Counted from the stretch's first letter, positions 1 through 64,000 are shown. The stretch is 64,000 bases of DNA from Candidatus Bathyarchaeota archaeon (GCA_963833575.1 CAWHXY010000007.1:192001-256000); one strand, 5' to 3'. Program-made: numbers and translations. The notes: generated by a model not told the origin, from the letters alone.

Positions 1-59
1 TACCAGAATTAACGATTAAACCTGAAATTGAGGAGTCAAAACCAAATGTCAAACAATAA
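1..59 (+). CDS. 3' end of an upstream gene (partial), probably the preceding subunit of the hydrogenase/complex-I-like operon
   Basis: Open frame from the window edge (PELTIKPEIEESKPNVKQ) ends at TAA 57-59 and overlaps the ATG at 46, typical operon coupling. Identity cannot be determined. Confidence 0.45.
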   Translation, partial: PELTIKPEIEESKPNVKQ

Positions 60-1617
60 GATAGACATCATTAGTGTAATACAATCTAAACTTAAAGATA
101 AAGTTCAGATTCAATTAGGTGAGTTGGGAACAGCCGCCATTAACACTAGTAATGGCTTGCATAGAGCTGTTCTCAAAGCGATGATTGATGCTGATGAAAA
201 AACTGGTATTACCGCAATAACTGGTCTTGACCTCGGAGCTAACCTAGGTATTTTATATCATACACATACCTCAAATGCTTTCATAACAATAAGAGCCGAA
301 GTACCAAAAGATAACCCGAAGATTCAAACAATAGTTGACCTTATTCCTGGCGCAGCATTTCATGAACTTGAAGTTTCAGACCTTTTTGGTGTTATCTTCG
401 AGGGCAATGAACTCAAAGGACATCTTGTACTTTCTGAAAACTGGCCTGAAGGCATTTACCCATTAAGAAAGGATGTTAAGGCGAACGAAATAAAACTTGT
501 TCCAGCACCCGAAGAGCAAAAGCCTCCTGAAATGGGGAAACTTGTCAAAATCATCATAGGTCCACAGCATCCAGCGTTACTAGAGCCGGAAAAATTTGCT
601 GTAACAGTCGATGGGGAAACTGTAACAAAGGTTGAACCTAGAATCGGTTACGTTCACAGAGGCATAGAGAAAGCATCTGAAACTCGAACTTACGTCCAAG
701 ATGTTTACTTAGTTGAACGAATCTGCGGAATATGCAACGCTTGCCATGCTTATGGTTTAGTTGCAGCAACAGAAAAAATATTAAAAACTCAAGTTCCAGA
801 ACGAGCCAAATACTTACGTGTAATAGATCTTGAGTTTAACCGATTACACAGTCACTTGTTAACTTTAGGACATGCAGGATTAGAAATCGGTTACGAAACA
901 TTATTCCAATATTTCTGGAGAGACCGAGAACCGATTATGGATCTCATCGAGTTAATTAGCGGTAACCGCGTTTATGCGTCCCTTATGACAATTGGTGGGG
1001 TTAGAAGAGACTTAAAAGAAACTGATTTCCCAAAAATTAAGACAACTTTAGAGGAATTACGAAAGAAGATACCGTTCTATAGACAAATTTACGAAAATGA
1101 ACCGTCAATAAAAGCTCGTATGAAAAACGTTGGCACACTCTCAAGAGAAGACGCAATAAAACTATGTGTTGTGGGTCCAGTAGCGAGAGGATCAGGATAC
1201 GATATCGATGTACGCAAAGATGATCCTTACGAAGCATACGGCGAAATTCCATTCAATAAGATAGTTTACACTGAAGGGGATACATGGGCTCGAATGAATG
1301 TTCGAATGGATGAAGTTGAGGAAAGCATCAACATAGTCCTTTTTGCGCTTGATCATATGCCAACAGGACCATTCCGAGTTGATGTACCTCGAAATGTGCT
1401 CGTAGGAGAAGCGGTAAGTCGTAACGAAGCACCAAGAGGCGAACTATTTTATTACGTTAAAAGTAACGGTACCGCGTTCCCAGAACGTGTTAAAGTCCGC
1501 ACTCCAACATTCGCTAACATCCCGTCATTTCTTAAAACAGCAATTGGCGAAAACATAGCTGATGTTCCACCGAACTTTGTAAGCTTAGACCCCTGCTTCT
1601 CATGCACTGACAGGTGA
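46..1617 (+). CDS. Group-4-type [NiFe]-hydrogenase large subunit with fused N-terminal NuoC-like domain (NuoC/D fusion)
   Basis: N-terminal NuoC motif (ELEVSDLFGVIFEG...WPEGIYPLRKD), then GPQHP, GYVHRGIEK, L1 motif ERICGICNACH, EAPRGE and L2 motif DPCFSCTDR at the C-terminus. ATG at 46 preferred over TTG at 28. Confidence 0.92.
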   Translation: MSNNKIDIISVIQSKLKDKVQIQLGELGTAAINTSNGLHRAVLKAMIDADEKTGITAITGLDLGANLGILYHTHTSNAFITIRAEVPKDNPKIQTIVDLIPGAAFHELEVSDLFGVIFEGNELKGHLVLSENWPEGIYPLRKDVKANEIKLVPAPEEQKPPEMGKLVKIIIGPQHPALLEPEKFAVTVDGETVTKVEPRIGYVHRGIEKASETRTYVQDVYLVERICGICNACHAYGLVAATEKILKTQVPERAKYLRVIDLEFNRLHSHLLTLGHAGLEIGYETLFQYFWRDREPIMDLIELISGNRVYASLMTIGGVRRDLKETDFPKIKTTLEELRKKIPFYRQIYENEPSIKARMKNVGTLSREDAIKLCVVGPVARGSGYDIDVRKDDPYEAYGEIPFNKIVYTEGDTWARMNVRMDEVEESINIVLFALDHMPTGPFRVDVPRNVLVGEAVSRNEAPRGELFYYVKSNGTAFPERVKVRTPTFANIPSFLKTAIGENIADVPPNFVSLDPCFSCTDR

Positions 1618-1621
1618 CATA

Positions 1622-2626
1622 ATGATTGACATTTGGCTAATCCTACGAATTCTAATTTTCCCAGGTTTCGCATTCATACTAATATTAACTTTGTTTTGCG
1701 ATTGGGTTGAACGAAAATTTGAGGCACGTATACAAAACCGTGTAGGTCCCATGGTAGCAGGACCCGCGGGAATCCTTCAACCATTAGCAGACTTCATAAA
1801 ACTACTTACAAAAGAAGATATTGAACCAAGAGATTCAAAGAGAATCGTTTTCAAATTTGCACCTCTTGTTGCTTTCACAATTATGGTTTTTGCAATATGC
1901 TTTTTGCCTATTGATGGAGCCAGCGTTCTGTCTACAGGAGGCTTTAACGGCGATTTAATTATTATTTTAGCGTTTTCAACAATTGCAAGTTTTCTGCTCT
2001 TTCTCTCAGGATGGGCATCCTGCAATCCTTATGGAACTATCAGCGCAGCTAGAGTCCTAACTCAATTCATGGGTTACGATATACCGCTTTTTCTTATTGC
2101 GTTAACTCCTGCATTTATAGTAGGAAGTTTAAGCATATTCACAATTGCCTCAGGAGTAACTTTAGCTTCAGGTCAAACTATTCCCATTATACTTTTAGCG
2201 CCATGGGCTTTCGTTTTATTCATTATAACAATGCAAGCAGAACTGGAAAAAGATCCCTTTGACGTCCCAGATGCAGAAAGCGAGTTGGTTGGAGGCTTAG
2301 AAACGGAATTCACAGGCGCAAAATTAGCGTTCCTTCATTTGACACGTGATGTGCAAATAGTTTTTGGTTCTGCGTTAGTAGTAGAATTGTTCCTCGGCGG
2401 TCCTTATGGTCCAGTATTCTTTGGGATACCGGCATTCTGGTATTCTTTGTGGTTTGTACTAAAACTCTTAGCAGTCGTAATTATTACAGAATATATAACA
2501 ACTCTTTTTGCAAGGTTACGAATTGATCAGGTGTTATCAGCAAACTGGAGAATACTACTGCCCGCAGCAATATTGTCGTTGATGCTAACTGTTGCATTAG
2601 TAACATGGGTTTATCCGTTGGTGTAA
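1622..2626 (+). CDS. nuoH: Complex I subunit H (NuoH/HycD-like) membrane subunit
   Basis: ERKFEARIQNRVGP, GILQPLADFIKLLTKE, PFDVPDAESELVGG and ARLRIDQ signatures. Confidence 0.93.
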   Translation: MIDIWLILRILIFPGFAFILILTLFCDWVERKFEARIQNRVGPMVAGPAGILQPLADFIKLLTKEDIEPRDSKRIVFKFAPLVAFTIMVFAICFLPIDGASVLSTGGFNGDLIIILAFSTIASFLLFLSGWASCNPYGTISAARVLTQFMGYDIPLFLIALTPAFIVGSLSIFTIASGVTLASGQTIPIILLAPWAFVLFIITMQAELEKDPFDVPDAESELVGGLETEFTGAKLAFLHLTRDVQIVFGSALVVELFLGGPYGPVFFGIPAFWYSLWFVLKLLAVVIITEYITTLFARLRIDQVLSANWRILLPAAILSLMLTVALVTWVYPLV

Positions 2627-2630
2627 AACA

Positions 2631-3089
2631 ATGGCGAAGACAAAACCAAAGAAATCACGTATATCTCCAATGTTCAAACGAACCTTCTCTCACCTCTTCA
2701 CCAAACCCTATACTACCAAATATCCCTTCGTAAAGCCCAAACTTCCGGAAGGTTACCGAGGTAAACCAGAATACACCATTAAAGCGTGTAACATGATTGA
2801 ACTCTGCGGAAACAAAGGCGAGTTGTGTTTTGATGTAAAGTCATTAGTCAACACAAATTGCACCGTGTGCTGTCGAGATTGTCCAGCAGATGCAATTGAA
2901 ATAGTTGAAGTTGACGGCAAGAAACGTCCACAGTTTGATCTGAACAAATGCATCTTCTGCAATCAATGTGTTGAGAGCTGTCCCAGAAATGCAATAACTG
3001 GTACTGATAACTATGAGTTAGCAACGACGGATAAAGCGTCTTTAGTTAAAAAACCACAACCGAACGCAAAGGAAGGTACAAAACAATGA
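2631..3089 (+). CDS. nuoI: NuoI-like 2x[4Fe-4S] ferredoxin subunit
   Basis: T-x-x-YP...YRG N-terminus, CTVCCRDCP and CIFCNQCVESCP clusters, operon position. Confidence 0.85.
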   Translation: MAKTKPKKSRISPMFKRTFSHLFTKPYTTKYPFVKPKLPEGYRGKPEYTIKACNMIELCGNKGELCFDVKSLVNTNCTVCCRDCPADAIEIVEVDGKKRPQFDLNKCIFCNQCVESCPRNAITGTDNYELATTDKASLVKKPQPNAKEGTKQ

Positions 3090-3547
3090 TTCTTGAAATT
3101 ATCTCAATAGGACTAATAATCTCCGCTTGTTTGGCATTGTTTCTTGATGAAATGGTTTATTCCGTTGCTGCTTTAGCAGGGACTTTTCTTTTCACATCAT
3201 TGTTATACATTGTAAACGGCTCTGATTTTGCAGCTATTTTCCAGTTTGTGGTCGGTGTTGGCACATTGGCCATCTTGTTCTTGTCAGGAGAAATGTTGGG
3301 CAATAAACCGACGAAGAAAGCTTCATCCAAGAAGACCTTTGCATTGATTGGTTTGGGCGGTGTTTTATCTTTGCCCGCTATTTTTCTTTCAGTTTCTGGT
3401 TCAACAGGAACAACATCCGACACATTTTTTGGTGACGCATTATGGAACCTAAGAGGCGTCGACGTTGTTATACAATCTTTAGTTGTTTTAACGGTGGCAT
3501 TAGGAATTGCCATCATATTATATGAACGGAGGAGCGGTGAGAAGTAA
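3086..3547 (+). CDS. nuoJ: NuoJ-like membrane subunit
   Basis: Hydrophobic 153 aa, FAAIFQFVVGVGTLAILFL resembles the NuoJ TM3 motif, lies between nuoI and nuoK. Confidence 0.8.
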   Translation: MILEIISIGLIISACLALFLDEMVYSVAALAGTFLFTSLLYIVNGSDFAAIFQFVVGVGTLAILFLSGEMLGNKPTKKASSKKTFALIGLGGVLSLPAIFLSVSGSTGTTSDTFFGDALWNLRGVDVVIQSLVVLTVALGIAIILYERRSGEK

Positions 3548-3864
3548 TGGACTTTGTAATCCTATCTCTTGTAATGCTGGCACTCGGAATCTATGGTTTG
3601 CTGACTAATCGCCAGCTCCTTAAAGTGTTCATTTCAGTTGAGTTAATCGCTACAGCTGCCACTTTAAACTTCGTAATGCTTGTTTCTTCTACGGGTCAAG
3701 GTTTAGGACAGGCGATTCTGATTTTGGCGTTTTCAACAGATACCGCTGTTAGCGCAGTAATTTTGGCGTTACTTGTTATTGTATCAAAAAAGTATGGAAC
3801 AAGTAACATTAGTGAAATATTAAAAATGCAGGGAAAAGTCGAAAGTGAGGCTGAAGCACAATGA
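3547..3864 (+). CDS. nuoK: NuoK-like membrane subunit
   Basis: GIYGLLTNRQLLKVFISVELI motif, three TM segments. Confidence 0.87.
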   Translation: MDFVILSLVMLALGIYGLLTNRQLLKVFISVELIATAATLNFVMLVSSTGQGLGQAILILAFSTDTAVSAVILALLVIVSKKYGTSNISEILKMQGKVESEAEAQ

Positions 3865-5792
3865 CGTATGACAGTGTTGCTGCGTGGCTTGTTTGGGTAA
3901 TTCCACTCATTGCCTGCCTTTTCGTACCAGTTGTAGCGAAGAAAGGTGATAAAGTAAGAAATTACTTCGTGATTGCAATTGCTGTAGTTGTAGCATTTTT
4001 GGCATTTTCAATGGTGCCTGGCGTATTTTTCGGCAACGGACAGGTTGAGCCTTCATCATACGTGAGTTGGATTCAAGGCCTCAACGCTGGAGTATTTATT
4101 GACCCACTTAGCGTATTATTCACTTGTCTTATTGCGTTCTTCGGATTAATCATAGCCGTTTATTCTTGGGGCTACATGAAGGGCGAAGAAGGACTAACAC
4201 GATACTACTTCTTACTTATGCTCTTCATCGGCTCAATGATAGGTCTTGTAATTTCAGATAACATGCTTCAACTGTTTATTTTCTGGGAAATGGTGGGCTT
4301 ATGCTCGTACGCTTTAATTGCGTTCTGGTATAAGCGTCCCGAATCAATTAACGCAGGCGTAAAAGTTTTCATCATGACGCGCATCGGCGACATATCATTG
4401 CTTGCAGCCATTGGCTTACTCTACGCAGGTCCACTCATCAATGGGCAAGCTATCGGATCATTTAGCTTCCGAGATGTAATGCAAGCACTTTCAACGGCCG
4501 CAAGCAATGGGACCTTGAACCTGAACCTAATGGTTGTGGTTTTCTTCTTGGTTTTAGGCGGAGCAATTGCAAAGTCCGCTCAGCTTCCATTGTTCACTTG
4601 GCTCTATAGCGCAATGGAGGCACCCACCTCAGTCAGCGCCCTCTTACACGCTGCGACAATGGTTAAGGCAGGAATCTACCTTCTTGCAAGATTTATTCTA
4701 ATTGCCTCAGTTGCAATGCCATTAATTACGGCTTTGGGCACACAATACTGGTTTGCAACGGTTACATGGATAGGTGTTTTGACCGCGCTTGTCGGTGCAA
4801 CTTTAGCCATAACTACAACTGACATCAAAGGAGTTTTGGCGTATTCCACTGTTAGCCAAATAGGTTTTATGATGGCTGGTTTGGGCACTGCTGTTGCTGG
4901 AGCTTCATCAGTTGGTTGGTTTGCCAGCTTATTCCATATGGTAAGCCATGCTTTCTTCGAAGGTTTGGGATTCCTCCTAGCAGGTGGTATCATACATGCC
5001 ATTGGTACTCGTGACATGCGTTTGATGGGTGGCTTAAGAAAAGCTATGCCAGTCACTTTCATTTTGATGGCAATAATGGTTATAACAACAAGCGGTTTGC
5101 CGCCGTTTGCCGCATTCTTTAGCAAAGGTCTAATCATAACAAGTGTAACTGACGTAAACCTGATACAGGCAGTTCTGCTTTATGCCACTGCGGCAATAAC
5201 GTTTGCCTATGTCATAAGAATGTTAAGTTTAGTTTTTATGGGCAAAGAATCAGAGCACTTACAGAAACAGCATGTGCATGAAGCACCTAAAGTCATGTTA
5301 ATCCCTGCTGCAATTCTCGCAGGATTATGCATTGTGTGGGGCTTGTCAATGACTTTGGTCGCGAACTTTATGCATCTAAATAGCCTTGGGCTCTCACTGC
5401 TGGGTTCATTAACTGACATAGAAACTCCAATCTTCTTAGCACTTCTAGTGCCTACCGGTCTGCTCGTTTACTGGGCTTACTACAAGAATACCATGAGCAT
5501 AAGAAGCCTTGGCGGTGGGTCAAACCCAATTGCAACAATGCTAAAGCACGCTTACTTCTTTGACGACTTCTACGGCATCTTAGTTAAAGGACTTACCAGG
5601 CTTTCTGACGGCGTCAAATATGTCGAAGATTCAGCAAATCAACTGACAACCAGCTTTGCAACGGGAGTAGTTGTCGCTGCTTCCAAACTGAAGAAAGTGC
5701 CATCCACAACAGTGCAAAACTACATCGCTGCATCAGTGGTTGGTTTCATCCTGATCGTAGTTCTGATAATACTAACCATCGGAGGACTTTAA
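3861..5792 (+). CDS. nuoL: NuoL-like antiporter subunit
   Basis: FIFWEMVGLCSYALIAFW, KSAQLPLFTWLYSAMEAPTSVSALLHAATMVKAG, AYSTVSQIG; long C-terminal lateral-helix region. Confidence 0.93.
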   Translation: MTYDSVAAWLVWVIPLIACLFVPVVAKKGDKVRNYFVIAIAVVVAFLAFSMVPGVFFGNGQVEPSSYVSWIQGLNAGVFIDPLSVLFTCLIAFFGLIIAVYSWGYMKGEEGLTRYYFLLMLFIGSMIGLVISDNMLQLFIFWEMVGLCSYALIAFWYKRPESINAGVKVFIMTRIGDISLLAAIGLLYAGPLINGQAIGSFSFRDVMQALSTAASNGTLNLNLMVVVFFLVLGGAIAKSAQLPLFTWLYSAMEAPTSVSALLHAATMVKAGIYLLARFILIASVAMPLITALGTQYWFATVTWIGVLTALVGATLAITTTDIKGVLAYSTVSQIGFMMAGLGTAVAGASSVGWFASLFHMVSHAFFEGLGFLLAGGIIHAIGTRDMRLMGGLRKAMPVTFILMAIMVITTSGLPPFAAFFSKGLIITSVTDVNLIQAVLLYATAAITFAYVIRMLSLVFMGKESEHLQKQHVHEAPKVMLIPAAILAGLCIVWGLSMTLVANFMHLNSLGLSLLGSLTDIETPIFLALLVPTGLLVYWAYYKNTMSIRSLGGGSNPIATMLKHAYFFDDFYGILVKGLTRLSDGVKYVEDSANQLTTSFATGVVVAASKLKKVPSTTVQNYIAASVVGFILIVVLIILTIGGL

Positions 5793-5796
5793 CAAA

Positions 5797-7374
5797 ATGT
5801 TTCCAGCTCTTTTAGCAGTATTTGCTATTCCAACCATAAGCATACCATTTGTCTACTTAACAGGAAAGAAATCGCCTAAAGCAGCCGCCATCTTTGTAGC
5901 TTTAATCGCATTAGTCAACATCATCTTAATTTTAACCACGGTACCAACAGTGCTCAATGGAACAATAATCAACGGTACGCTTCAGCACCGATATATTGAA
6001 TCCTACTCGTGGATTAGCGTCATAAACACATCATTCACGCTATTTACTGATGGCATTAGCGCTTCCGTGGCCTTAATCAGTCTTGCTTTAGTTCTAGTAG
6101 CATCTCTTTTCTCAATAACTTATATGGCTGGCAAAAAGCATCTAGCCGCATATTATGCGCTGTTATGCATGCTTTCCGTTGGGATGGTGGGTGTTTTCTT
6201 AACATCTAACCTGATTTTATTCTATTTCTGCTGGGAACTAATGCTTGTTCCAGCTTACTTTATAGTTGGTGAGTGGGGATATAGAGACTCCTACAAACAA
6301 GCCTTCAAACTTTTTATATGGACGCATGCAGGCGCAGTTTTCGTTCTCCTAGGCATCGGAGCGGTTTATGTTGCAACAGGTGGACAAACCGATATGTTTG
6401 CTGCCCAAACCGCTTTGGCGGGTGTTGGTGTTGCAGGCTCAGCCATTGTGAAATGGACTCTTATCGCGTTGACAGCGGGATTCGCGGTTAAAATGGCCGT
6501 TCTCCCCGTTCACTTTTGGCTTCCTGATGCTCACTCAGAAGCTCCAGCACCAATGTCCGCGCTCCTAAGCGGTGTCATAATCAGTGCAGGAGCTTACGCA
6601 ATTCTACGCCTTTCGCTCGGCATGGTTTTTCCCGCAGTGGGAATAACATTTGGAACAAACTTCCTATACGCATTAGCTATTGTGGGTGTACTGTCTGCTT
6701 TCTTTGGATCACTAATCGCCTTGGTTTCCACAGACATAAAGCGACTTATCGCATACTCAAGCATCGCCCACATGGGCTATATTATGTTCGGCCTTTCACT
6801 CTTCCCAGCAAATGTTGCTGCTGGAACAGCAGTAATCTTGGTTTCCTCTCTCGCAATTACGGGAACGGTACTTCATATTGTCAGTCACGCTGTAAGCAAA
6901 GGACTTCTCTTCCTTACCGCTGGAGGGGTCATGCATCAAACAGAAAAACGTGATATCCGCAAAATGGGTGGATTAGCAAGCAAAATGCCGTTCACTGCAG
7001 TATCATCAACAATAGCAGCGTTAAGCATTGCAGGAGCACCACCATTCGCGTGCTTCATCAGTGAATTTCTAATCTTCGTAGGCGCTTTTCAGGTAATAAA
7101 AACTGACAGCTTCTACATCATTCCCACTGCCCTCATGCTAATAGCAACAGTAATTTCACTCGCGTATATGCTAAGATTCACATCAAAAATTTATCTTGGT
7201 CAACCGGCAGCTGAAGAAGTTGTAGAAGGCCAAGAGCCACATAAAATCGTTGATGTATCTAACTGGATGAAACTATCCCTAGCAATATTGGTAGTTCTAG
7301 TGGTGCTTGTAGGGATCTACCCGACGTTCTTCCTGAACCTAATTCAAACTGTCACTTTCGGGGGTACAATCTAA
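5797..7374 (+). CDS. nuoM: NuoM-like antiporter subunit
   Basis: FYFCWELMLVP, KMAVLPVHFWLPDAHSEAP, DIKRLIAYSSIAHMG. Confidence 0.92.
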   Translation: MFPALLAVFAIPTISIPFVYLTGKKSPKAAAIFVALIALVNIILILTTVPTVLNGTIINGTLQHRYIESYSWISVINTSFTLFTDGISASVALISLALVLVASLFSITYMAGKKHLAAYYALLCMLSVGMVGVFLTSNLILFYFCWELMLVPAYFIVGEWGYRDSYKQAFKLFIWTHAGAVFVLLGIGAVYVATGGQTDMFAAQTALAGVGVAGSAIVKWTLIALTAGFAVKMAVLPVHFWLPDAHSEAPAPMSALLSGVIISAGAYAILRLSLGMVFPAVGITFGTNFLYALAIVGVLSAFFGSLIALVSTDIKRLIAYSSIAHMGYIMFGLSLFPANVAAGTAVILVSSLAITGTVLHIVSHAVSKGLLFLTAGGVMHQTEKRDIRKMGGLASKMPFTAVSSTIAALSIAGAPPFACFISEFLIFVGAFQVIKTDSFYIIPTALMLIATVISLAYMLRFTSKIYLGQPAAEEVVEGQEPHKIVDVSNWMKLSLAILVVLVVLVGIYPTFFLNLIQTVTFGGTI

Positions 7375-8891
7375 TGGTTGAACTGATAGACGTCATATTA
7401 CCGATAATAACTTTAGTAATTGGAGCATTGCTAACTGTCCCAGTTTTCAGATTTATAAGAAAAAGTACAAACAAGACTGCATTGACCCTTGGGTGGTTCA
7501 TAGCAGTATTTGCAATTGCTGGCGCAGCCGTCGCCAACTTGGCACTAAACTATTACAGCACAACAAATCCCGGCATTCTAAGTTTAGGCTTAACTAACGC
7601 TTCTTCGGCAATGTTCTCAAGCGCCTTCATGATAGACGCAATCTCCATTTACATGTCAATAATCATTGTAGCCATCAGCGCCGTAGTCGTAATCTACACA
7701 GTATTCGCACTTGGCTCAAATGAGCGACCATCAGAACGATACTTAGCCATAATGCTGATGACTACTGCAGGGCTACTTGGTGCCGTCCTAGCAGGTGACC
7801 TCTTAACATTCTTCATATTCTGGGAAGCAGCAACGGCAGGGGCAGCATTCTTAATGCTCTATAAGAAAAATGCTTTCTCGATCAATGCCACCTTAAAGTA
7901 TCTTATTATGGTCATCATTGCTTCTGCATTCATAATTTTTGGGTATTCACTTGTTTATGGGTTAACAGGAACTCTAAACTACTTGGCAGTTGGAAGCGCT
8001 TTAACACATTTAACTGGTAACAACCTGCTGATCATAGCTTTCATATTCATTGCTGCTGGATATGCCATTGAAGCCGCAATCGTGCCCTTCCACTTCTGGC
8101 TACCTGACGCTTACACTGCAGCTCCAGGACCATCAGCAGCTTTCCTCTCAGCTCTCGTTGACCAAGGCAGCTACTACATTCTCATTAGAATACTACTGTA
8201 CATCGTAGTTCCAAAGGGTTCGGGCGCAGTGTTAGATTGGACTTTGATGTTAGCGGCCTTAGCAGCAGTATCAATGATAGTTGGCAACTTATTTGCCCTT
8301 ATACAAAGTGACGTAAAACGTTTAATCGCGTACATTTGTGTTGCAGACGTCGGCTACAACCTTGTAGCAATATCAAGCGTATCTTCACTTGGTTTACTTG
8401 GCAACCTTTACTTTTTCCTAATCGGCGGGATCACTACTGGGCTTGCCTTCATGGCAGTCGGTATCCTAAATAGTCATGGATTTAAAAGCATGGATGATTT
8501 AGCGGGCGTAGGCAAGAAAATGCCGCTTGTATGCTTAGCACTAGTAATGGCTGGGCTATCCTTTGCGGGTGTTCCACCCTTCGGCGGATTCATAGGTAAA
8601 TATTTAGTCTTTACAGCCGCGATCGAAGCGAACCTGAGTTGGCTAGCAGTTATAGGTGTTTTGACAAGCGTCCTGCAAACCGCTTACATATTCAGGTTAA
8701 TCTATGTAATGTACGGCAAAAACCCCAAAGACGAAACTAGCATAAAAGAATCAAAACGCATTCTGATTCCCGTCTTTATCTTAGCTTTCACGTTGATAGT
8801 CTTAGGCTTGTTCCCAAACATCGTTCTGAACCTAATCCACCCGGTCGTTGGGCAACTTCAGACAATTATTCCAACGCTACCATCAATCTAA
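7374..8891 (+). CDS. nuoN: NuoN-like antiporter subunit
   Basis: PFHFWLPDAYTAAP, VKRLIAY, LSFAGVPPFGGFIGKYLVF; last gene of the operon. Confidence 0.9.
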   Translation: MVELIDVILPIITLVIGALLTVPVFRFIRKSTNKTALTLGWFIAVFAIAGAAVANLALNYYSTTNPGILSLGLTNASSAMFSSAFMIDAISIYMSIIIVAISAVVVIYTVFALGSNERPSERYLAIMLMTTAGLLGAVLAGDLLTFFIFWEAATAGAAFLMLYKKNAFSINATLKYLIMVIIASAFIIFGYSLVYGLTGTLNYLAVGSALTHLTGNNLLIIAFIFIAAGYAIEAAIVPFHFWLPDAYTAAPGPSAAFLSALVDQGSYYILIRILLYIVVPKGSGAVLDWTLMLAALAAVSMIVGNLFALIQSDVKRLIAYICVADVGYNLVAISSVSSLGLLGNLYFFLIGGITTGLAFMAVGILNSHGFKSMDDLAGVGKKMPLVCLALVMAGLSFAGVPPFGGFIGKYLVFTAAIEANLSWLAVIGVLTSVLQTAYIFRLIYVMYGKNPKDETSIKESKRILIPVFILAFTLIVLGLFPNIVLNLIHPVVGQLQTIIPTLPSI

Positions 8892-8922
8892 GAAATAGAC
8901 TACGCCAAAAAAAGACAAACCC

Positions 8923-8946
8923 TTTTTCATTTTTCTTTCTATTTTC
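8923..8946 (+). terminator. Probable T-rich archaeal terminator of the hydrogenase operon
   Basis: TTTTTCATTTTTCTTTCTATTTTC about 30 nt after the nuoN stop. Confidence 0.5.
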
Positions 8947-9018
8947 AGAATAAATAAAATTGGAAACTAGAATGGGGAAAAAAAGAGAGTTTGTTGTTGT
9001 CTACTCGTATCTTTTTTG

Positions 9019-9672
9019 CTAGACTTCTATGCTTGTTTTTTTGTTTGCTGCGATTCCAGTGGATACTTCGGGAAATTGGTCCCTAATTCTTTTTTCTGCA
9101 GCTACTTCTGCTTCCTCCAAGATTGCTAGTGCATCCTCGTTAACCACGCCAAGATTTACTGGTGATTCTGATGATTGACTAGTCGATGTGCAGATGTCTC
9201 CTAGTAGGCTTCCGATGCTTTCAAGTTCTTGGCTTGCCTGTGGCAAAATGCCTGACATCCCTGAACGGACGGTGTTTAGTACACTTTTTGCGGGAGCTAA
9301 TACTGCAACTAAGTCGCCGACTTCTGAGACGGTTCTAAGACGCATCGAAACACTTTCTAAAGCGAGGGATTCTTGAATCAACATTTTTTCTACTTTGCGT
9401 ATTTCCCCAAGTTCGTTGGCATATATGTTTGCCCGTGCAGTATCTCGGTTTGCGATTGATTTAACTACAGATTGGAATATGACTGCATCGCGGTTCTGAA
9501 ATCTTTGTACCGCTGCATCTATTGTTTTGGTTTGAACATCTAAGCGTTGAATAACCATGTTGATTTGATCTTTTACGTTTTCGACCGGCTTGCCAATGCT
9601 TTTGATTTTTGATTTTAATGATGGTTCATCCTGCTCTTTACTTTTCCATCCTTTGATGAATCGGTTACCCAA
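9019..9672 (-). CDS. ESCRT-III / Snf7-family (CdvB-like) protein
   Basis: All-helical 217 aa. Basic N-half contains RANIYANELGEIRKVEKML...LALESVSMRLRTV; acidic C-half contains EDALAILEEAEVAAE. TTG start. Confidence 0.8.
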   Translation of the reverse strand: MGNRFIKGWKSKEQDEPSLKSKIKSIGKPVENVKDQINMVIQRLDVQTKTIDAAVQRFQNRDAVIFQSVVKSIANRDTARANIYANELGEIRKVEKMLIQESLALESVSMRLRTVSEVGDLVAVLAPAKSVLNTVRSGMSGILPQASQELESIGSLLGDICTSTSQSSESPVNLGVVNEDALAILEEAEVAAEKRIRDQFPEVSTGIAANKKTSIEV

Positions 9673-10002
9673 GTTAATTTCTCCTAAGTTTAATTCAAGC
9701 TCACCTGTGACTGAGAATATAAAAAATTGTTTGAAACAATAAGTTAAAACCGAACACTCTGAAAACCCTATTTTTAATTTTACTTCTAAACAATCAACCG
9801 CTTGAGAGGCTTTTTTCGGTGAATTTATTCGAAAGTTAAGGTAAACTAGGAAAAATCTGTATTTATAGGATGTAAAATTATTGTTTGGGCGTCATCTTTT
9901 TGAATCTTATTTAGCGAAACAATGCCTGAACTTCATGCATAATTTTGTTCAATATTGTCAATTTGGACTTTTTGAACAAAGGATTGTGGTGCTTTTTTGT
10001 TG

Positions 10003-10138
10003 ATTTTCTTATTTTCTTATTTTCTTATTTTCTTATTTTCTTATTTTCTTATTTTCTTATTTTCTTATTTTCTTATTTTCTTATTTTCTTATTTTCTTAT
10101 TTTCTTATTTTCTTATTTTCTTATTTTCTTATTTTCTT
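10003..10138. repeat. Perfect tandem repeat (ATTTTCTT)x17, overlapping the proA stop codon
   Basis: 136 bp with strict 8-bp period, plus partial ATTT at 10139-10142. Confidence 0.95.
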
Positions 10139-11370
10139 ATTTGTCCATTGCCTAAAATAATATATTTTGTCGTTGTTAGGTGTTGTACGCTCATGGGTCC
10201 TCTTGCGTGTAGTTTTTGGGTGCTGATTCCAATTTCTGCACCTAGGCCGAATTGGTTGCCGTCGGTGAATCGTGTGGATGCGTTCCAGTAGACTGCGGCG
10301 GAATCTATTTCATGTATAAACTTCATAGCTTTGTCGAAGTCTGCTGTGAGAATGGAGTCGGAATGCTTCGTGCCGTATTTGTTAATGTGGGCTATAGCTT
10401 CGTCCAGGTTTTTGACGACTTTTACACCTATGATTAGGTCTAGGTATTCGGTGTACCAGTCTTGTTCTGTTGCAAGCTTAACGTCGGAAACGATTTTTCG
10501 GGTTTCTTCGTCGCCTCTAACTTCGACGCCTTCCTTTCGTAGAGCTGCGACTACAAGGGGCAGGTAATATTTAGCGATTTTTTTGTGGACGAGGAGTTTT
10601 TCTGCTGCATTGCATGTTCCAGGTCTTTGGCATTTGGAGTTTATCACTATGAGTGTTGCTTTTTCTAAGTCTGCATCTTCTTCAATGTAAATGTGGCAGT
10701 TGCCTGTTCCTGTTTCAATAACGGGGATTCTTGAAGTTTCAACTACTGTTTTGATTAAATCTGCACCACCTCGGGGAATAAGTACATCGATGTACTGGCG
10801 CATACGCATCAACTCTTCCGCCACTTTACGATCAGGAGAATTCACTACTTGGACAGCGTCGACGGGGACATTTGTTGTAGACAAAGCATCTCGGAGAACT
10901 TCACCTATGGCTACGTTTGAATTTAATGCGTCTGAGCCGCCCCTAAGGATTACTGCGTTGCCTGATTTGATGCAGATGCTTGCAGAATCAGAGGTTACGT
11001 TAGGTCGTGACTCATAAATTACGCCTACAACGCCTAATGGTACGCGAACCTGGCTGATGATCAAGCCGTTTGGTCTTGTCCAAGTGTTTAAGATCGTGCC
11101 GATTGGATCTGCTAAGGTAGAAACTTCCCGCATATCCTTTGCCATACTCTGAATTTTCTTTTGGTCAAGCGATAAACGGTCAAGCAATGCGGCCTTGAGC
11201 CCTTTAGCTTTAGCAGCTTCTACATCTGCATTGTTTGCAGCCAAAATTTTTTCAGCGTTCGCTTCAAGGGCATTTGCCATTCTGCAGAGTGCCGTGTTTT
11301 TTGCTTCGGCTGAGATTTTTGCGATTTCAACTGAAGCCGCTTTGGCTCTTTGGCATATTTCGGTTATCAT
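10129..11370 (-). CDS. proA: Glutamate-5-semialdehyde dehydrogenase (gamma-glutamyl phosphate reductase)
   Basis: VPLGVVGVIYESRPNVT, GTCNAAEKLLVH, NASTRFTDGNQFGLGAEIGISTQKLHARGP. Confidence 0.97.
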   Translation of the reverse strand: MITEICQRAKAASVEIAKISAEAKNTALCRMANALEANAEKILAANNADVEAAKAKGLKAALLDRLSLDQKKIQSMAKDMREVSTLADPIGTILNTWTRPNGLIISQVRVPLGVVGVIYESRPNVTSDSASICIKSGNAVILRGGSDALNSNVAIGEVLRDALSTTNVPVDAVQVVNSPDRKVAEELMRMRQYIDVLIPRGGADLIKTVVETSRIPVIETGTGNCHIYIEEDADLEKATLIVINSKCQRPGTCNAAEKLLVHKKIAKYYLPLVVAALRKEGVEVRGDEETRKIVSDVKLATEQDWYTEYLDLIIGVKVVKNLDEAIAHINKYGTKHSDSILTADFDKAMKFIHEIDSAAVYWNASTRFTDGNQFGLGAEIGISTQKLHARGPMSVQHLTTTKYIILGNGQIRK

Positions 11371-12497
11371 CTTTCTTCCCCGATTAAGTGGATATTTCTA
11401 TGGTCAACAACTTCTTTAGGTTTGTCGCTACCAAGTTCTTTTTGAACTTCTGATGCTTGTAAGCCTTTTATTAGATTTAATTCGCCGCTTGTGAAGTTGG
11501 GGTTGGCTTTTGCAAACTCAACCTTGTTTTCGTCAACTAGATTTACGACGTCGCCAACATTGAAATTTCCAACAACTCGCGTTACTCCAACAGGCAACAA
11601 GCTTGAGCCTTCAAGAATTGCTTTCTTTGCACCATTATTCACGTGGATTTGCCCCTTAACAGCAGCTCCATAAGCTATCCAACGCTTCACAAAAGGCATT
11701 GTTTTCTGTGGCTTAAAATAAGTGCCCACACTTTTTCCCGATAGAATGTCAAGCAGCACGTTTTCTCTTCTGCTGTTGGCAATCACAACAGTGATGCCAC
11801 AGGAAGTTGCTATTTCAGCAGCCTTAATCTTGCTCTGGATTCCGCCTCGTCCCAATTTACTTTTTCCGTTTAGAGAGGCTTTCAATTGGGGTGTTATGGT
11901 GTCTACTGTTTTGATTAGTTTTGCGTCCGCTTCTTGGGGGTCAGCGGTGAATAAGCCATCAACGTCAGAGAGAATTATGGCCATATCGGCGCCTATTGCT
12001 CCAGCGACTAAAACAGACAGAATATCGTTGTCGCTGAAGTTTAGTTTGTAGCCTTCGGTTCGTTTGAGTTCTGTTACCGAGGTTACGTCGTTTTCGTTTA
12101 TAATGGGGATGACGCCTGATTTTATTAACATCATTAACACGTTGCAGATGTGCATGTATGACGCACGATTGGAAAGGTCCTCGGCAGTAAGCAGGATTTG
12201 TGCAACTTTTAGTTCGTGTTCTTTGAAAAGCTCCCGATACTTAGCCATCAAAACGCTTTGGCCTGTTGCGGCTGCGGCTTGTTGAAAGACTACATCATTA
12301 GGTTTTGGGGGTATACCAAGTTCAGCTATGCCTGCGGCTACTGCTCCCGATGTTACAAGTACGACTTTGTCGCCCTGTTTGGTTACAGCGGCTATTTGAC
12401 CAGTCAGTTTTCGCATTTCTTCTTCATCAAGAGTTCCTTCACTCTTTGTTATGCCGCTTGTTCCAACCTTTACAACAATTAATCTTGAAGTCATCAC
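11367..12497 (-). CDS. proB: Glutamate 5-kinase with C-terminal PUA domain
   Basis: IVVKVGTS, VTSGAVAAG, PIINENDV, FSDND, GRGGIQSK; 4-bp overlap with proA. Confidence 0.96.
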   Translation of the reverse strand: MMTSRLIVVKVGTSGITKSEGTLDEEEMRKLTGQIAAVTKQGDKVVLVTSGAVAAGIAELGIPPKPNDVVFQQAAAATGQSVLMAKYRELFKEHELKVAQILLTAEDLSNRASYMHICNVLMMLIKSGVIPIINENDVTSVTELKRTEGYKLNFSDNDILSVLVAGAIGADMAIILSDVDGLFTADPQEADAKLIKTVDTITPQLKASLNGKSKLGRGGIQSKIKAAEIATSCGITVVIANSRRENVLLDILSGKSVGTYFKPQKTMPFVKRWIAYGAAVKGQIHVNNGAKKAILEGSSLLPVGVTRVVGNFNVGDVVNLVDENKVEFAKANPNFTSGELNLIKGLQASEVQKELGSDKPKEVVDHRNIHLIGEER

Positions 12498-12669
12498 TTA
12501 ATCACTTTAGGCATAGACTTATTGAGATATGTTTGCAACTTCCTTAAAAATGCAACCAAATTTACAAAACTAAAAATTCATTTTATTGGTTTAAAATCCA
12601 GCTTTGTACATTACAGCGCCTAAATCTTTTAGAAAAACATATATAGAAAATGGTTGTGGCTTGTTAAAC

Positions 12670-14901
12670 ATGTACATACCCATTCAAGCATTAGCAACAT
12701 CTGTTAATTCACCATCCCCACTAGTATTTTGGATTGCACCAATCGCTGGTGTTATCGCCGTTCTGGCTTCACTTTTGCTTATGCGCCATATAGGCAAAAT
12801 GAGCCCCGGTGGTCCAAAAGCACAGGAAGTAGGAAATGCCATTCGTGAAGGCGCATATGCCTTTTTGAAAAGGCAGTATAAAACAATCGCAATAATCACA
12901 GTAGTCGTTTTCGTGTTGCTGTGGGTTGCCCTACCAAGTGGATATCTTGGCGTAGGAACGGCTGCGGCCTTTTTAGTAGGAGCAGTCGCGTCGTTGGCTG
13001 CTGGCTACATAGCCATGGACAACGCAACCAAAGCAAACGTTCGCACGGTTGCAGCGGCAAAAGATGGCGCTGAAAAAGCTCTTAAAACCGCATTTTACGG
13101 CGGCGCCACGATGGGTATGGCTGTTGTTGGTTTATCTCTTTTGGGTGTAAGTTTTCTATTCTTGCTTTACGGTGGCTACAACGCCATGTTTGGCACATTA
13201 AGTGTTTCTGATGCTGCAACTTTGGGCAGGCAAGCTGCAAGCGGCATCGTCGGTATGGGTTTTGGTGCCTCATTAATCGCTTTGTTCGCCCAGCTTGGAG
13301 GCGGAATTTACACAAAAGCCGCAGACGTTGGAGCAGACTTGGTGGGTAAAGTTGAAGCAGGTATTCCTGAAGATGATCCACGCAATCCCGCAGTGATCGC
13401 TGATAACGTTGGAGATAACGTTGGTGACTCGGCTGGACGTGGCGCAGACTTGTTTGAATCTGCCACTGGGGAAAACATCGGGGGAATGATTATCGGTGGC
13501 TTAATTAGCATCGCTACTGGAAACCTGTTGTTCTTGGTTTTCCCGCTTATTGCTAGGGCTCTTGGAATTTTTGCAACTTTAATTGGCATGCCTTTCGTTA
13601 AGCTTAATGAAGCAGAAGCGAAGCATCCAATGAAAGCATTAAGAAAAGGCCTCATGGTAACCACAATAATTTCAGGCATTCTGTTCCTCTTTGCAACAAT
13701 TTTCCTCTTAGGCAACGGCGATTTCTCAATGACCTTCTTCTACCTATACTTCTGTTTACTCTCAGGCTTAGCTGCAAGCGTAGCGATCGACTACATTACT
13801 GACTACTATACAGGAAGTGACCGAGGTCCAGTTGGAAGAATCGCTAAAGCTAGCCAAACAGGAGCAGCAACCAACATAATCACGGGGTTCGCAGTAGGAC
13901 TCGAAACAACGGCGTTACCTGTAGTCTCGCTAGTTATTGCGCTTGTGACATCTTACTACTTTGGCACACAATTCGCAATTTCATGGAACGCTACACACGC
14001 GGCACAAATTACGCCCTTCATAGGTGGAATTTACGGAACCACACTTGCAACCATGGGCATGCTTGCAGTCATGGGCATGGTACTGGCACTTGACGGCTTT
14101 GGCCCAATCGCTGACAACGCAGCAGGCATAGCTGAAATGTCCGGAGAAGGCGGCGCAGAAGCAACCATGGAAGCCTTAGACGCAGTTGGAAACACAACGA
14201 AAGCTTTAACCAAAGGATTTGCACTTGGCTCAGCTCTGCTCGCGGCTCAACTGCTATTCCAAACATACTCTTCAGAAGTCACAACATACGCAACGACTCA
14301 CGCTGGCTATTTAAGCACTGCGACATTTGCCGTAGACATCTCAAACCCTGCAGTTCTAATAGCTGGTTTCATCGGTGCAATGTTGCCCTTCTTCTTCTCT
14401 TCGCAAGCTATCAGCGCAGTAGGAAAAGCAGCTGCAGAAATGGTTGATGAAGTGAGACGGCAATTCAGAGAAATCCCTGGTATCATGGAAGGAACCGGTA
14501 AACCTGACTACGGTAAAGCCGTAGACATTAGTACAAAAGCAGCGCTAAAAGGCATGGTGCTTCCTGGCCTAATCCTTGTGATTGTTCCAATAATTGTCGG
14601 TGTCCTCTTAGGACCTGAAGCAGTAGGAGCATTCGTGATCGGCGCAACACTATCAGCTGTTCCACTAGCACTGTTCATGAATACTGGTGGAGGCGCATGG
14701 GACAACGCAAAGAAATTCATTGAAACAGGCAAATACGGTGGCAAAGGCTCACCAGCGCACGCAGCAGCAGTAGTTGGCGACACAGTTGGAGACCCATTAA
14801 AAGACACAGCAGGACCAAGCCTACACGTACTCATAAAACTGCTAAGCACACTATCAATCGTCTTCATCCCGCTGTTTCTAAACCTGCTGCACCTCATATA
14901 A
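12670..14901 (+). CDS. hppA: Membrane-bound H+-translocating pyrophosphatase, K+-independent type
   Basis: GGIYTKAADVGADLVGKVEAGIPEDDPRNPAVIADNVGDNVGD and GDTVGDPLKD. GNTTKA (Lys rather than Ala) marks the K+-independent class. ATG at 12670 preferred over TTG at 12604. Confidence 0.95.
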   Translation: MYIPIQALATSVNSPSPLVFWIAPIAGVIAVLASLLLMRHIGKMSPGGPKAQEVGNAIREGAYAFLKRQYKTIAIITVVVFVLLWVALPSGYLGVGTAAAFLVGAVASLAAGYIAMDNATKANVRTVAAAKDGAEKALKTAFYGGATMGMAVVGLSLLGVSFLFLLYGGYNAMFGTLSVSDAATLGRQAASGIVGMGFGASLIALFAQLGGGIYTKAADVGADLVGKVEAGIPEDDPRNPAVIADNVGDNVGDSAGRGADLFESATGENIGGMIIGGLISIATGNLLFLVFPLIARALGIFATLIGMPFVKLNEAEAKHPMKALRKGLMVTTIISGILFLFATIFLLGNGDFSMTFFYLYFCLLSGLAASVAIDYITDYYTGSDRGPVGRIAKASQTGAATNIITGFAVGLETTALPVVSLVIALVTSYYFGTQFAISWNATHAAQITPFIGGIYGTTLATMGMLAVMGMVLALDGFGPIADNAAGIAEMSGEGGAEATMEALDAVGNTTKALTKGFALGSALLAAQLLFQTYSSEVTTYATTHAGYLSTATFAVDISNPAVLIAGFIGAMLPFFFSSQAISAVGKAAAEMVDEVRRQFREIPGIMEGTGKPDYGKAVDISTKAALKGMVLPGLILVIVPIIVGVLLGPEAVGAFVIGATLSAVPLALFMNTGGGAWDNAKKFIETGKYGGKGSPAHAAAVVGDTVGDPLKDTAGPSLHVLIKLLSTLSIVFIPLFLNLLHLI

Positions 14902-15021
14902 GAGGACTTTTTTTCTTCCTCTTCCATTTTTTGAGATTTTTTTGTTTTATTTTTTCGTTTTGTAGAAATTAATTTTGAAACTATTGTCTAATGAGTAAAT
15001 TTCTGAAAAATATTCTTTCTA

Positions 15022-15172
15022 AGGAGAACAACAACAGTTGGTGGTAGCACTGGGTGTTGTTCTTCTCTTGAGAGAAGAAGGAGGACAAACGCAGGGGACG
15101 TTGTGTCCTCCTTCTACCAGGCGTAACCAAAGAAGAAGAAGAAACTTGCAGGGTGCGCACTTCTTCTTCTTT
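15022..15172. other. Array of three stem-loops (12-13-bp stems, about 54-nt period); candidate structured ncRNA
   Basis: Arms 15022-15033/15055-15066, 15076-15087/15104-15115 and 15129-15141/15160-15172 are complementary. Confidence 0.6.
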
Positions 15173-15304
15173 CACTTTTGAATTAACTTGAGTTTCGGAA
15201 GGGTTGAAAAGGAGGATTTCAAATTTGGTCTGTTCTTAAACTTCCTTTTTGGTGTAGTATGTTTTTATTTCTTAGTGCCGCAATTAGTTAAAGAAGTGTA
15301 AATC

Positions 15305-16393
15305 GTGAAAATTGTTCAGAAAAATATAGAGCAAGATTTCGTTAAAGTGGTTCCTGATTCACCAGATGACCTTTGGCATCTCTACAACGTTATCTATGCT
15401 GGCGATGAGGTTTACGCTTACAGTTCAAGAGCGATAAAAAGTGATACTGAAGCCTCGCGTCCCAAAAGTGGCGAGCGGGTTTCGGCGTTCATGGGGGTAA
15501 AAGTGATTTCAGTTAGTTGGGACAAATTTCTTGGGAAACTGCGGGTTCATGGTTTAATTTGTCATGCGCCCGACATAATTCCAACAGGAGCTCATCACAC
15601 TCTTAGCATAGCGTTGAATCAGCAAGTAACAATTGTAAAGAAACAATGGCCCAAACACATCTTAGACAGGCTTGAGCGGGCAAGCGAAACTGAAAAACCA
15701 ATGATTATCGTTTCTATAGACGACGAAGGATTCGCGATTGCGGAAACCAAACAATACGGCGTAGAAACCCGAGTTGAACAACGAACTAGATTGCCGGGAA
15801 AACAAGATGCTGATAAACGAGAAGAAGCCACAAAAGGATACTTTCGTCTCGCAGTCAATAGTCTGGAAAAATTATGGAGCCAAAACCATAATCCAATTGT
15901 TATTATCGGCGCTGGCTTTGTCAAAAATGACTTTGTAAAATATTTGAATGAAGAAGCGCCCCAGATGGCTAAATCTGTTGCTGATGTAAAAAGTGTTAAC
16001 AACGGTGGCACAGCAGGAATCGACGAAGCCTTACGAGCTGGCATTTTACTGAAAGCCTCTCATCGACTTCGAGTAGTAGATGAAACGGAAACCATGGAGG
16101 AAGTTATGAAACGACTCGGAAAGGGCGAAGGAACAGTCACCTATGGTTTGGACGCAGTTGAGAATGCCGCCAATATGGGCGCTATTGAAAAACTGGTTGT
16201 TGCTGATACAATGCTTCGAGACGCCGATGAAACGCAACGATTGAAACTCGAGGGACTAATGCGAGAAGTTGAGAAGCGGCGTGCAAGCGTAACCGTGGTT
16301 AGCACCGAGCACGAAGCGGGCGCAAAACTGTTGAGCTTAGGCGGTATCGTGGCTTTACTTAGGTTTCCACTTTACCGAGAGGCAACAAGTTAA
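15305..16393 (+). CDS. pelA: Pelota (aPelota/Dom34) ribosome rescue factor
   Basis: DDLWHLYNVI, GAHHTL, LPGK, IIGAGFVK, EHEAGAKLLSLGGIVALLRF. Confidence 0.95.
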   Translation: MKIVQKNIEQDFVKVVPDSPDDLWHLYNVIYAGDEVYAYSSRAIKSDTEASRPKSGERVSAFMGVKVISVSWDKFLGKLRVHGLICHAPDIIPTGAHHTLSIALNQQVTIVKKQWPKHILDRLERASETEKPMIIVSIDDEGFAIAETKQYGVETRVEQRTRLPGKQDADKREEATKGYFRLAVNSLEKLWSQNHNPIVIIGAGFVKNDFVKYLNEEAPQMAKSVADVKSVNNGGTAGIDEALRAGILLKASHRLRVVDETETMEEVMKRLGKGEGTVTYGLDAVENAANMGAIEKLVVADTMLRDADETQRLKLEGLMREVEKRRASVTVVSTEHEAGAKLLSLGGIVALLRFPLYREATS

Positions 16394-16492
16394 CCAATTC
16401 TTCTCAGGTTTTCACTCTCTCTCAAAATCGGATTCTTAACTTAATCATCTTCTTGGTAAACATTTTTTAACCTGACGAGCGGTTGAGAAGTC

Positions 16493-16513
16493 TTTATAAA
16501 GATGCTTTATATA
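16493..16513 (+). promoter_or_regulatory. Tandem TATA boxes upstream of tbp
   Basis: TTTATAAA (16493-16500) and TTTATATA (16506-16513), 40-60 nt before the ATG at 16553. Confidence 0.5.
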
Positions 16514-16552
16514 CCCCCTATTAGTATTTAAATGCTCAACGCGTGAGTTGAC

Positions 16553-17119
16553 ATGAGTAAACGAAAACCAATTATTAATATCCAAAACATTGTAGCTTCA
16601 GTCTCACTTAATCAAAAGATCGACTTACAAAAAATCGTAGAAAAATTTCCTCAAACTGAATACAACCCAAGCGTATTTCCAGGCTTAGTTTTCAGATTAA
16701 AAAAACCAAAAACAGCTACATTAATTTTCGGCACAGGCAAAATGGTTTGCACAGGCGCTAAATCAGAAAAGGAATCTCGAAGCGCAGTAGAGAAAGTTGT
16801 TAAAGAGCTTCGAAGTGAAGGAATCCAAATTACAGAAAAACCTGTCGTAATGATCCAAAACATTGTTGCATCAGCAGAACTCGGCGGAGAAATTGACCTT
16901 GAAAGCCTAGTCTACAAACTTGAGCGCGTCATGTACGAACCAGAGCAGTTCCCTGGAGCAGTATTCCGAATGGCTGAACCTAAAGTAGTCTTTCTAATCT
17001 TCTCGGCTGGAAAACTCGTCTGCGTAGGCGCTAAAAAAGAAGAACAAGTTTACGAAGCAGTCGACAAAATACAGGCACTACTTGAAGAAAAAGAACTCAT
17101 CTACTACCCCGCTCCTTAA
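16553..17119 (+). CDS. tbp: TATA-box-binding protein
   Basis: Two direct repeats: IQNIVAS...YNPSVFPGLVFR...LIFGTGKMVCTGAK and IQNIVAS...YEPEQFPGAVFR...LIFSAGKLVCVGAK. Confidence 0.98.
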   Translation: MSKRKPIINIQNIVASVSLNQKIDLQKIVEKFPQTEYNPSVFPGLVFRLKKPKTATLIFGTGKMVCTGAKSEKESRSAVEKVVKELRSEGIQITEKPVVMIQNIVASAELGGEIDLESLVYKLERVMYEPEQFPGAVFRMAEPKVVFLIFSAGKLVCVGAKKEEQVYEAVDKIQALLEEKELIYYPAP

Positions 17120-17841
17120 GCCTTTTTTTCATTTCTTCTGCGAACCGCAGGATTGTTTTCTGAGATTTTTTTTAGAGTTAATTCAAAAGTCTCTTCCGGC
17201 AATAATTCCTTTTTTATGAAAACTCCCGTTCTCCCGACTAAGTCCCTCTTCATAAGAGTATGAACTCTGTCTAAGACAGTTTCTGCAGAAATGCCCAAGA
17301 TTTTAGCCGTATATTCTTCTTTGCCTATTATGCTATTTTCCAAATGACCTTTTTCGGTGGGTTCGATAAGCATGAGCCGTTTATCCACACCTGAAACGCG
17401 GATCCCCGCCTTAAGTTGGCTGATGTTTGTTTCTCCGCCGAAGCAGTAAAATTCTCTCTCAACTCTACGCATCTGCATCAGAGGATATGAAACCGTGACT
17501 TGTTCGTTAACTTCGATGTGTGCTTTCATGGCATAGTTTGGGGTGGCTTGAATAACTAAGCGGTTACTGATGGGTATGTGTGCTTTTTCAAGTGCGGTTT
17601 CTACGAGGAAACTGTTCTGAACCTCAGCAATGAAAACATCGATGTCACTTGTCTTCTTCACGTCGCCTCTCGCGATGCTTCCATGTACAACTGATTGGAG
17701 ATGAAATCCCTCTAAGGCAGCCATAACATCCATTGCTTTGCTTCTTAAATCAGTAAGCAGTTGCCAGTGAGCCTTGGTGTATGTTACTTCTTTGTAGTCT
17801 GAGGGTTTTGTAGGCTTGACAGCCATCTTTTCTCCAGCCAT
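17116..17841 (-). CDS. Pol-beta-superfamily nucleotidyltransferase (conserved archaeal type)
   Basis: HGSIARGDVKKTSDIDVF (GS...DxD) motif; conserved-looking GVDKRL and GRTGVF segments. Confidence 0.8.
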   Translation of the reverse strand: MAGEKMAVKPTKPSDYKEVTYTKAHWQLLTDLRSKAMDVMAALEGFHLQSVVHGSIARGDVKKTSDIDVFIAEVQNSFLVETALEKAHIPISNRLVIQATPNYAMKAHIEVNEQVTVSYPLMQMRRVEREFYCFGGETNISQLKAGIRVSGVDKRLMLIEPTEKGHLENSIIGKEEYTAKILGISAETVLDRVHTLMKRDLVGRTGVFIKKELLPEETFELTLKKISENNPAVRRRNEKKA

Positions 17842-17909
17842 TTTAATGAGTTAGTAAGCATTGTTTATTTAGTTTAACAATTAATCAAATCTTTAACTGT
17901 GAAACAATA

Positions 17910-18848
17910 ATGACTGCTCCCGTTTGCAGCTCTTGCAAAACCAAAGAAGCCTTCTTTCATAGACAATATTCAGGTGAAACGCTTTGCAAAAAATGTTTCA
18001 CCCAATCTATCGAAGCCAAAGTAAGAGCAACCATAACCCGATACCACATGCTCAATTATGATGACCGATTAGCCGTGGCAGTTTCAGGTGGCAAAGACAG
18101 CCTAAGCCTACTGCACATTTTAGCGAAGACCAAGCGGGTTCGACCCAAAACCATGCTCATTGCAGTTACAGTAGATGAGGGCATTGAAGGCTACAGAAAT
18201 GAGGCTTTAGAAATTGCAGCGACTAACTGCAAGCAACTTGAAATCCCTCATCACATAGTCTCATTCAAAGACCTCTATGGTTACACGCTGGATGAAATAA
18301 TCCAAAGGGCACGAAGCCGAGGCGAGACAGAGTTAACTGCTTGCGCTTACTGCGGTGTTCTTAGGAGAAAAGCTATCAATGCTGGAGCAAGGCAAGTCCA
18401 CGCAAACAAGGTTGCAACAGCCCACACATTAGATGACGAAGTTCAAACAGCTGTCATGAATATTTTCCGTGGAGACATCGCACGGTTGTCTAAAGAAAAA
18501 CCAATCACCAGCGAAGCGCATCCGCTATTAGTGCAGAAGATAAAGCCTTTCTGCGAGATTCCCGAGAAAGAAAGCGCCTTATACGCTTATGTAAAAAAAA
18601 TTCAGTTCCAAGATACCCCATGTCCCTATGCTTCTGAAGCCCTCCGAAATGACATCCGCGGCATGATTAACATGATGGAGCAGAAGCATGCTGGAACAAA
18701 ATTTACTGTCTTCAAAGCCATGGAACGTCTAAGACCTGCTTTAGAGGAAACAGCTAAGAAAGAAAAGTTTCGAACATGCACAGAATGTGGCGAGCCCTCA
18801 GCATTGGATCTATGTAAAACTTGCGAGATGCTTCGGCATGTACGTTAG
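17910..18848 (+). CDS. tRNA 2-thiolation protein, NcsA/TtuA/Ctu1 (TIGR00269-like) family
   Basis: PP-loop SGGKDS, N- and C-terminal CxxC Zn fingers, central CAYCGVLRR, AHTLDDE, CPY. Confidence 0.9.
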   Translation: MTAPVCSSCKTKEAFFHRQYSGETLCKKCFTQSIEAKVRATITRYHMLNYDDRLAVAVSGGKDSLSLLHILAKTKRVRPKTMLIAVTVDEGIEGYRNEALEIAATNCKQLEIPHHIVSFKDLYGYTLDEIIQRARSRGETELTACAYCGVLRRKAINAGARQVHANKVATAHTLDDEVQTAVMNIFRGDIARLSKEKPITSEAHPLLVQKIKPFCEIPEKESALYAYVKKIQFQDTPCPYASEALRNDIRGMINMMEQKHAGTKFTVFKAMERLRPALEETAKKEKFRTCTECGEPSALDLCKTCEMLRHVR

Positions 18849-19051
18849 GTTTTGCAGCTAAACCCTTGTTCTCTTTTCAGTTTCCGAAGCATTTCTGAGG
18901 CTTCAATCGCATTAGCTGCTGAAACCACTTTTTGTGCACTCAAAAGATCGACGTGCGCTCCGCAGTAAGGGCAGATTTTGGTTTTTTGTCCCTTCGCCGT
19001 TAACATTAAACCTCCGCATTTACTGCATTTCATAATCAATGTCGCAGTCAT
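18845..19051 (-). CDS. Small Zn-ribbon protein (DUF1922-like)
   Basis: CSKCG...KTKICPYCG plus C-terminal helix; ATG at 19051 preferred. Confidence 0.7.
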   Translation of the reverse strand: MTATLIMKCSKCGGLMLTAKGQKTKICPYCGAHVDLLSAQKVVSAANAIEASEMLRKLKREQGFSCKT

Positions 19052-19119
19052 CTGCTTTTGCTTCCGAAAGCCTTTTCCATACACAGGTTCATAACTGTTT
19101 AGTTAGAGAAGAGCGTGTT

Positions 19120-19482
19120 ATGAATATGGTTGAAGAACAAGCTAAGCCAAGATCCCATTTGTTGGATTTGGCAGTTCAGTACTTTAAGAAGGAAGGTTAC
19201 AAAGTAAATTGTGAAAACGCGGCGCTGGAAGGCCACAGTGGTGTAACAAGAAAATTTGATCTCATCGTCCAGAAAGGGCGTTATGAGCAAGGTGTTTGGG
19301 TTAGAGATTGGAATAGAACTATCGGCGTAAACTTGATTATTGCATTGGATACTTCATCCGAAGATGTTGACTTAGGCAGTCCAATTATGATTGCTGAAAA
19401 ATTCAGCGACCACGCCAAATCCTACAGCAATAGACGCAAGTTAACGCTGCTAACAAGGCAGAAATTAGGCAGCTTCAGGTAA
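19120..19482 (+). CDS. Small restriction-endonuclease-fold (Mrr-like) protein, probably catalytically degenerate
   Basis: YFKKEGYKV...EGHSGVTRKFDLIV...FSDHAKSY pattern; the E-x-K motif is replaced by W-V-R. Confidence 0.65.
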   Translation: MNMVEEQAKPRSHLLDLAVQYFKKEGYKVNCENAALEGHSGVTRKFDLIVQKGRYEQGVWVRDWNRTIGVNLIIALDTSSEDVDLGSPIMIAEKFSDHAKSYSNRRKLTLLTRQKLGSFR

Positions 19483-19533
19483 TTAACTCAAGCCTTTAAG
19501 TTCGTATATAATTAGAATTCTTCAGTTTAGACT

Positions 19534-20118
19534 TCATGCTTTAAGATACTGATCAGTAATTCCTTCCCGTTCTAGCATGCCCAGCCAATCCACGATGCCG
19601 CTGTAGCATTTTTTACCTTTTTCTAAAACATCCATGATTTCGTCTGCAACTTCTTCAACGGGTTTGCCTGTAATGTCTAATTCGCAGACTTTTCCCTGTT
19701 GCACTTGCATAGCTTCGATGAGGCAAACGTCGAGGATTTCAGCTGACAAGTTTTCCCACATTTTAGTGCCAATATAACCGCATTTCTCCATGAACTTTTT
19801 AAGTTCTTTGGGGTTTCGGCGTAAAACAAAAACTTTTGTGACAAGCTCGGTTAGAGTTACGGAGCTAGCGTAATGTCCATCAATAATTATGTTGGTTTTG
19901 TTTGCTGCATTTATGGTTTCTGCGAGTTTGGTGCGCATTTTTTCTTCGTTTATTATTATGGTTTTTCTTTCCTTGTCTTCACCTGAAGTTAAGCAATAGG
20001 TTTTGGCGTAGTCCGTGAGGTTGATGTATTCTGCGTTAAGTCTCGCAGTTAAGGTTTTGGCGGTTGTCGTTTTGCCGGTGCAAGGTGTGCCAGTGATGAG
20101 AATGACGCGTTTCTTCAT
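19534..20118 (-). CDS. Adenylate kinase / ATPase, AK6 (Fap7) family
   Basis: ILITGTPCTGKTT P-loop, IIIDGH motif, ENLSAEILDVC. Confidence 0.88.
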   Translation of the reverse strand: MKKRVILITGTPCTGKTTTAKTLTARLNAEYINLTDYAKTYCLTSGEDKERKTIIINEEKMRTKLAETINAANKTNIIIDGHYASSVTLTELVTKVFVLRRNPKELKKFMEKCGYIGTKMWENLSAEILDVCLIEAMQVQQGKVCELDITGKPVEEVADEIMDVLEKGKKCYSGIVDWLGMLEREGITDQYLKA

Positions 20119-20198
20119 GGCACAATGTTGAGGTGGAGAAGGTTTTATCCATTCCGTAAGAATAACGCTTGGTTGTGTGGTTAATTTAATAAATTCGG

Positions 20199-21113
20199 TT
20201 GATGAGTCATTTGAAGAGGAAGAGACTGATTAGCTTGAGCGATTTGACGTTTTACTTGGTTGATGTGTTTGCCCAAAAAAAGTACGCTGGGAACCAGCTT
20301 GCCGTAATAACCAACGCCTCTAAGCTGTCAACGGAAGAAATGCAATCAATAGCTAATGAAATGCATTTTTCCGAAACCACATTCATACTATCAAACGAAA
20401 AACACAACGACGGCTACGCTGTGCGCATTTTTACTCCGTTTATAGAGGTACCTTTTGCTGGGCACCCGACTCTTGGCACGGCATATATAATTAAACATTT
20501 TATAGACCGTGATGCCGTAGAAGTGGTTCTTAACTTAAGGGTTGGTCAAATAACAGTAAGATTTGAAAAAAATGCGGATCAAGAAATTCTGTGGATGAGA
20601 CAGGTTCCCCCAGTTTTCGGAAAAATTTTTGAGATGGAACGGCTTGCGAATGTTTTGCAGTTAAATCCGGAGGCCTTTGACGTTGGGTTCCCTATACAGG
20701 AAGTGTCCACCGGTATGCCTTTCATTATTGTGCCGCTGAAGACATTGGATGACGTAAGACGCGCTCAGATCAATATGAGCAACCTGCTTGAAATGTCAAG
20801 TGAAGTGCGCGGAGGCATCTTGGTATTTTGCCCACAAACCATACGCACGGAAAATAACCTGCACGTGAGAGTGTTCGTCGATTTGGGCGGCATCCCCGAG
20901 GATCCAGCAACTGGATCAGGAAACGGCTGCCTTGCAGGATACCTATCTCATTACCGCTATTTTGGCACAGAAAGAGTTGATGTTAGGGTTGAACAAGGGT
21001 ATGAAGTAAGGCGACCTTCATTGCTTTTGCTTAAAGCAAAAAAAGAAGCTGGGATCATTCAGGTTGAAGTCGGCGGAACAGTTATCTTGGTCGGTGAAGG
21101 CAAACTCGCCTAG
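20199..21113 (+). CDS. PhzF-family isomerase
   Basis: VDVF...GNQLAV, SETTF, RIFTP..EVPFAGHPTLG, EDPATGS, EQG; true start may be about 12 codons downstream. Confidence 0.92.
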   Translation: MMSHLKRKRLISLSDLTFYLVDVFAQKKYAGNQLAVITNASKLSTEEMQSIANEMHFSETTFILSNEKHNDGYAVRIFTPFIEVPFAGHPTLGTAYIIKHFIDRDAVEVVLNLRVGQITVRFEKNADQEILWMRQVPPVFGKIFEMERLANVLQLNPEAFDVGFPIQEVSTGMPFIIVPLKTLDDVRRAQINMSNLLEMSSEVRGGILVFCPQTIRTENNLHVRVFVDLGGIPEDPATGSGNGCLAGYLSHYRYFGTERVDVRVEQGYEVRRPSLLLLKAKKEAGIIQVEVGGTVILVGEGKLA

Positions 21114-21162
21114 TCTTCATTCTTGCTCGAAATTCTTATTGCTTCCGACGTGCATGTGCATG

Positions 21163-21480
21163 TTGGGCTGGCGAGTTGGTGTGTGGCTTTCGGACCCAAA
21201 TTGCTGGGTCTGAGGAAACTCCGCCCACGTGTAGAATTGCAGCTCTATGATGGAGCAGCGCGAGAGCGTTGGCAACGGAGCAGAAACGAAACGTCAAACT
21301 GGACCGGCAATGAGACATTTGTGATGTCGAGTGCGCCAGTTTAGAAACGATGAAACGGCCGTCCTGCAAGTGGAAAGGGCAAACAGTCGCTGATGAAGTC
21401 TCTACCTGAAGGCGCGGGTAGCCCGATTAGCCGAATGCCACAATAACAGAAGGCGGGTTACAGCCAGCACACCAGCCCAA
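21163..21480 (+). ncRNA. rnpB: RNase P RNA (archaeal)
   Basis: Universal elements GAGGAAACTCCGCCC (21212-21226) and AACAGAAGGCGGGTTA; terminal helix TTGGGCTGG/CCAGCCCAA; P2 TGTGGC/GCCACA; GC-rich island. Confidence 0.93.
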
Positions 21481-21721
21481 ATCAACTGTACCCCACTAGA
21501 ATTTAGAATTTCCTTGTCCAATGGAAAGCAACAACTGTAGCGACTATGAGTTAGAAAGTTGCAAAAGATGAATGAACCATTCAAATTCTCTATAGATTTT
21601 GAGCTATTAAAGCGCACCCAGAAATAGTCTAAACAACTTAATAATGAAAGTCTGTCTCAGCTACTTTTCCGATAGACAAAAATCCTGTGATTGAATAAGA
21701 AAAAAGAAGAAGAGATAACTA

Positions 21722-22237
21722 ATGTGGAAGGCGAAACTGAAAGACGGAAAAGAGGTCTTGCTTAGATTTCGCAGAATTGACGATACAAATAAGCTCTTTC
21801 AGATGTTTTCCTCAATGTCCGAGAAGTCGCTTGAATGGAGTATGGCTCCATACACAATAGATGTTATAGAGCGATGGATACAAGACACTCCAAACCTAAT
21901 TCCCATTGTGTCTGAATACCAGGAAAAAATTGTTGGTCAAGCGGTCATCCATAAGTATCCTCATCAAAACAAGAAGGGAATTGGAGAGCTTTCCATTTAC
22001 GTACATGACGATTTCCAAAATATTGGGTTGGGAACTGCACTAACCAAAAAGATTCTCGAACTCGCAAAAAAAGAAAAGATGCATAGAATAGAATTAGGTG
22101 TTGTCGCGGAAAACGAGATTGCGCTACATCTTTATGAGAAATGCGGTTTCCAAATTGAAGGTTTAAGCAAAGATAATTTCTATGGTCGAGACGGAAAGTA
22201 TCATGATGCTATCAAAATGGGATTAATATTTGATTGA
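21722..22237 (+). CDS. GNAT-family N-acetyltransferase
   Basis: VHDDFQNIGLGTAL (motif A), NEIALHLYEKCGF (motif B). Confidence 0.9.
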   Translation: MWKAKLKDGKEVLLRFRRIDDTNKLFQMFSSMSEKSLEWSMAPYTIDVIERWIQDTPNLIPIVSEYQEKIVGQAVIHKYPHQNKKGIGELSIYVHDDFQNIGLGTALTKKILELAKKEKMHRIELGVVAENEIALHLYEKCGFQIEGLSKDNFYGRDGKYHDAIKMGLIFD

Positions 22238-22408
22238 CCTCTAGAAAAGCGCACCAAAAAAAATCGAAAAGCAAAAACGAAACAATAATTCATTATGAAA
22301 AACAATGCGTGCTATAATGCAGGAACAAAATAAAATAATTAAAATGGTAAAACAAAAACAGCGCGGCGCATTAATGAAATAAAAAATGGGTGAGTCCTTA
22401 AAGACCCA

Positions 22409-22618
22409 TTATGCACGCTTATAATAGAACCTTAGGAACGCAATAACCAGCAACAAGAAACCTAATACGGTAAAGATGGTACCGAAACCTGAGCCTCGCA
22501 GTGGAGCACCGTGAATAGTGATTATTGATAGCCCAACGATCGCCAATATTATTCCTAGCACACTCAGAATGATAGCATGCATGTTACGGTTGCTAGTAGT
22601 TTTTCCTTGTTCTCCCAT
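22409..22618 (-). CDS. Small two-TM membrane protein
   Basis: Two hydrophobic helices, GGAG-type SD and TTATATT box upstream. Confidence 0.55.
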   Translation of the reverse strand: MGEQGKTTSNRNMHAIILSVLGIILAIVGLSIITIHGAPLRGSGFGTIFTVLGFLLLVIAFLRFYYKRA

Positions 22619-22962
22619 TCAAATCTCCTCATCCTCCATCATTTCTTTTAATATATAAGCTTATAACGAAAAACTATCTGACTTTTCTACATTCTATATA
22701 AGCAGAAGAAAACCAGAAATCAGTTTTTGGCAACCCCAAGAACCAAAAAAACCAACAATTATGCCCACCTTACAATGCTATATCCGAAAACAATTCAGGT
22801 CGCGAACAACTTTTTACAAAGCACTACCTTTCGCACTGAGGACTCTGTTTTGTACAACAAAACCTGAAAACAAAAAATGCTGTCATATTCTGCTTAATCA
22901 TTCTTATATGATCCCAAATTCCTAATTGTTTAAACTTGCTTCTACGAGCCAAATATAAAACG

Positions 22963-23301
22963 TCAACTACGTCTTATCAATCGCCCTAACTTTTCCCTTA
23001 AGAAGAACATGGTAAGCAAACTTCCAAAAGAAATTGCATAATACAGCAGCATCAATAATGGAAAGATTATTATCATGACGACCAACCCGTAAAATGGAGT
23101 GAGCATTAGAATCCATAACAAATTAATCAAGCTACCAGCAGAAACAAGGGGATAAAAGAATGGACCTATTAGAATTAGAAAAGCAACAACTCCGAACCGA
23201 TGATACTTAAAAGATTTTATTAACCACCAAGACATAGCGATGTAAATTACACAGTCAGCTAACACAAAAATTAAGTAAGCGACTAAAATAGTAATTGACA
23301 C
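22963..23301 (-). CDS. Hypothetical membrane protein
   Basis: 112 aa, 3-4 hydrophobic segments, GTG start. Confidence 0.55.
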   Translation of the reverse strand: MSITILVAYLIFVLADCVIYIAMSWWLIKSFKYHRFGVVAFLILIGPFFYPLVSAGSLINLLWILMLTPFYGLVVMIIIFPLLMLLYYAISFGSLLTMFFLREKLGRLIRRS

Positions 23302-23708
23302 ACGTCGTCCCTATTGCTTTATTATATGAAAGATCTTTAAGCTTTTCATAATTCTGTTTAAAAATAAATGCGCACAGATCCGAGAAAATAAGCTTCTAAA
23401 AGCTTATAACTAGACAGCAAAAATAAGAACAAAGGGATTGGAAATGAATGAAGCAAGTAGCAAAAAACTGCTAGCCCTAAGGCGGTTTACTGCCAACAAA
23501 CCAGCCTACAAAATAACAGAAACTTTTTGTAAAAAAAACATAAGCACTTTACATTAATGTTGCGAGCACTCCAGTATTACAAAGCAAAATTTCCATTAAG
23601 GGAGACCCAACACAAGAAATCATAACTGGCTAGCAATCGGCTGAGTCATTGATGGACAAAGCCTTAAGCCCATTAACCATATTCATTTAGAAAACATTTG
23701 AGGGTTAG

Positions 23709-23891
23709 CTATGTGTTGTTTAAGACTAATTTTGCTTTGGATGCCTCATTTCTAACTAGATTAACCTCGTTTTCGCAGTCAGATCTGTTGAAGTAACCTT
23801 CGTTGCATTCAGCAATAATGCGGTTGTCGCTTGCCCTTAATCGCCATCTAAACAATCGAGCATTATCTTTGTACACTTCAAACTGTGCCAT
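23709..23891 (-). CDS. YegP/DUF1508-family small protein
   Basis: FEVYKD...FRWRLRASDNRIIA..NEGY signature. Confidence 0.85.
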   Translation of the reverse strand: MAQFEVYKDNARLFRWRLRASDNRIIAECNEGYFNRSDCENEVNLVRNEASKAKLVLNNT

Positions 23892-23992
23892 AAGAACACC
23901 TGCATCTTAATTATAAAATGCTACAAGTTGCATATAAGGGTAAAACTCTCACTTTGAGTTGTTGTTTCTCTTTATTCTTCTCGGGTCAACTG

Positions 23993-24607
23993 CTACTCTA
24001 AATCGAGAGCTTTCTTCATTCCTTCCAAAACACTTTGTACAATTGTGGGACTTAACCAACTTGCTTTTTTCTTTAGATCTGCCCAATCTTTTTGAATTGT
24101 TCCTAAATCAGCTTTTTTGGTTTTTTGGAGTTCTTTTTCCAAAGCCTTTAATTGTTTTTCTATTTTTTCTTCCTCAGAACGAGTTAGCTTTGCAGCGCGA
24201 ACTTGGTCGCGGGCTTGCCTGAAAGCGTCTGTTACTTGTAGGGAAAAACTAGCTTCCGGCTCTACTGTCTTAACAACATTTTCATGATCTTCATCGTGAA
24301 TTTGACTTGTTGCAACTTGGGTAAAAGAGAACTTGTCTGCATAGCGCTCTTTATTCTCAATGACATCGATGCCGTCAGACGTAATCTTGGCAAAAGTCCA
24401 TTGAGTCCCAAAGGTCATACTGAGAGTAACAAGAGATTTTTCTTCTAAATATGAAATGTTGATGTCCATTTGTTTCTCAGACAATTTCAGAGTGCCCTGT
24501 ATTATGGCTCTATCCACTCCAGAACGCGTAGCATTATCCACTCGATGCTTATAGAGCAATTCTAAAATATCAAGACGCACTTGGTCATCAGATACAGACA
24601 CGGACAC
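23993..24607 (-). CDS. Hypothetical protein with N-terminal winged-helix-like domain and C-terminal helical bundle
   Basis: RLDILELLY...NISYLEEKSLV...AKITSDGIDVIE resembles wHTH/YjcQ-like folds; GGAG SD before GTG. Confidence 0.65.
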   Translation of the reverse strand: MSVSVSDDQVRLDILELLYKHRVDNATRSGVDRAIIQGTLKLSEKQMDINISYLEEKSLVTLSMTFGTQWTFAKITSDGIDVIENKERYADKFSFTQVATSQIHDEDHENVVKTVEPEASFSLQVTDAFRQARDQVRAAKLTRSEEEKIEKQLKALEKELQKTKKADLGTIQKDWADLKKKASWLSPTIVQSVLEGMKKALDLE

Positions 24608-24766
24608 TCCCTCTCTCTTCTCTAGTTAATTGCTAGCTAACGATTTAATATTTGTGGAAAGAATAATCACACAAATTATTCATTCACGCAGGAAATTGTA
24701 CTACAAAATTAACATTTAGCCAAAATTATTATAGTTAATGCCTTAGACTAGTTTTGGGGGCTTGAA

Positions 24767-25058
24767 ATGTACAAGAAAATGCAAGCTGGAAAAATTTTCA
24801 AAATTATCTGGATCACTATTTCAGTAGCTTTTTTTTCAACACTAATTCTATTTTTGACGCTGAATTTCATTTTCAGTATCCAAATCTATTATCTTGGGAT
24901 AGCTACGTTAGTGCTGTTTTTACCTTTTCTTTTATCACTTGCTTACCTTATTGGCTGTTGGTGCTAAACGGACGATAGATAAAAAAATCGAAAAAGAAGA
25001 AGAGCCAAAACGGCGACTTCCAGAAACGATGCCCAAAGATAAAAATAATGGCGTCTAA
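24767..25058 (+). pseudogene. Small membrane protein, apparently frameshifted near 24947 (or sequence error)
   Basis: The annotated ORF stops at 24967, but removing one C at 24946/24947 extends the second TM and adds a charged tail KRTIDKKIEKEEEPKRR... to TAA 25056-25058. Confidence 0.45.
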
Positions 25059-25103
25059 GATGGAATAAATGCATTCTATATGCTTCTGTAAACTCAAAAA
25101 TAG

Positions 25104-25313
25104 TTAGAGGCTTACTCTTCCAATTTTTCTAAATAGAAAATTTGCTACTAAAGCCACAGCCAAATCCGCAATAATCCAAACTAATAACGGAATATACTGC
25201 AATATCGCTAAGACAGTAAAAATCAACAAAAGAACTACTGCAACTACTCCAACTACTCTCTTTCTTCTGCGAACTCCGTAAGAAGTTAATGTGTCGGCGG
25301 GCATGTCAACCAC
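25104..25313 (-). CDS. Small two-TM membrane protein
   Basis: RRRKR followed by two hydrophobic helices. Confidence 0.6.
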   Translation of the reverse strand: MVDMPADTLTSYGVRRRKRVVGVVAVVLLLIFTVLAILQYIPLLVWIIADLAVALVANFLFRKIGRVSL

Positions 25314-25466
25314 TTTTAACTTAACGATTACGAAGTCATTAAAATATGAATCTTAACTTTTTAACGTATTATAAGAACAGATAGCCTTCAAATAAAAGAT
25401 TACAAGCACACACAGACATCAAACGTAATTCAATAACAGACAACCATGAGTTCTTTACAAATGACA

Positions 25467-25715
25467 TCATTCTTTATGTTTTGAATCCTTCAATTTAAGA
25501 CACCATTTTAGTTTAACTTGAACTCTTTGAATTAATCCTTCTTGCTCTAAAGAACGTAAACTGCGACTGATGGAGGAATATTCTTTTGATCGATATTCTA
25601 CAATTCTGCCAAAAACAATCTCAGCAATCTCTTTGGTTGTCATTTCTGGTTTCAATTCAAGAAATTTCAATATTAATTGCTGATTCTTAGACAAATGCGT
25701 CGTTGTGTACCACAA
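25467..25715 (-). CDS. Small winged-helix DNA-binding protein
   Basis: LSKNQQLILKFL...MTTKEIAEIV...SISRSLRSLEQEGLIQR. Confidence 0.7.
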   Translation of the reverse strand: MWYTTTHLSKNQQLILKFLELKPEMTTKEIAEIVFGRIVEYRSKEYSSISRSLRSLEQEGLIQRVQVKLKWCLKLKDSKHKE

Positions 25716-25851
25716 AAAATAGTTAATTTAGTAGTTAATAGCATTTTTCTATTTTCAAAATAAGGACCCGATTCGTATTGTAATGAAAATATTTTAATGA
25801 AACAGACTTCATAATATAGTTCAGGTATCAGTAGCATAGAGAGGCTAAATT

Positions 25852-26061
25852 ATGGCCGTTCTTGAATGCCCTTCCTGCAATGAAATCCTTGAAGCTGATC
25901 CGCCAGATAAACTCCATTCAGCATTCTCTTCAGCTAAGCCAATACCTAGTAGTTTTCATGGTAAAATTATTAGAAAGAAAGTAAGGTGCCAAAACCAAGC
26001 TTGCAAAAAAACAGTCACGGTTTACTGGTATGCTCCCTTGGAATACTTCAACCGAATGTAA
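25852..26061 (+). CDS. Small Zn-ribbon protein
   Basis: CPSC...CQNQAC, GAGG SD. Confidence 0.7.
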   Translation: MAVLECPSCNEILEADPPDKLHSAFSSAKPIPSSFHGKIIRKKVRCQNQACKKTVTVYWYAPLEYFNRM

Positions 26062-26233
26062 TGTGCTTCAAACTTAATTTAGTAATTAAATAGCGTTAGC
26101 TCTATGTGTTGATAGTGCTCTTCTTACTCGTTTATATGCGGTGATTTATTTAAGAAATAACGTAAGAAACCAAAAACTATCGAGTTTCCTCAAATGCCAA
26201 TGCTGGAGACTGGTTTTTCGGAGGCTAAACATC

Positions 26234-26434
26234 TTACCGCCGATATTCAATTACGCGTTTGTGAAAAGCTTTGCATTCTTTAATAACTCTCATGAGTTGT
26301 TCCGGATAGCCGAAACCCATTCCAGATAGCCAAATCAGCTGGTCCAACTGGTCTTGCCGTGATTCTTGGTATTCCGGACAGTCGGTACATTGGTCGGGGA
26401 ACTCATTGAAGCAAGCTCGCTGCATTTCCAACAT
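26234..26434 (-). CDS. Small Cys-containing hypothetical protein
   Basis: 66 aa with C-x7-CxxC and a later C-x3-H; GGGG SD-like element upstream. Confidence 0.5.
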   Translation of the reverse strand: MLEMQRACFNEFPDQCTDCPEYQESRQDQLDQLIWLSGMGFGYPEQLMRVIKECKAFHKRVIEYRR

Positions 26435-26723
26435 TTATCCCCAAAATAACTAAGGAAGCTTCAGGTATTTAAGACACACTCGATAGAACAAACTCAATTT
26501 TAAACAGAATCTACAAATATGCAATCAGCAGTTAACATTCACATTTCTCTTGACGTTTTGCAGTTTCTGAACAAATGTACAGTTATTTGGGTTGTATAAC
26601 TTATTTTTTGGAAATTTTACTCCTTTATCAGCATTTATTTTAACAAATAGGTATTTTTTTAAGTAGCTTCTTACATTACATATTAGGGAAGAATAGCTGA
26701 AAGAAAGATAGCTGGGGAATAAG

Positions 26724-27026
26724 ATGAAAATTCAAGAACCAATTCCTCATTGGAATAACTTCAGTGTTCCTGAGCTGAAAGAGATTCTGAAACATTGTGA
26801 AGCGTTAGAAAGACTTGGTATTGCACAAGATGGAAAAATGATCATTTCTATTGAAAGAGACATTACCTTACGTGAAAAACAATATGTGCATTCTAATTCT
26901 AAACTCACAAAAATAACGCAACAAACAACAAGACCAAACCTCGGCAAAATAAACAAAACTTCAAGAAAGACGATACAACAAGAAAAACAAAAACCACAAG
27001 ACTACTTATTGGAACAGACTATCTAA
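26724..27026 (+). CDS. Hypothetical protein
   Basis: 100 aa ORF with GGGGA SD and ATG; no recognisable motif. Confidence 0.5.
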   Translation: MKIQEPIPHWNNFSVPELKEILKHCEALERLGIAQDGKMIISIERDITLREKQYVHSNSKLTKITQQTTRPNLGKINKTSRKTIQQEKQKPQDYLLEQTI

Positions 27027-27156
27027 ATATTTTCAAATCATACAGTACTTTGAGAAAAGCGATAATTCAGATTAGTCGCTCTTAAATGCTTTAATGGTTA
27101 CGCAAAGCTGATATTAGATTTTGACAAAAGAAAGAGTCTACAGGTGAAAAGCCGCT

Positions 27157-27864
27157 ATGACAAGAGCACTGTTCTTAATTGATAGTTACCTCAAGGAATC
27201 TGACGGTACCGTAGTTTCTGTTAAAGATGGAAAATACGTAGTTTTGGACCAAACCATTTTCTATGCCAAGGGCGGAGGCCAGCCACATGATACTGGTGTG
27301 ATATTTAGAGGAAAAGACACATTTAATGTCGTTTATGTTGGTAAGTTTTCAGGTGAAATCTCTCATGAAATTGATCATGTTGGTCTTCAGCCAGGCGACA
27401 AGGTTCAATGCGTTCTGAACTGGGAAAGGCGGTATAAATTCATGCGCAGTCATACCGCTGCCCACGTTCTCGCATCGCTGCTTAACAAAGGTACGGGAGC
27501 ACTTATCACGGGCAACCAGCTTGAAGAAGACTATGTACGTTTTGACTTTAGCATTGAGAAATTTGACAAGGCACTTCTGGAAGAATATCTTGCAAAAGCG
27601 AACAATTTATTCGGTACAGACGTTCTTGTGAAATGGTATGAATTGCCTCGGAAGGAAGCCCTAGAGATTCCCGGAATCATCAAGATGGCTGAAGCTTTTC
27701 CACCAAATCTCCCGATGCTTAGAATTGTTGAAATAGAAGGTTTAGACAAGCAGGCAGACGGAGGTACTCACGTAAGAAACCTTAAAGAAATTGGAAAAGT
27801 GGAACTTATTAAAACTGAAAACAAGGGCAAGAATAATAGACGTATTTATTTCAAGCTAAATTGA
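27157..27864 (+). CDS. alaXM: Alanyl-tRNA editing protein AlaX-M
   Basis: LDQTIFYAKGGGQPHDTG, MRSHTAAH (HxxxH), ADGGTHV; 235 aa. Confidence 0.92.
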   Translation: MTRALFLIDSYLKESDGTVVSVKDGKYVVLDQTIFYAKGGGQPHDTGVIFRGKDTFNVVYVGKFSGEISHEIDHVGLQPGDKVQCVLNWERRYKFMRSHTAAHVLASLLNKGTGALITGNQLEEDYVRFDFSIEKFDKALLEEYLAKANNLFGTDVLVKWYELPRKEALEIPGIIKMAEAFPPNLPMLRIVEIEGLDKQADGGTHVRNLKEIGKVELIKTENKGKNNRRIYFKLN

Positions 27865-28027
27865 TCAATGCATTAGTCTCTTAATTCGATCGAAAAATCT
27901 GCTTAATACGTTTTTCAATAGGTTTCATGAAATTTAAAAGAGAATCATATGGAATAACAATAGTAATTGTTATGAAGCGCGATGCATAATTTTAGTTTGC
28001 TTTGCACCGTTATTTGAGGGAAACTAT

Positions 28028-28186
28028 TTGACGACTAAAAATTTGCTTTGCGGATGTGTCTACGAAGAGAACGAATGGATGCTTGTCCGTATAAAAGAAT
28101 CCGAAAAGCACCATAAAGAGCGAACTAAAAAAGTTGAATATCGGCCAAAATCAGAATGCTGCAGAAACGATACAAGAGGCGAATAA
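28028..28186 (+). CDS. Possible 52-aa Cys-containing microprotein (not in ORF track)
   Basis: TTG start after GAGGG; MTTKNLLCGCVYEENEWMLVRIKESEKHHKERTKKVEYRPKSECCRNDTRGE. Confidence 0.3.
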   Translation: MTTKNLLCGCVYEENEWMLVRIKESEKHHKERTKKVEYRPKSECCRNDTRGE

Positions 28187-28296
28187 AGTCATACGCCAAA
28201 GGGCGCTATCCTCAACAGATAAGCTTTATAACAAGTTCCACATCAATCAAGCTGCAACGAAGTTGCAAAGTAATTAAACAGGAAGTGAAAATAGAA

Positions 28297-28440
28297 ATGT
28301 CATATGGAAACAAAGAGATGCATAAGGCAACCTGTGCTGACTGCGGAAAAGAATGCGATGTTCCTTTCAAGCCAGACGGTACAAGGCCAGTTTATTGCCG
28401 AGAATGCTACAGCAAACGCAGACCACCAAGAAGATATTAA
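28297..28440 (+). CDS. CxxC-x17-CxxC Zn-ribbon small protein
   Basis: EMHKATCADCGKECDVPFKPDGTRPVYCRECY; true start ATG 28297 (47 aa). Confidence 0.9.
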   Translation: MSYGNKEMHKATCADCGKECDVPFKPDGTRPVYCRECYSKRRPPRRY

Positions 28441-28645
28441 GCTTTTAAGCTAACATCTTTACTTGTTTAACAATATTCTTTTTCTTTTTTATTTATTCTG
28501 TTTTGAACCAGAAATATTATCTCTGTAATTATTCTATAGTAAAATAAAGTCAAGTCCTTTGTATTATTAAGATATCATTTAATAACCGAAGCACATTTTT
28601 TTCAAATGGTCACCCGAATTAGAAAATTTTTGCTGAAAATCTAAG

Positions 28646-28960
28646 CTATTTCGTTTGGTACTTTGCTCGTTTGGATTCTCTTATCCAAAATTGCGGATCA
28701 TCGACCCTAATAATCTGTACTTCAACAACATTTCGCGGATCAGTTATTACTACTCGAAATTTAGGAGATAAATCAGGCTTGCTCAAAAACTCCACTCTTG
28801 ACGTTTCCAACTCTTCCGCGATACGTTCACACTTTTTGTTGGCGTATCCATGGTACTTTACGCTTTTTCCTGATAAAATGGCTTTGTCAAAATCGCCTTT
28901 GCTGCATTGAACTAGTTTTTCGCCGTCTCGAATGAACCAGAATGGAGATATCTTGGGCAT
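28646..28960 (-). CDS. Hypothetical protein
   Basis: 104 aa ATG ORF with protein-like composition. Confidence 0.5.
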   Translation of the reverse strand: MPKISPFWFIRDGEKLVQCSKGDFDKAILSGKSVKYHGYANKKCERIAEELETSRVEFLSKPDLSPKFRVVITDPRNVVEVQIIRVDDPQFWIRESKRAKYQTK

Positions 28961-29203
28961 TACAATCGGGCAATAGGGTTAATTGATCGTTAATTAACAT
29001 TGTCGTGCTTAGTTCGGAATTGTGCCTCAGATACCGATTTATTTTTTTTCCAGTCAACTTGGAGGAACAGAGTAACTGAAGCTCCAATATTTTCGTGCAA
29101 TTCTCTTCATTGGCACAACAATAATTTCTTATCGTTAAGAAATAGATTATTTAATAAAATAAAAACTATGAGGGAGGAGCAAAGAACCTTAGGTTTTATG
29201 TTC

Positions 29204-29296
29204 CTAAGACGTTTGTGTTTTACTCTGCTTTTCCTTTTTTGCTTTTCTTTTTGCGTCTCTTTCTTTCTTAGTTAATGGTTTTTCTTTTTTCGGCAT
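29204..29296 (-). CDS. Candidate 30-aa highly basic microprotein (not in ORF track)
   Basis: MPKKEKPLTKKERDAKRKAKKEKQSKTQTS; own BRE/TATA (CGAAAGTTATTAAAG, minus strand 29350-29336) and GGAG SD. Confidence 0.55.
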   Translation of the reverse strand: MPKKEKPLTKKERDAKRKAKKEKQSKTQTS

Positions 29297-29365
29297 TCGG
29301 GATTTACTCCGAGTGTAACTTTATAGCTATCTATGCTTTAATAACTTTCGAAAAAAACAATCAAG

Positions 29366-29707
29366 TTATGTGTATTCTCTAAAGGTGTGGCCACATTTTG
29401 TGCAGCGCATAAACTGAGTCGATGCTTCATCGCCGCCTCGAGTCTGCACTTGCCATACATAAACCATGTTGTTTTCACATTTCTCGCATTTCATGCGGAT
29501 TGTAGGCATTGTCTTGATTTTTTGTTCTTCCTCGCTAATAACCGTCATGAACGGTTGAGCGTTAGGCTGAATGACCTTGACTATCGTTGCCTGTGCCCGA
29601 CTGTTTTTAGGCTGTTTAATATAACTGCATTTCGTGCAAGCAAGTACTACTCCGTCTTGAGCTTTTTTAGGTTCAAGCCGACAACCGCAATCCGGGCAAA
29701 ACTCCAT
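29366..29707 (-). CDS. tfs: Transcription factor S (TFS, RpoM/TFIIS-like)
   Basis: N-terminal CPDC...CTKC ribbon; C-terminal CEKC...QTRGGDEASTQFMRCTKC with catalytic DE. Confidence 0.93.
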   Translation of the reverse strand: MEFCPDCGCRLEPKKAQDGVVLACTKCSYIKQPKNSRAQATIVKVIQPNAQPFMTVISEEEQKIKTMPTIRMKCEKCENNMVYVWQVQTRGGDEASTQFMRCTKCGHTFREYT

Positions 29708-29867
29708 AAGTCTAGAAAACTCCTCTGATAATGTCTGTCAAATTAATCAGATTATAGATATAAGCATTCTTTTAATATCAATGAAAATTCGGGCAAGAAA
29801 CGAACTTCTGCCTAAATAAAAGGGCAAACTAAATACGGTAGCCTTTCTTTGAGCAAGGGGATGAAAA

Positions 29868-30518
29868 ATGGGTGCTGAAAACCAACCCCTAAGCGAATGG
29901 CAAACAATTGACCACGCACTTGCGTACCTCGCAAGAGCAGATAAACTTCCACACAGAACAGAAGGTGAAAAGGCGTTGCTCGACCAAATCCCGCAAAACA
30001 TAAAACGCGTTCTTGATTTAGGAACAGGAGACGGAAGACTACTAGCACTCGTTAAAGTAAACAGGCCAAATGTTGAAGGGGTTGCACTCGATTTTTCGGA
30101 GCCTATGATTGAACAAGCTAAAAAACGCTTCGGAAAAGACAAACATGTAACCATTGTCAAACATGATTTTGCTTCTCCATTGCTGTCCAATCAACTTGGT
30201 CGTTTTGACGCTGTTATCTCAAGTTTAGCTATTCATCATTTGAATCATCCAAGAAAAAAACAACTATACAAAGAAATATTCGACCTGTTAAATCCAAAAG
30301 GCATATTCTGCAATCTAGAACATGTTTCGTCTCCAACATGGAATGTGCATCTCAAGTTTCTATCTGCAACTGGCTTTACTCTAAAGACAGAAGACCCGTC
30401 AAACAAGCTTTTAGATGTTGAAACACAACTACAGTGGCTAAGAGAAATAGGATTTACAGACGTAGACTGCTACTGGAAATGGCTAGAAATAGCGCTAATT
30501 GCCGGCTTTAAACCCTAA
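29868..30518 (+). CDS. Class I SAM-dependent methyltransferase
   Basis: [28 protein letters not shown]. Confidence 0.92.
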
Positions 30519-30606
30519 AATCTCTCTTTTGTCTTAACGCTTAATTGCTTGAATAGAAAACGATAATAAGCACTAAAACAAGAAGTTACTGAGGGTTTTT
30601 AAAAAA

Positions 30607-31143
30607 ATGACAAATAGCAGTAGTAGTGGACAAACTAGTGGACAACTTGACTTATCTCTTTGGCTAATACGGTTAATTGCTTACATCATTGACGGCATCA
30701 TAATCTTTGTAGTAACAGTCATACTAGGTATTATAGCGGCAATAGCATTGGTCACAACGGGTTCCCTGTTTCTCTTCGGTGGACTTTGGATTACTTTTGG
30801 ACTTTTTGGCTTGCTTTCAATACTATACTTTATCGTATTAGACGTTGTTTGGGGTGCTACAATAGGCAAAAGAGTCATGGGTTTACAAGTTCAAACAGTA
30901 CAAGGCGCCAGAATAGATTTTGTAAAATCAATTATCCGCAACATCAGCAAGATTAACCCGCTTTTAGTGTTTCTTGACTGGTTGATAGCAATTGTGACAG
31001 CAGGACCTGACAAACGTCAAAAATTAACCGATCGCTGGGCAGGAACTACAGTTGCTCAAGCAGGAAAATCACCAATCACCTTTAATGAACCGGCACCTTC
31101 GTCACCGCCTCCAGCTTCAACACCGCCTCCGACAGCAACCTAA
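30607..31143 (+). CDS. RDD-family membrane protein
   Basis: RLIAYIID, GATIGKRVMGL, IIRN, QKLTDRWAGT; Pro-rich tail. Confidence 0.9.
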   Translation: MTNSSSSGQTSGQLDLSLWLIRLIAYIIDGIIIFVVTVILGIIAAIALVTTGSLFLFGGLWITFGLFGLLSILYFIVLDVVWGATIGKRVMGLQVQTVQGARIDFVKSIIRNISKINPLLVFLDWLIAIVTAGPDKRQKLTDRWAGTTVAQAGKSPITFNEPAPSSPPPASTPPPTAT

Positions 31144-31233
31144 AAAACAAAATCCTTTTTTCTTTTTTTATGAAGCGTTTTTTTATGAACGATAAAAAAG
31201 AAAATAAAATATTTAACTCTGATAGCGCTCAGC

Positions 31234-31566
31234 TTATGGAACTTTAAACTCTTTCAACCAAACATTAAGTTGTTCTTCTTTTAAGCCTGCTCCAAATCTT
31301 CCATCAAGCCGCTTACTAACAATACCATTTTCAAAAAATAAAACAGTTGGCACAGCATCAATTTCGTAGTCATCCCATAGTGGGTTATCGTAGTCGTCGA
31401 GGAGCACGTGAATGACGTTTCCATTGTTGAAATCGCGTATTTTTTCGTCGAAAACTGGAACAAAACGCATACAGTATGGGCACCATGAAGCGTAAAATAG
31501 GACTAGAACCTTTTCGGTTTTGTATAATATGGCATTTAGATCTTGGCTATTTTCAACTTCTATCAT
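31234..31566 (-). CDS. Thioredoxin
   Basis: FYASWCPYC, cis-Pro VPT. Confidence 0.92.
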   Translation of the reverse strand: MIEVENSQDLNAILYKTEKVLVLFYASWCPYCMRFVPVFDEKIRDFNNGNVIHVLLDDYDNPLWDDYEIDAVPTVLFFENGIVSKRLDGRFGAGLKEEQLNVWLKEFKVP

Positions 31567-31685
31567 GTATTATCAGGTTAATTCTGTTTTTCGCTTTCAT
31601 AAACATGCCGTTCTTAAACAATTTTTATGGAAATTGATGCGAAGCATAAATACTGTAAATCACTAATTCAGTAAATGAAGGTAAC

Positions 31686-32405
31686 ATGTCGCGGAAATCT
31701 TACAAACGCGGGTATCCTGTTGCGGTTCTCGTCGGAATAGAGCAAAATCATGCAGCGCTATGGCAAGTTTTCAGCCATGTTGCTAAACATCAACAAAATA
31801 TTTCTTTAAACCGTGACAGAAGCGACTCCAAAGTGCTCTATAACTTTCATGAATCCATCATAAACGCATTAAGGCCAATACTGAAAGAAGGAATAAGGAG
31901 TATAATAGTTGCTTCTCCACCAAAAACCGATTATTCACAACAGTTCCTAAATCACATCAAAGGCCATCATAATTGGTTAAATCAAGGATCCAGTAAAGCA
32001 GTTTTTTCGCCAATTACGGGTTCAGCAAGCACGCCATCGCAAGTGGCGGCTTTAACGCAAACATCAATGTTTAAGCAATTAATCAGTGATACTACGGCTG
32101 AAGAAAGCGAGAACCTACTTGAAGCTCTCGAAAAAAGGCTAAATGCAACTGACAATCTCGTGCTTTTTTCTTTGCAAGAGGCAGAACATTTTATTTTTGA
32201 CACGCAAGCTGAGGGGAAACCTAAGCCGGAATATCTAATGCTTTCAGATGAGTATCTTTCAACAAGCCGACAAAAATACAGAGTTCAAAGACTCATGCAA
32301 ATTGCAGCCAACAAAGGCGTTAAAACACGCGTTATAAGTGCTGATTCAACCGCGGGCAAACGCGTCACTCAACTAGGAGGACTTGTATGTTTGGCGAAAA
32401 AATAA
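31686..32405 (+). CDS. Pelota/eRF1-like protein (middle and C-terminal domains only)
   Basis: IIVASP middle-domain motif; C-terminus RVISADSTAGKRVTQLGGLVCL matches pelota TVVSTEHEAGAKLLSLGGIVAL. Confidence 0.75.
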   Translation: MSRKSYKRGYPVAVLVGIEQNHAALWQVFSHVAKHQQNISLNRDRSDSKVLYNFHESIINALRPILKEGIRSIIVASPPKTDYSQQFLNHIKGHHNWLNQGSSKAVFSPITGSASTPSQVAALTQTSMFKQLISDTTAEESENLLEALEKRLNATDNLVLFSLQEAEHFIFDTQAEGKPKPEYLMLSDEYLSTSRQKYRVQRLMQIAANKGVKTRVISADSTAGKRVTQLGGLVCLAKK

Positions 32406-32619
32406 GTAACCTTCCCTAAAGGAAGTTATTAGTAGGACAAGAGGTTGCTTTCGAAAGACCAGATCTTTAATAGCAAACAGTAGCAGTTTCAGCCGCTTTC
32501 ATAGCTGAAACCAATAATATTATAGTTATCCTAGCCTCAGCTGGCTCAACTATATTCACAATCGCTTTAATCGTAATTTTTATTATTCAACGAAATATGA
32601 AAACGGTAAAATAGAAAAT

Positions 32620-33348
32620 CTAAATCAACTCATTTTGCTTTAATTCTTCTATAGAAATTTTGCCCGAATGCAACGCGGTAGCCACTAATACGCCGCTTAT
32701 GCCCAAATCCTTTAACTGAACTAAATCGTTAATATCTCGAACTCCACCACCAACATAAACATCTAGCCCCTCCTCAAACGTCTTTGTTACCAAATCAACA
32801 TTAACTCCTTCTCCGCTACCCACACGGTCCAAATCTAAAATAATTACGCTTGAAACTCCCATATCCTTGAATTCATGCAGGAGACACAAAGGATTAACAC
32901 AACCAGCAAACCCTAATTTAACAAGCACTTTATCACCCTTCAAATCCAAACTCACGATAGCAAGATCGCTTCCTAAGACTTTAACTACTTCGCTTACGAG
33001 GTTTTTTGTTCGCAGTGTTTCTGTTCCTATAACAACTTTCGAAACACCAATTTCAATTAGTTTCTTTGCTGTTTCGAGGTCAGTAACTCCAGCGTCAACC
33101 ATCAATTTGAGTCCAGTTTCATCACTGATGCCTTTCAGTACTTGATAATTAATCTGGCTTTTTGTGATTGCATCTAAATCTGCAATGTAAAGTTCCTGAA
33201 AACCTAGTATTTTGAAGACCTGGGCAACTTCTAAAGGGTTAACTGATCGGCTTAGGATGCTTTGGAGTGGTTGATATTCGCGTCTTTTTCCTTTTACAGC
33301 GTGAACAACTATTCCATCCAAAATATCGATTACAGGAATAACTTTCAA
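32620..33348 (-). CDS. HisA/HisF-related TIM-barrel protein (C1-cofactor-associated type)
   Basis: VIPVIDILDGIVVHAVKG.R..Y.P, LYIADLDAI, LDLDRVGSGEG, GGGVR; divergent from the mfn operon. Confidence 0.85.
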   Translation of the reverse strand: MKVIPVIDILDGIVVHAVKGKRREYQPLQSILSRSVNPLEVAQVFKILGFQELYIADLDAITKSQINYQVLKGISDETGLKLMVDAGVTDLETAKKLIEIGVSKVVIGTETLRTKNLVSEVVKVLGSDLAIVSLDLKGDKVLVKLGFAGCVNPLCLLHEFKDMGVSSVIILDLDRVGSGEGVNVDLVTKTFEEGLDVYVGGGVRDINDLVQLKDLGISGVLVATALHSGKISIEELKQNELI

Positions 33349-33455
33349 ACTCTATACCTTACCCGTGAATTGACTCTCAACGAATAGAAAAACCTAACCA
33401 TCGACATAGCAAAAGTTTTAAAGGCGTCGTCAATGCGCATGTTTATGATGCTACA

Positions 33456-34193
33456 TTGAAGCTACTCATAAGTCCCATGAATGAGCAAGAAGCCTCAGCA
33501 GCTATTGCAGGGGGCGCTGACATAATTGATGTTAAGAATCCGAAGGAGGGAGCATTAGGCGCCAATTTTCCATGGGTTATCAAGCGAATAAGGGAAATGA
33601 CGCCGAAAAACATCCAAGTAAGCTGCACATTAGGGGAAGTTCCTAATCTTCCAGGATCTATATCTTTAGCAGCATTGGGAGCAGCATCATTAGGTGTCGA
33701 TTACATTAAAGTGGGGCTTTATGGGTTTAAAACCTCTCAAGAAGCAATTTGCCTGTTGCAAAACGTTAGCAAGGCAGCTAAAGAATGCAATCCTAAGATC
33801 AAAATAGTTGCAGCTGGCTACGCAGACGCAGAAAGAGTCAGCTCAATTGAACCGTTGCTTATTCCTGAAATTGCCAGTAAGGCTCAAGTTGACGTTGCCA
33901 TGCTTGACACAGCAATTAAGGATGGTCAAAACCTCTTTAGCTTCTTAACAGCTAAGAAATTGCAGAAATTCATTGATTCATCTCATAAATTTGGGTTGGA
34001 AGCAGCTTTGGCAGGATCGTTAAGAAAAGAGGATTTGCAAGTTGTCTATCATTTAGGTGCCGATATTGCAGGATCTCGAGGGGCAGCATGTACAAATAAT
34101 GATAGAGTGAAAGGTCAAATAACAGAAAAACGAGTGCGCGAATTAGTTGAAGCTTTAGAAAAAGCGGAAATGCAAGCTGATAAGAGGGCTTAG
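33456..34193 (+). CDS. mfnB: (5-formylfuran-3-yl)methyl phosphate synthase
   Basis: LLISP...GGADIIDVKNPKEGALGA, DYIKVGL, MLDTAIKDG, ALAGSL. Confidence 0.93.
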   Translation: MKLLISPMNEQEASAAIAGGADIIDVKNPKEGALGANFPWVIKRIREMTPKNIQVSCTLGEVPNLPGSISLAALGAASLGVDYIKVGLYGFKTSQEAICLLQNVSKAAKECNPKIKIVAAGYADAERVSSIEPLLIPEIASKAQVDVAMLDTAIKDGQNLFSFLTAKKLQKFIDSSHKFGLEAALAGSLRKEDLQVVYHLGADIAGSRGAACTNNDRVKGQITEKRVRELVEALEKAEMQADKRA

Positions 34194-34196
34194 CCT

Positions 34197-35357
34197 TTGC
34201 AGCCTAAAGGGTCAACCCGAAAAAAAGTGCTATTTGATCTCAAAAAAATTCATCAACAAGACAAAGTATATGATGATGGAAAAATCTTATGTTCTATGTG
34301 CACCAAAGTCCATCCTATTGCAGAGAAAGCCCATCGACTTTGCTTAAGCTCCAATCTTGGTGATCCGGGCCTTTTTCCAGGAAGCGCTCAACTTGAAAAA
34401 GAAGTCATAAATGAACTAGCCACGCTTCTACATGGTAAAAATTCTGTTGGGTTTCTTGTTTCAGGCGGAACCGAAGCAAATTTGATGGGGCTTTTAGCTG
34501 CAAGGAATATGGTGGGTGTAAGACAACCTGAAGTTGTTTTGCCGCAATCTGCTCATTTCTCTTTTACAAAAATTTGTAATCTGTTGAATCTTAAACCAGT
34601 TTATGCAGATTTGGATCGCTCTTTCATGGTTAATTTATCCTCTGTTGAAAAATGCATAAGCGAGAATACAATTGCAATAATAGGGACTGCGGGAACTGCT
34701 GAGCTGGGAACTATAGACCCTATTGAGCAACTAGCCCAAATTGCCTCTGTGCATAATGTTTGGTTGCATATTGATGCAGCATTAGGCGGTTTAGTTATTC
34801 CCTTTCTAAAAGAAAAACACAAGTTTGATTTCAATCTGGAAGCAGTAAAATCCATGACAGTAGACCCACACAAAATGGGTATGGCTACAATTCCAGCTGG
34901 CGGGATCTTGTTCAGAGACGATAAATCCTTGAATCTTATCAAAACCGAAACACCATACTTAACAGATAATTTTCAGTATACATTTGCTGGAACAAGATCA
35001 GGAGCTTCCGCTGCCTCAGCCTGGGCAGTTTTTAAACTTCTAGGAATGGAAGGATTCAAGAAAATAGTAAATAAGTGCCTGAAAATGACGCAGCTGTTTC
35101 GCGATGGACTCAAAGATACCGGTTTTGAACTTGTTGTTGAGCCAACGCTGAATATTGTAGCTTTCCGCAGTCAACAGAACACCAAGCATTTGGCAGAAAA
35201 ACTTTGGAAAAAAGGTTGGTTTGTCTCTTATGTTCCCCGCTACGATTGTATTAGACTTGTCATAATGCCCCACGTCAAGAAGCGACATACCTTGGCTTTT
35301 TTGAAAGATCTAAGAGAAATAGAGAAACTTCCCGACAAAGACTCTTTCCTGTGTTAA
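34197..35357 (+). CDS. mfnA: L-tyrosine/L-aspartate decarboxylase (PLP-dependent)
   Basis: SMCT, NLGDPGLFPG, SGGTEAN, HIDAA, VDPHKMG (PLP lysine), GTRSG. Confidence 0.92.
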   Translation: MQPKGSTRKKVLFDLKKIHQQDKVYDDGKILCSMCTKVHPIAEKAHRLCLSSNLGDPGLFPGSAQLEKEVINELATLLHGKNSVGFLVSGGTEANLMGLLAARNMVGVRQPEVVLPQSAHFSFTKICNLLNLKPVYADLDRSFMVNLSSVEKCISENTIAIIGTAGTAELGTIDPIEQLAQIASVHNVWLHIDAALGGLVIPFLKEKHKFDFNLEAVKSMTVDPHKMGMATIPAGGILFRDDKSLNLIKTETPYLTDNFQYTFAGTRSGASAASAWAVFKLLGMEGFKKIVNKCLKMTQLFRDGLKDTGFELVVEPTLNIVAFRSQQNTKHLAEKLWKKGWFVSYVPRYDCIRLVIMPHVKKRHTLAFLKDLREIEKLPDKDSFLC

Positions 35358-35368
35358 GGGGTTTAATT

Positions 35369-36601
35369 TTGAAGATTATAGTTTACGAGCATGTTTCAGG
35401 GGGCGGATATGCAGACAAACAAATTTCACCAAGCATTTTATCCGAGGGGTTTGGAATGCTGCGTAAGGTTGTTTCCGACTTCAAACTTGAAGGGCACGAA
35501 GTAACCGTTTTACTTGATAACAGACTTTCAAACCTGAACCAGCCACTAAATGCTAACTGCATAGTACCTGTTTTTAATTCTGAAGAACCAAAAAAATTCT
35601 TGGTAAGCCTTGCTAAAATTAACGATGCCATTTACGTTATTGCTCCTGAAACAGGAAAAACTCTCCAATCATTAGTGGAAATTGTTGAGCAAACGAACAA
35701 GATTTCACTCAATTGTGAATCCAGCACTATCAAAAAAGTTGCAGACAAAACCCTTCTCTGCGAAGTTCTGGAAAAAAATGATTTGCCAACACCTAAAACA
35801 ATGGTTTTTGATTTTAGCGATAATCTAGAAGAAGTTAAGTCTTCTATCAAACGCCAATTAACTTATCCTTTAATTTTCAAGCCAGTGGACGGCACAAGCT
35901 GCTGCAATTTAAGTATCGTTAAAGAAGAGGGCCAAGTGAAGGATGCAATTTCCAAGTTGAAAGCAGAATCGGCAGACCAGCATTTTATTGTTCAAGAGTT
36001 CATTGGAGGTGAAGCGGCAAGCGTCAGTTTACTTTGCACAAAAGATAAAGCAAGATCAATCAGTTTGAACCAGCAAATTGTTGAGCTCTGCACACCAGAT
36101 GGGATTTCTAGTTACAAAGGCGGCGTTGTACCGTTTGACCATCAGCTTAAGACGGAAGCATTTAGGGCAGCAGAGAAAGTTGCGGAGTGCTTTCCAGGTT
36201 TAAAGGGATACGTAGGGGTTGATTTGATTTTATCCAGGTACAAGCCTTTTGTAATAGACGTGAATCCACGGTTGACAACGTCATTTGTAGGTCTATCACA
36301 AACCGCAAAGTTTAACGTGGCAGAAAAAATCGTTAAAGCTGTTTTAGAAGGTACACTTCCCGCAGCACCTGAATGTGACGGCTATGTTTACTTTTCAAAA
36401 TACGAAACCACCAAGCCAACAAATAATTCATTCAAAAAAATTGCTCAATTAAGCGAAGTTGTTTCACCGCCTTTTCCTTTAAGTGACAGGCAAAAAGCTT
36501 GTGCGTTGATTTCTGGTCAGGGGGATTCCTTGGAAAATGCAAAAGTGGAGTTAGAAGAAGCTAAAAAGCACATTCTTCGCATTATTAAAGGAGGAAACTA
36601 G
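35369..36601 (+). CDS. mfnD: Tyramine--L-glutamate ligase (ATP-grasp)
   Basis: IIVYE..SGGG, EGFGML, IAPE, KPVDG, GYVGVD, DVNPRLTTS; start TTG 35369 (or GTG 35351). Confidence 0.85.
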   Translation: MKIIVYEHVSGGGYADKQISPSILSEGFGMLRKVVSDFKLEGHEVTVLLDNRLSNLNQPLNANCIVPVFNSEEPKKFLVSLAKINDAIYVIAPETGKTLQSLVEIVEQTNKISLNCESSTIKKVADKTLLCEVLEKNDLPTPKTMVFDFSDNLEEVKSSIKRQLTYPLIFKPVDGTSCCNLSIVKEEGQVKDAISKLKAESADQHFIVQEFIGGEAASVSLLCTKDKARSISLNQQIVELCTPDGISSYKGGVVPFDHQLKTEAFRAAEKVAECFPGLKGYVGVDLILSRYKPFVIDVNPRLTTSFVGLSQTAKFNVAEKIVKAVLEGTLPAAPECDGYVYFSKYETTKPTNNSFKKIAQLSEVVSPPFPLSDRQKACALISGQGDSLENAKVELEEAKKHILRIIKGGN

Positions 36602-36602
36602 C

Positions 36603-37676
36603 TTGGCGAAAGTGTTAAGCTATGATGTTGGAGGCGCGAACACTAAAGCTGCCTTCCTAACTACAAAAAACGGGAAGTTACAGGACGCCAAAGTGGCTGT
36701 CGAGTATTTCCCAATATGGAAGGAACCAGAAAAACTTGCCAATGTCCTCCTTGAACTTAAAAAACGATTAGGCGCAAGCAGACTTGATGCTCTAGGCGTA
36801 ACCATGACTGCAGAATTATCAGATGTTTACGCTACCAAGAGTGAAGGCGTTCACGAGATTTTCTCATGCATAAAGAGTGTTTTTCCTAATTTGCCTATTT
36901 ACGTTCTAAACAGTGATACGAAACTAGATTCCATTAGTGTTGCTGAAGAAACGCCGCTTAGGGTGGCTGCGGCAAATTGGGCTGCAACAGGCTGGTTAGT
37001 TGCCAAGCGATTGAAGGATTGTGTTATTGTTGATGTTGGAAGTACAAGTGCGAGCATTATTCCTATAGTTAATTCTTTGGTAGTTGCCAATGGTAAAACG
37101 GATTTGGATAAACTAATTTGTGGAGAACTTGTTTATTCAGGGAGTCTGCGGACTAATGTGGCTTCGATTGTGCACTCTGTTCCCATAAAGAATGGAGTTT
37201 CAGGCGTCGCTTCTGAACTTTTTGCATTATCTGCAGATGTTCATTTGGCCTTAGGCAACATAACTGAGAAAGAATATACTTGTGAAACTGCTGACGGTCG
37301 AGGAAAAACGGTACCTGAAGCTTTTGCTCGGTTAGCAAGGGTAGTCTGTGCAGACACCCAAATGTTAACTCAGAAGGAAATCATCGACATGGCAAAGTAC
37401 GTTTATGATAAACAAGTTCTTCAGGTCTCCGAAGGCATGAGCAAAGTCTACTCGTACGCACAAAAGCTAACTACCAATATAGTTCCAATAGTAATTACAG
37501 GTCAGGGCAAAGATTTTATTGCAAGAAAAGCAGCCGAAAAAATCGGTGTTAAATCAATTATTGATTTGGGAACGCTAATACAAAAATGCGCGGTTATGGC
37601 TACTCCAGCTTTTGGACTGGCATTGATGGTTGCCACCGATCTTGAAGGAGAAATTGTCGATTGGACGCTACAGTAG
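36603..37676 (+). CDS. mfnF: (4-{4-[2-(gamma-L-glutamylamino)ethyl]phenoxymethyl}furan-2-yl)methanamine synthase (hydantoinase/oxoprolinase fold)
   Basis: DVGGANTK, VTMTAELSD, AAANW, DVGST, TADGRGK, RLARVVCAD. Confidence 0.88.
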   Translation: MAKVLSYDVGGANTKAAFLTTKNGKLQDAKVAVEYFPIWKEPEKLANVLLELKKRLGASRLDALGVTMTAELSDVYATKSEGVHEIFSCIKSVFPNLPIYVLNSDTKLDSISVAEETPLRVAAANWAATGWLVAKRLKDCVIVDVGSTSASIIPIVNSLVVANGKTDLDKLICGELVYSGSLRTNVASIVHSVPIKNGVSGVASELFALSADVHLALGNITEKEYTCETADGRGKTVPEAFARLARVVCADTQMLTQKEIIDMAKYVYDKQVLQVSEGMSKVYSYAQKLTTNIVPIVITGQGKDFIARKAAEKIGVKSIIDLGTLIQKCAVMATPAFGLALMVATDLEGEIVDWTLQ

Positions 37677-38329
37677 TTAAGGTAGGAGGTTCTTTGGCAT
37701 TGTGCCCTATGAAGCTTAAGCGTTTGTGTACAAAGTTAAGCGAAGCGTCTAAGGAACATAAGCTGATATTGGTGCCGGGAGGAGGGGAATTTGCTGATGT
37801 CGTGAGGAAAGTTGACAAGCGATTTAAGTTGTCAGCTGAAGCTTCTCACCGGATGGCCGTTTTAGGTATGGATCAATATGGTTTTTTACTTTCAGATTTA
37901 ACAAAGGATGCTTGCATTGTGAGTCAGCTTGCAAATGTGCAGAAAATTTTAAATATGAACAAGTTGCCTATTTTTTTGCCATCAAATCATATGATTAACA
38001 ATGATCCTTTGGAGAATTCTTGGGATGTCACTTCAGATTCTATCGCTGCCTACATCGCAAGCCAACTATGCATCAGAAAAGTTATTTTAGTGACTGACGT
38101 CGACGGAGTTTACTTATGTGATCCAAAAAAGTATTTGGATGCAAAATTGATAGAACAGATATCCATTAAACAGCTTGAAACAATGCATGAACGAACATGT
38201 GTCGACAAGTTTTTGCTTTCACTGCTTTCCCAATCAGAGATTCAATGCATTGTCGTGAACGGATGTTATCCCGCGCGAATTGAAGCTATTCTAGAAGGAA
38301 AGAAAACTATTTGCACATTAATCAATTAG
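37661..38329 (+). CDS. mfnE: [5-(aminomethyl)furan-3-yl]methyl phosphate kinase (amino-acid-kinase family)
   Basis: VVKVGGSL, PGGGEFADVVR, HRMAVLGMDQYG, SWDVTSDSIA, TDVDGVY. Confidence 0.87.
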   Translation: MDATVVKVGGSLALCPMKLKRLCTKLSEASKEHKLILVPGGGEFADVVRKVDKRFKLSAEASHRMAVLGMDQYGFLLSDLTKDACIVSQLANVQKILNMNKLPIFLPSNHMINNDPLENSWDVTSDSIAAYIASQLCIRKVILVTDVDGVYLCDPKKYLDAKLIEQISIKQLETMHERTCVDKFLLSLLSQSEIQCIVVNGCYPARIEAILEGKKTICTLIN

Positions 38330-38487
38330 CAAAATAACTTATTTTAACGAATGAAATCTAAAACAATCTTTTCTTTCGTAAATTGATTGGCAGTTAATCA
38401 AACAATTAAGCGTCAGGTGTTAATTTAGCACACTTACAATCTTCTTAAAAGAAAAAATAGAAAAAGGAAAATGGAAGTTTTTAAGTT

Positions 38488-38652
38488 TTAGATTTTTTTC
38501 TTATCTAAGACTTCGCGGAAACTCTTGTCACAGCACTTATAGAGCGCTATGGTGAGTTGTGTTCTTTTTCCTTTCTTGTCTGGTTTGCCAGCCATCTTCC
38601 AAGTCTTTGTAGCGTTTTTAACTTCTTTTCCACAAGTTGGGCATTTTGCCAT
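38488..38652 (-). CDS. Cren7-like chromatin protein with putative Zn site (54 aa, not in ORF track)
   Basis: MAKCPTCGKEVKNATKTWKMAGKPDKKGKRTQLTIALYKCCDKSFREVLDKKKI; the K-x-W-x-(L/M)-A...I-(G/A)-L-(F/Y)...K-x-F-R pattern matches Cren7. Confidence 0.75.
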   Translation of the reverse strand: MAKCPTCGKEVKNATKTWKMAGKPDKKGKRTQLTIALYKCCDKSFREVLDKKKI

Positions 38653-38881
38653 GATTAATCCCTATGGTGCATGTTATCATATTGATGTACATAAAACACT
38701 TTCTATCCATCCTCTATCCATGGTCTTTGAAATGGCTAAATTAAGGTTCTTTTTGGAGGATATACATATAAAAACGCCTTTTTTTAGTTACATATGCGCC
38801 ATAAAAACCTTAATTGCGGGGGAGGACCTGCCTATTTTCATTCTTTTGTGGAATAATTATTATCGCGGAAGAGTATGATAC

Positions 38882-39478
38882 ATGAGTATTATGTCAATTG
38901 TTGGTTTAGATTTGGCTGGTGTAGAAACCCGACCTACTGGTTACTGTGTACTTGTAGGGATGGAAGCGGAGACATCTCTCGTTTATACAGATACAGAAAT
39001 ACTATCCGAGATCCGAAAAGCCCTTCCAAAAGTTGTAGCTATTGATGCACCCTTAACCTTACCTCCCGGAAGAGCATCGCTGGAGGAACGCAATAAGGCT
39101 CATTTAAGAGAATGCGACAGAGAACTTTTGAAAAGGCACATAAAATTTTTTCCTCTTACATTGGGGCCCATGAGAAAATTAACGGAACGAGGCATACATT
39201 TGAAAAAAATCCTTGAAGCTGAAAATTTCGTCACGATAGAGGCTTATCCTGGAGGCGCCCAAGATGTGCTCGATATTCCTAGAAAACAGAAAGGGCTGGA
39301 AAAACTGAAGGCTGGGCTTGATAATTTGGGCTTGAAGCAGTTGAGCAACTTGATGAGTGATCATGAACTTGATGCTGTCACATGCGCATACGAGGGAAAG
39401 CTATTCTTGGAGGGAAATGCTCTTGTTTATGGAAGCCCTGAAGATGGAATCATTATGCCAAAAGGCGAGAAAAAATAA
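38882..39478 (+). CDS. DUF429-family predicted nuclease (RNase H-like fold)
   Basis: VGLDLAG, AIDAPL, RECDREL, IEAYP, HELDAV. Confidence 0.85.
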   Translation: MSIMSIVGLDLAGVETRPTGYCVLVGMEAETSLVYTDTEILSEIRKALPKVVAIDAPLTLPPGRASLEERNKAHLRECDRELLKRHIKFFPLTLGPMRKLTERGIHLKKILEAENFVTIEAYPGGAQDVLDIPRKQKGLEKLKAGLDNLGLKQLSNLMSDHELDAVTCAYEGKLFLEGNALVYGSPEDGIIMPKGEKK

Positions 39479-39484
39479 AGGTAT

Positions 39485-42400
39485 CTAGTCGCTTCTTTCT
39501 TCGCTTTTTTCGGTTTTGTTATTTCGAGAGATCTTGTAGGGCCACCAGTTGGCTCTTTGTGCTAAACCCATTAATGAAGGTACGAAGAAAAGAATGACAA
39601 CGCTGACATCTATTATGATGGCCGCGGCGACTGCAAGGGCGATTTCTTGAAGTATAGCTATGTTTGTAATAAGTAATGAGGCAAACACTGTAGCAAGAAC
39701 GAGCCCCAAACCGAGTATAGTTACCCAAACTTTTTCGATGGCAGTTACTATCGCTTCATTGTCGGTTTTGCCGTTGAGAACTTCTTCCCGAATACGAGTA
39801 AGGAAGAAAATGTCATAGTCGATTCCGACCCCAAGCATAGTTACTACAACGAAAAGAGGCGCAAAACTAAGAATAGGTAGGTTAAAAGCATCGTAGAAAA
39901 TGAGTGAAATGATGGCTAAAGCGAACACAACACTGCAAAGGATTGTGAATATTAGGCGGATTGGTGTAAAGGCTGACCGTAACTGGATAAACAAAATCAC
40001 GTAGACCGCTGCTGCCAAGATTGCCACAACTTCGGGAATTAGGTTTGCCATGAATGTTTGGCTGTCTATGGTTGATTGAGTTGCCCCGCCATAATAGATG
40101 GTAACTCCTTTTATGATCGATTGTTTGCTGATGTTCTTTTCCATTCCGTTCAATGACTTCATTGCGTTTGCACTCATTGCTGAATCTGAGAGGCTTACCG
40201 TAATTATGGCTGTTTTGTTATCTTGTCCTATAGTTGAAAATATTTGGCTCTCGTATTGAGTGCGGAGGGGCTCAGACATGTTTTCTACTGATGAGTAGTT
40301 AAATGTATTTTTGAAGGGTCTGGTAGCACTTTCGACTGCTAGAACGCCTTTAGAGCTTGCTGCAGTTGCAGTGATTTGCTCGATCTGGTTAAGTAAGGTC
40401 TGATTAAAGTGATTATTTCCGTACGTTATCTGTGTAGAAGTTGTAATTATAATGGAACTTGGCTGTGTTGTTCCGCTGCCAAAGCTGTCAGATATCGCTG
40501 TGAGACCCTGATTGCTTTGAAAATTTGGAATTAGCTTCAGAAATTCTTCGCCCGTAGGCGTCGTGTATACTACTGCAAAAGCACTTAAAGCTATGATACT
40601 GATGATGATTATGATGGGGATTTTTCGTCTTAATGTGCTATGTGCAACGCGAGTTAATATGTTCTTTTTTGGAGCAGATTTGACCTTGCTCAACCTACGG
40701 AGTCCTGGCCAAAATATTTTGTCCCCTAACGCAATTTCAAGAGCTGGCAATAATGTAAGCGATGCCGCAAGCAAAATTGAAACACCTAGAGCGATAGCGG
40801 TTCCGACGTCGCTAAAAATTGGTACGTTAGCAACTGCCATAACTATGTAAGCAACGATAACGGTGATGCCAGCGGTTAAAACTGCTTGTCCTGCCCACTT
40901 AAGCGAAATGCCTACGCTTTCTTCGATTGATTTGCCTTTTAGTCGTTCCTCTCTTGTGCGTCTAAGCTGAAGTACCGAGTAATCTACGGCCAATCCCAAC
41001 ATCAATAGTATCGTTAATGTTGGCGTGAGGAACGTCAAGTTTCCATGACCAACCTTTACGATTGCAGCGTAAATTGCGGCAAGTGCAACAGAAACTGAAA
41101 TTCCCCCAAGCAGAACTGGAATCAAAGCCGCTAAGGGCGCCAAAAACAAGAGCCCAACGATCAAAAGCGAAATTCCAATGCCTGGCCCCACAGTTAGGGC
41201 TAATGCCGGCACAAATGCTTTTTCAACATCCTTACTCAAGACTGACCCGCCGGTCACGAAAACCATTCCAAAGTTTGATAGCCCAGAGTTATGTACGTCT
41301 GACTCGACTTGAGTGATTGTGTTAGTATCCGGATTGGATGAGAAACCGAAAATTATGAGCATTGTATCATTTTGTGAATTAACAAAGTTGCCTGATAAAG
41401 CGGTTGAAGGAATATATGGGTAACCCGAATAGGGTTGAGTTGTGATTATGTTGTTGATCTCAACGTTTACGTCGTCTGCTGTTGCGTTTGGTGAAAGCGC
41501 TGTGAGAAGATTGCTAAGGGATGGGGCGTTTATTGTAAATAATGGGGAATTTGAAAAGGTGTTTTGGGTAGCGTTTGAAATAAAATCACATGCCAAATTC
41601 CACGTTTGAGTGTTATTAGGTAATACACCAAGTTGGTAGGTGGACTGCATCAGATCTGAAACTGAAAAACCTGCGTCAGCAGTGGTTAGATTAGTGTAAC
41701 TATTTTCTAAAAGTGTGATAGCGTAGTTGCCAATTGTTGCATTTGAAGGTGAAGATCCGAAGTTGTACAGATTGGTAACTAAGTTGGAAGGTGAAGCGCC
41801 CAACGATGATGATAAATCCGCAGGAATGCTTGATGCCAAAGTTGAAATTGTCAAGTTTGCTATTGCCTGAGGCTGGTTCCAATTTGTGACTGTCAAGTTG
41901 GATGCTACTGAACTCACCATTGAGCTTGTCTGACTATCTATTTGTCCGCTGTTTAACATCGCTGCGACAGCTTGATTTATTGCGAAGGCTTCACGGGTAG
42001 CCACCGACGTGTCGTTAGAGAGAGCTTGGAAACTTGCTGTCCAAGCACCATAGAAAGCGGTGTAGTATCCGATGGATTGAGCATTACCTCCAAAATTAGA
42101 TGTTAATAAGTAAACGGTGATGTTTGCTTGCGTATTAGCTAAAGAGAGATCTGTTACGCCTTGGGCAATAAGTCCTTGCCAAGCACCCTCGAATGCCGTT
42201 GGTATTCCGTAGATGAGCTGCGCTGTCTGGTTAATCCCTGTTTGAAGCTGAAACAGATTCGTACTCAAAACAGACAGATTATCCTGCAGAGCAAATAGTC
42301 CCGAATTAATCGTGGCTATATTTGATTGAAGACTAGCTGTTTGATTAAGTATAGCCGGTACTGACGAGTTAAGCAAACTATCCTCTAACGAATAAAGACT

Positions 42401-42754
42401 TGATTCACCAGTATAATTTCCCACATTTCTGTCTTTGTAAAGGGTAGCATTTAACACCAACACCTTCTGTTTCAACAAATCAGAATACACTTGAGCATTT
42501 TGGACTACAACTAAGATACTGCCTCCACTACTAGTATTTGAAGTCGGAAATTGAGCATGTACAATGTTTGCAGCTTTATCCGACTCAGTGTTCGAGGGAC
42601 CTCCAAATCCACCTGTCAAGTCATACGAAACAGATGAGAAGAAGCTTGGAATAAGAACAAGCGAAAGCAGAACGACCACTACCCAAGCAATGATAATCAA
42701 TCTGTGTCGCTTGCGAATAAAATTGTTCAATGAATCAAAAAATGATTTCGACAT
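39485..42754 (-). CDS. MMPL/RND-family transporter with large extracellular insertion
   Basis: Two TM repeats with GLAVDYS..RRTREE and GVGIDYD..TRIREE; about 350-aa Asn/Ser/Thr-rich helical insert in the first loop. Confidence 0.9.
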   Translation of the reverse strand: MSKSFFDSLNNFIRKRHRLIIIAWVVVVLLSLVLIPSFFSSVSYDLTGGFGGPSNTESDKAANIVHAQFPTSNTSSGGSILVVVQNAQVYSDLLKQKVLVLNATLYKDRNVGNYTGESSLYSLEDSLLNSSVPAILNQTASLQSNIATINSGLFALQDNLSVLSTNLFQLQTGINQTAQLIYGIPTAFEGAWQGLIAQGVTDLSLANTQANITVYLLTSNFGGNAQSIGYYTAFYGAWTASFQALSNDTSVATREAFAINQAVAAMLNSGQIDSQTSSMVSSVASNLTVTNWNQPQAIANLTISTLASSIPADLSSSLGASPSNLVTNLYNFGSSPSNATIGNYAITLLENSYTNLTTADAGFSVSDLMQSTYQLGVLPNNTQTWNLACDFISNATQNTFSNSPLFTINAPSLSNLLTALSPNATADDVNVEINNIITTQPYSGYPYIPSTALSGNFVNSQNDTMLIIFGFSSNPDTNTITQVESDVHNSGLSNFGMVFVTGGSVLSKDVEKAFVPALALTVGPGIGISLLIVGLLFLAPLAALIPVLLGGISVSVALAAIYAAIVKVGHGNLTFLTPTLTILLMLGLAVDYSVLQLRRTREERLKGKSIEESVGISLKWAGQAVLTAGITVIVAYIVMAVANVPIFSDVGTAIALGVSILLAASLTLLPALEIALGDKIFWPGLRRLSKVKSAPKKNILTRVAHSTLRRKIPIIIIISIIALSAFAVVYTTPTGEEFLKLIPNFQSNQGLTAISDSFGSGTTQPSSIIITTSTQITYGNNHFNQTLLNQIEQITATAASSKGVLAVESATRPFKNTFNYSSVENMSEPLRTQYESQIFSTIGQDNKTAIITVSLSDSAMSANAMKSLNGMEKNISKQSIIKGVTIYYGGATQSTIDSQTFMANLIPEVVAILAAAVYVILFIQLRSAFTPIRLIFTILCSVVFALAIISLIFYDAFNLPILSFAPLFVVVTMLGVGIDYDIFFLTRIREEVLNGKTDNEAIVTAIEKVWVTILGLGLVLATVFASLLITNIAILQEIALAVAAAIIIDVSVVILFFVPSLMGLAQRANWWPYKISRNNKTEKSEERSD

Positions 42755-42950
42755 TTAAATCAAATCTCTATTAAACAACCTTCTTGGATTTTACCAGTCA
42801 ATGCAAATGCGTTTTGCTTCGCCTTTCTTAAGGATTTCCCAGAATAATGCCATAGATCAACAAATGACTTACAATCCCTAAGTATATCCCTTTGATTATT
42901 TAGGGCAAAAATAAAATTACATGAATGTTATACTTACTTAGTGTTGTTTT

Positions 42951-43313
42951 ATGACAATTTTGTCTATTAATGCTGAGTTTGGTTGGGTAAAGATTGATGG
43001 AGTTCTTTACAAAAAAGATGTTATAATTCATTCAAATAGGAAAATAACAAAAAGGGAAAAAAAGAAATCAAAAGACTTAAGATCAATTTATGTACACACA
43101 CCCCTTTCTGAACGTGAACTTGAATTTCTATCAAAAGAAAAGTTTGAAGTTATTTTTGTTGGAACAGGCCATGAAGCTGCTTTGCCAATAACGCCTGAGG
43201 CTAACAAAATATTGCGTGAACACAACGCAGTAATTCTATCCACCCCAGAAGTGATTAAACAAATTGAGCAAGAAACGAGAAAATTTATCGCAATTATTCA
43301 CGTGACTTGTTGA
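42951..43313 (+). CDS. Mth938-like (AAMDC) domain protein
   Basis: FGWVKIDG..YKKDVII, IFVGTG, C-terminal HVTC. Confidence 0.87.
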   Translation: MTILSINAEFGWVKIDGVLYKKDVIIHSNRKITKREKKKSKDLRSIYVHTPLSERELEFLSKEKFEVIFVGTGHEAALPITPEANKILREHNAVILSTPEVIKQIEQETRKFIAIIHVTC

Positions 43314-43404
43314 CCATATCATAGACTTGGAAAGATTAAAATAAAAAATGATGGACAAGAGCGAGTCGAACTTGCATTTATGTCGATTGCAGTTGTTTGA
43401 CGGA

Positions 43405-43959
43405 TTACTTAATCCATTTCAGGATATTCGGTTTCTTTCTTTTCGATGTGCCTGGTTTTGTTTCAGGGTGGCCAAGGATGAATGGCACCATTAACTCGTA
43501 GTTTTCAGGGACTCCGATTTTCTTCAATACGTCGGGTTTGCTGTTTAGTAAACTTACGAATCCCATGTAGCATGTTCCAAGCCCAAGTTCATATGCTTTT
43601 AAAAACATGTTTTGAACTGCAAGAGCGCTATCTACCAGGTTTTGGGTGTTCCATTGTGGATCTTTTTCTGCACAGACCAATATTAGAACTGGGGCATTAT
43701 AGCAAATTATGTCCTCTTTTGTCTTGTATCGCTCAGCTAACGGCGGCCTCAACTGTTGAACTACAACCTTGGTTTCCTCAGAGACATAATTAATTAATTT
43801 CTCATCCTCAACAATTATGAATCTCCATGGTTCCCTTGCCATCGCTGTTGGAGCCCAAACTCCAGCTTCAAGAATTGTTTCTATATGTTCTTTCGAAACA
43901 GGTTCTTTTGTGTAACATCTTACGCTTCTTCTACCTTTAATACAAACATCAAGTTCCAT
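43405..43959 (-). CDS. Nitroreductase-family protein
   Basis: IKGRRSVR, APTAMAREPWRF, QNMFLKAYELGLGTC. Confidence 0.93.
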   Translation of the reverse strand: MELDVCIKGRRSVRCYTKEPVSKEHIETILEAGVWAPTAMAREPWRFIIVEDEKLINYVSEETKVVVQQLRPPLAERYKTKEDIICYNAPVLILVCAEKDPQWNTQNLVDSALAVQNMFLKAYELGLGTCYMGFVSLLNSKPDVLKKIGVPENYELMVPFILGHPETKPGTSKRKKPNILKWIK

Positions 43960-44097
43960 GTAAATTCCTCACTATTTCATTGTATAATCAAGTAATAAAA
44001 TATAGGTCATTAGAAAATGAAGAGAACCTCAAAACTGATGATTGGGAGATGTCGGACCAAAGAGTTACTTGTTTTCTGAACAGGCTCTCTGAATCTG

Positions 44098-44505
44098 TTA
44101 TTTGTTTGCAGTGCTTGTTACAAAGTGAACCGCGAACATATGGCCTTGGAAAAACATCGGAACCAAAACCATTGTTGAGTCTATTTCGCCTCCGTCTTTT
44201 TTCAGCCAAGTCACCTGAATAGTTGAAGCAGCCATCTTCTTTATGGAAGCCCAATACGCATTAGAGAGTGTTTCCCGACTCTTCTCAGCAACGTAAGCTT
44301 CTAGAAATCCTTGCTTCTCAGCCCATTCTTGCGGCGAGTTAAAACCCAACATAGAGGCAAGCTTGTTGTTGCAAGCTTTATGATTATCATCTAAGTAGAT
44401 GAATATTGGTTGCTCTGATCCTTCTAAAATCGGTTTCATCTGTTCATAAAGGCCTTTAACAATCTCTTCGTGATGTTCCTCAGATGTTTGTAACTTTTTC
44501 GACAT
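44098..44505 (-). CDS. Stand-alone PAS-like domain protein
   Basis: ILEGSEQPIFIY...CNNKLASMLGF...WLKKDGGEI pattern; ATG 44505 preferred. Confidence 0.65.
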   Translation of the reverse strand: MSKKLQTSEEHHEEIVKGLYEQMKPILEGSEQPIFIYLDDNHKACNNKLASMLGFNSPQEWAEKQGFLEAYVAEKSRETLSNAYWASIKKMAASTIQVTWLKKDGGEIDSTMVLVPMFFQGHMFAVHFVTSTANK

Positions 44506-44545
44506 ATGGATTCCACTTCCCAACTGCTTATCTCGCGGATTTAGG

Positions 44546-44848
44546 TTATTCCTGTATGCCCATTTTTTTGGCCCAATCACTGCCTTCTTTGAAAAACTTC
44601 ATTACTGGAGTTATCGTGACTTCTCCTATTGTTCTTAACGGTTCAACAGCAATGTTGAGAGTAGTGTTATCATTTGTTTCAAGGACAAAATAGAAAACAT
44701 GACCGGGTGCATCCATGTATCCCTCTATTAGTTTTGCTCCAGACTTCATCATGCTCTCTTCAGTTTTCTTAATGAATTCTTTATCTGGCCTTACAACGCC
44801 GCCTGGACAAAAGTCAACTGTGTGCCTTGCAACTATCATAAAAAGCAA
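44546..44848 (-). CDS. DUF3303/GYD-like ferredoxin-fold small protein
   Basis: LFMIVARH...CP, PGHVFYFVLE.D, VTITPV. Confidence 0.65.
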   Translation of the reverse strand: MLFMIVARHTVDFCPGGVVRPDKEFIKKTEESMMKSGAKLIEGYMDAPGHVFYFVLETNDNTTLNIAVEPLRTIGEVTITPVMKFFKEGSDWAKKMGIQE

Positions 44849-44984
44849 TTCAAACCAACTCCTTTATAATTTGATAATAACGAGTAAAGTACTGTTGTTT
44901 CTTAAGTGTATGTGATTGTAGAATAACTATTACAAAATCAATGTTGAACTTTTGTACAAATTGTAATGGGCATTTAGGAATTAT

Positions 44985-45061
44985 TGGTGCCGAGGGCAGG
45001 GTTTGAACATGCGACGACTCGGTCTTCAGCCGAGCGCTCTCCCAGGCTGAGCTACCTCGGC
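44985..45061 (-). tRNA. tRNA-Phe (GAA), CCA encoded
   Basis: GCCGAGG/CCTCGGC acceptor stem, CTCGG-CTGAAGA-CCGAG anticodon arm, TTCAAAC T-loop; one T-stem mismatch. Confidence 0.93.
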
Positions 45062-45244
45062 ACACTTTTGAAATGATTTGACATTTTTTGAGAGCGCTAT
45101 TAAGTCAATGCGCCCCATATTTATTTACGTTTTTGTTGCACCTTAATGCCACAGGAATAGAAAATCCAGCTTTTAGAATATCGTAATCAATATGGCGCTA
45201 AAAATAGGTTTTAAAGTAAATGGCACAAAAAATTAGAAAAATGT

Positions 45245-45376
45245 TTAAGGAATAAAATTTACGAAATGCATTATAATGTACCCTACAAGACCACTTGATA
45301 AGAAACAGGCAAAAATTAATGCCCCTTCATGTTCGTCTATGAAATCATTTAGTTTTATTTTCAATTTTTTTGTCAC
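45245..45376 (-). CDS. Possible single-TM microprotein
   Basis: GTG at 45376 gives MTKKLKIKLNDFIDEHEGALIFACFLSSGLVGYIIMHFVNFIP. Confidence 0.3.
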   Translation of the reverse strand: MTKKLKIKLNDFIDEHEGALIFACFLSSGLVGYIIMHFVNFIP

Positions 45377-45452
45377 CGCTGTACTGTTTGCTTTTTGGAG
45401 GGGAAAGGTTTTATGAAGGGAGAATACGTATTTTGAATTCAGCAAGCAGTTT

Positions 45453-45529
45453 GGGCCGTTAGTCTAGCTGGCTAGGACGTCGCCCTCACGCGGCGAAGAT
45501 CACCGGTTCAAATCCGGTACGGCCCACCA
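45453..45529 (+). tRNA. tRNA-Val (CAC), CCA encoded
   Basis: GGGCCGT/ACGGCCC acceptor stem, TCGCC-CTCACGC-GGCGA anticodon arm, ACCGG-TTCAAAT-CCGGT T arm. Confidence 0.96.
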
Positions 45530-45616
45530 GCATCAATCCTTCATAAGCTTTTTTTAAGTCTAATTAGCTTAATCTTAATGCTTATAACTTTGAAAAATAA
45601 CTTTATTTTGGTAATT

Positions 45617-45898
45617 ATGCATAGAAAAGCTGTTTTTGCTCTTGCAGGAATTTTTTTGGCTGTAGCTTTGATTGTGCCTCCGCCTATTTTTATTCTTTAG
45701 GCGGATCACGACTTGGATAACATGATTGTTATTAGAGATAATCCGGGGCTTGCAACAAGCAGCAACGCTACAATAACTGATGAAACAACCGAGAATCACA
45801 ACGCAAATATTATTTATGCAGCGATAATCGCATTAGTTTTTGTAATCTTATTTGTAGTGGCTCTATTTTACGACATAAACCATCCTCATCCACACTGA
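45617..45898 (+). pseudogene. Two-TM membrane protein interrupted by an in-frame TAG at 45698-45700
   Basis: ATG 45617 (MHRKAVFALAGIFLAVALIVPPPIFIL*) is in frame with the downstream 45713-45898 ORF. Confidence 0.5.
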
Positions 45899-46067
45899 AA
45901 AAGCAAGCCAGACAATCTAACCTAAAAAAATTATCATGTTAGCTCTAAGTTACTGTACAAGCTACCGATTGTATCTTGCTGTTGTAGTTACACAATCACA
46001 AATTGTTAAAAGTGGTTAACTCCAGATGTTTTTAGCATAGTGTTGCTTGCTTTAGGAGGTGTAATTT

Positions 46068-46268
46068 ATGCCTGAAACATCGATTAATATAACTGAGAAA
46101 TTGCAGAAAATCGGTCAAACTGCTCAAGAATACAAAGATGCAATCGTTAATCAATTCAAGGATATGGAAGTAGACGTAAAAGATTGGAACTTCTCTGTAG
46201 GAAAAGCTGACAATGAATATAATGTGGAAGTAAATCTTAAGCTCAGCATCCACCCCAAAAAAGCTTAA
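46068..46268 (+). CDS. Small hypothetical protein
   Basis: Strong SD GGAGGTG, 66 aa, T-rich terminator-like tract after the stop. Confidence 0.75.
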   Translation: MPETSINITEKLQKIGQTAQEYKDAIVNQFKDMEVDVKDWNFSVGKADNEYNVEVNLKLSIHPKKA

Positions 46269-46415
46269 GCAGAAGCTTTCATAGCAGATTTGAACCCCTT
46301 TTCTTTAAGTTTAATTTAATCGGTTTGTAAAAAAAACGAGTTCACAGTTTTGTCACCAAAACAGATAAAAACTCGGTTTTGCATCCATGAAAGCTACTTA
46401 CAAGAGGAAATACAA

Positions 46416-46619
46416 ATGCCGTCTGAAATTACCGATGTTGATAAGTTCGTGGCTATGAGCGCCAAAGCAAAATATTGCTCTGTAAAACGGCTCAAAGACA
46501 CAGTTAAATTGAAACTTCGCACTCCAGGTCAACTTTTCACCTTGAAAATTGAGCCCATACGAGCAGATGAAGTAATAAAGAAGTTGCAGTGCGAAATTCA
46601 AGAGAAAGAAAAAAAATAA
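46416..46619 (+). CDS. rpl38e: Ribosomal protein eL38 (L38e)
   Basis: MPSEITDVDKF...VKRLKDTVKLKLRTPGQLFTLK matches L38e; GAGG SD before ATG 46416. Confidence 0.85.
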   Translation: MPSEITDVDKFVAMSAKAKYCSVKRLKDTVKLKLRTPGQLFTLKIEPIRADEVIKKLQCEIQEKEKK

Positions 46620-46701
46620 CCTTTCTTAATTGTCTTCCTTTCTGTTTTTATCCACCCCATTTAAAGCTTAATTTTAATTCTTAACGTTAAATTTCCCGTT
46701 T

Positions 46702-46724
46702 GTATACGAAAGCATCAACAAAAC
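46702..46724 (-). repeat. 23-bp dispersed motif, copy 1
   Basis: Minus strand GTTTTGTTGATGCTTTCGTATAC. Confidence 0.9.
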
Positions 46725-47307
46725 ATAGTAAACCTACCTCTATCTGCAATCCGAAGAATTCAAAAGATACTCAAAGTTCTCGAAAGTCAACGAACTATAA
46801 ATATACATGCACAATCAAAAACAAAAAATTAGGCAAAAAGCTCTAAAGGGGTCAAACAATAGGCATCTGAAGAATAAAAAAGTCCGAATTTTAAGAATAA
46901 CAGGGTAGCAAACCCAAACTCACTCGCTACGACAGCTAATTTAGGGAACAAATAATCCCCTGTAACCTTGTTGACAGGCACTTTAAGCCAGTCAAACAGC
47001 TATTAAATCGCCAAGTTTTCCCTTAGGCTTATTTAACTGCACGAAAAATAGCCGAACGGTCATTTTTTACATGTAAAAGTTAAAATAGCTATTAATACAA
47101 AGGCAAAAAAAGCGCTATTTTGATAATGCGTCCATGCCATTTTCTTGTACCGGTGGCTACGATATACGAAGAAAATTGTTTTGCAGGAAAGAAAGGGTTT
47201 TTCAGCAAGCCAGAGCATAAACGTTGCATTGGGTTGAAAAAACGTGTGCGAACGAGAAGCTGCAGGCCTTGGAATTGCTGGATTTGCTTATGGGATTTTG
47301 AAAGTGT

Positions 47308-47330
47308 GTTTGGTTGATGCTTTTGTATAC
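47308..47330 (+). repeat. 23-bp dispersed motif, copy 2
   Basis: GTTTGGTTGATGCTTTTGTATAC. Confidence 0.9.
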
Positions 47331-47410
47331 GGGTTCTAAAGTTAACGTGCAGTTTATTTCAGCATTTCCATTTTTTCAAGTTTTTTTGTCAATTACCAAG
47401 GGTTTAATCC

Positions 47411-48118
47411 ATGAGTGTTGAACGTAATCTGATAATTTCATTATTAAAATTAACTAAGAAAGGGGCAATTTTAATTGAAAATGTCAAAGAAGACGCCAGA
47501 ACACCATTAGCAATGACGAAAAAGTTGTTATCAAATCTGCAAAATGAAGGGCTCGTTTATTTGAAATCAGACAGTGTTGAAGCCAGCACCAGTATGAGAC
47601 TTAAACTGATGATTAAGGCAGCGTCATTAGGGGCCGATGTTGAGCACATCAGCAACTTTCTTTGTTGGCAGGAATTTGAGGAAATCGCCGCTTTCGCATT
47701 AAAAAATTTCGGTTACACTGTGACCAATAACATGCGCTTTAAACATGCAGGTCACAGATGGGAAATAGATGTTGTTGCATGTAAGAAACCTCTAGTTGTT
47801 TGCATTGATTGTAAACATTGGCAACATGCAATTACGCCCTCAGCCTTGCGAAAAATCGTTGATGCACAGGTACAGCGGACAAAAGCTTTAGCCGAATCCT
47901 TGCCCAACCTTTCACTTACATTAGAATGCACAAAATGGGAAAACGCAAAGTTTACTCCAGTCATACTATCTCTCATACCCAGTGCTTACAAATTTGTCGA
48001 CGACGTTCCTATTGTGCCTATCCTAAAATTACAAGACTTCATCAACCAAATGCCCGTTTACATGGGCTCTATAAAGTTTTTTTCCAGATCTTTCAATTCG
48101 TTAAGTCATAATTTTTAG
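47411..48118 (+). CDS. Winged-helix plus PD-(D/E)xK (Mrr/NERD-like) nuclease-domain protein
   Basis: N-terminal KKLLSNLQNEGLV wHTH pattern; WQEFEEIAA...GY...EIDVVA...IDCKHW nuclease motif. Confidence 0.8.
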   Translation: MSVERNLIISLLKLTKKGAILIENVKEDARTPLAMTKKLLSNLQNEGLVYLKSDSVEASTSMRLKLMIKAASLGADVEHISNFLCWQEFEEIAAFALKNFGYTVTNNMRFKHAGHRWEIDVVACKKPLVVCIDCKHWQHAITPSALRKIVDAQVQRTKALAESLPNLSLTLECTKWENAKFTPVILSLIPSAYKFVDDVPIVPILKLQDFINQMPVYMGSIKFFSRSFNSLSHNF

Positions 48119-49972
48119 AAGGGCTGTTTTTGCGAGCCTATAAGCGGGGTAGAGGCTCAAGATGAACATTACGGATAGAGCTGACGCGAGCCAGAGGGTA
48201 ATTTGTAACATGGTGAAGCCGGTTATGATGGGTTGCTGCATTAGGATGAGAACTGTAATGATAGTGCCGAACAATATTCCTATTCCGAAGCTTGAGAGAA
48301 GCAGAATTAAGCTTTGAATTGCGAAAGAAAGCACAACAAATCTGGGTTTAGCCCCTACAGCTCTTAGAATAGCGTATTCTTGGTGCTGCTCATCCACCGT
48401 AAGCATCATGTAACCAACCAGGCAAAAGGCGGCAGATGCCAAGGTGAAGATTGGCAGAAGCATGATGGTTTGCCATGTTGAGGATAAGAAATTTGTGTTC
48501 TTTTGAATGATTTTATCTAAGGAGACCACGGTTAGGTTTGGATCAATTGATTGAACCATTGTTTTGATTTGTGCAATCGTGGTTGAACTGGAATCTTTCA
48601 GCTGCACTAACAACAGGTTGGGGCTGGAAATGCCAGTTACATTCATTAACGTATCAATTGATACGTAAGTAACTAAGCCGTTATTGAGAGGGTCAACGCA
48701 GACTCCAACAATGTTAAAAGTATTGTTCCCAAACTCTATACCTTGGACAAGTGGATTTGACTGGTTTATATTCAAACTTTTATCGGGTGAATACATTGAT
48801 TGAGCAATTGAATCGCCAACAACGGCATTCAAACTGCCATTGATCGTCAAAAAGTGCCCTGCAACACTCCATGTGCCATCAAGTTTGTCAACATTAACAC
48901 CTATTACTATCGAATCACCCTGCCTATGGTCGCCCACAGAAGAAGTCCCTGAAGTAGAAAGATTGTTAGGATCAACAGTAAAGTTGTCAATTTCTGAAAC
49001 ATGCTCATCTAAAACCAACCGGGAATCAACCAAAATCACACTTGATAACGTACCTAACTGGACAATTACCGGTTGCGGAATGGCAAGATTTGGGTCAGAA
49101 TAGTTAAAATCACCGTTTGCTGAGCCGCCCGAAAACTTGGCGATCAACTGTTCATATTGGTTGCCCATGCTGTTTGTGGCTATTGCAATTGTTTTTGGGT
49201 TAACAGTGTTTTGTACCCATGAAGTTGTTGTATCCCGGGCGATTATTCCTCCTGCAATTGAGACAGTGAGCAACACGAAAACGAGTGAAAGCAAAAATAC
49301 GAGGCGGATGCTTGCTTTTTGGCGGCGGTACATGCTTCTTGACGCAATCTGCCAAGTTAAACCCCATTTTGACACGGGTTTAAGTTTACTGCCTATGGTT
49401 AAACCGTTGTATTCTATAGGTGAGAGCGCTTTTACAGGGGTCATTTTGGATGCTTTAAGCATAGGCCAGAGCCCAAAAAGCAACGAAAAAACAAAAAAAG
49501 CGGCAAAAACTCCAGGTCCAAACCACAAGTTTGGCAGCTTGTAAGCAGAAAAGACCCAGTTACTAACGCCAAAATCCGTTAAAAAACCAAAAACAACGCC
49601 TAAACCACATCCTGTAAGGGTTACTGTTAAGAGTTCAGTTATAAAATATCCGGCAACAAGACTATTTGGACAGCCTGCAGCCTTAATTAAACCGAAATCC
49701 CGAGTTCTCTGAGCCATCATCAAAAAAGCGATAAAGCTTGACAAAACTGCTCCAACCGCAAAAACTAAAACGCCCACAAAAAAAGTGACCGTCGATAAAG
49801 CACCGTTTATACCCATGGTTAATGTTCCCGCGGTGGATGTTGTATAGAAGCCTAAACGGCTGCTAAAAAGCAAAAGAAACAGTGTTGAAGAAACGCTTAA
49901 CGTTAAAGTGGCGATTGTTAGGCTTGTTTGAAGCTTGCGTCGGAGCAAATCATTGGTTGGAAAATTACTCAT
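48101..49972 (-). CDS. ABC transporter permease, FtsX/MacB-like (two permease repeats)
   Basis: QRTRDFGLIKAAG and EQHQEYAILRAVGA motifs; ATG 49972 overlaps the ATPase stop. Confidence 0.88.
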   Translation of the reverse strand: MSNFPTNDLLRRKLQTSLTIATLTLSVSSTLFLLLFSSRLGFYTTSTAGTLTMGINGALSTVTFFVGVLVFAVGAVLSSFIAFLMMAQRTRDFGLIKAAGCPNSLVAGYFITELLTVTLTGCGLGVVFGFLTDFGVSNWVFSAYKLPNLWFGPGVFAAFFVFSLLFGLWPMLKASKMTPVKALSPIEYNGLTIGSKLKPVSKWGLTWQIASRSMYRRQKASIRLVFLLSLVFVLLTVSIAGGIIARDTTTSWVQNTVNPKTIAIATNSMGNQYEQLIAKFSGGSANGDFNYSDPNLAIPQPVIVQLGTLSSVILVDSRLVLDEHVSEIDNFTVDPNNLSTSGTSSVGDHRQGDSIVIGVNVDKLDGTWSVAGHFLTINGSLNAVVGDSIAQSMYSPDKSLNINQSNPLVQGIEFGNNTFNIVGVCVDPLNNGLVTYVSIDTLMNVTGISSPNLLLVQLKDSSSTTIAQIKTMVQSIDPNLTVVSLDKIIQKNTNFLSSTWQTIMLLPIFTLASAAFCLVGYMMLTVDEQHQEYAILRAVGAKPRFVVLSFAIQSLILLLSSFGIGILFGTIITVLILMQQPIITGFTMLQITLWLASALSVMFILSLYPAYRLAKTALLKIMT

Positions 49973-50657
49973 TTTCACTCGCCAATTTGCCGTCTTCAAG
50001 CAGTAAAATTTGGTCAGCCAACGCTTTTATTTGCTCGTCATGGGTTGAAACAATAACTGTTTTTCCTTGGTTCTTGAGCAGTTGGAGGACTTGGATGATT
50101 TTGTTGCCGTTTTTTGCATCTAAGTTACCTGTTGGTTCATCTGCCAAGATTAGCTGCGGATCATTCGCTAATGCCCTAGCAAAAGCTACCCGCTGCTGTT
50201 CGCCACCGCTTAGTTGAGACGCAAAATGATTAGCTCTATGCTGTAAGCCCACAGTTTCTAACAGTTCGTCTACTCTTTTGGCTATCTCTTCAAAAGGCTT
50301 TCGCGTCCACTCCATGGGAAAAGCAATGTTTTCCGCCACTGTCAATGTTGAAACTAAATTGTAAGATTGAAAAACAAAACCCAAGTTATTGCATCGAAAA
50401 TCTGACAGAGTATCCTCGTTTTGAGAGGTTAAATTTTGGTCTGCAACAAAAATTTTGCCGATTGAGGGTCTGTCGATGCCGCCGATAATATTTAGCAGGG
50501 TGGTTTTTCCTGAGCCAGACGCGCCGGTTAATGCTATGAATTTTGCTTTCGGGATAGACAAAGAAACATTTTTTAATACTTCAATTTTTTCGTCGCCTAA
50601 TTGGTAAACTTTTCCTAACGCTTCTGTGTACACCATAAAATCGGGGTGGTTTGACAA
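49965..50657 (-). CDS. ABC transporter ATP-binding protein (LolD/MacB-like)
   Basis: GASGSGKTT, LSGGEQQRVAFARAL, ILADEPTGNLD, STHD. Confidence 0.95.
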   Translation of the reverse strand: MSNHPDFMVYTEALGKVYQLGDEKIEVLKNVSLSIPKAKFIALTGASGSGKTTLLNIIGGIDRPSIGKIFVADQNLTSQNEDTLSDFRCNNLGFVFQSYNLVSTLTVAENIAFPMEWTRKPFEEIAKRVDELLETVGLQHRANHFASQLSGGEQQRVAFARALANDPQLILADEPTGNLDAKNGNKIIQVLQLLKNQGKTVIVSTHDEQIKALADQILLLEDGKLASENE

Positions 50658-50732
50658 TTGCCTCCCTCACTTTTAAGAAAAAAGGTTAATCGTGCCCGAA
50701 TAATATAGGTTGAGGTACATTCCCTTACGAAG

Positions 50733-51167
50733 CTAAGCATAGGTGGTGTCGATGTTCAAGTTTCCTCTGTCCCGTTTAAGAATGCGGACTTTGTCGGGAA
50801 GCTTGTTTTTTTCCCAATCAGCCCAGCTAATTTCTTTAAAAAGCCATCGTTTACCCAAATGCGCAGCCACTACCGCATGTTTGTAAGCATGTTCGCTGGG
50901 GATGAATAAGTCAAGAAACTTGAATAATTTGTCGATTTGTTGCCTGGGAAAGTAGGCGTAGTATGAGGCATTTTTTACTTCAAAAGCGTAACTGTGTAGG
51001 CCTTTCCGCGCCATAATGTCAGGTAGGGGATTGAGGCTTGGATTGCTTACAGGGACCCGGACGGCATTGTAACCTTTTTTCTGCAGTAACTTGACAAGTA
51101 CTGTTTCACTATAAAAGCCCCTTTTTCGCCAACGCCGAAGCCTTATCCTATCAATTTCTGTAGTCAC
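50733..51167 (-). CDS. hjc: Holliday junction resolvase Hjc-like nuclease
   Basis: KRG...E..LVKLLQKKGY.AVRVPVS...PDIMA...FEVK. Confidence 0.8.
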   Translation of the reverse strand: MTTEIDRIRLRRWRKRGFYSETVLVKLLQKKGYNAVRVPVSNPSLNPLPDIMARKGLHSYAFEVKNASYYAYFPRQQIDKLFKFLDLFIPSEHAYKHAVVAAHLGKRWLFKEISWADWEKNKLPDKVRILKRDRGNLNIDTTYA

Positions 51168-51246
51168 GGTTTTTCCCTGAGTATTTACTGTTTTATTCTA
51201 TGCGTTAGAGATAAAAATTGTTGCTCTGGAGCGCTATAAAAACTGT

Positions 51247-51269
51247 GTTTTGTTGATGCTTCTGTATAC
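51247..51269 (+). repeat. 23-bp dispersed motif, copy 3
   Basis: GTTTTGTTGATGCTTCTGTATAC. Confidence 0.9.
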
Positions 51270-51875
51270 GCTGCTGCAGACTGGTGTGCCTGGGAAGGCA
51301 TAGTGATGGAAAATATTCTAAATAATACTTACATCACCAAATCAACTGAAATCGTAAACCCCACCATTAACGCATTAAAAATATTGCCATATTAGGCTAC
51401 ATTAAACATTAGAAAAGTTAACGCTGAACCCAACAAACCTCAAAATAAAGCCTATTAGAAACAAAATTCCACCAACAAACAGTGGTGCAAGAGCAAAAAA
51501 CCCTTAAAAAGTTATCAAAGAATTATCATCAAAACACATAATGCAACGTGGGCTCAAAAGTAAGCGACCTCAAAGTTTCTGCGAGGAAGTTGGTTAATGG
51601 CAACTCACTAAACAAATTGTACAGAATTCTAAGTTAGATAGCTTACAATAAGCAGGTAGGTCTTTTTAAACTTGTTACAAAAGCCGGCAAACGAGCTGAT
51701 TGTTGATTTATCTGAAATAAAAAATATTTGTCTAAGCAGAATTTATTTAGACTTTAGGCTCGATTACAAAATTTTCCTTTTTTGAGTTTGTGCGCTAAAT
51801 CCGCAAAGTTTTCGGAATTAAGGAAAAAACTGTAAAAGTGGTCGAAGGTGATACGAAAAAATTGGCTTTTGCTTC

Positions 51876-51925
51876 GCATGGAGATTTTCGAGGGTACTTA
51901 TATGAGGCCCCGATATTCTCCATGC
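51876..51925. other. 50-bp imperfect palindrome centred on TTATAT within the 1.8-kb gap
   Basis: GCATGGAGA...TCG.GGG-(TACTTATATGAGG)-CCCCGA...TCTCCATGC. Confidence 0.6.
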
Positions 51926-52998
51926 CACTCTCCCAAGGCACCTAGCTAAAGGGCTGAATTAACCCTATTTTGAGGTTTCAAGCTTAAATTGACAGTTTAA
52001 ATTATCGTTTCCATAGAAAAAAACGACGAACTTTTTTGTCTCTTGGAATTCGTGAAAAAACAAACATCAAAATTAAAATTTATGCCAATGTGAGCTCTAT
52101 TTCACCTTATTTTATTAAAATAAAGCTAACGGTGTTCCGTAATTTTTATTATTCCAATTTAAGAAAAAAATTTGTAAACTTGCGAGAACAACAACAACTG
52201 CGCACAGCACCGTATCCTACTTCTTGTCTGGGTCTGCGAGAGAAAGAAAAAACTTGAAAAAGCATCATTATTTGTTTGGGTTGTCTGGCGAACTTCTGAA
52301 TTGTGAAAAAACTGAATTGTACTGAATGCATTCTTTTCTGTAACCAGTCCGCAATAGAGTTATCAGATCAAAGTCAGCCAACTTATCAAAACAAAGGCTA
52401 TCCTCCTAAAATTTTATAAACTCCACAAATATCTCAAAAAGTTAATTATGCTAACTTCACAAAACAATTGTCTCGTTACTTGCTAAATTCTTTTCTGAAA
52501 TCATACAAAAAAATAAACAGCATGTCCCTCTGTGAGACGAGGTCAAGTCTTGAACTATGTTACTACAAAAAATAGTAGCGAATGCGGTTCAATAGTTATT
52601 ACCTGTTGTCTAATTGATCTTAACCTGTCGTTAAGCCAACGGTTTGGAGAAATTTTGAAAATCTTTTTTACTCTTATTGTAAGAGCAAGTATACTATTGA
52701 AGGTTCCAAGCCTGCCTAAAAGGTGCTAAGTTTGAGTCGCCACTTGATCTAAAAAAAGTGCTGAGTGACTATCGTGCTACGGGTATTACCAAATTCTTGA
52801 TCATCACAGACAACAACTAACAAAAAGATAAGGCCATTTCAACATGTCAATTAGGCAAAAGGCATTCCGCCAAAACATTTCTATTTCTTGACAGGGTAAT
52901 CAACTATTAGTTCTAAGAATTAAACAGTCCATAATAACGGCACCGCTTAAATGCAATCAACAGCAACTTCCACCTGATCTTTAAGAAAATAGTTTCTT

Positions 52999-53021
52999 GT
53001 ATACAAAAGCATCACCCAAAC
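52999..53021 (-). repeat. 23-bp dispersed motif, copy 4
   Basis: Minus strand GTTTGGGTGATGCTTTTGTATAC. Confidence 0.9.
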
Positions 53022-53036
53022 CCAGTCGGCAGGGAG

Positions 53037-54317
53037 TTAAGTTGACCGTTTTCTTTTATAAACTAAGACCGCTATGACGATTGCCATTAGTACTATAGCA
53101 CTCGCGATTGCTGGAAACTCTGGGACTGACGGTGATGGAGATGCTGATATGTTAGGTGCAGTTAGAAATGGCACAAAGTTTACCGTACCCAAACTGGAAT
53201 CATGTTTATTGTCATAGATTGTTTTGCTGATTGCTGTTTGGTTGGTTGTTCCCCAATAATTGTAAGTTGCATTTACGTTGCTTGTAACTAAATGAGATAG
53301 GAAGAGGTTGTAAGAATTATTTTGGAAATTATTATAGATGACAGTTGGAAAATCAAAATTGTTGACTTGTTGAATCCCTATGTAGTTGTTTTCTATCGTG
53401 TTATTTATCACTCTATTAGGTCCTTCAATATTGATGCCATCATGATTGTTCGTAATCAAATTATTTTCGATGACTCCGAAACCTTCTGCTGCAATGCCTT
53501 GCACGCCGCAACCACTTATTGTATTTCCAGAAATGGTAATATTATTTGCAGGAAGTGTCAAAAAACTGATTCCTACTCCGTTTATGCCGCCACCTGTAAT
53601 TTTGTTATTTGAAATCACTGGTGTTCCTTGCAGATCGCTGCTATCTTCTATGTTGCCGCCGATAACATTGGTTTGTACCTGAACTGAACCGTTAATTTGG
53701 TTGTTTAAAACTGTGGAAGGTCCAGTTAGATCGATTTCGCCCGCAACAATATTATTTGAAATTACTGAAGTTCCGTTGGAAGTAATGTAGCCCGTGATTT
53801 CATTGTTATCTATTTTTGGCGAACTTTCAAGAGCTAATGTAGTTGAGTTGATGATTGCGTTTTCAATTATGCTTCCAGACCTAGTTTGAGCGTCATATCC
53901 AACGCTTAGTTTTGTAAAGTTGATTCCATAAGTAAAAGGAGGGTTAGGCGCTGGTGGAGGCATAAAGGGGCCTGTACCGCTTACGCCATTTATTTGTATC
54001 TTGTCAGTGCTTGTGCCTTTTGCAACCAAAGCACCATTAACAGTTATGTAATAGTTGTTGAGGTTCACCGTTGCTCCTGCTTCTAATGTTAACGTAACCC
54101 TCTGGCTTACTGAAACATTTCCAATCAAATTGTATGAGCTCCCAGCTATAGTCCAAGTTGTATTGGCGTTGATTACGCCTTTTTCGTTCGTACCAATTTG
54201 CGCCAACCCGAAATGTACTGAACCCGTGAAAGCAAACCCGCCAATCACAATCGCAATAAGTGCTAATTCAAAATAGTGATGTCTCAAAGCTAGACCAAAA
54301 GTTAAGGGACTATTCAA
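53037..54317 (-). CDS. Secreted parallel beta-helix surface glycoprotein with PEF-CTERM sorting signal
   Basis: Signal-like N-terminus, repeated I-x-N-N-x-I, many NxS/T sites, YNYWG, C-terminal VPEFP plus TM plus KRKR. Confidence 0.85.
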   Translation of the reverse strand: MNSPLTFGLALRHHYFELALIAIVIGGFAFTGSVHFGLAQIGTNEKGVINANTTWTIAGSSYNLIGNVSVSQRVTLTLEAGATVNLNNYYITVNGALVAKGTSTDKIQINGVSGTGPFMPPPAPNPPFTYGINFTKLSVGYDAQTRSGSIIENAIINSTTLALESSPKIDNNEITGYITSNGTSVISNNIVAGEIDLTGPSTVLNNQINGSVQVQTNVIGGNIEDSSDLQGTPVISNNKITGGGINGVGISFLTLPANNITISGNTISGCGVQGIAAEGFGVIENNLITNNHDGINIEGPNRVINNTIENNYIGIQQVNNFDFPTVIYNNFQNNSYNLFLSHLVTSNVNATYNYWGTTNQTAISKTIYDNKHDSSLGTVNFVPFLTAPNISASPSPSVPEFPAIASAIVLMAIVIAVLVYKRKRST

Positions 54318-54937
54318 GGAATTTATTGTTTATCCTTTTGGGTTGGAATACAAACAGATTAACAGAACGCACTTTTACACCCTGCTGGCTTTGTATTTAC
54401 CTAATTAACGCCCGAGAAGAATCGAACATTGACGAAGGTTAAATATACGTGCGCCCAAAAGATGATCATGAAGAAAAATACAGCAAATAAATCATAAAAC
54501 AAGTCGTTAATAGCGGGCGTAAGAGTTCTTTTGATTAAAATGGCTGCTTAACACGTAAAGCAAAGTTGGCTTGGTCTAAAAAAAGCAATTTTTGATTGAT
54601 TTCTAATATTTTTTGGGCTATGAAAATGTATCTTTTTACCTTTTGGGCAGACAAGTTCTGAAAATCCTGTGATTCAATGGTTTTTGCTATTCGAAAGTTA
54701 TCTGGATTGGGAATTTTATACACCTAAAAGTTAAAATGACTTCTAAGTCATAGTTGACAATAACACGTTGCTTGCTAATTATTCATGGCTTGCATGTTTT
54801 TAGCACTTCGGTTGCCGAAGAGATAAGTTACAAAAACATACAAAACCAGAGAGACAAACGACCAGCTATACATCAAAAAATAGATTTAGAAACATTTTTC
54901 AATTATCTGCATCTATCAATCAGCTAAGGAAGCGCAC

Positions 54938-55354
54938 ATGTCAAGCTTTAAAGTCGTGAACAAGAGCTTTAGCTTCACCACTAAAGGCGAAATAGATTTT
55001 GTTGATTTGAGCGACAAAGTCCAAGATGAGGTTTCACTTTCAGGCATCAAAAACGGGATTGCACACGTCTTTGCCCCTCATGCAACAGGCATCCTAATTC
55101 TAACAGAAAACGATGAGGCTCTTCTTGAAGACATCAAGATTCTGTTTGAAGAGCTTGCGCCAAAACAAAAAAGATACCTTCACCCTTCTAACGCCCACTC
55201 CCACCTGCGGTCTATGCTTCTGCCGCCAGATAAAACCCTGCCCGTAATTGACGGCAAGGTAACTTTTGGCACCTGGCAGTCATTGCTATTTGTAGAAACC
55301 GATGTTTACCCAAGAAAACGAACAATGATAATCCAAGTTATAGGTGAGCAATAA
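54938..55354 (+). CDS. yjbQ: YjbQ/UPF0047-family protein
   Basis: PHATG...ENDE, NAHSHLRS, FGTWQ. Confidence 0.92.
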   Translation: MSSFKVVNKSFSFTTKGEIDFVDLSDKVQDEVSLSGIKNGIAHVFAPHATGILILTENDEALLEDIKILFEELAPKQKRYLHPSNAHSHLRSMLLPPDKTLPVIDGKVTFGTWQSLLFVETDVYPRKRTMIIQVIGEQ

Positions 55355-55949
55355 AAATCCAAAAGAGTCAAATGGCAGCTCACTTTTTACAAGCGTTCTA
55401 TTTTTTTCAAAGTTTCTTTTTTTCGATTTTTTGTCATGACGAATATGTTGGTTAACATATAGTTTTAACTGTTTAATGATAATCAAACAAACTTGCATGT
55501 TATTTTTTAACTATTTATTGTTAAAAGTGATCATTCGCAGGGATTTCGATAACAAACCAATCTGATTGTATTTCGCCTCATTAGTAAATAGATTTGTGAC
55601 CGCTGAAAATCCTGAAATCAATTGCTAATAAGACTTGGGTAAACACATTCAGACAAACCCGGACCCCTCGTAAAGACTACTTTCAACCAAAAACGCATCA
55701 CGTCTTGATTAACTGAACGAAAATACCGAAATGACTAAGAAAAAATTCAAAATTTTAGCTCAAAGCAAACGAATTGTCGGGTATTGTTACGAAAAAAGTA
55801 AAGCGCAATCAATTCTCTGCAAATACAATCAGATAGAGACCAAATCTGGCACTCAGTGAAGTAGTAGGGTTACAGTTTGGTTTTCTAAAAACAAAATTTC
55901 TAAAAAAAGAATTCATGATTATATAAGGTTCGGTGTACTTCGAGAAAAA

Positions 55950-56690
55950 TCAGCTTTTCTTCTCTGTACGAACCTGTCTCGCTGGCCCTCGAGAACGCAT
56001 TCGAGCTTTTTTCTTTACATCGGCCCGCTCTGAAGACTTTTCCGCCAAAGAGTCAGGTTCCGTTTCCTCTAAAGGTAAGCTGTCAACTGCATCAGGAAAA
56101 TCATCGTTTGTGGCCTGTTGCGCTCCAGCATTAACCATCGCTTCGACGGCCCGGTCCACGTCGCCTGATTCCGCGTTAATGCCTCGTGTTGCATCCATAA
56201 GCACCACTGTCTCAAAACCAAGTTTGCGTGCATCAAGAACTGTGTTCACAACGCAATAATCCGTTGCCAACCCACCAACAAAAAGCCGTCTAGCTTCGCA
56301 CATTTTCAGTTCATGGGCGAAGCTTGTTCCATCAAAAACCGAGTAGCTTTCATGTTCAGGATTGGTTGCCTTGGAAATAACCGCGGCTACAGACGGTAGT
56401 TTGAGGTCAGGGCTAAACTTGGCGCCGTCTGTATCTTGTATGCAATGAGGCGGCCATGGACCGCCCTGCGCTTTAAACGAGATATGATTGGATGGATGCC
56501 AATCTCTAGATTCAAAAATATGCACTTTTGCATCTGCAAAACGTTTTGCGTACGCATTAAGAACAGGAATTATTTCGTCCACACCTTCAACGGGAAGCGC
56601 TCCGCCTGGCAAGAAATCTTTTTGCATATCCGTAATCAAAAGGGCATCAAAACTTGATAGATTATACGTTTTCTTCTTCAAATAACACAC
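55950..56690 (-). CDS. pncA: Nicotinamidase/pyrazinamidase with charged C-terminal extension
   Basis: DMQKDFLPGGAL, RDWHP..HISF, WPPHC, GLATDYCV. Confidence 0.92.
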   Translation of the reverse strand: MCYLKKKTYNLSSFDALLITDMQKDFLPGGALPVEGVDEIIPVLNAYAKRFADAKVHIFESRDWHPSNHISFKAQGGPWPPHCIQDTDGAKFSPDLKLPSVAAVISKATNPEHESYSVFDGTSFAHELKMCEARRLFVGGLATDYCVVNTVLDARKLGFETVVLMDATRGINAESGDVDRAVEAMVNAGAQQATNDDFPDAVDSLPLEETEPDSLAEKSSERADVKKKARMRSRGPARQVRTEKKS

Positions 56691-56827
56691 CTTATTTCCA
56701 TTTTTCTTTAATGAATACTTAGAAATTCAAGTTAGAATAAGCAGGTACTATCGAATAAACTTTTTGAAACCATTTGGTCGACGGAAAAGTAATTAAGGAT
56801 TTGTTACTTTAATGAAATGGTGAAGTT

Positions 56828-57094
56828 ATGTCTGTTTTATCTTATGTTCTTTTTAAAGTTGCTTCAGGCACAGAAAGGGAAGTTGCTCAAAAAATGACTG
56901 AATTCGAAGAGGTTATGGAAGCAGATGTAGTTTTCGGCGAGTACGATGTCATTGCAAGAATGGCAACAGTTGATCTGGAAAAGTTACAGGATTTTGTTTC
57001 AGATAAAGTGAGAACTGTCCCGAACGTTCTTGTGACATCAACTATGATAATTTCAAGAGAATACAAGGGAAAAACCCATCGACCAAAAAAATAA
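56828..57094 (+). CDS. Stand-alone Lrp/AsnC ligand-binding (RAM) domain protein
   Basis: VVFGEYDVIAR, VRTVPNVLVTSTMI; no HTH. Confidence 0.9.
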   Translation: MSVLSYVLFKVASGTEREVAQKMTEFEEVMEADVVFGEYDVIARMATVDLEKLQDFVSDKVRTVPNVLVTSTMIISREYKGKTHRPKK

Positions 57095-57108
57095 GCACTC
57101 TTTTAGTT

Positions 57109-57131
57109 GTTCGGTTGATGCTTTTGTATAC
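57109..57131 (+). repeat. 23-bp dispersed motif, copy 5
   Basis: GTTCGGTTGATGCTTTTGTATAC. Confidence 0.9.
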
Positions 57132-57187
57132 CAACATGGATAGCCTTATCTTTTTAACCTGAGCAATAAAATACGAAGGCATCAAAC

Positions 57188-58729
57188 ATGCAAACAAAAA
57201 CCAATGACGACTCTATCTCAAGCAAAGAAATGCAAGCCTTAGAAGTCAACGCTGAATATTATGGCATAAGCTTGCTTCAACTAATGGAAAACGCTGGCTG
57301 TAAAATTGCTCACGAAACAATTTCACGTTTCCCCAAAGAAAAGAAAATTGCTATTTTCTGCGGTTTAGGCGGAAACGGAGGCGATGGCTTTGTAGCTGCA
57401 AGGCATCTTTTAGACGCTGGATACCACGTGACAGTTATTCTTGTGGGTAAGGCTCGAGACATCAATCATGAAGCTGCATTGAAAAACTGGGTGATTCTTG
57501 AGTCTTTGCAAGATAAAGTTTCATTAATTGAAATAATAGATAGTTCCACTATACCTCAAACATCGGCTGATATTGTGGTAGATGCTTTGTTGGGAACTGG
57601 AACCAAGGGGAAACTTAAGCCGCCAATATCCCAAACAGTTGAATACATTAATTCCTTAAATGCTTTTAAAATAGCAATCGATGTCCCAACAGGCATCGAC
57701 TCGGACACAGGAGAAGTTTTAGGTACAGCACTAAAAGCCAATCTCACAGTAACTTTCCATAAAGAGAAAACGGGACTAAAAAAAGCAAAAAAATATGTCG
57801 GCGAATTGACTTTGGCAAAGATAGGTTTGCCAAAGGAAATAGAGCATTACACTGGTCCAGGTGACGTTTATCTTGCAAAAAAGCCACGTAACCCAACATC
57901 TCATAAAGGCGATTTCGGGCGACTTCTTGTCATCGGCGGAAGCGAAGTTTATTATGGAGCGCCTACGCTGGTTTCGCTTGGAGCCATGCGGACAGGTGTG
58001 GACCTTGTTTATCTTGCGGCTCCTGCTAAGGCTGCTTGCGCTATTTCGTCCATGTCTCCTGACCTAATAACTGTGAAGCTTGATGGCGCCAATTTGAATC
58101 CAGGTAACATAGAGACGCTCATTCCTTATTTGAGCTTGGTTGACACTGTTGCCTTAGGTCCTGGTTTAGGCTTGAGCCCTGAAACATTAGAATTCGTTAA
58201 ATTATGTATTAAAGAAGTGGAGAAGGCGGGTAAATCCTTGCTTCTGGACGCGGATGGGATTAAAGCGTTTGCAAAGTTTAAAAGACCTCTAAAGGTACCA
58301 TTGGTTTTGACGCCTCATGCAGGTGAATACGCCACACTTTCAGGTAGAACTTTGCCTGAAAATCTAGACGAACGTGCTTTGGCAGTGCAGAAGACCGCAG
58401 GAAAACTCAATGCTGTTGTCTTAGTGAAGGGCAAAGTTGACGTAATATGTGATGCCTTCCGATTTAAATTCAATTTCACGGGAAACGTGGGTATGACTGT
58501 GGGCGGAACAGGTGATGTTCTAAGTGGTATTGTTGGCGGTTTGATGGCTCAACATATCGACCCGTTTGAAGCAGCAGTTGCCGGCGCGTTTGTTAATGGA
58601 GCTGCAGGCGATTTTGTCGCAGAAGAAATTGGTTTTCACATGGTAGCTACAGACATTATTGATTGGATTCCACAAGTTTTAGATGACCCGATGAGTCATT
58701 TGAAGGTGCGCAAACCAAGTGGAAGATAA
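57188..58729 (+). CDS. nnr: Bifunctional NAD(P)H-hydrate repair enzyme (NnrE epimerase plus NnrD dehydratase)
   Basis: LMENAG, GGNGGDG, DALLGTG, DVPTG; HKGDFG, GPGLG, DADG, LTPHAGE, GGTGDVLSG. Confidence 0.95.
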   Translation: MQTKTNDDSISSKEMQALEVNAEYYGISLLQLMENAGCKIAHETISRFPKEKKIAIFCGLGGNGGDGFVAARHLLDAGYHVTVILVGKARDINHEAALKNWVILESLQDKVSLIEIIDSSTIPQTSADIVVDALLGTGTKGKLKPPISQTVEYINSLNAFKIAIDVPTGIDSDTGEVLGTALKANLTVTFHKEKTGLKKAKKYVGELTLAKIGLPKEIEHYTGPGDVYLAKKPRNPTSHKGDFGRLLVIGGSEVYYGAPTLVSLGAMRTGVDLVYLAAPAKAACAISSMSPDLITVKLDGANLNPGNIETLIPYLSLVDTVALGPGLGLSPETLEFVKLCIKEVEKAGKSLLLDADGIKAFAKFKRPLKVPLVLTPHAGEYATLSGRTLPENLDERALAVQKTAGKLNAVVLVKGKVDVICDAFRFKFNFTGNVGMTVGGTGDVLSGIVGGLMAQHIDPFEAAVAGAFVNGAAGDFVAEEIGFHMVATDIIDWIPQVLDDPMSHLKVRKPSGR

Positions 58730-59276
58730 CGCCGAAACTTCGGCTCCAAAGTTTCCTTTGCGAATTACCATCTATCATGCCGCTCAAGATGATCCTAAAA
58801 AAAACACTGCCTTAAGATTAAAACGTCGTGGATTTGCACGGATAGTTACTAAGACACGGTTTCTACCAAAACGAGCTATAGTGCTAAATCCGTTCGGTGA
58901 AATTGCTTTTTCACCTGCAGACAGAGAGCGAATTGAGCAGTTTGGGTTGGCTGCGCTGGATTGCAGTTGGGAACATGCAGAAAAAGTCATGGGTGATCAC
59001 GTTAAAGGAACAAGTCGTTGCTTGCCCATTCTAATTGCGGGAAACGCTGTCAATTTTGGGAAACTTACCAAGTTAACTACTGCCGAAGCCATAGCCGCTG
59101 CATTATATATTGCTGGATTCCAAAAGGAATCACATGAGCTTTTATCAATTTTCACTTGGGGACACACGTTTTTCGATTTAAACGCCATGCTGCTTGGCAA
59201 TTATGTTGCAGCCAAAGATAGTACTGAAATCGTGGAAATGCAAAATAGGCTTTTGAAGGGCAAGAAATGTGAATAA
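58719..59276 (+). CDS. tsr3: 16S rRNA aminocarboxypropyltransferase (DUF367)
   Basis: QDDPKKNTA, LDCSW, RCLPILIAGNAVNFG, LTTAEAIAAAL, FTWGHTFFDLN. Confidence 0.92.
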   Translation: MEDNAETSAPKFPLRITIYHAAQDDPKKNTALRLKRRGFARIVTKTRFLPKRAIVLNPFGEIAFSPADRERIEQFGLAALDCSWEHAEKVMGDHVKGTSRCLPILIAGNAVNFGKLTKLTTAEAIAAALYIAGFQKESHELLSIFTWGHTFFDLNAMLLGNYVAAKDSTEIVEMQNRLLKGKKCE

Positions 59277-59283
59277 CACTGGG

Positions 59284-59306
59284 GTTTTGTTGATGCTTTT
59301 GTATAC
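59284..59306 (+). repeat. 23-bp dispersed motif, copy 6
   Basis: GTTTTGTTGATGCTTTTGTATAC. Confidence 0.9.
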
Positions 59307-59375
59307 AGAATCATGAAAGACTTATAGCAAACCATTGCAAAACTCATTAAAAGGCGCCATGGGTTATGGTGAAGC

Positions 59376-60017
59376 TTGCAATACATAACTGATTTCTATT
59401 TATTCTTAGCTTCAGTCATGCTGATTTCACTCTCAGGCGTCCTAATGCCAGGACCATTATTCGCCGTTACATTAAAGAAAGCAACAAAAAGCAAGGTTGC
59501 AGGAGCATTAATTGCCCTGGGACACGGATTAGTGGAGTTTCCGCTGATGTTTCTAATTTTCTTCTTGCTCAGCCAATTTAACATTCCAAGCATTGTGCAA
59601 GTAGTAGTTGGAGTGGTTGGAGGACTCTTGATGATTCTTATGGGCATACAAACATTCAGAAACAGAAGCAAAAGGGAGGAATCAAAGGTAAGTCTTAAGC
59701 TGGATTCCGTATTTGCGGGAGTTTATACAACAGCAGTTAATGCAGGCTTCATTTTGTGGTGGTTAACCATTGGCACAACACTCATACTAAATGCTCGACT
59801 GTTTGGGTTTGTTGGATTTTCAATATTTGCTGGTGTTCATTGGTTAATTGATTTCTCATGGTACACTATAACGGCATTGGTGATTTTTAAGTCGCAGCGA
59901 TTTTGGAACGAGCGCATAAGAATGGGAATTACAATTTTTTGTGTTGCAGTCTTCATCGGTTTTGGAGCTTACTTTATGGGTTCAACATTATGGGTTTCTA
60001 TTAGTACAGTTATATAG
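59376..60017 (+). CDS. LysE-family translocator
   Basis: SGVLMPGPL, GHGLVE, NAGFILWW; six TMs. Confidence 0.88.
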   Translation: MQYITDFYLFLASVMLISLSGVLMPGPLFAVTLKKATKSKVAGALIALGHGLVEFPLMFLIFFLLSQFNIPSIVQVVVGVVGGLLMILMGIQTFRNRSKREESKVSLKLDSVFAGVYTTAVNAGFILWWLTIGTTLILNARLFGFVGFSIFAGVHWLIDFSWYTITALVIFKSQRFWNERIRMGITIFCVAVFIGFGAYFMGSTLWVSISTVI

Positions 60018-60037
60018 AAAGCGGAGAGAATACTGTC

Positions 60038-60592
60038 ATGAAATTTCACGTAGGAAACACAGTTTTCGAGTTAATCAAAGGCGACATCACCGAGATTGAA
60101 ACTTATGCTATTGTTAACGCGGCAAATTCGTCGCTGAAGGGTGGAGGGGGAGTGGATGGAGCGATACATAGTAAAGGGGGACCTAAAATTCTTGAAGAAT
60201 GTAAACGTATAAGAGACACTGAGTGGCCTGATGGTTTGCCAACTGGAAAATCAGTGATTACTTCAGGCGGCAACCTGAAAGCTAAATATGTTATTCATAC
60301 AGTTGGGCCTGTCTGGATGGGAGGATTCCACGTCGAATCTGAACTTTTGAAACAGGCATACAGGAACTCGCTGAAACTAGCAGTTGCTAAAGGACTTAAG
60401 ACAATTGCGTTTCCATCAATTAGCACTGGAGCTTATGGCTATCCTATTGAAGAAGCCAGCCTGATAGCAGTCAAAACGATAAAGGATTTTCTGGAAAAGG
60501 AAGATAAAATTGTAAAAGTTGTTTTTGTATTGTTTTCTGGTAATGCATTTGAAGTCTATTTGAAAACTGCGAAAGCCCTTTTGAAGCCTTAG
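60038..60592 (+). CDS. Macro-domain O-acetyl-ADP-ribose deacetylase (YmdB-like)
   Basis: GDIT, IVNAANSSLKGGGGVDGAIH, VIHTVGP, AFPSISTGAYGYP. Confidence 0.95.
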   Translation: MKFHVGNTVFELIKGDITEIETYAIVNAANSSLKGGGGVDGAIHSKGGPKILEECKRIRDTEWPDGLPTGKSVITSGGNLKAKYVIHTVGPVWMGGFHVESELLKQAYRNSLKLAVAKGLKTIAFPSISTGAYGYPIEEASLIAVKTIKDFLEKEDKIVKVVFVLFSGNAFEVYLKTAKALLKP

Positions 60593-60782
60593 CCTCAAAA
60601 GAAATCATTACCAAATGCTAAGTTTATCGACATTGTTTTTATTGGTTAAACTAACTATGTCTTTTTTAGACGCATCAATTTTCAGAATATATCAAATATT
60701 AAAACAAGCCATATATTAATATTTGAGATACAAATGTATTCACGAACAACAAATCAACAATACGGACAAAGAGAGTTAGAAA

Positions 60783-61157
60783 ATGAAACAAGGATTAACT
60801 GAGTTGGGTTTTGAAATTCTTTTTTCAACCGATGACTCGCCAGGTAAAATTGCCTTTGATCAGGCAATCGAAGAATCAATTGAGGCCGCGCTTTCGCTTT
60901 TGGGAAATATAAGTAAAGAAAGGGTTTATCACCATTTGGAAAACAGGTATGGCTTAAAGAAAGAGGATATTCCTCGGCGTATTGGAGAGTTCACGCATGC
61001 TTTTGAAGAAACATTTGGCTCAGTTGCTAAGCTCCTTGAAATAAAAATAATTGAGCGGCTTCATTCTAAATTCGGGAATTTCTCTTATAGTCCGATGCAT
61101 GAAGACATAGATTTCATAGAATTTATTAATAATCTTCAGCAGTATTTGGAGACTTAA
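60783..61157 (+). CDS. Hypothetical helical protein (DUF3227-like, common in TACK archaea)
   Basis: ALSLLG...VYHHLE..YGL...IP.RI.EF..A.EE.FG..AKLLE pattern. Confidence 0.65.
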   Translation: MKQGLTELGFEILFSTDDSPGKIAFDQAIEESIEAALSLLGNISKERVYHHLENRYGLKKEDIPRRIGEFTHAFEETFGSVAKLLEIKIIERLHSKFGNFSYSPMHEDIDFIEFINNLQQYLET

Positions 61158-61453
61158 ACAACCGTTAAAGTCAAAGTCGACTTAATGCTATCAAGATTTT
61201 TTATATTTTTAAACACTACTTCACGAAGTTGCTCCAAAGATTCACCACTTACTTTGGCAATAATATCGTAAGCTCCACGAGAATTATAAAGCTCAACAAC
61301 ACCTTCAACATTTTTCAAATCTTCAAGTGCGCCTTTGGTTGAATCAGGTTTGGCGGTTATGAAAACAAAAGCAAACCTTTTAGAAGTCTGGGTCGTTTCC
61401 ATTAAAGAATTAATGTCGATTCCGGCACCTATGTTTGCGAAGACATTTTCCAA
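61154..61453 (-). CDS. Stand-alone Lrp/AsnC ligand-binding (RAM) domain protein
   Basis: AFVFI...GAYDIIAKV...IKNLDSIKSTLTL; start may be the ATG at 61402. Confidence 0.88.
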   Translation of the reverse strand: MENVFANIGAGIDINSLMETTQTSKRFAFVFITAKPDSTKGALEDLKNVEGVVELYNSRGAYDIIAKVSGESLEQLREVVFKNIKNLDSIKSTLTLTVV

Positions 61454-61716
61454 AATCTCAACCCTCGTTACATATACAATTGCCGAAACATCGCTATTAA
61501 ATCTGTGTTACAGTCTAATCACAACAACAAGTTAGCCTGACAAGCGCGTCCATGTCAAACATGTGCCAACTGGACGAAGCTGACGCCTTGTATGACGGGC
61601 TTTTTCACAGAACCCAGAGAGAGCAAATGGCACGCATTTATTTTTTGTCTCTTTCTTGATTTCATTACTGAAGGCTAAACTTGGTCTCTTTAATGCTAAA
61701 GATCATTTACGCAATT

Positions 61717-62262
61717 CTAGCCGTTTGTTGTGCTTAATTGAATCAGGGAATACACATCATATTTGTTACCAATTGCTTTTCTTCCTTCCAAATAGCCAAG
61801 CTCAATTAGAAAGCCTAAGCCAACGACTCTGCCACCTAATTTCTCGACTAGTTCGATGTTTGCTTTTACGGTTCCACCGGTTGCAAGCAAATCATCAACA
61901 ATCAAAACATTCTCACCCTTTTTTATGGCGTCTTCATGCATCTCGATGGTATCACATTCATATTCTTTTTTGTATGTAAGGTTCACGCACTTAAAGGGCA
62001 ACTTGCCTTTTTTCCTCACTGGAACAAAACCGATTCCTAACTCGTAAGCCAAAGCTGCACCGATAATGAATCCTCGGGCTTCGTTTGAAACAATAGCATC
62101 AATTGTTTTGCCTCTATAATGATCAGCTAACTGTTTGATTGATTCATGGAAGAAAATCTTGTCTTTCAAAAGCGGAGTAATATCCCAAAATACCACGCCT
62201 TTAAACTCGGGAATTCTTCGAACCTTGGATTTGAGATCAACCTGTTTGTCCGTTTTTTTCAT
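61717..62262 (-). CDS. apt: Adenine phosphoribosyltransferase
   Basis: GVVFWDITPLL, EARGF, VRKKGKLP, IVDDLLATGGT. Confidence 0.95.
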   Translation of the reverse strand: MKKTDKQVDLKSKVRRIPEFKGVVFWDITPLLKDKIFFHESIKQLADHYRGKTIDAIVSNEARGFIIGAALAYELGIGFVPVRKKGKLPFKCVNLTYKKEYECDTIEMHEDAIKKGENVLIVDDLLATGGTVKANIELVEKLGGRVVGLGFLIELGYLEGRKAIGNKYDVYSLIQLSTTNG

Positions 62263-62276
62263 ATTTTTTTTCTCCT

Positions 62277-63062
62277 TTACACAAATGCGCCTTTTAGAGC
62301 TTGATTACATTCGCAACTGCATTCACAGGGCAGATTAGCGATGGTTTGAGCGATTATACGTTTAACGTTTTCAATATTTGCCTTCATGGTTGCCAAAATA
62401 TCATCTACAGATACCACGTGATCTTTCCAAACGTCGTAGTCTGTTACAGTTGAAATTGAAGCGTAACAGATTTCTGCTTCTCTTGCTAAGACGCATTCGG
62501 GAACAAGTGTCATACCAACCACATCAGCGCCCCATTGACGATACATTTTGGATTCCGCTTTGCTGGAAAAGCGTGGTCCTTCGATACAAACATATGTTCC
62601 TGTCTCATGCGTTTTAATACCCATGTCTTTTGCCACAGATATGATAGTTTTTCTAAGCTCAGGGCACATTGGTTCTGCCACCGAGATGTGGCATACCTTA
62701 TTTTCTGTGTAAAATGATTGTTCTCTCCGTGTAGTTCGGTCGATGAATTGATCAACAAAAACGATTTCGCCTGGATGGAACTCCTCCTTAAGCGATCCCA
62801 CAGTTGAAGGCGCAAGAATACGTTTCACTCCAAGTCGCTTTAACGCAAAAATATTTGCCCTAACATTAATGTCAGTTGGCCTAATAGTGTGCTTTTTTCC
62901 GTGTCTCGGCAAGAAAGCAACGCATTTGCCGCCAAGCTCACCGACGGTTATGGTGTCGGAGGGCTTACCATACGGGGTTTCCATCGCGACTTCTTGAACG
63001 TTCTTTAACAGTTTAGGGTCATAAAGACCTGTTCCACCGATTACTCCAAATTCTGCTTGCAT
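62277..63062 (-). CDS. mtnP: S-methyl-5'-thioadenosine phosphorylase
   Basis: GVIGGTG, TPYG.PS, RHG, EGPRFS, GMT, VTDYD; ATG 63062 preferred. Confidence 0.95.
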   Translation of the reverse strand: MQAEFGVIGGTGLYDPKLLKNVQEVAMETPYGKPSDTITVGELGGKCVAFLPRHGKKHTIRPTDINVRANIFALKRLGVKRILAPSTVGSLKEEFHPGEIVFVDQFIDRTTRREQSFYTENKVCHISVAEPMCPELRKTIISVAKDMGIKTHETGTYVCIEGPRFSSKAESKMYRQWGADVVGMTLVPECVLAREAEICYASISTVTDYDVWKDHVVSVDDILATMKANIENVKRIIAQTIANLPCECSCECNQALKGAFV

Positions 63063-63335
63063 GCCAACTACTTCAAGCGCACACCTTATAAAAATAGCGA
63101 CGAACAATTGGGAACAATTGGTAATACCAGATTTAGGGCTTCATCCCTCGCTTGTCTACTCTCACAACTTACTATACCTCATACGTTGGAAATCAAGGCA
63201 TTTTCAGATATTTGTCTCGGCAATGGTCAGCTGATTGCTTAATTGAGAGACATATGGGCAGAAAGTAGACAACAGTTTGTTTTCTGTAAAGGAAAAACAA
63301 AAAAAATGAAAGAACATGACTCAATCATTGACGCT

Positions 63336-64000
63336 TCAAGAACCAAAACTAATGTTTTGAGGATGCACCACGAAAACATCGTCAGAGGGACTTACCGGAT
63401 AACTAACTCCCATCCCAGTATCAACAATCACAAACACTGCATTGTTATTCGTATTTATCAAGGCCTGATGAATAGGTGCATTCATTATCATCAGTGGACC
63501 AGTCAAATTCTCCGACGCCACACCTGAAAAAGCAAAATAACCTGAACTAGCAACGCTGTAACCTGTCGTTTTGAAATCAGTAGAAGGCGACTTGACCTGC
63601 TGTGAAGCCGTGTAGCTGGTTTGAAGGTTAACCGTAGCGAAGCCTACCGCAATTGCTGAACAAACCAGAATCAAAGTTAAAGCAAATACCAAAAAGAAAT
63701 TCCGATGATTTAACTGAACACTTGGTTTTTGCTCAGAGATATTTCTTAACCTTGTATCCAATCTTGGGTGGGTAGAGAGAATCCCAAGTCTGTGCAGCAC
63801 CGAGGAAGTAACCAAGAGATTGGAAGAAAAACTGACTAACACGCTTTCTCTTGGTAAACTCTCAATTGATTTGCAGATTTTAGATAGAGCATTAGCCAAG
63901 GCTGCAGGTTTTTCGGAAAGCCCGATGGCGCATTCATCAGCATACATTTCCCTTTCCCTTTGACCCATTGAAGAAACTACGTAGGCAAGTGGGTTGAAAA
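63336..64000 (-). CDS. C-terminal part of an M48/M56-type membrane zinc metallopeptidase (partial at window edge)
   Basis: NP...REREMYAD, LANALSKI, STHP.LDTRL, then a TM; the frame stays open to the window end. Confidence 0.75.
   Translation of the reverse strand, partial: FNPLAYVVSSMGQREREMYADECAIGLSEKPAALANALSKICKSIESLPRESVLVSFSSNLLVTSSVLHRLGILSTHPRLDTRLRNISEQKPSVQLNHRNFFLVFALTLILVCSAIAVGFATVNLQTSYTASQQVKSPSTDFKTTGYSVASSGYFAFSGVASENLTGPLMIMNAPIHQALINTNNNAVFVIVDTGMGVSYPVSPSDDVFVVHPQNISFGS

Follow-up and report, generated by a model that had tools for sequence, protein, structure and literature searches.

A polar, asymmetric motif clustered at the replication terminus of a Bathyarchaeia order is a candidate Ter-like element

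We analysed a 64,000-nucleotide stretch of a Candidatus Bathyarchaeota genome (the window), in which six copies of an asymmetric motif lie between positions 46702 and 59306. The locus is the replication terminus, opposite the orc1-1/ORB origin. The explanation that we favour, although we hold it to be somewhat short of probable, is that the six copies constitute a putative protein-bound, polar, Ter-like terminus element, which is the locally expanded form of an element found order-wide.

Scanning of the 64-kb window with the pattern GTTYKGKTGATGCTTYYGTATAC recovered the six copies at the coordinates and on the strands of the original prediction (46702−, 47308+, 51247+, 52999−, 57109+, and 59284+), while none of 100 shuffled versions contained any match. 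A scan allowing up to three mismatches added no further copy across the window, in agreement with the claim that the first 46 kb hold none. The 2.75-Mb assembly contains seven exact copies, the six of the window and one at C4:842559+, so the clustering is real. Analysis of 93 instances from 18 loci indicated that the partly conserved 5′ flank noticed earlier is genuine and extends the motif to approximately 31 nt (aaAACTGTGTTTKGKTGATGCTTYYGTATAC), with no conservation 3′ of GTATAC. The motif is asymmetric and has no dyad; its 5′ half is weakly conserved, its 3′ half (GATGCTTYYGTATAC) is nearly invariant, and two direct TTTTGT half-sites lie 12 bp apart within it. The copies in the window are spaced by 583 to 4087 bp in mixed orientations, and their flanks are mutually unrelated in sequence. 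As had been proposed, all six are intergenic when only credible genes are counted, and some closely follow stop codons, the distance from stop codon to copy start being 14 nt for 57109, 7 nt for 59284, and 15 nt for 52999−.

The first copy, M1 (46702–46732, − strand, with an 8-nt extension of the core), directs its GTATAC strong half outward, towards rpl38e. A spacer of approximately 580 bp (gap1, 46733–47299) separates it from the divergent copy M2 (47300–47330, +), which is aimed at a nuclease gene (47411–48118, +) and lies 80 nt upstream of its start; such a divergent copy pair precedes this gene in 64 of 80 loci. Two conserved promoter-like blocks, apparent when 16 orthologous spacers are aligned, read on the + strand of gap1 (~46770–46806 and 47040–47095), each built as TCGAA-N5-6-CGAA followed by a TATA-like box. 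The nuclease combines a wHTH domain with a NERD/Mrr_cat/YraN-like PD-(D/E)xK domain. It had been suggested as a binder of the motif. Its gene is single-copy and class-wide (156/201 genomes), and was missed with this query in three motif-carrying genomes. Genes for an ABC transporter permease and ATPase (48101–50657, −), absent from some relatives, are followed by hjc (50733–51167, −), encoding the Holliday junction resolvase, which is the conserved neighbour of the inward-facing copy pair order-wide. In the window this pair consists of M3 (51239–51269, +) on the left and M4 (52999–53029, −) on the right, the latter 15 nt behind the stop codon of a surface-protein gene, and both turn their strong halves towards the intervening spacer (gap2, 51270–52998). 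The spacer measures 1729 bp here and approximately 250 bp in many relatives, and holds no ORF of 85 aa or more. It includes two conserved blocks, one (51270–51470) with TGGTG boxes and a TGGTGA-N27-TCACCA dyad and the other (51842–52038) with a promoter-like hairpin around a TATA-like box. The TGGTG boxes invert at the spacer centre.

To the right, the block 53037–57094 comprises genes for a NosD-like surface protein (−), UPF0047 (+), an isochorismatase-family protein (−), and a stand-alone Lrp/AsnC ligand-binding-domain protein of 88 aa (+). M5 (57101–57131, +), with its strong half outward, begins 14 nt after a stop codon, 56 nt before nnr, and 13 nt upstream of a conserved TATA-like element, GGATAGCCTTATCT. 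The genes nnr (NAD(P)HX epimerase/dehydratase) and tsr3 (57188–59276, +) are followed by M6 (59276–59306, +), which lies 7 nt after the tsr3 stop codon and 69 nt before a LysE-family gene, and is present only in some relatives. The original prediction placed all large gene-free gaps in this interval. The largest (1870 bp) and others of 792, 621, and 596 bp are indeed there, but further gaps lie outside it, of 600–1000 bp at 21–27 kb and of 1502 bp at 44.8–46.3 kb.

Comparison of relatives showed that the motif is order-specific, being found in 41 of about 51 genomes of one Bathyarchaeia order versus 3 of 150 from other orders of the class; a reversed control pattern gave 8 hits in the same survey. 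Genomes carry 2–13 copies, and in the genus studied here 6–13 copies occupy fixed gene-block junctions. Exactly one forward and one reverse match were found in eight genomes and, among those with listed positions, the two are 240–590 bp apart and inward-facing. Many genera appear to hold a single inward-facing pair about 250 bp apart and adjoining hjc, and the ancestral form appears to have been one such pair per chromosome, with the strong halves face to face. Lineage-specific variants (GTATCC, TCTATGC) are common to the copies inside one lineage, and this concerted evolution would fit sites that track one binding protein. The original prediction held that orientation does not track promoters, which has to be corrected: among relatives a copy is kept at fixed orientation and distance to the nuclease gene (73/80 loci), nnr (16/16), hjc (68/72), and UPF0047 (59/60), and a copy upstream of gdh is conserved in at least five genomes.

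The position of the locus was measured on six single-contig chromosomes of 2.15–3.05 Mb, assumed to be closed and circular, and all six place it 0.48–0.52 of the circle from orc1-1 (0.509, 0.516, 0.508, 0.505, 0.500, and 0.477), this position, like the polarity described below, being partly inherited through synteny, so that the genomes are not independent. The second orc1 paralogue lies at a circle fraction of 0.24–0.34, and canonical ORB-like repeats were found upstream of orc1-1 in two genomes (G000 and G003). For a cumulative walk, leading-strand words were chosen solely from the oriC flanks of contig C4; a bias in gene strand probably underlies the skew of these words. The leading strand is enriched in GGTG. 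The walks, which sampled 35–38% of each of two genomes, peak at the locus in G003 (means of +37.4 versus −13.2 per 20 kb; t=3.43, p=0.0015), where the six best free partitions all switch between the 955-kb and 990-kb samples, and in G040, a member of another family (+21.1 versus −53.2; t=3.78, p=5e-4), with the switch between the 1170-kb and 1198-kb samples. On contig C7 the walk climbs to about 230 kb and is flat beyond. In G000, neither GC skew nor ORF-strand bias inflects at the locus. The original idea of a one-locus marker is therefore supported in its terminus version, by the antipodal position and by walk peaks in two families, and not in its origin version, since ORB-like repeats sit at orc1-1 and the extremum at the locus is a maximum rather than a minimum.

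Copies outside the locus are also oriented with respect to replication. All 18 genuine outlying copies in six genomes point the way the fork travels, their half-sites being placed such that it reaches the weak one before the strong one. These copies represent about 9–10 independent loci, of which 5 lie in divergent intergenic regions. The inner pair M3/M4 is likewise oriented for fork entry, and M1, M5, and M6 are opposite, an outward orientation that is conserved in relatives. Because, under the same polarity rule, these three would stop forks before the core, they argue against a simple and efficient fork trap.

The cluster is also a site of recurrent rearrangement. In 4 of 80 loci a core of approximately 10 kb is inverted exactly between the inverted copies M1, the left breakpoint, and M5, the right one, with the breakpoint at most 62 bp from the motif. 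In the sister loci L105 and L124 (SH-aLRT 100), colinearity begins exactly at the M1 core. The inversion corresponds to four changes on the tree, at least two of which are forced by strongly supported branches, and in type II relatives the block 53037–57094 is inverted together with 46733–52998. L107 and L123 carry other rearrangements with breakpoints at copies.

In the Ter-like reading, a sequence-specific protein would bind each site and have a polar effect on the replisome, in the manner of RTP at Bacillus Ter. A fork reaching the weak half first would pass and one reaching the strong half first would pause, and such polar passing and pausing at the inward pair would make forks converge in the spacer 51270–52998, while the copies elsewhere on each replichore would stand in the permissive orientation. 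The same protein may, in this genus, have gained extra sites just upstream of neighbouring promoters and may double as an operator, comparable to Tus and RTP at their own genes; several copies lie 11–20 nt upstream of TATA-like boxes with gene-linked orientation, which makes such a role possible. Stalling or breakage at the inverted outer copies could then lead to the recurrent inversion of the 10-kb core.

This arrangement resembles the RTP-Ter system of Bacillus subtilis, whose sites, in the available text of PMC10331603, are non-palindromic, about 30 bp long, and built of a weak and a strong half-site, with an inverted pair at the terminus near conserved genes, more copies nearby, and one site in a promoter region. 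The same text has the forks of each replichore meeting the weak half-site first, and places ter sites in the promoter regions of tus and rtp. The likeness is one of architecture. The RTP family (PF02334) reached 21–23 bits at best against a cut-off of 26.7 bits, and its wHTH hits lie far from the locus. Unlike in RTP-Ter, three of the local copies are oriented against a trap, the pair spacer spans 250–1750 bp and contains conserved internal blocks, and the replisome, on which polar arrest is presumed, is MCM-based. The Ter sites of Escherichia coli are similarly asymmetric (about 23 bp) and flank the terminus as two opposed groups whose orientation follows replication; they are also known hot spots of instability. 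However, Tus (PF05472) was matched in none of four genomes, the copies described here are packed into 12 kb instead of being dispersed across much of the chromosome, and a few lie near the origin. The KOPS/ASPS (archaeal short polarised sequences) also follow replication and invert at the terminus, but they are 4–8-mers occurring hundreds to thousands of times per genome, unlike a 31-nt motif with 2–13 copies. As in archaeal ORB/mini-ORB elements, asymmetric putative protein sites with lineage-specific variants are inverted around a spacer, although the locus is away from orc1/cdc6 and its skew extremum is terminus-type.

Of the known classes, a Xer/dif site does not match, as no second arm is conserved 3′ of GTATAC and the motif is not single per genome. 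Three others are rejected. An archaeal ORB-type origin is contradicted by the composition maximum, the ORB-like repeats at orc1-1, and the lack of an adjacent orc1/cdc6 gene. The termini of a MITE or IS family, which the original prediction had raised as an alternative, do not explain copies with unrelated flanks at positions that are syntenic in 80 loci. The spacings and mixed orientations are not those of a CRISPR array.

Among the rival explanations, a rather unlikely one is a non-polar terminus organiser, in which a chromatin or roadblock protein would occupy the sites and the long AT-rich spacers without fork arrest, either to build an SMC/condensin boundary or to assist chromosome unlinking or dimer resolution, on the model of the region around dif in Thermococcus. 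The terminal location by position and word walks, the unusually large gene-free spacers, the conserved neighbours hjc and the wHTH nuclease, and the tolerance of outward-facing copies all agree with it. Precedents exist in Thermococcales: PMC2958812 places dif in the terminus, between conserved AT-rich inverted repeats of about 23 bp to which a partner was proposed to bind, and the available text of PMC11840125 attributes an SMC boundary in T. kodakarensis to a 1.9-kb intergenic sequence around dif acting through TrmBL2, and not to dif or XerA itself. Like the locus described here, the dif region is an archaeal terminus element in unusually long intergenic DNA, with AT-rich inverted repeats of about 23 bp as proposed sites for a partner. 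XerA (NF040815) reached the 220-bit cut-off in none of five genomes (best 104 bits), so that another resolution system may be needed. The dif site is a 28-bp sequence of two 11-bp inverted arms and a 6-bp spacer with the archaeal hallmark TAA-N6-8-TTA (PMC11840125). By eye, neither an 11-6-11 dyad nor the hallmark was seen in the motif or the conserved spacer core, and unlike dif the motif occurs outside the terminus with replication polarity. The organiser leaves unexplained both that direction in 18/18 outlying copies and the asymmetry of the half-sites. It is unlikely, to a slightly greater degree, that the copies are operators or upstream activating sites of a transcription factor controlling a small clustered regulon (nuclease, hjc, UPF0047, nnr, LysE, gdh, and local non-coding transcripts), with the terminus position incidental. 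The original prediction argued against a simple regulon operator, and the pattern is indeed that of one locus rather than a dispersed regulon, but with a gene-linked orientation near TATA-like boxes the copies may still have an operator role. Fixed distance and orientation to one gene across relatives, the retained gdh-upstream copy, and the M5, M6, and gdh copies 11–20 nt upstream of CTTATCT/CTTATAG TATA-like boxes, as activator sites are, favour regulation. So does the UPF0047-upstream copy of G040, which inverts along with its gene and is oriented by the gene rather than by replication; the direct half-sites 12 bp apart would suit a wHTH dimer. Yet a 31-nt site that must fit spacers of 93–99 bp is forced into promoter proximity, many genera appear to have one pair genome-wide that faces a non-coding spacer with no TATA-like box directly downstream, some copies adjoin the rps19 operon and other genes on their 3′ side, and the genes concerned have unrelated functions. 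The antipodal position (about 3% by chance) and the 18/18 polarity would also remain without a cause.

The inversions raise the question of recombinase or invertase target sites flipping the M1–M5 core and possibly smaller segments, which we judge very unlikely. The inversion falls exactly between inverted copies and recurred at least twice, the L107 and L123 breakpoints are also at copies, tyrosine recombinase genes lie 10–40 kb from the locus in several genomes, and run X2 contigs have loose ends at copy borders and one joint connecting 51225 to 47301. These joints may be k=31 assembly-graph artefacts at a 31-nt repeat, however, and an active recombinase would be expected to delete the conserved hjc (between direct repeats M2 and M3) and nnr with tsr3 (between M5 and M6). 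Moreover, the motif has neither a dyad nor a crossover-type core, no recombinase is conserved at the locus, and few loci are inverted. Still less credible is an RNA feature, in which the inward pair would form the terminal stem of a ~300-nt non-coding, possibly circular, RNA and solitary copies would be antisense targets in neighbouring transcripts. RNAalifold pairs the two copies of the inward pair over 16 bp with an inner 5-bp hairpin, 7 of 8 one-sided changes are G-U-compatible, and several copies are at 3′ UTR positions, but the covariation term is just −0.55 kcal/mol, the variable 5′-half positions of M3 and M4 mismatch, and the Rfam search found no family. Conservation is of sequence rather than pairing, the gdh, hjc, and UPF0047 copies precede promoters, and the replication polarity is not accounted for. 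A second replication origin, in which non-ORB initiator sites would flank an unwinding element, is the most improbable of all, even though inverted repeats surround an AT-rich spacer, the locus lies just where the second of two evenly spaced origins would ideally be, and a second Orc1 paralogue is present. The walk reaches a maximum in both G003 and G040 and rises towards the locus on contig C7, orc1 genes and canonical ORB-like repeats are elsewhere, and the outlying copies point towards the locus, not away.

Returning to the Ter-like element, a bipartite weak/strong site with a putative binding protein could represent the first replication fork trap, or system of polar termination, to be defined by sequence in Archaea, a claim that we consider possible but doubtful. 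If it is true, the inward pair would fix the meeting point of two MCM-driven forks opposite a single dominant origin, and such a fork trap would act in a lineage where no XerA/dif was found. Forks that had converged or broken would then be processed by the neighbouring Hjc and wHTH nuclease, and breakage at the sites would be what drives the repeated inversions of the terminus. The motif system may be the first set of sites in archaea to be seen as specific for the terminus.

Exactly six copies of the 23-mer were found in the window, at the coordinates and on the strands that the original prediction had given (M1, 46702, minus; M2, 47308, plus; M3, 51247, plus; M4, 52999, minus; M5, 57109, plus; M6, 59284, plus). 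The degenerate 23-mer was matched by none of 100 shuffles, and allowing three mismatches yielded no additional copy in the window. The window spans 192001-256000 of contig C7 in the source assembly (G000; 2.75 Mb, 8 contigs). The whole assembly contains seven exact copies, namely these six and one on contig C4 (842559, plus). The ±120-nt flanks of the six window copies are unrelated to one another, which rules out a MITE or IS end, and a CRISPR reading of the motif was also rejected. Pooling instances (93 in total, from the window plus 17 fetched loci) extended the motif to approximately 31 nt (aaAACTGTGTTTKGKTGATGCTTYYGTATAC), with a weakly conserved 5' half (weak half), nearly invariant 15 nt at the 3' side (strong half), and nothing conserved 3' of GTATAC. 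The motif holds two direct TTTTGT half-sites, 12 bp apart. The gene identifications proposed earlier proved broadly right: rpl38e, a wHTH + NERD/Mrr_cat nuclease, hjc, a NosD-like surface protein, UPF0047, an isochorismatase-family protein, a stand-alone Lrp/AsnC ligand-binding domain, nnr, tsr3, and a LysE-family protein. The seventh copy (fetched locus L037, 3546-8093, corresponding to 838.5-843.1 kb of C4) is located ~70 bp upstream of gdh, ~200 bp past the stop codon of a 102-aa Sso10a-like wHTH gene, and 2 kb from an MCM gene, which has an adjacent 205-aa gene.

Within the genus, the motif (≤2 mismatches) is present in all 24 other genomes, with 1-13 matches each, mostly clustered within 10-15 kb and fewest in the least complete assemblies. 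A class-wide scan of 201 genomes with a 16-mer core (≤1 mismatch) detected it in ~41 of the 51 sampled genomes from the same order versus 3 of 150 in other orders, and the reversed pattern, used as a control, gave 8 matches in total across the 201 genomes. By family, the core is present in 26/27 (f1), 7/7 (f7), 6/9 (f11), 1/1 (f2), 0/4 (f6), and 0/2 (f10) genomes, and in the zero-scoring families variant forms of the motif adjoin the same genes. Comparison of 80 loci, collected using the nuclease protein as query, revealed a nearly invariant array order. From the left, rpl38e (plus) is followed by a minus copy, 600-790 bp, a plus copy, the nuclease gene (plus), two ABC genes (minus), hjc (minus), and a plus copy; after 250 or 1300-2700 bp come one or two minus copies, UPF0047 (plus), the isochorismatase gene (minus), the RAM gene (plus), a plus copy, nnr and tsr3 (plus), an optional plus copy, and the LysE gene (plus). 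A copy stands before the nuclease gene in 73/80 loci (a divergent pair in 64/80), beside hjc in 68/72 (an inward-facing pair in 65/72), before UPF0047 in 59/60, and before nnr in 16/16. In the inward-facing pair (M3 and M4 in the window), both strong halves point toward the spacer (51270-52998). In eight genomes there are exactly two matches, one forward and one reverse; where positions are listed, these form inward-facing pairs, 240-590 bp apart, beside hjc, the nuclease gene, and UPF0047. Both members carry the same variants specific to their lineage (for example GTATCC, TCTATGC, and GGTTATGC), and the ~250-bp pair spacer contains conserved TGGTG boxes that invert at its centre together with a TGGTGA-N27-TCACCA dyad. 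By parsimony, we infer that a single inward-facing pair is the ancestral state.

In G000, the origin-linked Orc1/Cdc6 gene (orc1-1) lies at ~778.3-779.5 kb of C4. A gapped repeat search around the orc1 genes identified two 34-nt direct repeats upstream of it, with a canonical ORB-like core and G-string, at ~779.6-780.07 kb (fetched locus L048, 5598-5631 and 6034-6067); they are 436 bp apart within an 800-bp spacer. A k=11 repeat scan around the orc1 genes found nothing. The same repeat pair is conserved upstream of orc1-1 in the single-contig chromosome G003, and this region is likely oriC. The inward-facing pair is positioned almost exactly opposite orc1-1 in six single-contig chromosomes, the distance between them being 0.509 of the circle in G003 (2.355 Mb), 0.516 in G014 (2.683 Mb), 0.508 in G040 (another family, 2.153 Mb), 0.505 in G042 (3.040 Mb), 0.500 in G041 (3.054 Mb), and 0.477 in G043 (2.937 Mb). 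The position of the second Orc1 paralogue ranges from 0.24 to 0.34. In genomes from other orders of the class the picture is mixed: in G160 (completeness 76%, rounded genome size), ~0.54 of the circle separates the nuclease gene from the only Orc1 match, and a partial match in G209 lies at ~0.29.

In G000, the amplitudes of GC and AT skew do not suffice to locate an origin or a terminus, and the ORF-strand bias shows no inflection at the locus on contig C7 and a broad minimum near oriC on C4. Since these signals were too weak, we employed a cumulative walk of seven tetramers that switch strand bias across oriC. They were hand-picked from the top non-nested 4-mers on contig C4 only, GGTG and GATG being among those of the leading strand; their bias probably reflects gene-strand bias. 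Along contig C7, which is independent, the walk climbs steeply from 110 to ~230 kb and is then flat, with the cluster at 238.7-251.3 kb. In G003, sampled as 41 stretches of 20 kb (35% of the genome), the maximum is the sample containing the cluster. With replichores predefined by oriC and the cluster, their means are +37.4 versus -13.2 (20 samples each; t=3.43, p=0.0015), and each of the six best free partitions switches between the 955-kb and 990-kb samples. In G040 (41 samples, 38% of the genome), the replichore means are +21.1 (n=21) versus -53.2 (n=19; t=3.78, p=5e-4), and the best partition switches between the 1170-1190-kb and 1198-1218-kb samples, with the pair at 1206.2-1207.7 kb; besides the pair, this chromosome carries a third copy, 3 kb away from it, and a single distant one. 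A walk maximum at the locus indicates converging replichores, and the motif locus is the replication terminus. The proposal that the copies mark one chromosomal locus is therefore borne out for a terminus by the antipodal pair and the walk maximum, and it fails for an origin, given a maximum rather than a minimum at the locus and the ORB-like repeats at orc1-1.

The polarity of the outlying copies was surveyed from all core matches in five closed genomes, with their contexts inspected, and the G000 copies were also counted; five 1-mismatch matches inside ORFs without the 5' half and one uncertain match were excluded. All 18 remaining outlying copies in the six genomes are co-directional with fork movement from orc1-1 (G042, 6/6; G014, 5/5; G003, 2/2; G043, 2/2; G040, 1/1; G000, 2/2, one of them degenerate), and the sole anti-oriented match belongs to the five excluded, chance-like ones. 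By orthology these copies collapse to ~9-10 independent loci, including one 70-80 bp upstream of gdh and divergent from it, and one ~25 nt after the rps19 stop codon. Gene strand cannot explain the orientation at five of the loci, because the flanking genes are divergent. Given this co-directionality, a fork meets the weak half first on each replichore. Together with the strong halves of the pair pointing into the spacer, this matches the arrangement of RTP-Ter, described in excerpts of a bacterial fork-trap review as a weak A and a strong B site that blocks forks meeting B first (PMC10331603).

Comparison of gene order revealed that everything between M1 (minus) and M5 (plus) is inverted in three genomes (G014, G015, and G005) and at 4 of the 80 loci (type II relatives), which is exactly what recombination between inverted copies predicts. 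A nuclease-protein tree was built by a quick IQ-TREE search on 74 rows (49 type I, 6 type II, 13 untyped, and 6 outgroup), three of the 77 input rows having been removed for coverage below 80%. The arrangement requires 4 changes on this tree, at least 2 of them forced by strongly supported branches. Two fetched loci, L105 (type I) and L124 (type II), are sisters (SH-aLRT 100); their colinearity starts exactly at the M1 core, and the rpl38e flank, ending 62 bp before M1, recurs inverted at the far end. Further rearrangements break at copies in loci L107 and L123. The inversions are compatible with stalled-fork-stimulated recombination, with a site-specific reaction that occurs rarely, or with ordinary recombination between the 31-nt repeats. 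Logan contigs of relatives (best share 0.27) do not reveal molecule ends, strand, or within-population inversion. Contigs of relatives from run X2 have loose ends at the motif borders 47301, 47332, and 52998, and one low-depth joint (2.7) links 51225 to 47301, connecting the direct copies M3 and M2; these may represent an assembly-graph effect at the 31-nt repeat, or a real deletion or circle junction.

We tentatively favour a putative protein-bound, polar, Ter-like terminus element. The genus array is mirror-symmetric about the spacer, with M1 pointing left and M2 and M3 right on one side, and M4 (and an optional M4') pointing left and M5 (and an optional M6) right on the other. The outer copies turn their strong halves toward incoming forks, which is conserved in relatives (80 loci), and these outward-facing copies do not fit a simple fork trap. 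The main rival, a non-polar terminus organiser, is somewhat unlikely and is based on the surroundings of dif in Thermococcales, the closest archaeal precedent: there, dif occupies a long intergenic stretch of the terminus and is flanked by conserved AT-rich ~23-bp inverted repeats, proposed as partner sites (PMC2958812), and the SMC boundary of T. kodakarensis arises via TrmBL2 from dif-surrounding sequence, not from dif or XerA (PMC11840125). A promoter operator is unlikely. M5, M6, and the gdh copy are located 11-20 nt upstream of CTTATCT/CTTATAG boxes, and in G040, where UPF0047 is inverted, the upstream copy keeps its orientation relative to the gene; the 93-99-bp spacers, however, leave a 31-nt site little room other than near promoter boxes. 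A ter site within the promoter of the terminator gene is also described for RTP-Ter, in excerpts of the same review (PMC10331603).

Recombinase sites, which the inversions would suit, are improbable. No canonical Xer/dif system was found: the archaeal XerA NCBIfam model reached its cut-off (220 bits) in none of five genomes (G000, G003, G014, G040, and G042; best 104), G000 has five weak tyrosine-recombinase matches only, none at the locus, the motif is without the two-arm dyad of dif, and inspection of the spacer by eye for dif revealed no convincing 11-6-11 dyad. Across the five genomes searched for XerA, only variable integrase-like tyrosine recombinases were observed, and several are encoded at a distance of 10-40 kb from the locus. 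Still less probable is an RNA stem, for which the covariation term amounts to only -0.55 kcal/mol; an Rfam search of the window returned no known RNA family that explains the motif or the gaps. A second origin is the most far-fetched reading, as it would give a walk minimum where a maximum is observed.

With regard to binders of the favoured Ter-like element, Tus was found in 0/4 genomes and no RTP match reached the cut-off. The wHTH + PD-(D/E)xK (NERD/YraN-like) nuclease (47411-48118), previously put forward as a candidate, is single-copy in 156/201 Bathyarchaeia genomes, with its catalytic motif conserved, and in the motif-bearing order its gene stays within a few kb of hjc (50733-51167). 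Being class-wide and unmatched, as a query, in three motif-carrying genomes, it remains only a neighbour; it has no sequence relative in the PDB. Other candidate binders are the Sso10a-like wHTH protein encoded beside the gdh copy, the PadR/RTP-like wHTH matches from the RTP search, and the second Orc1 paralogue. An Atlas search with the protein at 60783-61157 returned Bathyarchaeota hypotheticals only. Two stand-alone Lrp/AsnC-type proteins of the ligand-binding (RAM) domain, without an HTH, (56828-57094 and 61154-61453) flank the nnr-tsr3-LysE-macro block.

An Rfam gathering run detected only an archaeal RNase P RNA (21171-21472, 184 bits) and two tRNAs, tRNA-Phe(GAA) (44985-45061) and tRNA-Val(CAC) (45453-45529), and these genes account for some other gene-free gaps. 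An E-value run over 46-60 kb gave two sub-threshold snoRNA-like matches. The gene-free gaps contain three conserved promoter-like modules (46770-46806, 47040-47095, and 51842-52038), each with TCGAA-N5-6-CGAA followed by a TATA-like box. In the third, a conserved 8-bp inverted repeat encloses the TATA-like box in its loop. Contigs from RNA libraries of relatives map to 51808-52291, and the modules may drive unannotated non-coding transcripts.

For archaea, replication termination has been described in Sulfolobus as random fork collision (PMC3020120), and excerpts of the fork-trap review name only the Tus and RTP systems for bacteria (PMC10331603). The literature surveyed, mainly abstracts, mentions no Ter-like element in archaea and nothing on the Bathyarchaeia terminus. 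The DNA element described here is short, conserved, and orientation-aware, and it pinpoints the terminus within a class that is widespread and uncultured. The motif makes it testable whether archaea with a single origin have a defined terminus, what takes the place of Xer/dif where that system is not found, and whether a bound protein stops an MCM-type replisome in a polar manner. It also serves as a practical landmark to orient and check closed Bathyarchaeia genomes, where GC skew is uninformative.
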